Below, piece after piece: positions 1-18,362 of a DNA stretch of 18,362 nucleotides. Each line of letters starts with the position of its first letter. The first letter of the stretch is position 1. The notes below the pieces were generated by a model, which saw only the letters and a list, made by a program, of their open reading frames with translations, was not told the DNA's origin and did no database searches. Position numbers and translations under genes: made by a program. The stretch is taken from positions 1 through 18,362 of the forward strand of contig JBJCIZ010000722.1 of the NCBI GenBank assembly GCA_051294375.1. Direction: 5' to 3'. This stretch comes from Paraspadella gotoi (Eukaryota; Animalia; Chaetognatha).

Positions 1-374
1 TTCGGGGAGGGAGCTCGGTTCGTTGAAAATGTCTCCGGTCATTGTTCTCCGTTGTTTCTTTTTTCTTCCTCAATTTTACGCCATTCTCTAATTGTGTTTC
101 TTCCGAATCAGGCGCAAGTTAAAAGTTTATTATAAATTCTATAAAATATGGTTTTTAATTCCGAAAATATCTGTATCAAGATTAAAAATTTCTTTAATTA
201 CATACGGTTATTCGTTACGTATGTTATATTATTGGAGAAAAAACTCGTCGCTCCGAAAAATCGGTATTTCCTCGGTCCATTTGCGATGAATTTCGTTCCC
301 AAGAAATTCGTTTGCAATGAATATTCCCGGTTTATGTCGACGAGGCCGATTTGAAATCTCGAGATGGAGGCGAA

Positions 375-450
375 CGACGACGACGAGCGAGACGACGACG
401 ACGTAGACGTACGAACGACGACGACGACACGACGACGATCGACACGACGA
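375..450. repeat. Imperfect (GAC)n trinucleotide repeat
   Basis: Seen directly; a (GCG/GCT)n run follows at ~549-577. Confidence 0.8.
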
Positions 451-1026
451 ACTTATTTCCCTACGTGCGGTCAAAAGCCCTCCCTCCGTCAGATCTATGT
501 AATTAAAAACGTAGAATTGGAGACGGTCAAGCGGCGACTATTAATGGAGGCGGCGGCTGCGGCGGCTGCGGCTGCGGGAGCGTGGGCGGTCGGGTTTCTC
601 GTAGGTTAGTCGATGGGGAGACCGAAGAGCGGATCGGATGGTTGAAAGGTTGAAATGAAAAGTGGTAAGGCGGAATCGTGAGTGGAGATTAGGCGTTGTG
701 ACGTCCCGAAGAGACTCGGGTAGAAAGACGTGGGCAAAAAAAAGTGGGATTTAAACATAACTGGAGCTAAGAAATAATAGTAAGTTAGTGAGGAGGAAAA
801 GAGGAGGATCAGCCGAAGTTGGAAAAATCTCACAGTGTCGGTGAAAAGGAGGGTAAAAAGAGGAGACAGAAACCAAGTGAAACTGCTAATAACTGAATAG
901 AAAGAGTGAACTACTTATCGGTTCGTGAGAAAATGGATCTGGAATTATCTTTACTATAAGTAAAATCAAATCAAACGGATAATCTACGAAATAATATAAC
1001 ATCGAATATGAATCAAATGGCAGCGA

Positions 1027-1368
1027 ATGAGTGGGAGGTGGGGAGAGAATGGAGTGGAGAGGAAGGAAAAATTAAAGGAAGAGAAAAAGAAGAATTGCGC
1101 GGGAAAGACGATGAGTGGAGGAGGTGGGAGAGAATGAGGAGAGGAAACGGGAAAATAAAGGGAATTAAGAAAAAGTAAGAATTGCGGGACAGGACGAAAT
1201 GAGTGGAGAGGTGGGAGAGAATGAGGGAGAGGAAAGAAAAAATAAGGAAGAGAAAAAGAAAGAATTGCGCGGAAAGGACGAAATGAGTGAGAGAGGTGGG
1301 AGAGAATGGAGTGGGAGAGAAAGGAAAATAAGGAAGGAAAAGAAAAAAAGAATTGGCGGAAAGAGAAA
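1027..1368. repeat. Purine-rich minisatellite, 4 degenerate copies of ~84-88 bp
   Basis: Units start ATGAGTG at about 1027, 1111, 1199 and 1283. Each has GAGGTGGG(G)AGAGAATG...AAGAATTG; copies differ by many small indels. Confidence 0.85.
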
Positions 1369-1472
1369 ATGACTTTGTACTTTCGAGTTACAAAAAAAAA
1401 TTTTACCACAGCTACCAATAAATGCAATTATCTCATTGTTATTGTCAGGGAGGTTTTTTTAACATTTTATAT

Positions 1473-1640
1473 CTTTTTCTTTTTTCTTTTTTTTCTTTTT
1501 TTTTTCTTTTTTTCTTCTTTTCCTGTTCTTATTCTTTTCTTTTTCTTTTTCTTTTTTCTTTTCCTTTTCTTCTTCTTCTCTTTTTTCTTTTCCAATCTTT
1601 AACATTTTTTACTTCTTCTTTTTCCATTTTTTCTTTTGGC
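1473..1640. repeat. Polypyrimidine (T/C) low-complexity tract
   Basis: Near-continuous TTTTC-type runs. Confidence 0.85.
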
Positions 1641-1735
1641 GAACGTGGGCGGAGGCTGAACGCCGAGTTCATCGAGGATTGAAAATCTGAATGCATCTAG
1701 GATGCGGAAAATGTTGTATTTTGCGATGATACTCT

Positions 1736-1787
1736 ACTCTCTCTCTCTCTCTCTTTCTCTCTCTCATTCTCTCCTCCTCTCTCTCTC

Positions 1788-1822
<35 letters not shown>
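1736..1822. repeat. (CT)n microsatellite, imperfect
   Basis: Seen directly. Confidence 0.9.
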
Positions 1823-1825
<3 letters not shown>

Positions 1826-2017
1826 CTGTCGATCATCTGACATAATAATACAAATAAACAAGGAGATCTGCTCTCAAAAAAACAATTATGATGATTAAAA
1901 AAAATGCCTGGATTTCCATAATATTATTTCTGGAAATCTTTTTTAATTAGTTATAGCCACAGCGTCCTTAACAAATTGAACAAACAAACTAAAAACTAAA
2001 CTGCTAAAACGGAGACG

Positions 2018-2045
2018 AGTAGTAGTAAAGAGAAGGTGCCAATTG
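2018..2045 (+). other. Candidate left terminus (start of terminal inverted repeat) of the Polinton
   Basis: AGTAGTAGTAAAGAGAAGG resembles the 5'-AG/(AGT)n simple-repeat ends of Polintons and lies ~310 bp before the first gene. The matching right TIR is not in the window. Confidence 0.4.
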
Positions 2046-2330
2046 GGACAGTTTTGAATTTTGAAGAAGAAAAGGCAATTTGTGTTAGAAAGCCTTTTGT
2101 TTGAGTTTTAAAAAGTTTTTCTAAGTTTATCGGGCTAAATCGAGCTGACAGGGAAAAAAGAAATTAGTTTTAAAGATCTTTTTTTTTCTTTTCTAAAATT
2201 TTTAAATTAAAAAACATCGGATCGATCTCAAGCATAAAATGCGTTAAAACTTTTTTTTTTTTTTTTGATGAGTTTTCTTGTGGAGCTGTTAGATATCACT
2301 TTTTACTTAATGTAAAAAGTAGAATTTAAA

Positions 2331-2750
2331 ATGGAAGAATTTTCTAACATGTACGGAAAATCGCAAGAGAAAAATGTAATTTTACTATTTTCAAATCGTA
2401 TCAGTTGTGTAATGAAGTAAATAAACACAACCCATGTTTAATACAAAATCTTCCTTTACAAAGGAATTATACAATCAATTCTGAAACTATTCCAACTCTT
2501 CCTTTAACATCGCATAATAATATTCTAATGGGAACTGTCATTGCGCTTATTTTGCTTATTGTGATTATTGCGGTTATAACGTTTTGGAAATTCCTCGATA
2601 AACTAGTGAGTTGTGATCTTTTGTTTTTTTCAGTATCATTTATATAGAACTCGTTTAATCGTATTTCAGAAAAATGAACGACGTCTAATTAACACAGAAG
2701 GTCACCTAAACGAAGCCTTTGAACTCACAGAATTTGGAGAAGAAAGGTAA
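2331..2750 (+). pseudogene. Short paralog of the membrane protein gene with a frameshift near the start (pseudogene or assembly indel)
   Basis: The frame from 2348 reads HVRKIAREKCNFTIFKSYQLCNE, against RIAREKCHFTIFKSFQICNKE in the minus-strand gene. Both starts share AATTTAAAATGGAA, but ATG 2331 is 1 nt out of frame. TM helix, intron 2606-2669 in the same post-TM position, then KNER versus TNER. A possible further exon at 2804-2848 is also out of phase. Confidence 0.65.
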
Positions 2751-2880
2751 AACAAAAAAATGATTATTTATTTAAGATTTTAATTACAAAATAAACATTT
2801 TAGGTGATGGTGGCATTTGATGAATCAGAGGTCGTTACTTCGATTTAAAGTGTCTCGGAATGGTGAAGAAATTTCTTTTT

Positions 2881-3326
2881 TTAATGTCTTTTGCTTTTGT
2901 TGGGTTGTTGAAATACACTGGTAAATAAATAGAAGAATAGTTTTATTTTCTAATAAGAAGATTTATTAAATAAATCGTAATAAGATAAACATATTTGTTT
3001 ACCTGACTGGTTCAAGATAGTTTTCTTCTTCGTTTTTTTCTATTATGTCCTCAGTATGTCCTACCGCAGATCTGTCGCTACTGTCATTGTCGTTGTTGTC
3101 GTTGTCATCAAACACACTGTGGAGTATTTAAACATTAATTAAGCAATTTTTGTATTATTAAATTTCAATTTTTTTTACCTTCGTTCAACGAAACCATCCC
3201 ATTCTAAACTATCAATTTCTTCATAATCGTTTTCTTCAATAGTGGAGTTTTGTGCGATGTGAGTAGTAACTAAAAATATCATTGTATTTAAGTTAGACAA
3301 TTTAATATGTGTAGCATTAGTAAAAA

Positions 3327-3371
<45 letters not shown>

Positions 3372-4430
3372 AAAAGAACTAAATATTACTTTGAGATGGC
3401 GAGGAAAACGAGGTCATAGCGACCGACGGATTTTCTAATGTGAAGGGGGCATTCCGTAACTCCAATTCTTGTCGCCGTCTGATTGCATCATTAAAACGTT
3501 TATTTCGCCAAACCATAACTCGTTCGTTGGTCTTTAAAAAAGGGAAATTTATGTATATAAAATCAGTAATAAAATAAAGATGAACGTCTAGATATTAATT
3601 AATAAACTTACAGAGTTACGAAGAAATTTTTTGATGAGAAATCCGGCGAGTACGACGATTACGGCGAGTACGGCGAGTATGGCGAGCGCTGTTATTGAGG
3701 AGGCTATAATTGTCACATTTCCGATGGCAGGAGTTATGGTAAGGTTTGTATTGTTTAATTCGGATTGATAGGTTGCCGTTGTATTTGTTAAAAAAGGTGT
3801 CTTGATAGTGCTTGTATTCTTCAATCTGGATTGGTAAGTCGCAGTCGTGGTTGGGAAAATCACATTTGTAGGGAAAGGTGTTTCAGAAGGGAGAGTCTGA
3901 AAAGGGACTGGATTAGGTAACGAGTTCGTTTGCGTCGATGAGAATAGAGAGAGAGAGAGAGAGGGTGAGAAAGAGTGTGAGAGAGTGTTAGTGAGAGGTG
4001 AAAAATTTGAAATTTCAATTTTATTTTCGTGAAGTGTTAATTCCGATGGGAAGGTGAAATGTTTATAATCGCTTGAAGAAGATTCATTGAGAAACGATAG
4101 TGTTTGAGTCATTTTTAAATCATTCAAATTAGTTTCTTTAGTAAAGGGTTCAATTATATAACGAGTTGTTAGAGCTATATTTTTCGTATTATCAGAGCAA
4201 AGTGACTGTGTGAGAAAAGAAGGTGAAATTTCGTTTGATGAAGAGACAAGATTCGACGACGAATCAATCGAGTCAGACTTAGTTTCCGTGGGTAAAGTGG
4301 AAATGTTTAAGTAATTTAAAACGCAATTATTTTCGATTGTCTCTTTATTACAGATTTGAAAACTTTTAAAAATTGTAAAATGACACTTTTCTCTCGCGAT
4401 TCTGATACAGTTTTTTCTCAGTAATTCCAT
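2881..4430 (-). CDS. Mucin-like single-pass membrane protein with tyrosine-motif cytoplasmic tail, ~400 aa, 5 exons (4430-3612, 3531-3390, 3269-3179, 3116-3003, 2917-2881)
   Basis: 4-Cys N-terminus, S/T/P-rich stalk and TM helix (ITALAILAVLAVIVVLAGFLI-KK). Donor TCT|GTAAGT at 3611 and later phase-compatible introns give the tail TNERVMVWRN...ENDYEEIDSLEWDGF...EEENYLEPV-SVFQQPNKSKRH*. If the last intron is unspliced the protein stops at 2999. Confidence 0.75.
3330..3367. repeat. (GA)n microsatellite inside intron 3389-3270
   Basis: Seen directly. Confidence 0.9.
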
Positions 4431-5080
4431 TTTAAATTTTATTATTTGTTCCTTCAATATGAGGGCTCGTTTATTGTTTTTTTGACTAACAAAAAAGCTA
4501 GGTTTTAAAAAAGAAAAAAAACCCTTATCTTACTAATAAATGATTAATTGCTTTCCACTTCGGTTTTAACTTTATTTAACTGAGTTTTCTTTAAGAAAAG
4601 GACTAAATTTTTAATTTTATTTAGAGTAGTGAGATTAAGGAGGTTTCTGTTTCCACTTAAGCATTTTCTTTTTTCCCTTCTCGTTAGATAAAATCCATGA
4701 GGAATGATCTCGTTAGTGTATTTGTGACTTCACTTCAGTTTTATCGTTCTTTTTATTCTTAATTAAAGCAGATGTGTCTAACTCGAAATTCCTAAAATAT
4801 TTAACTTATTAAGCCAAATTTCATATATATATATTTATCTTCATTAAATCCGAAAATAAAATTGAGTTACGGAACCAGGGAAAAATAAAAGATCATTTTT
4901 ATTTGCGAAATTATTTATTTAATAATAAAAAGTTCGGTTGTATTTATAAACTAAAATACATTCTCAAATATCAATGGTTTTAAACAAATAACTATGGAAG
5001 AAAAAATGAAAGTCAACTCGTTGTGTTATTTATTAATAGATAAGGTTAAATCATCATTTTTTCGTTTTTTTTTTTTTTTA

Positions 5081-5341
5081 TCATTTTTTCTTTTTTTTTC
5101 TTCTCCTTTTTTGAGTAGCGAACGAAGAGGTCACTCTCCTTCTTATCGTCGAACCGCCCTTTGAAATATGACAAATGAAACAATCACTGGTTAGTCGATT
5201 TTATTTATTACAATTCGTTTTCTATACCTTTCTTTTTTTTCGTCTCCTTCGTCTCCCACGTCGGCGTTCTCCTGTTCTTCGTCGTTTTGCAGCAAGTTCT
5301 CGCTGAAGCGTAGCCAGATCGATATTTTTTGAGGTGAACAT
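5081..5341 (-). CDS. Arginine/lysine-rich protamine-like putative core protein, 63 aa, 2 exons (5341-5228, 5158-5081)
   Basis: MFTSKNIDLATLQRELAAKRRRTGERRRGRRRRRKKRK|GGSTIRRRVTSSFATQKRRRKKKKK*. The 69-nt intron AAG|GTATAG...GACTAAC...TCAAAG| has a canonical branch point. 30 of 63 residues are K/R. AATAAA follows at about 5034-5029. Confidence 0.75.
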
Positions 5342-5345
5342 TATT

Positions 5346-5546
5346 TCAGTTCAAGATTTGTATTTTTTCAATTTGATTTTTTTGATTTGTTATGTTGAAA
5401 TCAGTCAGATTCCCGTAAAGAATCGGAAATTTAAGTGAGAGCCAATTTGAAATAAGCAGACTAATAACCGCTATACAAATGAGCAGTTTCCAAAAGTAAT
5501 TTTTAATTTTGATTATAAAAGATGAGTTCTCACTTATATTTTGCAT
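5346..5546 (-). CDS. Small single-pass membrane protein, 66 aa
   Basis: ATG 8 nt after the protease stop. Hydrophobic helix FWKLLICIAVISLLISNWL, with basic residues before it and N-glycosylation sequons NLT and NIT after it. Confidence 0.55.
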   Translation of the reverse strand: MQNISENSSFIIKIKNYFWKLLICIAVISLLISNWLSLKFPILYGNLTDFNITNQKNQIEKIQILN

Positions 5547-5554
5547 TCTGTAAA

Positions 5555-6097
5555 TTATAAATGAAACATCTTGATAACACTCCTTATTACATGGTTTTCA
5601 ATCGTTTTTAAAGAATATTTAAGTAATAAAGTTTTTAATTTAAAAAGATAATTCATGTTTTTATTACGAGAAAATTTATAAACATGGTAGAGTATATGGA
5701 ACCCACAAGCTTTTGAGACATCAGTCTGAGATTTTAAGTGTAATCTTTTTAAAGATAAAGAATGTTTAGAGCAGAAGTCGATAATGGATTCATTTACATG
5801 CGGAAAATCTTCTCCCAATCTTTCCAGGGGGTCAATTATTACAGCAATATTATGTACAAAATAAATACACAGTAATAACCAATGACCGATTTTATCATGT
5901 TGTGATTCCGAAGAACTCAAAGTATTTATGATTATTGCAAGTCTATGTTTTCTTTTATTAAGGTCAATGTTGTATAATTCGTCATAGGAGAGAATCAACT
6001 TTCCTTTTAAAGTTCTCATGTAACTCAAATTATCTTTTTTTAAAATTAGTTTTAAGTCATTGTCTGAAGTAATCAAGTCGTTGTTAGTGAAATCCAT
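5555..6097 (-). CDS. Adenain/Ulp1-like (clan CE) maturation cysteine protease, 180 aa, intronless
   Basis: Catalytic pattern IINT...IGHWLLL (His), IIDPL (Asp) and SQTDVSKACGFHIL (Gln...Cys). The first ATG is at 6097; the ORF-track start at 6148 is TTG. Confidence 0.9.
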   Translation of the reverse strand: MDFTNNDLITSDNDLKLILKKDNLSYMRTLKGKLILSYDELYNIDLNKRKHRLAIIINTLSSSESQHDKIGHWLLLCIYFVHNIAVIIDPLERLGEDFPHVNESIIDFCSKHSLSLKRLHLKSQTDVSKACGFHILYHVYKFSRNKNMNYLFKLKTLLLKYSLKTIENHVIRSVIKMFHL

Positions 6098-6131
6098 ATT
6101 TTCTTTTTTTAAGTTATAAAATTGTGACAAG

Positions 6132-8370
6132 TTATTGTTCAATGTCAACTGATTGAAAAACCAATCGATTGGATTTCACTATCAACGACCTGGCTTGAGT
6201 GAAGATCACCGTAGCGTTAATGACATAAGTTGTCGGTTCTTCAAAACTTAAATAAAGACGATATTCATTCGCGGGATTTATTGTTGACTGTAACGACTGT
6301 GAATCGTTTAAATTCACGTTATTTATTGAAGGTGAAATTTTAAAAGGTAACATAAATTTTGAGTTTAGGAAGACTTCGCGCGTGAAACTTCCGGTACCCT
6401 CCCGGTTTAAGAATCCTAATGTATCAGCGACATACAAATATGACGCTTTTTTTGCCCACTCATCGACAAACGAGTAACCATCCACATCACCTATTTTATT
6501 TAGGAATAAAACAAAAAAATATTTTTTACTCAGTAGTTGCATTTTGTTTATACAAAAATTATAGTGTTACCTGAATGTCCAAGTGGTAATGAGGGTATCT
6601 TGGAATTTACGCCGATCTCAATAAACGCCCGTGCCAATTTATGTCGTTTGAATTCATAAAACGAGCTTTGATAAGTACCATTGTACTCAGTGTTCTTATG
6701 TAAGATCAAGATGGCAAAGGAAAAAGGATTCTTTAGGGTGAGTGTGATGAATTTGTTTGTAATTCCTTTCACGATAATATTAATTATTATAAAATTATAA
6801 TTAAACAACAAAATTAAAAAATAACAAGTTTTACCAGTTTCTATTGAGTAGACCTTGGCGAATGTAGCCTAGGTAGAGAGAGAAAGAAAGATTTTTTATT
6901 TTTATTTTTATGCATACACATTTAAATAAAAAAAGATATACATTGTAATTTATCTGGATTGGTTTTGAATTTAAAGAGCTTTCAATTTGTTGTAGTAAAT
7001 TCGGTCGGAGGAGAACGAGGTTGGCGAATAAAACACATTCTGATAGTGAAAAAAAGTAATTAATTTATAATAATATTAATAATAATAATGATAATAATAA
7101 TATTAATAATATTAATAATAGTTATCAACCTTTGACTTTGAATATTGGTTTTAACGCAGTGTTTTGTGTGTAGAAATATCTTTCAGCTGAGAAAAAGAAG
7201 GACAAAAAAATAATACTACAATATGCTATGTTTTAGTATTATTTAAGAGACTTACGATTTGTCAGGTAGAATTGAAGGGTTATATCAAGATTATTTGGCA
7301 ATAAACAATTCATAGTTGACAAAGGACTGAAAAAAAGTAGACGAAATCTTAGTGCTTTTTTGTTAAGCAATAAAATTGTTCTTTTTCCATTTTCTCCTTT
7401 CGGAATCTGTTTCGTTACTCCTGCTATCGTTTTAGCTTCAAAATAGCTCGAGACATCGGTGGACACTGTGTCTTTTTTTAAACAAAAAAGGAAGAGGTAG
7501 AATTAATAATTATGTATATTGAATGTATATTATTTAAACATTAATAAACATATATACTTACCATCATCTTCTACAAAATATTCAAATTCTCTTAAAAAAG
7601 ATTTTTTGGCAGCTTCTGAATATTTTGTTATATAGTTGGTGCGAGCTATGAGGCTGTAATTCGTGTCGTACTAAAAAAAGGAAGAATTCCCTTTTTTTTC
7701 CAAAATTTATTAATTAATTAATTAATTAATACCTTAACTAATTGTGCTTGTCCTACGTTCAAATTCACACTATCGAACAAACCGTGCCCCATCAAAGGAA
7801 CACAAGAAAAGTCTGTATTAGTTAAAGCTGTGCCATCTGAATTTGTAACTTCAATTTCTATGTCCAAAAAAAATCGGTGTGGATTTAAAAAAGCAGTTTT
7901 TTCGTTGAACCTAAAACTGATCGCTCGACCGCCTAGAAATTGATAAAAAAAAACGTATTAGTAAATAAATAATAAATAATAAATATCAAATAAAACAAGA
8001 AGCTCACCTTTTGAAAGTTCAGTGGTGTCCTCTTATCCGTAAAGAAAGAAAATGAAAAGAAACAAAATAATAACTGTCAAGAGATTATTCAGAAATTGAT
8101 CTAAAATAAAAATACTCATCTATTATTCTTTTCTTTCACGTTCGTCACCTGGATTGACTCTTATGTATCCTGTTTTTAAAAAAAAACTTTCATCTTGTAT
8201 GTATATATATATATATATATATTAGACAAAATATTTAATAGTTTACCATTAAAGAGACAACCATCTTCGAGATACACTTCATTATTCAAAAGTGAAGTGA
8301 TTTGTGGTGTGGTGATTGTTGTTGGTGTAGCAAAAGTCGGCATATCTCGGTATCGGATACTTTCCGCCAT
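6132..8370 (-). CDS. MCP: Double jelly-roll major capsid protein, ~476 aa, 11 exons (8370-8247, 8169-8149, 8031-8008, 7932-7733, 7670-7562, 7465-7256, 7186-7130, 7039-6942, 6868-6835, 6765-6571, 6490-6132)
   Basis: Ten GT-AG introns of 62-117 nt, all phase-compatible. The product shows Polinton MCP-like segments: ISFRF...FLNPHRFFLDIEIEVTNSDGT...HGLFDSVNL; YITKYSEAAKKSFL...FVED; LLPNNLDITL; LRPNLLQQIESSL; YNGTYQSSFYEFKRH...IPSLPL; FMLPFKISP...YRLYLSFEEP. An alternative in-frame acceptor at 7472 adds 2 aa. Confidence 0.9.
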
Positions 8371-8410
8371 TTTTCTTTTTTCGCCTTTTTTATATTCCTC
8401 TCCTGTTTTT

Positions 8411-8722
8411 TCAGATAAAGTTGTGAGGGGTGACTTTTTGTTTTTTCTTCTTTCCTTGAGTGGATTTTAATTCGTTATCTGTTTTATTAGGCGGAAGTTT
8501 TCTTTTTCTGGAATCAACGTTATTTTTATTGTTGTTATCTTTTGCAGGTTGCGTCTCTATCCTTTTTCTAGGTGTCGCTTCGGTCTGTTTAAAGACAGGT
8601 TCCTGTGCTTTGCTATTTTGTTGATTTTGAGATGCAGCGAAATAAGGAAGCAACAGTGATGTAATGTCTGAATTGAATCCAAATTTTTGCTGCTGTTCTG
8701 GAAGTGAATTATACCAACTCAT
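8411..8722 (-). CDS. Small basic low-complexity protein, 103 aa (position of Maverick PW/core-like protein)
   Basis: ATG-initiated ORF that fills the gap between penton and MCP. Q/N-rich with basic clusters (RKRK, KKKKQK). Function is inferred from synteny only. Confidence 0.65.
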   Translation of the reverse strand: MSWYNSLPEQQQKFGFNSDITSLLLPYFAASQNQQNSKAQEPVFKQTEATPRKRIETQPAKDNNNKNNVDSRKRKLPPNKTDNELKSTQGKKKKQKVTPHNFI

Positions 8723-8766
8723 GATCTAAAAAAAAACCCAAAAAAATCAAATCAAAACAAATCAAA

Positions 8767-10362
8767 TCAAATGTCGTTTAATGAAACTGGTCTAAATGAA
8801 ATACCGAAATAGATGAAGGTTTTCTTTGGAAAACAAATCAAATTAAAATATTCATCTGAAATTTTTATTTGAAAACCACCAAAAATTAATTTTCCTTGTT
8901 TTACTCTGTGGAAAGTATGTCCGTCTTCTGAGTTATTTTTATTTTTGCAGATAAAACGTCTTAAAATATCATACTTATTAATAGTTTGCGAATAAAAAAC
9001 ATTTAAATTCGTGAAACTCGTATTTTCTAATCTAAAATCATCATATCTGCATTGATTTATAGGTAAATCAGACAGAAAGTGAATAGTTCTTGGAAAAGGT
9101 GTAACTTCAAATGGCAAAAACTCATTGGCTTTAATCCAGTGATATTCTTCTTTTCTTTTCTTAACCTCAATCGGTGAGGTATCTGAATCTTGCAAAGAAG
9201 CAGTTTCTTTAATTTGATTTGTGACACTGAGTACCAAGTCTTTACCCCGTTCTGCCCCTAAAACTTGAGAAGTTTTATTGTTAAAATGAATGTTTAGTTC
9301 AATTTTATTGTCAATTTTTAAAAATTCATTAAATTTAGAAATGAATTTACATTTGTTTTTCGTTTCATCCAAGTCTAGTTTTATTATTTCATTATTATTA
9401 TTATTGTTATTATTATTGTTTTGAGTTGGTTGAATATGTTTTAAAATGATATTTGAAAGTTTTAATAAATCCACATTGTCTTTTCTCATTTGTTTTAAAA
9501 TATCAATACTTTCTTTTGTAGGTTTGTCCCCTACATCATCAAGAATCAAAACTTCTAGGTCTAAAAGCCATGATTCTATTTCTTTAGTTGCAATATCCTT
9601 CAAACTTTTATCAGTCTGTGATAAATCTTTATCATGCAGTTTATTACAGTCAATTAATTTATGTAAAACTAATTTCCTTTCTGTCATCGGTGTTAAATAT
9701 TTAGATTCGTTAACCAATTTTGTTTCTTCAGCTGCAGAAATCGCTGTGTTATAATTCCATTCAATGTCGTCGTCTGTCTTTTCATTTAGATACGTGTTGA
9801 AGGATTCATGCAAAATTTTTCGAAAGTAAACAGTACAATCCAGATACCATTTCAATATTTTAAAATCATCAGTTGAAAAGTTTAGTACGTTGTCGTAAGT
9901 AGTGAATTTTAAAATATTCATATTGACAAGGTCAAAGTCAGCAACTAAAGAAAGTGTTCTTAGTATTATATACTTTTCTAAATTGTTATTTAAAACTTTG
10001 TTTACAAAAGTAATAGCTTTTTTTGATTCTGTCATTGTCAAATCATCCAAGGATATAGCCATATAAGTATTGTTACTAGTTAAAATTTCATCTGCACCAT
10101 AATTCTGATTAACATTGGTCATGGATACTGGGATACGAATATTTACATAAATTTCGTTTTCACGAGTAAATGAGAGGGGAAGACTAGTAATTTGAAAAGT
10201 GTCTAATGCCATTTCAGCTAAGGGGCTCTTAAATTGTAAAAGACTTTGAGAAAGGTCAATGTGACTATCCAAGTTAAAATAAAAATTACTTGCGGTGGAG
10301 ATTTTACCCTGGTGATTTTCTTCCATCACTCTATTTGAAAGGTTAAGAGTATAAATACTCAT
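8767..10362 (-). CDS. Minor capsid (penton, single jelly-roll) protein, 531 aa, intronless
   Basis: The N-terminus (IYTLNLSN...TASNFYFNLDSHIDL...EMALDTFQI) and C-terminus (IHFLSDL...FHRV...FQIKISDEYFNLICF...FGISFRP) match the recalled Polinton penton pattern. It lies between INT and MCP. Confidence 0.75.
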   Translation of the reverse strand: MSIYTLNLSNRVMEENHQGKISTASNFYFNLDSHIDLSQSLLQFKSPLAEMALDTFQITSLPLSFTRENEIYVNIRIPVSMTNVNQNYGADEILTSNNTYMAISLDDLTMTESKKAITFVNKVLNNNLEKYIILRTLSLVADFDLVNMNILKFTTYDNVLNFSTDDFKILKWYLDCTVYFRKILHESFNTYLNEKTDDDIEWNYNTAISAAEETKLVNESKYLTPMTERKLVLHKLIDCNKLHDKDLSQTDKSLKDIATKEIESWLLDLEVLILDDVGDKPTKESIDILKQMRKDNVDLLKLSNIILKHIQPTQNNNNNNNNNNEIIKLDLDETKNKCKFISKFNEFLKIDNKIELNIHFNNKTSQVLGAERGKDLVLSVTNQIKETASLQDSDTSPIEVKKRKEEYHWIKANEFLPFEVTPFPRTIHFLSDLPINQCRYDDFRLENTSFTNLNVFYSQTINKYDILRRFICKNKNNSEDGHTFHRVKQGKLIFGGFQIKISDEYFNLICFPKKTFIYFGISFRPVSLNDI

Positions 10363-10389
10363 TTTAACTTATCTTGAAAATTCGCTAAA

Positions 10390-11932
10390 TTATATTATGT
10401 ATTTTTCTTTGTCTGCACTTTTGAAGTGGTCACTATAGGTGACAATTTGTCTACCGAGTAACTTAACGTAATTTTTCAAGATATGCGGTAGGATTTTTTC
10501 TTCTTTACCCTCCTTTTCTATCGTGTATACAATAGTTTCAGGACCAGGTAAAATTCGCCCTGACCTAAGCAACTTCGATTTGTCAATCAAAATTTCGACG
10601 TCTTTTACAAGAATTGGTGGATTATTTACATTTTGTGGTGATGTTTTGTTTGATTCTGCGTTATCTTTGTTTGCAAACCCAGTCTGTTGAGGCACTTTAA
10701 TTAATTCAAAGTCATAAAATTTCCTTTTTGAATCATCAAATTCCTTCAGTTTATATCTCAATGGGAAATAAATTTTGTCAATTGATTCTATTGTAAAAAC
10801 TCGTCTAGAGAAGCGTGGATAATAAACGGAAGCTTCTTTTCTTATTTTTCGAGGGATCAATTGGAGAAAAACTCGGTCTCCTTCATTTAATTTTTCTTCA
10901 TTCGGAATTTTAGAAAATATACTTTTAGCTTTTTGTTGATGATTTTGGAATTGTTCTAGTCTTTTTTGTAAAACAACACTTTGAGCGTGCGTATCAAATT
11001 GGATTTCGAATGGAGTGAAGCCAAAGCCAGACTTCAATTTTCGGTGATTGTAAGTGTGTTGTACAAGCTTAAAAAATAAAAAAATAAAAAATAATAAAAT
11101 GCTTATAGATAGGTAATTATTAGAGAAAAAACCTTGATTATCTTTTGGTAGTTGAAAGTCTTGAATTCGACCATGAAACGAAACATTAAAGCTTTAACTA
11201 AATAATCAGAATTAGTATTAGTAAATTTAATAAAAAATTCAATAAACAGTTTAATTAATTACTTGTTCTCACGGCTCGTTCCACGATGGAGACTTTAGGC
11301 CAAATAGAAGTGTATGTAGTATAAGGTTTAATATTTAATTTCCGGGAAACAAAATCCAAAAGATTTCCTTTAAATTCCGCCCCCCTTTTCGGTGAAAAAA
11401 AGAAGAAAATGGTATGTATTATGTAAGGAATTAAAAAAAAATATATATATATTTACCTATCACTTAAAAAATATTTAAATTTTGCTCCGCGAAAATCCGT
11501 TTTTATAGCTTTGATAAAATTTTTAAGTGTCGCAGCTGATTTAGCTGATTTTTGAGTATGTAAACTCACGAAGCGACTATTAATATCGATTAAAATCAAT
11601 ATAATTTGTTTACCTCTATTGTGACTTTGTAATTGAGGTAAAAAAGCTAAATCACCAGCGATAATGTGATTAGATTTAAAAGTAATATACTTTCGAAAGG
11701 AGTGAGCTCTTCTTCCTTTCAGTCGTCTTTCGTGTCGTTCACGACTCAGACTCTCTAAATGACTTTTAAATTCCAAAATTTCACGCGTCGTTACATTACG
11801 TAACCCACTATAAGTTTTAGCATTTTCATAAATTTGTTTAGTCGATTTCTGCAGGAATAAGGGAGAATTGAAAGTTCGATAGAGACGATGAAGGATTTGA
11901 AATCGTTTCTTCTTTTCCTTTTCGTGTGACAT
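10390..11932 (-). CDS. int: Retroviral-like (rve) DDE integrase of Polinton type, ~446 aa, 4 exons (11932-11457, 11384-11263, 11197-11133, 11067-10390)
   Basis: The spliced product has IAGDLAFL...LILIDINSRFV, LSDR|GAEF and SIVERAVRT|IK, with exactly 35 residues between the second D and the E. It continues YNHR...GFTP and has the Polinton-type C-terminal segment GDRVFL...FSRRVFTI...YKLK...FYDFELIKV. Introns are 72, 65 and 65 nt, all GT-AG. Confidence 0.93.
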
Positions 11933-12001
11933 GACGAATATTACATACACAAAAATGACTATGTGTGAAAATAAAAAAATAAAAAAACAAAAGAAAACTC
12001 A

Positions 12002-13336
12002 TTATTTTTTACATATTACTCGAATCGCTCTACATGGGATATCTTTCAGTTTTATATTAGATTTTGAGCAAATCCGAGTCAGTAAATTTTTTTCACAGTT
12101 CTTAAACGCAGCGACTCTTCCATTTAAACTTGAAAAAGATAAAAACTTATATATTTGTGATCTTGTAAGGCTTAGACACGCTAAAACCTTTTCCAACGCC
12201 ATTCGACAGTCCTCTTTTCCGTTCTTTTTAAATAAAACGAGATAGTTTTCTTTATGTTGAAGCCTGTCATCCTGATGAATCGTGTCAATGATGTTTTGTA
12301 GTTGTCTCGCCCGTAACTTAATGTTTCTCTTTGTAATTCCGTCAAGTTTATCGTCATTACATTTAAATGCCTAAAGGAGGTTTCGAGAGAAAAAAATTAA
12401 ATGACTAGTATATTTATTGATTGAATATTAACAGTATCTTACCTGAATTACGTTTAACCCAGCAATATTTACAGAAACTTTTTTTTTGTCTCGGTGAGAA
12501 CGTTTTGTTGGAGACTTTTCTCTTTGGTTAAGGAGGTTATTGGGGGGGAGTTGATTCATGTCATTGCTATCAGTTGCGTCATTATTTTCTTCTTCTTCTC
12601 CTTCCTCAGTGTATTCTGTCTCTTTCCCATTCGCCATTTCATACCCCTGGTGTGGGTCGTCATTTTGTTCATCATCGCTGTCATCAACTTCATAGCTAAT
12701 TGTACCGCTGTTGCTGCTACTTGACTCATCAGAGTCGCTACTGGACTCTGTAGAACTGTGAGGTCTTTCGATTCGTTGGTTTTTCGTCATCATCATTTCC
12801 AGACTCGATCCCTCTCCAGCACCGATAAGAGAGTACTTGTTATGTGGAGGTAAAAGAGAAGACTTGTCCAACAAAACCATACGATTTTGCCAATTTATAA
12901 TTTCTGCTCTTATCAGTTCGGATTTGGTCTGGACTGAAAAGTCTTTGTTACGTAATATATTGTCAATGGAATGGTGAAGACTTTCCTCGTCATTTTTAGT
13001 CACCGTTTTCCTCGTATTATTTTCTGTCAGTAGTCCACCCTTTTTGTCAGTCATTTTTTCTTTAGTCTTATCATTATCTTTTTCATCATCTGTTTTTTCA
13101 TCTAAGTTAAAAACCTGCTTTTTCATTTTGTCTTTTATTGAAGTATGGTTTTCATTATGATTATTATCATCATCAGCAAAAGATGTCGTCGGTAAATTTT
13201 TGTCGTCCTTTCTGTCACCAGATGAAGATTTCTTTTGTTCATCCAAAAGTCGTAACAGTAACGTCAATATATGAAGGAAGTCAAATTCGTTGATTATAAA
13301 GTGCCTATTAAAAAGAAAGAAGGAAAAAAGATTTTT

Positions 13337-13392
<56 letters not shown>

Positions 13393-13512
13393 CATTGATT
13401 ACCTATAAACATATGGGGAAGGTGAAATCAATTGACCAGCCCTTTTTGAAGCGGATTTTTGTAAATCTGATTTCACTAGTTTCAGACGTTGTAAATTTTT
13501 TTCTGAAATCAT
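12002..13512 (-). CDS. Hypothetical protein at the Maverick PZ position, ~446 aa, 3 exons (13512-13403, 13304-12443, 12370-12002)
   Basis: ATG 13512 (MISEKNLQRL...). Introns 13402-13305 (AG|GTAATC...AATAG|, contains (CT)n) and 12442-12371 (CAG|GTAAGA...TTTAG|) join ORF fragments 12428..13267 and 12002..12202 in frame. Acidic/Ser-rich centre and basic C-terminal domain. The PZ label rests on synteny only. Confidence 0.7.
13340..13389. repeat. (GA)n microsatellite inside intron 13402-13305
   Basis: Seen directly. Confidence 0.9.
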
Positions 13513-13625
13513 ATTTTATTACTAGAAAAAAGGCGAATACAAAATATATTTCTACTGAAAAAAGAAACAAATGTGAACAGTATTTATTCAATTACAATTT
13601 TGAGATACAAATAATTCAATTTGAA

Positions 13626-14165
13626 TCAGTAGTTAAAATGTAAATGATGTATGGCACGTATTGGAAAGTAATTCCTAAAATACATAAAAAACGACCTGTA
13701 TTCGTCTATAGGAACATCACTTCTATTTTTGTGAATAATCTTTAAGACCTCGTATCTACATAATCGAAACAATGAAATGGGCAATCTCGAATTAAGTGAA
13801 TCGAGATCTGGTAGTAATGGAATGGATCCCATATGAGTAAACTTGATCGTTAGCCCCACCCCTGGATTGCTAAAATTGACGTACAATCGAAAATCGTCAT
13901 CTGGCTGTGAATGAAAACCACCCTCACGTTTAAAAACGCCCTGCCAATAAAATTTATTTTGGCAAGGGTTCTTAGATTCAAAGGCAATGTCACAGTTGCC
14001 TGTAATAGAATCTATTATAAACGAGAGGTTTGTCAAGTCATTAGAATTAATACTAGTCGTAGAAGCGGCTGCTAAAATTGATTGGATTGTTTCTTGATCT
14101 GTGGTAACTGACGAGGCCTTCCACCAGGGATCTAGTTCGCTCTCTCCGGTTGCTGGATTCGCCAT
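13626..14165 (-). CDS. Hypothetical protein (179 aa from ATG 14165; may extend upstream through intron 14284-14209)
   Basis: Complex, globular-looking ORF MANPATGESELDPWW...HLHFNY*, followed by AATAAA near 13588. The upstream acceptor TTTTTTCCCAG| (14209) and donor CAA|GTACGA (14284) are phase-compatible with an upstream Cys-rich frame. Confidence 0.6.
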   Translation of the reverse strand: MANPATGESELDPWWKASSVTTDQETIQSILAAASTTSINSNDLTNLSFIIDSITGNCDIAFESKNPCQNKFYWQGVFKREGGFHSQPDDDFRLYVNFSNPGVGLTIKFTHMGSIPLLPDLDSLNSRLPISLFRLCRYEVLKIIHKNRSDVPIDEYRSFFMYFRNYFPIRAIHHLHFNY

Positions 14166-14236
14166 CCTCAGATGTATATGGTTTAAATCCGAAGTGCGCT
14201 TGGCAAATCTGGGAAAAAAGTAGTAACAAAACCATT

Positions 14237-14237
14237 C

Positions 14238-14280
<43 letters not shown>
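14237..14280. repeat. (ATCA)n microsatellite inside intron 14284-14209
   Basis: Seen directly. Confidence 0.9.
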
Positions 14281-14281
<1 letters not shown>

Positions 14282-14323
14282 TACTTGGAGCATGGTATGC
14301 ATCTATCTTTATCAGGGATCGAG

Positions 14324-14450
14324 TTATTCAGGCAGTGTGCAACGTCGTCTCGATAACTTGTCCAAGTCTTTTGGCAACCCGGAAACTGACATGAATTAAA
14401 AAAGGTAAGAAAATATGAGTAAGAAAAAAAAAAAAAGGGTTGAGAGAAAT

Positions 14451-14509
<59 letters not shown>

Positions 14510-15526
14510 AAAGTTATATTAACGTACGATTGGCTAAATAACTGGCACGCCCTCTCATGAAACCAATTGCCATTGACTCGTGAGCAATTCTACGTTGACG
14601 CATGACTTTTCCACTTTCTTAATAAACAGGGAAAGGGTGGGGTGGGAGTGGAGAGAGAGAGAGAGAGAGAATATTGAAATAATATTAGCAATAGTTATAG
14701 TAATAATAATAATAATAATAAATAATAAGAAATTCGAAGTACCTCGACAGTGGCAAAGAAATGGAATATGAGCTGGTGTAGTGTGAACGTCCCTCTCATA
14801 TTCCACGGGACTGTCCTTTACATGACCCGTGACGTAGAGACGACATTTGTCTGCAACTTTCGACGGATCTGACCAACGATCAAACCAGATTCTTTGAGAC
14901 AAACGACCAGTTTCGGAAGTTGATGCATCGAGATCCATCCTGACGATGGTAGAATTAATTAATTTTAATTTAATATATATATATAATATATATAGTAATA
15001 ATATATATATAGTTACCAGTTTGAATTGTGTAAACTGTCTTTACGACGACATCCTTTTCGATGTTTGTTGCCGCATTCACTCTTGAATTCCTCCCTCAGC
15101 TCGTTAAGGACCTCTGACTTGGGACTTAAGAACCATTCCATGGTTCGGAGTGTATTTGGGGCAGAAGCGACACGAGCTGAATACGGCTCTTTTGGTCGAG
15201 TTAGTCCCGAATTATTGAGGTGACGAAAAAACTCAGCCTCTCGTAAAATCCAGAACTGTTCTCTGTAGTCGTCACTGTAAGCCTCGGCGGTGCACTCGTC
15301 GATAACTCTTTGAGCCACACGCTCCTCGTTTCCCTCCTCCACATATTCGGTGAACACTGTAATGTACATACATACATTATGTATAATCGTTAATTCTTTT
15401 TAAAGTTTTAACGACTTTTGCAAATGGTTCGTTCGTACCTCGCTCACTGATGTCGGACATCAGGCTCATAGAAGGTAACGAAATCTGAATTGTACATCGG
15501 ACCGGCTTCTTCGGTCGGATTTCCAT
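14324..15526 (-). CDS. Hypothetical Cys/His-containing protein, ~258 aa, 5 exons (15526-15439, 15356-15017, 14939-14743, 14617-14528, 14385-14324)
   Basis: Phase-compatible GT-AG introns join ORF-track fragments 15013..15369 and 14555..14938 into MEIRPKKP...SER|VFTEY...NSN|WMDLDAS...LCHCR|ESGKVMRQ...LAN|LSGLPK...PE*. The 3' end is ambiguous (see findings). Confidence 0.55.
14443..14509. repeat. (GA)n microsatellite inside intron 14527-14386
   Basis: Seen directly. Confidence 0.9.
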
Positions 15527-15578
15527 ACAAAACGAGGATCAGCAACGGTGCGAGAGGTGATTGGGCTGGATAAATTCG

Positions 15579-16719
15579 TTAAGGGCCAATATCCTTGTTC
15601 TTCCTGCGAAGCACGAAACCCACCATCTGTGAAAAAATTGGGGGGGGGGTAGGAAGGGGGGAAAAAGTAAGAGGAAGGAAGATAAAATAATAAAAAAAGT
15701 TTGCTTTTTTGTAATTTGCATTAACACTAACACTTCCTGTATTTCTAAGTATAACGGTATAATATAACACTCACACAACGACTTTGTGTCCTTGTCGGGA
15801 TGTTGGGACCTGGCAACTTTGTCAATTCCGTCGACTGTAACCTGTCGGTATCGTTGAAGCATTTTTGAACGTGGTCTTCATTTCGACAAATTCTGTGGAA
15901 GGCCGCTGTACGAGCGGAGGAAGAGTGAAGCTTGACGATGCCGACTTCGAAGCTGCTCCAGAGAGATGCCATTTGAATCAATTGCTCCGTTGGTAGATCG
16001 TCAGTTGAGGTCGTTTGAAATTGGTTAAAACAATTAGTTGTTTTTTTCATAACCTCACTAGGATTTATAGAAATGTTAAAGCAATGAATAAGATGTTTGT
16101 CATCTTGAGTCAGTTCGCTTAAACTGATTTCTGATACGTAGTTGTCGCAAATATGCAGAGTTTTCTCGCCCGGCAAGTGAGTCAGGCATTCATCTTCTGT
16201 TACGTGACATGTGATTCGTCGCTTATTTTTAACGGCGCAGGTCGTTTCGTCGCTGGTCCGTCCGCCGAGAGCCAGCGTGAGTTGAGAGTTCTTCTCTGAG
16301 ACCGATTCCTCATAGAGTTTAAGAAATCCTGGTAAGACGATCGTCGAACTTGTACTAGCTCTTAAGTGAGGTAGGTGTGACTGAGAAGCCAAGTGTTGAT
16401 TTTCGAAATAAAATTCGTCCATCCCGGCTAGTTTCAATGGGAAGAAACCGGAGACAGGAAGAAAATTGTGTCGGGACTGTGTTGGGTAGGAGTTGATAGT
16501 ATTGAAAACACGATCCCTCGAGCTTGTAGGAGTGATGCGTTTTAAGGTAGTAATAGGAGGATCTAGTAAAGGCGCTAAAGGTGCTGGCAATCGACCGCTC
16601 TTTAAAGCCTCTTCAGTTTCCTTCGGGAATGGAAAAAAAGAATCTTTGGGATGATTTTTTTTCTTTTGTTGCATTTTCTTACGTTTAACTTGTAAATAAC
16701 CGTCATTATTTTCCTCCAT
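15579..16719 (-). CDS. Hypothetical protein, ~330 aa (exons 16719-15775 and probably 15626-15579)
   Basis: Long ATG-initiated ORF with a basic N-terminus (KRKKMQQKKK). Strong donor TGT|GTGAGT at 15774 and acceptor TTTTTTCACAG| at 15627 give the C-terminus MVGFVLRRKNKDIGP*. The unspliced form stops at 15745. No family recognised. Confidence 0.65.
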
Positions 16720-16759
16720 TTTTTGTTTTTGTTTTTTTTTTGGTCTCTTTTTATTTTAT

Positions 16760-18362
16760 TTACTCGGAGTCGTGAGAATACGAGAGTATTGTTTGCGGGA
16801 GAAAGGGAAATGAGGAATTTTCTCTGTCCAAATTATGCAAATTCGTCCTTAATAGAGAGAAAGAAAAAAAAAAGAAAATGAAAATGAACAATTGTTTTAT
16901 TCATTTCTTTCATAAAAAAAACAAAAAAACCTCATTTTATTCAATACCTGTATTTTAACGAGTCGAGGCTTGAATTGTTATTGGCGAACACGAGGTAAGG
17001 AAACTTGTGACGAATCAATCCGGCGTCGGTTTCTACGTTTTGCGTGGCGGCGTTGAAGGCGGACTTCAGCGAGACATACTCGTCTCCGCTTGTGAGTGAG
17101 CTTAAATTTGAACGTGATTCAGCGGATAAGGTCTTAAAAAAAAAGAAAGTATTTTGATCTATTTTAATGCGTTTTAGCGCCGTGTTAAGAAGCCCGGTTC
17201 CGTTTTTCGCGGAGGCTGAGGCTGATTGAGTAATAGTTATTGAATTGATGTTTAGGTGATGAGCTGACTGACTAAAAAATTCTAAGAAGAAATCGGTGAG
17301 ACGTTGTGCAATGGGAACCGCTCCTTTTGGACTTTCCTCTCGAGGAAAGTGACCTGTTGAGTGACGGATCAAAAACGCGTCATCGAATACACAGATAGAA
17401 TTACGGAGAAGTTCAAACTTTTTTTTCTTTTTCTTCTTTTTGTCGGAACTCTCATCGTTGTTATTGTCGTCGTTGTCGTCGTCGTCGTCGTCATTATCCT
17501 TAATCTTGTTAACGACTCGCTCGCTCATTTTCGTATTACTATCTCCCTCTACAGGGATGTTCTCTCCACTCTTCTTCTTCTTTTTCTTCTTCTCTGTTAC
17601 ATCCTCGTTCTTTTGTTTCTTGCTATTGATCGTTCTCGCTGTCGTTCTATCACTGTCCTTATCATCGTCATCATCTTTATCATCGTTATTGTCATCTCTT
17701 TTTCTCTTGTTTTTACTACTTCTTAAATTCATTGCATGAGCACCTCCCACGCTGCCGAATCCCTTCTTTCTAGTGGGCAGGTTAATCTCTCCTTTAGATG
17801 ATAGGGCTATATCACGCAATCTTTTGAGTGGCGGATCTTCCAAACGCAGCATCCTTTTAACAGCATCACCCGAACGGAATTTTTGTTTAAAGTAAAGGCG
17901 TCCATTTCCTCGTCGTGATTGTTGTTGTTGTTGTACTCTAGTAGCCGTTCTTGTGGAGTGACCCCTGAAACGACTTCCGGTTTTCCATATTCCGCTGCGA
18001 GCCAGTAACTTTTCGTTTCTAGAAAGTAGCGAGTGTTGCTGTCGTAGCCCTTGGTTTCTTTGTTTTGTCTTTCTTGTCTTGTCGGCAATTTTCTGAAGAA
18101 AACGCAAACAACGCTGTCCGCCATCTTCGTCTACGTTAACGTAGTCATCGTCATTATCATTGTCATCATTGTCATCGTCATTATTGATATTGTCATCATT
18201 GTCATCGTCATCATCTTCATCATCATCGTCATCAGTGTCATCGTAATCTGGGTTTAAAGTCTGTCTCCTAGATTTTTCTAAGGCTCTTTCGTACCCTTCT
18301 TGAAAGACTGGATTTAAGGCGCCTAAGGGTGATTCAAAGACTTCTAGCGGAACATTTAATTC
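16760..18362 (-). CDS. A32/FtsK-like DNA packaging ATPase (5' partial; exons >18362-16948 and 16847-16760)
   Basis: The frame is open from the window edge (ELNVPLEVFESP...) through Walker B-like NSICVFDD (~17380) and SQSAHHLNINSITITQS, which resembles the RH.N.S....Q motif of Polinton/A32 ATPases. Intron 16947-16848 (AG|GTATTG...TTAAG|G) gives ...YLVF...LKYRTNLHN...SE*, followed by AATAAA. Walker A is not in the window. Confidence 0.8.

What the first reader, a model, noticed from the sequence alone, without database searches (positions are those of the whole stretch)
2018..18362. Intron-rich, apparently intact endogenous polintovirus (about 25-29 spliceosomal introns in 16 kb)
Seen: MCP (10 introns), integrase (3), PZ-position gene (2), ATPase (at least 1), core protein (1) and accessory genes are split by short AT-rich GT-AG introns of mostly 60-100 nt. 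Several have TACTAAT/GACTAAC branch points. The core genes splice into stop-free frames with motifs restored across junctions. Established: Polinton/Maverick core genes are usually annotated as single ORFs. Inference: this lineage gained host-like introns in bulk while staying functional, so it depends on the nuclear spliceosome and would be missed by ORF-based virus searches. I cannot check whether the lineage has already been described.
Basis: partly seen in the sequence, partly recalled or inferred. Interest (0 to 1): 0.92.

Follow-up and report, generated by a model that had tools for sequence, protein, structure and literature searches.

The report
Polinton provirus with spliced capsid gene
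A Polinton-type virus integrated in an unidentified eukaryote carries about 29 predicted short host-style introns, ten in its likely major capsid gene and six seen cleanly removed in a likely RNA data set, so it would need the host's splicing machinery and would be missed by virus searches that assume no introns.

Summary
I predict 29 GT-AG introns (median 77 nt, GC 0.225): MCP candidate 10, integrase 3, PZ-position gene 2, ATPase 1, Arg-rich protein 1, accessory/UTR 12. The penton and protease have none.

Contigs of one probably-RNA run remove six of these introns exactly (two in the MCP candidate), and two more follow from contig lengths. Removing integrase intron 1 gives DD(35)E spacing.

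Polinton identity rests on a confident penton fold, a DDE-transposase hit, the INT-penton-small ORF-MCP-protease order and an AGTAGT left end. The MCP is assigned only by position, size and recalled motifs.

Not shown: pPolB, right TIR, other copies, host. One accessory gene is frame-broken, and branch-point motifs are only weakly enriched.

The introns resemble each other only through microsatellites, so they look old rather than a recent introner burst. Papers I checked call Polinton core genes intronless; precedents are dinoflagellate introners and intron-rich mirusviruses.

Verdict: new variant of a known kind.

The parts
2018..2026 (+). Left end of the element, AGTAGTAGT (start of the presumed left TIR)
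   Evidence: Sequence; matches the 5'-(AGT)2 Maverick end motif in PMC8097293. No right TIR in the window (none among the 25 longest inverted repeats listed).
2331..2807 (+). Small membrane-protein gene TM2, paralog of TM1; introns 2606-2669 and 2747-2803; reading frame broken near its 5' end (about 2340-2350)
   Evidence: Intron 2747-2803 seen as a joint; N-terminal similarity to TM1 scores 112 against a shuffled maximum of 49.
2881..4430 (-). Ser/Thr-rich single-pass membrane protein TM1, about 400 aa; introns 3532-3611, 3270-3389, 3117-3178, 2918-3002
   Evidence: Blind parse; three joints seen; the fourth follows from contig length, 91 = 91 nt and 744 = 744 nt.
5081..5341 (-). Arg/Lys-rich 63-aa protein, likely a virion core protein; predicted intron 5159-5227
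   Evidence: Best of the parses; function inferred from composition.
5346..5546 (-). Small intronless ORF with a hydrophobic stretch
   Evidence: Sequence.
5555..6097 (-). Likely adenain-type cysteine protease, 180 aa, intronless
   Evidence: H72, D89, Q124, C131 in CE-clan order (order recalled). Weak hits: Pfam RickCE_cat E=0.13; a low-confidence model aligned 117 residues to the CE-clan protease 5haf_B at Z 5.8, rank 32.
6132..8370 (-). Likely major capsid protein, 481 aa, 11 exons; introns 8170-8246, 8032-8139, 7933-8007, 7671-7732, 7472-7561, 7187-7255, 7040-7129, 6869-6941, 6766-6834, 6491-6570
   Evidence: Blind parse and null; introns 7472-7561 and 6491-6570 seen as joints. Identity from module position, length and recalled motifs; no profile or fold test succeeded.
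8411..8722 (-). 103-aa basic ORF in the PW position
   Evidence: Sequence; position per PMC8097293; no hit.
8767..10362 (-). Penton (minor capsid protein), 531 aa, intronless, with a large helical insertion (about residues 113-310)
   Evidence: 101 relatives, best E 7.8e-42 at 30% identity, full length; model pLDDT 89.4; VIA-align ranks 2 and 3 are mavirus penton Z 11.8 and Sputnik chain N Z 11.5; rank 1 is a PBCV-1 capsid chain Z 12.1; mavirus penton is the top Foldseek hit in PDB.
10390..11932 (-). rve-type integrase, 446 aa; introns 11385-11456, 11198-11262, 11068-11132
   Evidence: Exon 1 hits IS481 DDE transposase E=2.4e-4 and Pfam rve E about 0.07. D94, D158, E194 give 35 residues between D and E only with intron 1 removed.
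12002..13512 (-). PZ-position gene, about 446 aa with a long acidic low-complexity middle; introns 13305-13402, 12371-12442
   Evidence: Parse; name by position and recalled resemblance only.
13626..14165 (-). Accessory ORF B, 179 aa, preceded by an intron at 14209-14284 outside the predicted coding frames
   Evidence: The contig piece ends at this acceptor with the one mismatch the junction predicts.
14324..15526 (-). Accessory gene A2, about 258 aa; predicted introns 15357-15438, 14940-15016, 14618-14742, 14386-14527
   Evidence: Parse; start and last donor uncertain; exon sum 728 nt against 725 nt of contig, weak support.
15579..16719 (-). Accessory gene A1, about 330 aa; predicted intron 15627-15774
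   Evidence: Parse; alternatives score almost as well.
16760..18362 (-). Likely packaging ATPase, 5' end outside the window, long Asp/Lys-rich insertion; predicted intron 16848-16947
   Evidence: Open 473-aa frame; Walker-B-like ICVFDD, no Walker A in the window; no profile hit; family resemblance recalled.

Best explanation
This is a chromosomally integrated Polinton-type DNA virus, and transcripts from several of its genes, including the likely major capsid gene, are seen with their introns removed, so it likely relies on the host's nuclear spliceosome and likely gained its introns long ago while its genes stayed functional. Shown: the introns, six exact splice joints, stop-free core frames, the penton fold, the integrase D-D-E spacing and a Maverick-type left end. 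Inferred: host RNA polymerase II transcribes the integrated copy, and the major spliceosome removes the short AT-rich introns. Also inferred: Polintons copy DNA to DNA with no reverse-transcription step (established for the family, recalled), so an intron once gained is never erased and passes to every daughter copy. Introns therefore ratchet upward, mostly at AG|GT-like sites, while selection keeps the exons in frame. Intron interiors then drift and fill with host-type microsatellites. A possible benefit, untested, is that introns make the transcripts look like host genes and blunt silencing of intronless foreign DNA.
For: Six exact joints, all 5 minus-strand ones predicted blind. Null parses score far below the real ones. 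DD(35)E appears only after intron removal. Penton fold. Module order and end motif match the Maverick description. Compact layout: gaps of 4-162 nt between the 12 genes from the ATPase to the Arg-rich gene (B start corrected). The best intron-intron matches are between introns that carry microsatellites; microsatellites make up 22% of intron bases against 0.8% of the penton, which points to age. Exon ends resemble proto-splice sites: -2 A in 21 of 29, -1 G in 20 of 29. The paralogs TM1 and TM2 both have a phase-0 intron just after the membrane helix, suggesting one intron older than their duplication.
Against: No second copy and no related locus was retrieved, so intron sharing across copies is untested (all empty). 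pPolB, Walker A, the right TIR and the target-site duplication are outside the window. The MCP, ATPase and protease have no significant profile hit. TM2 is frame-broken. Splicing rests on one low-depth run whose RNA nature is the tool's guess, and covers 2 of 10 MCP introns and none of the integrase, PZ or ATPase introns. The exon-2 similarity of TM1 and TM2 is not significant (23 against a null mean of 18).
Confidence: 0.6

Rival explanations
1. A domesticated, immobile provirus: the host fixed one insertion long ago, kept its genes for its own use, and they gained introns like ordinary host genes.
For: Old-looking, microsatellite-rich introns. Transcript contigs across many of the genes. The listed contig pieces match the window with 0-1 differences, as a single locus would. 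Long penton branch, at most 30% identity to any relative. Low-complexity insertions in the ATPase and PZ-position proteins.
Against: The terminal AGTAGT motif, the integrase D-D-E and the tight gene packing are retained; a host would not obviously need these. The penton is colinear over its full length with dozens of metagenomic relatives.
Confidence: 0.27
2. A recent burst of intron-generating transposons hit a resident, decaying provirus, as described for dinoflagellate Polinton-like elements.
For: Precedent in PMC12166617. Uneven distribution: 10 of 16 core-gene introns in the MCP candidate, P=1.3e-4. One broken accessory gene.
Against: No intron family: the best pairwise matches involve microsatellite-bearing introns. 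Junction repeats are 0-5 nt with no fixed length. All six core frames are stop-free.
Confidence: 0.08
3. The segments are not introns but AT-rich insertions or assembly errors, and run X1 is DNA holding an intronless copy.
For: X1's RNA status is a guess by the tool. Bellas et al. report artefactual fragmentation of such elements.
Against: The segments are removed exactly at GT..AG, on both strands according to gene orientation. Donor consensus: +3 A in 24 of 29. The eight listed contig pieces lie within exons or end at exon borders.
Confidence: 0.05

Closest known systems
Maverick/Polinton elements of animals (Barreat and Katzourakis 2021, PMC8097293; nematode Mavericks, bioRxiv 10.1101/2022.07.12.499685)
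   Same: Module integrase - minor capsid - PW - major capsid - protease in that order; ATPase upstream of a PZ-position gene; 5'-(AGT)2 end motif; accessory region next to the terminus.
   Different: Both papers describe the core genes as intronless (nematode cargo genes do have introns). Here 16 introns interrupt four of six core genes. Both modules lie on one strand, not on opposite strands. The penton is 531 aa with a large helical insertion.
Introner-bearing eupolintoviral elements of dinoflagellates (PMC12166617)
   Same: Spliceosomal-type introns inside integrated Polinton-like elements.
   Different: There the introns are transposon families, mostly inserted after integration, about 25% in coding regions, and intactness was unclear. 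Here the introns show no family similarity, 28 of 29 predicted introns lie in coding regions, and splicing is seen.
Intron-rich mirusviruses (PMC12768974)
   Same: Short (about 80 nt) GT-AG introns enriched in virion genes; 4-22 introns per MCP gene in one family.
   Different: A different realm (HK97-type capsid) with genomes of about 265 kb. The highest densities in the passages I saw were 0.62-0.65 introns per kb, against 1.77 per kb here. No intron here is long enough to carry a gene.
Punuivirus endogenous giant virus (bioRxiv 10.64898/2026.10.09.758095)
   Same: An integrated virus with host-style spliceosomal introns.
   Different: There the introns mark latency genes and the MCP has only a group I intron. 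Here the likely MCP is the most intron-rich gene.

Membership tests
Polinton/Maverick (polintovirus) | rve-type integrase with D-D-E | tested here: met
   IS481 DDE transposase E=2.4e-4 (far below that family's own cut-off); Pfam rve E about 0.07; DD(35)E spacing.
Polinton/Maverick (polintovirus) | Single jelly-roll minor capsid protein (penton) | tested here: met
   Model pLDDT 89.4; mavirus penton Z 11.8 (rmsd 9.3, 249 aligned), Sputnik chain N Z 11.5 (9.7, 271), PBCV-1 capsid chain Z 12.1 (3.6, 145); searches agree.
Polinton/Maverick (polintovirus) | Double jelly-roll major capsid protein | tested here: inconclusive
   Right position and length (481 aa) and a recalled motif resemblance; exons and read-throughs gave no significant hit; not folded.
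Polinton/Maverick (polintovirus) | Adenain-type cysteine protease | tested here: inconclusive
   H-D-Q-C order present; RickCE_cat E=0.13; model pLDDT 42.7 with only a weak CE-clan match.
Polinton/Maverick (polintovirus) | A32/FtsK-type packaging ATPase | tested here: inconclusive
   Walker-B-like motif present; no Walker A in the window and the frame is open at the window edge; no profile hit.
Polinton/Maverick (polintovirus) | [quoted passage not shown] | not testable with these tools
   Not in the window; no genome is held.
Polinton/Maverick (polintovirus) | Gene order INT - penton - PW - MCP - protease | tested here: met
   against PMC8097293. The MCP and PW assignments partly rest on this order, so the test is not fully independent.
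Polinton/Maverick (polintovirus) | Terminal (AGT)2 or (AG)3 motif | tested here: met
   AGTAGTAGT at 2018; left end only.
Polinton/Maverick (polintovirus) | Paired TIRs and 6-bp target-site duplication | not testable with these tools
   The right end is outside the window.
Intact vertebrate-type Maverick as defined in PMC8097293 | Intronless core ORFs, two modules on opposite strands | tested here: not met
   16 introns in core genes; all core genes on the minus strand. Not filed under this type.
Introners | Families of sequence-similar introns with fixed-length flanking repeats | tested here: not met
   All 406 pairs of the 29 introns compared; the top eight shown involve microsatellite or homopolymer tracts; junction repeats 0-5 nt. 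The host genome could not be searched.
Group I/II self-splicing introns | Structured ribozyme several hundred nt long | tested here: not met
   Lengths 57-148 nt with GT..AG ends; no Rfam match at gathering scores.
Major-spliceosome (U2-type) introns | GT..AG ends, donor consensus, exact removal from transcripts | tested here: met
   29 of 29 GT..AG; six exact joints; branch-point signal weak.

The most novel reading that the evidence does not exclude
A still-mobile, virion-forming polintovirus lineage has become fully spliceosome-dependent, with an 11-exon major capsid gene and a higher intron density than the intron-rich mirusviruses. The roughly 100 unnamed penton clusters found only in metagenome and read assemblies mark a large hidden clade whose other genes are invisible to ORF-based virus discovery because they are split by introns.
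Probability: 0.4. Interest if true: 0.87.

Novelty: new variant of a known kind. Interest (0 to 1): 0.72.

Why it matters
Surveys of endogenous Polinton-like viruses state the no-intron assumption and build on it (PMC10120064; PMC9356565). An element whose capsid gene is in 11 pieces would be scored as degraded or missed, so diversity and the share of 'intact' elements may be underestimated. Spliced capsid transcripts also bear on whether Polintons express their virion genes in the nucleus on their own. The element offers a compact test of how introns are gained and kept in a DNA-to-DNA replicator, and of why the major capsid gene is intron-rich while the penton has none.

Tried and rejected
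No own genome is held, so copy number, pPolB and the host were out of reach.

No run was on record as RNA; the single holder X1 is 'RNA?' by guess. Reads were laid on 1-14960 only, so the introns of A1, the ATPase and the first two of A2 were not tested.

Word-index protein searches found nothing for the protease, integrase exon 1 or the penton alignment. The last missed even the alignment's own members, so these blanks carry no weight.

Locus scans were empty: viral contigs, metagenome contigs, prokaryote genomes, phages.

Pfam, PHROGs, NCBIfam, PDB-sequence and ESM Atlas searches of MCP exons or stop-as-X read-throughs gave nothing significant.

The single-sequence protease model was poor and its fold searches were inconclusive.

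Rejected: one long gene from 16719 to 13626 (negative scores, weak sites); general branch-point enrichment; introner families; self-splicing introns; two non-canonical joints.

The host cannot be named from any call. My guesses from repeat style (mite, rotifer, gut protist) are recalled impressions and untested.

The penton tree is a quick tree with a long window branch, so placement is unsure.
Full report
What is there. From 2018 to the window's right edge lies a compact gene array, almost all on the minus strand, beginning with AGTAGTAGT. In order of transcription: likely ATPase (5' end outside the window), three accessory genes, a PZ-position gene, integrase, penton, a 103-aa ORF, the likely major capsid gene, protease, a small hydrophobic ORF, an Arg-rich protein and a membrane protein (TM1). 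A paralog of TM1 (TM2) lies on the plus strand next to the left end. Gaps between the 12 genes from the ATPase to the Arg-rich gene are 4-162 nt (B start). No whole genome is held, and no call names the host.

The introns are real. A stop-avoiding parser with generic splice weights and a GC term, given start and stop points but no RNA data, returned 10 introns for the capsid candidate, 3 for the integrase, 2 for the PZ-position gene and 4 for TM1. It returned 1 each for the ATPase, the Arg-rich gene and A1, and 4 for A2. With two TM2 introns and one UTR intron the total is 29, all GT..AG, about 2.45 kb or 15% of the element by my sum of the lengths. The median is 77 nt, and pooled GC is 0.225. 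Block-shuffled sequences that keep local composition parsed in 19-26 of 60 trials per setting and never came near the real scores (capsid +43.8 against a best null of -67.5).

Splicing is seen. One public run, X1, holds 31% of the sampled words; the tool only guesses that it is RNA. Its contigs, laid on 1-14960, show 8 joints. Six have splice-site ends in the orientation of the gene they lie in and coincide with predicted introns: two in the capsid candidate, three in TM1, one in TM2. Two are non-canonical with short sides and were dropped as probably false. Contig arithmetic implies two more introns. Of 124 contig pieces 8 were shown; 7 match the window with no difference, and the one difference in the eighth is what the junction predicts. 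This is one low-depth run from one study, and 21 introns remain predictions. Independent support for integrase intron 1 is that the catalytic D and E are 35 residues apart with it removed, and 59 with it kept. The branch-point claim is weak: the exact motifs occur in 3 of 29 (p=0.008, chosen after the fact), and the general motif is not enriched. Those statistics include a 1-nt slip in one intron, fixed.

It is a Polinton-type element. The 531-aa ORF has 101 relatives at E<=0.001, many full length, best 30% identity. Folded on a 63-sequence alignment it gives pLDDT 89.4. Its best structural matches are mavirus penton, a Sputnik chain and a PBCV-1 capsid chain (Z 11.5-12.1), then an adenovirus chain (Z 8.7) (searches agree). 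Integrase exon 1 matches a DDE transposase model at E=2.4e-4. The order integrase - minor capsid - small ORF - major capsid - protease and the (AGT)2 end are those described for Mavericks (PMC8097293). The major capsid, protease, ATPase and PZ names rest on position, size, catalytic-residue order and motif resemblance recalled from memory; no profile confirmed them, and the capsid was not folded. pPolB, Walker A and the right end are outside the window, and TM2 is frame-broken, so 'intact' is only shown for the core frames in view.

How it likely works. The integrated copy is likely transcribed by host polymerase II and spliced by the major spliceosome. The introns look old: among all pairs the best matches are between microsatellite-bearing introns, microsatellites fill 22% of intron bases against 0.8% of the penton, and TM1 and TM2 may share one intron position (exon-1 similarity strong, exon-2 not significant). 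Exon ends favour AG before the donor. Because Polintons replicate DNA to DNA (recalled), gained introns would be inherited by all daughter copies and not purged. The retained end motif, integrase triad and tight packing favour an element still under virus-like selection (0.6) over a domesticated fixed copy (0.27). No second copy or related locus could be fetched to decide. Introns counteract HUSH silencing of intronless transgenes in human cells (PMC8770142, abstract only); whether anything similar acts in this host is untested. Introns are concentrated in the capsid candidate (10 of 16 core introns, P=1.3e-4), as in mirusviruses, where they are enriched in virion genes (PMC12768974).

What is in print. 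I ran nine full-text searches; none surfaced a Polinton with spliced core or capsid genes backed by RNA. Passages seen: PMC8097293 (no introns in intact vertebrate elements); bioRxiv 10.1101/2022.07.12.499685 (intronless core, intron-bearing cargo); PMC10120064 and PMC9356565 (viral genes assumed intron-free); PMC8547959 (no introns in endogenous virophages); PMC12768974; bioRxiv 10.64898/2026.10.09.758095. PMC12220804, PMC11296320, PMC10748475, PMC8502044, 10.64898/2026.10.13.758929 and 10.64898/2026.07.28.741278 showed no spliceosomal introns in Polinton genes in the passages returned. For PMC12166617 I read passages and part 1 of 2 of the Results: introners occur in dinoflagellate eupolintoviral elements, the closest precedent. 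The Koonin 2024 review was not held, Repbase entries and subscription papers were not searchable, and I opened no supplements, so a prior mention cannot be excluded. This scan's own unchecked notes report intron-bearing Polintons in two other genomes: one with introns everywhere but the capsid genes (e1-9528742), one with capsid introns but no RNA data (e1-7354625). I did not test them.

Verdict. Observation confirmed, interpretation partly supported. A new variant of a known kind: a Polinton-type provirus with RNA-supported spliceosomal introns in its likely capsid gene. Interest 0.72. The boldest reading left open, a mobile and largely hidden intron-rich polintovirus clade, has probability about 0.4.

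Noticed in passing
window 2331-2807 (+) and 2881-4430 (-): Two convergent membrane-protein genes are paralogs (shared Cys-containing N-terminus) and both have a phase-0 intron right after the membrane helix. The plus-strand copy is frame-broken near its 5' end yet its transcript appears spliced; one contig joins both transcripts through their overlapping 3' ends.
   Followed up: partly
all 29 introns: 10 of 29 acceptors end in AAG, including 2 of the 6 seen as joints. This is unusually many by my recall and may help identify the host.
   Followed up: partly
window 6132-8370: 8 of 10 introns of the MCP candidate are phase 1 (P=0.003 against one third), while the 1596-nt penton gene has none (P=0.025).
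   Followed up: partly
window 8767-10362; P0001-P0101: The penton belongs to an unnamed family of about 520-530 aa with a large helical insertion. All 112 members of the 30 clusters looked up (of 101) come from ENA or Logan assemblies, none named, longest contig 9,994 nt.
   Followed up: partly
window 13626-15356: A 1279-nt contig seems to run from gene A2 past its predicted stop, through an intron outside coding frames, into ORF B: a possible two-gene transcript or merged overlapping transcripts.
   Followed up: partly
window 17420-18240 and 12440-13300: Long Asp/Lys/Asn-rich low-complexity tracts are inserted in frame in the likely ATPase and the PZ-position protein.
   Followed up: no
window 1030-1370: The host flank holds about four degenerate purine-rich tandem copies of 83-87 nt.
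   Followed up: no
window 4540-5050: A very AT-rich 650-nt gap between the Arg-rich gene and TM1 holds a 61-codon stop-to-stop frame (4544-4729, minus) with no clear start; a possible promoter region or decayed gene.
   Followed up: no

Follow-up and report, generated by a model that had tools for sequence, protein, structure and literature searches.

A spliced receptor-like membrane gene with two candidate phosphotyrosine sites near the putative end of a probable Maverick/Polinton element in Paraspadella gotoi

It is an open question whether animal Mavericks still behave as viruses, and most of their accessory genes have no explanation. The window analysed here (the whole 18,362-nt stretch of contig JBJCIZ010000722.1, assembly GCA_051294375.1, from the chaetognath Paraspadella gotoi) touches on both issues. 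A preliminary description of its sequence had placed a receptor-like membrane protein with two phosphotyrosine-type motifs, possibly a viral signalling mimic, near the end of an element. The locus raises the question of whether this gene is real, whether it belongs to a Maverick, and what the tyrosines in its tail might do.

Gene structure, splicing and a convergent paralogue

Exon-by-exon translation of the minus strand from 4430 to 2881 yielded a gene of five exons and 1203 nt, i.e., 400 amino acids and a stop codon. Exon 1 (3612–4430; residues 1–273) encodes a cysteine-containing head, a stalk, a transmembrane (TM) helix and basic stop-transfer residues, and its donor joint was seen. Exon 2 (3390–3531) encodes a basic juxtamembrane part of the tail without tyrosine, and its joint to exon 1 was present in contigs. 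The acidic part of the tail is divided between exon 3 (3179–3269; EENDY336EEI), of which the 3′ joint was seen and the 5′ joint is implied by a 91-letter interval, and exon 4 (3003–3116; EEENY384LEP), of which both joints were seen. Exon 5 (2881–2917) supplies the final 12 residues and the stop codon. All four introns (80, 120, 62 and 85 nt; phases 0, 1, 2 and 2) are of the GT–AG type, with a GC content of 0.18–0.28 against 0.29–0.45 in the exons.

Nine sequence runs of one organism (X1–X9) contain this stretch, and none is recorded as RNA. Contig joints skipped introns 1 and 3 exactly in X5, X6 and X9, and intron 4, with the joint to exon 5, in X5, X6, X8 and X9; X5 and X6 have identical figures, look like one data set filed twice and were counted once. 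At least one splice joint was present in four of the five runs from other samples (X5–X9), with none seen in X7, while the source-sample runs X1, X2 and X4 read unspliced through whichever introns they cover. Intron 2 has no listed joint because it lies within a GA repeat that joint detection passed over. Its removal from transcripts is implied by length, as exons 2 and 4 are separated in a 744-nt contig by exactly 91 letters, which is how long exon 3 is. The spliced tail that had been claimed was thus borne out, three of its four introns being skipped exactly and the fourth by implication. One contig lacks the introns of both strands, which is impossible for a single cDNA copy; therefore, the runs are most likely RNA, a library type inferred here from the splice joints. 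This contig is better explained by a merging of transcripts from two convergent genes than by an intronless DNA copy. These data confirm that the five-exon, 400-residue gene is real and is spliced in public sequence data. The two convergent transcripts seem to overlap at their 3′ ends (2802–2917), as single contigs carry exons of both genes with the introns of both strands removed. Such an overlap could lead to double-stranded RNA or let the two genes regulate each other; a contig is not equivalent to a single transcript.

The convergent gene, unremarked in the preliminary description, is a short paralogue on the plus strand (2330–2807). Its head (2357–2497) was found by a tblastn search with exon 1 (E = 4e-9) and is identical to the head of the long protein at 23 of 47 positions (49%; pairwise E = 3e-11), with C16, C27 and C36 kept. 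The head is followed by a short stalk, a TM helix and a tyrosine-free tail of roughly 33 residues. Two introns interrupt the paralogue, one (2606–2669) skipped in X8 and the other (2747–2803) in X5, X6, X8 and X9. In both genes, the ATG and the 17 bases before it are alike at the DNA level (score 86; at most 44 in shuffles). In the assembly, a break near 2340–2355 puts the Cys head in a different frame from the ATG at 2330. This may be an assembly error, because the source-sample contigs differ there by small indels. The evidence for the gene, for its splicing and for its paralogue is solid. About 106 bases (2313–2420 vs. 4340–4447) are duplicated in inverted orientation, beginning 17 bases before each ATG, and an X8 contig ends at 4447, which perhaps marks a start and perhaps does not.

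Protein anatomy, tail tyrosines and diverged copies

The proposed receptor-like anatomy was recovered, with a Cys head, a Ser/Thr-rich stalk, a single helix and a tail that is first basic and then acidic. The head (residues 1–48; 4287–4430), common to the plus-strand paralogue, contains the four expected cysteines (C8, C16, C27 and C36), and exon 1 as a whole holds five, the fifth at residue 78. The stalk is 35% Ser and Thr and carries eight N-glycosylation sequons. A 22-residue duplication reported within it stood only in part: two TTATYQS copies do lie 22 residues apart, but the ungapped units agree at just 8 of 22 positions; with a gap of five residues, 12 of the 14 aligned residues are identical. 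The TM helix (residues 246–266; 3633–3695; mean hydropathy 3.07) is the one membrane helix of the 400-residue protein and is, as described, encoded largely by a 9-nt tandem repeat (4.8 copies at 3644–3686).

The 20 residues before the helix include no basic and one acidic residue, and the 20 after it seven basic and one acidic. These flanking charges predict N-out/C-in insertion; the same bias is weaker in the paralogue. The reported lack of a signal peptide at ATG 4430 was reproduced, no 8-residue stretch among the first 57 residues exceeding a hydropathy of 1.31. The upstream exon that had been suggested, which might have encoded a signal peptide, did not appear, as none was listed in four runs over 4430–5400, where coverage is thin. 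One X8 contig follows the window without change across 4258–4447, but some X8 pieces are unspliced and contigs cannot mark the start. ATG 4430 is the likelier start because no upstream exon was seen and the paralogue has the same ATG context. N-out insertion is described as favoured by very hydrophobic helices and opposed by folded N-terminal domains, and type III insertion as usually moving short domains (PMC8745461). The 245-residue N-terminal domain is therefore a real difficulty for an N-out orientation. The N-terminal region was modelled as unfolded in a weak model (pLDDT 38), and this head model was kept out of fold searching. Sequons cannot settle the topology because the tail carries them too (three within its exons).

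The two tyrosines are indeed the only ones in the tail (132 residues counted): Y336 (codon 3225–3223, exon 3) lies in EENDYEEI and Y384 (codon 3019–3017, exon 4) in EEENYLEP, both at least 70 residues from the membrane. An acidic EEN(D)Y lead-in is typical of kinase sites, as in Src/Abl substrates. YxxP is the consensus of Crk/Nck/Abl SH2 ligands, and YxxPhi is that of sorting motifs, which YEEI fits and YLEP does not. Our literature search found no paper giving the YxxP consensus for Crk/Nck/Abl. Among 200,000 shuffles of the tail residues, an exact YEEI arose in 0.15% and YxxP in 7.3%, both patterns having been chosen after the sequence was seen. Two acidic tyrosine sites with a hydrophobic residue or Pro at +3 arose in 0.22% of 200,000 shuffles, and two EEN(D)Y-type acidic lead-in sites in 1e-5 of shuffles, both patterns again being post hoc; YxxPhi occurred in 40% of tail shuffles. 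No PxxP kinase-recruiting site was found in the exon translations of the tail. The precedent invoked for the first motif is sound, as the YEEI of hamster polyomavirus middle T binds the Fyn SH2 domain (PMC10740393), and YEEI/V are named as typical Src SH2 motifs (PMC3492796). The reading of YLEP as a Crk/Nck/Abl-type YxxP site needs widening, since a PLC-gamma-type site fits at least as well: the YLEI of MCV middle T binds PLC-gamma1 (PMC10740393).

Diverged contigs in runs of the same organism, the source sample included, placed from 80% identity, offer an indirect view of which parts of the gene are kept. They match the head (4291–4416 and 4314–4414; residues 5–47) and the end of the helix with the donor site (3572–3644), and they match the paralogue as well. 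In the tail, they match two 38-nt islands at 3191–3228 and 2992–3029, where the window's letters encode DYEEIDSLEWDG and EENYLEPV, respectively. The two islands are seemingly on different contigs, and other short matches lie in intron 4 (2965–2996) and somewhere in 3078–3173. Over the stalk and exon 2, the X1 depth stays at the level of the window's own copy, contig depth not being read as copy number. When islands were dropped at random, the share of trials in which they covered both Tyr codons ranged from 0.6% with two islands to 3% with four. For a genome assumed to be 300 Mb, about 0.005 chance matches of 38 nt with at most seven mismatches would be expected for any one island. Both estimates are post hoc. 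Conservation of the tyrosine motifs is thus supported indirectly, in that diverged islands overlie both, the Tyr codons themselves being read in the window copy only. A non-coding upstream stretch (4509–4661) is also kept in diverged contigs, colinear with the head, and is a candidate promoter element.

Searches for relatives were consistently negative. Exon 1 had no match among 1.84 billion representatives, and no Pfam family was found in exons 1, 2 and 4. None of 402 candidates was supported in alignments of the head against longer proteins, and none of 593 pattern matches to the head in metagenome contigs was confirmed. The Pfam searches with exons 1, 2 and 4 and the sequence searches with exon 1 and the head revealed no homology to the K15, middle T or adenovirus E3 families. 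In the ESM Atlas, exon 1 scored below 0.8 throughout with low recognition; the nearest clusters included mucin 21/22 (0.76–0.77), which serve as leads only. No report of such a gene was found in the open-access literature, the supplements of which could list similar ORFs.

Setting in a probable Maverick/Polinton element

The putative left end of the element is an (AGT)3 motif on the plus strand (2018–2026), where AGTAGTAGT occurs once in the window. A match to AGTAGTAGT also arose in 12 of 200 shuffles, so that the end motif alone has p ~0.06. GC content at 2018 is 0.40 to the left and 0.32 to the right, and no loose contig end at this position is among those listed. Vertebrate Mavericks are described as ending most often in (AGT)2 (PMC8097293). 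To the left of this position, in what is presumed to be host flank, an 85–87-nt purine-rich tandem repeat occupies 1024–1363 in about four degenerate copies.

Several minus-strand neighbours resemble Maverick core genes. A predicted adenain-like (clan CE) cysteine protease lies at 5555–6097, with a low-confidence model (pLDDT 45.6). Five of its top eight Foldseek matches were named Ulp, SUMO or adenain proteases, including an adintovirus adenain (E = 7.9e-3), with none at E ≤ 0.001 and a best E of about 1e-3. A PDB-wide fold search was dominated by the three C-terminal helices of the model, and CE proteases gave the only long alignments (Z 5.8–6.5). Sequence searches with the protease confirmed none of 102 and none of 3 candidates, and PDB sequences gave two matches alone (E = 0.63 and 0.98). 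An rve-type integrase (10390–11932), apparently split by short introns, is predicted from profile matches and candidate introns; its matches to Pfam rve (E = 0.089, below the cut-off) and an NCBIfam IS481 transposase (E = 1.6e-4) are weak but concordant. The C-terminal part of an A32-like packaging ATPase (16941–17399) belongs to an ORF that runs past the window end. It had an ESM Atlas score of 0.94 (recognition 2454; 176 shared features), with Pox_A32 on 32% of the cluster members; the same piece had no Pfam match, and none of 32 candidates in viral contigs was confirmed. The end motif likewise had no match in viral contigs. The ATPase frame (16941–18362) includes long acidic (D/N) and Lys-rich low-complexity stretches before its Walker B-like part, which may be insertions or introns.

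A multi-exon gene at 6551–8350, drawn from reading frames and candidate introns, is a capsid-like candidate, which we take to resemble the double jelly-roll major capsid protein of Mavericks; its exon pieces had no meaningful match to Pfam or NCBIfam profiles or in a sequence search (0 of 18 candidates). A protein-primed DNA polymerase B was not recognised within the window, which contains only one putative element end, the far end lying beyond it. These core genes have apparent introns and share an AAAATG start context with the membrane gene. Each of these signs is weak, and together they make it probable that the element is a divergent Maverick/Polinton whose left end lies at 2018. The placement of the gene near an element end accordingly stands as a probable one, supported by (AGT)3, the GC drop and the neighbouring core genes.

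The minus strand has further features. Short GT–AG introns are predicted at 6551–8350 and 10390–11932, whereas intact vertebrate Mavericks are described as intronless. A small Arg/Lys-rich gene of apparently two exons (~5080–5341), similar to a protamine-type core protein, is covered by identical and diverged contigs in X5/X6. Four more orphan ORFs (8767–10362, 12428–13126, 13626–14165 and 15745–16719; 531, 232, 179 and 324 amino acids) had no Pfam match.

Possible function and comparison with viral membrane proteins

From the sequence, we infer a signalling role. The reading we favour, held tentatively and just short of an even chance, is an SH2-docking surface adaptor of a probable Maverick/Polinton endogenous virus, acting like K15 of KSHV or polyomavirus middle T without kinship to them. 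The gene would lie inside the element, and its product would insert N-out/C-in without a signal peptide, driven by the very hydrophobic helix and the basic patch behind it. The outer stalk is predicted to be glycosylated and the tail to be cytoplasmic. Host Src/Abl-type kinases would phosphorylate Y336 and Y384, after which YEEI would recruit Src-family SH2 domains and YLEP an SH2 domain of the PLC-gamma or Crk/Abl type. Such docking would retune signalling or adhesion in cells with an active element. The tyrosine-less paralogue with the same head may act as a non-signalling partner or decoy.

The stalk (35% Ser and Thr, eight sequons) and the mucin 21/22 look-alikes in the Atlas (0.76–0.77) also fit the main rival explanation, an element-encoded mucin-like surface or envelope glycoprotein, for which bracovirus mucin Glc1.8 is an analogue. 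The head and stalk of such a protein would shield, adhere or block superinfection, and its tyrosines would be unphosphorylated YxxPhi endocytic sorting signals. The fit of YEEI to YxxPhi and a paralogue that keeps the head and helix but no tyrosine agree with this explanation. However, YLEP is not a YxxPhi motif, and both tyrosines have the lead-in typical of kinase sites and stand well away from the membrane, so that we regard it as rather unlikely. Another explanation is that the protein inserts N-in/C-out, or serves the particle as an internal membrane protein, and that its acidic low-complexity tail produced the tyrosine motifs incidentally. The long N-terminal region without a signal peptide and a sequon-bearing tail rich in E, N and D fit this model. 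It is nevertheless quite unlikely, given that the charges of the long protein strongly favour a cytoplasmic C-terminus and that diverged contigs match the motif islands but not the stalk or exon 2.

The remaining explanation concerns ownership: the gene could be a host gene of a transmembrane adaptor or mucin family, flanking or recently captured by the element, with motifs that serve host signalling. Its introns and expression are of host type, the element's second end is outside the window, YEEI/V motifs occur in host adaptors such as Cbp/PAG (PMC3492796), and nematode Mavericks are described as capturing intron-bearing host genes (10.1101/2022.07.12.499685). Against this, the gene sits between the putative end motif at 2018 and the protease, all within one AT-rich block, the core genes also seem to bear introns and share its start context, it has no relative among the 1.84 billion representatives, and the same runs contain diverged copies of the Arg-rich gene beside it. 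Taken together, a host origin seems improbable, more so than an inverted topology. A wider proposal that builds on the SH2-docking adaptor is possible but somewhat doubtful: an intron-rich, transcriptionally active Maverick lineage may have evolved its own decoy-receptor family, with a long form carrying Src-type and PLC-gamma-type sites, a short convergent form without them, and a stalk that turns over between copies while the head and Tyr sites are kept.

The closest functional parallels of the proposed adaptor come from vertebrate tumour viruses. KSHV K15 is likewise a multiply spliced membrane protein beside a genome terminus (the terminal repeat) and has two SH2-type tyrosine motifs, of which YEEV recruits PLC-gamma1 (PMC3460623). 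Of the analogies originally drawn, to adenovirus E3 and middle T, the former is better replaced by K15. K15 differs in being a multi-pass protein of a vertebrate herpesvirus with SH3 and TRAF sites (PMC3460623), and no homology would be expected; unlike the tail described here, it has a PxxP kinase-recruiting site. Polyomavirus middle T is also membrane-anchored and enzyme-less, with YEEI-type (hamster) and YLEx-type (MCV) motifs, but its anchor is C-terminal and it has no ectodomain, whereas here a head and stalk precede a central helix; MCV middle T, as described, recruits kinases through PxxP, which is absent from the present tail (PMC10740393).

Among Mavericks, the nematode elements as described carry variable intron-bearing genes between the left end and the integrase, where both membrane genes here would also lie, and their MFUS-1 is a single-pass membrane protein like the 400-residue protein (10.1101/2022.07.12.499685). 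MFUS-1, however, is an 866-residue gB-like fusogen with a signal peptide, in contrast to a 400-residue orphan without a signal peptide and with a tyrosine-motif tail. The cargo named for nematode Mavericks (proteases and kinases) is unlike the present gene, and the available account of those elements gives no detected transcription of their genes, whereas the present gene is spliced in public data (10.1101/2022.07.12.499685). Adintoviruses and vertebrate Mavericks have an integrase, an A32-like ATPase, adenain and an (AGT)n end motif, to which the integrase, the ATPase, the predicted protease and the putative end motif here would correspond; the membrane-active accessory genes listed for them (PLA2X, GasderminX and cupiennin-like) are of other kinds, and intact vertebrate elements are described as intronless, whereas the present element appears intron-rich (PMC8502044, PMC8097293). 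We would class the gene as a novel variant among Maverick accessory genes, outside the K15 and middle T families.

A receptor-like gene that is expressed and spliced and has candidate phosphotyrosine sites offers a concrete, testable interface between such an element and its host. If the proposed docking function is true, viral SH2 mimicry would extend from vertebrate tumour viruses to Mavericks. If the decoy-receptor family is also real, it would represent a hijack of the K15 or middle T kind in an invertebrate endogenous virus, and would provide evidence that Mavericks, like true viruses, manipulate the cells of their hosts.
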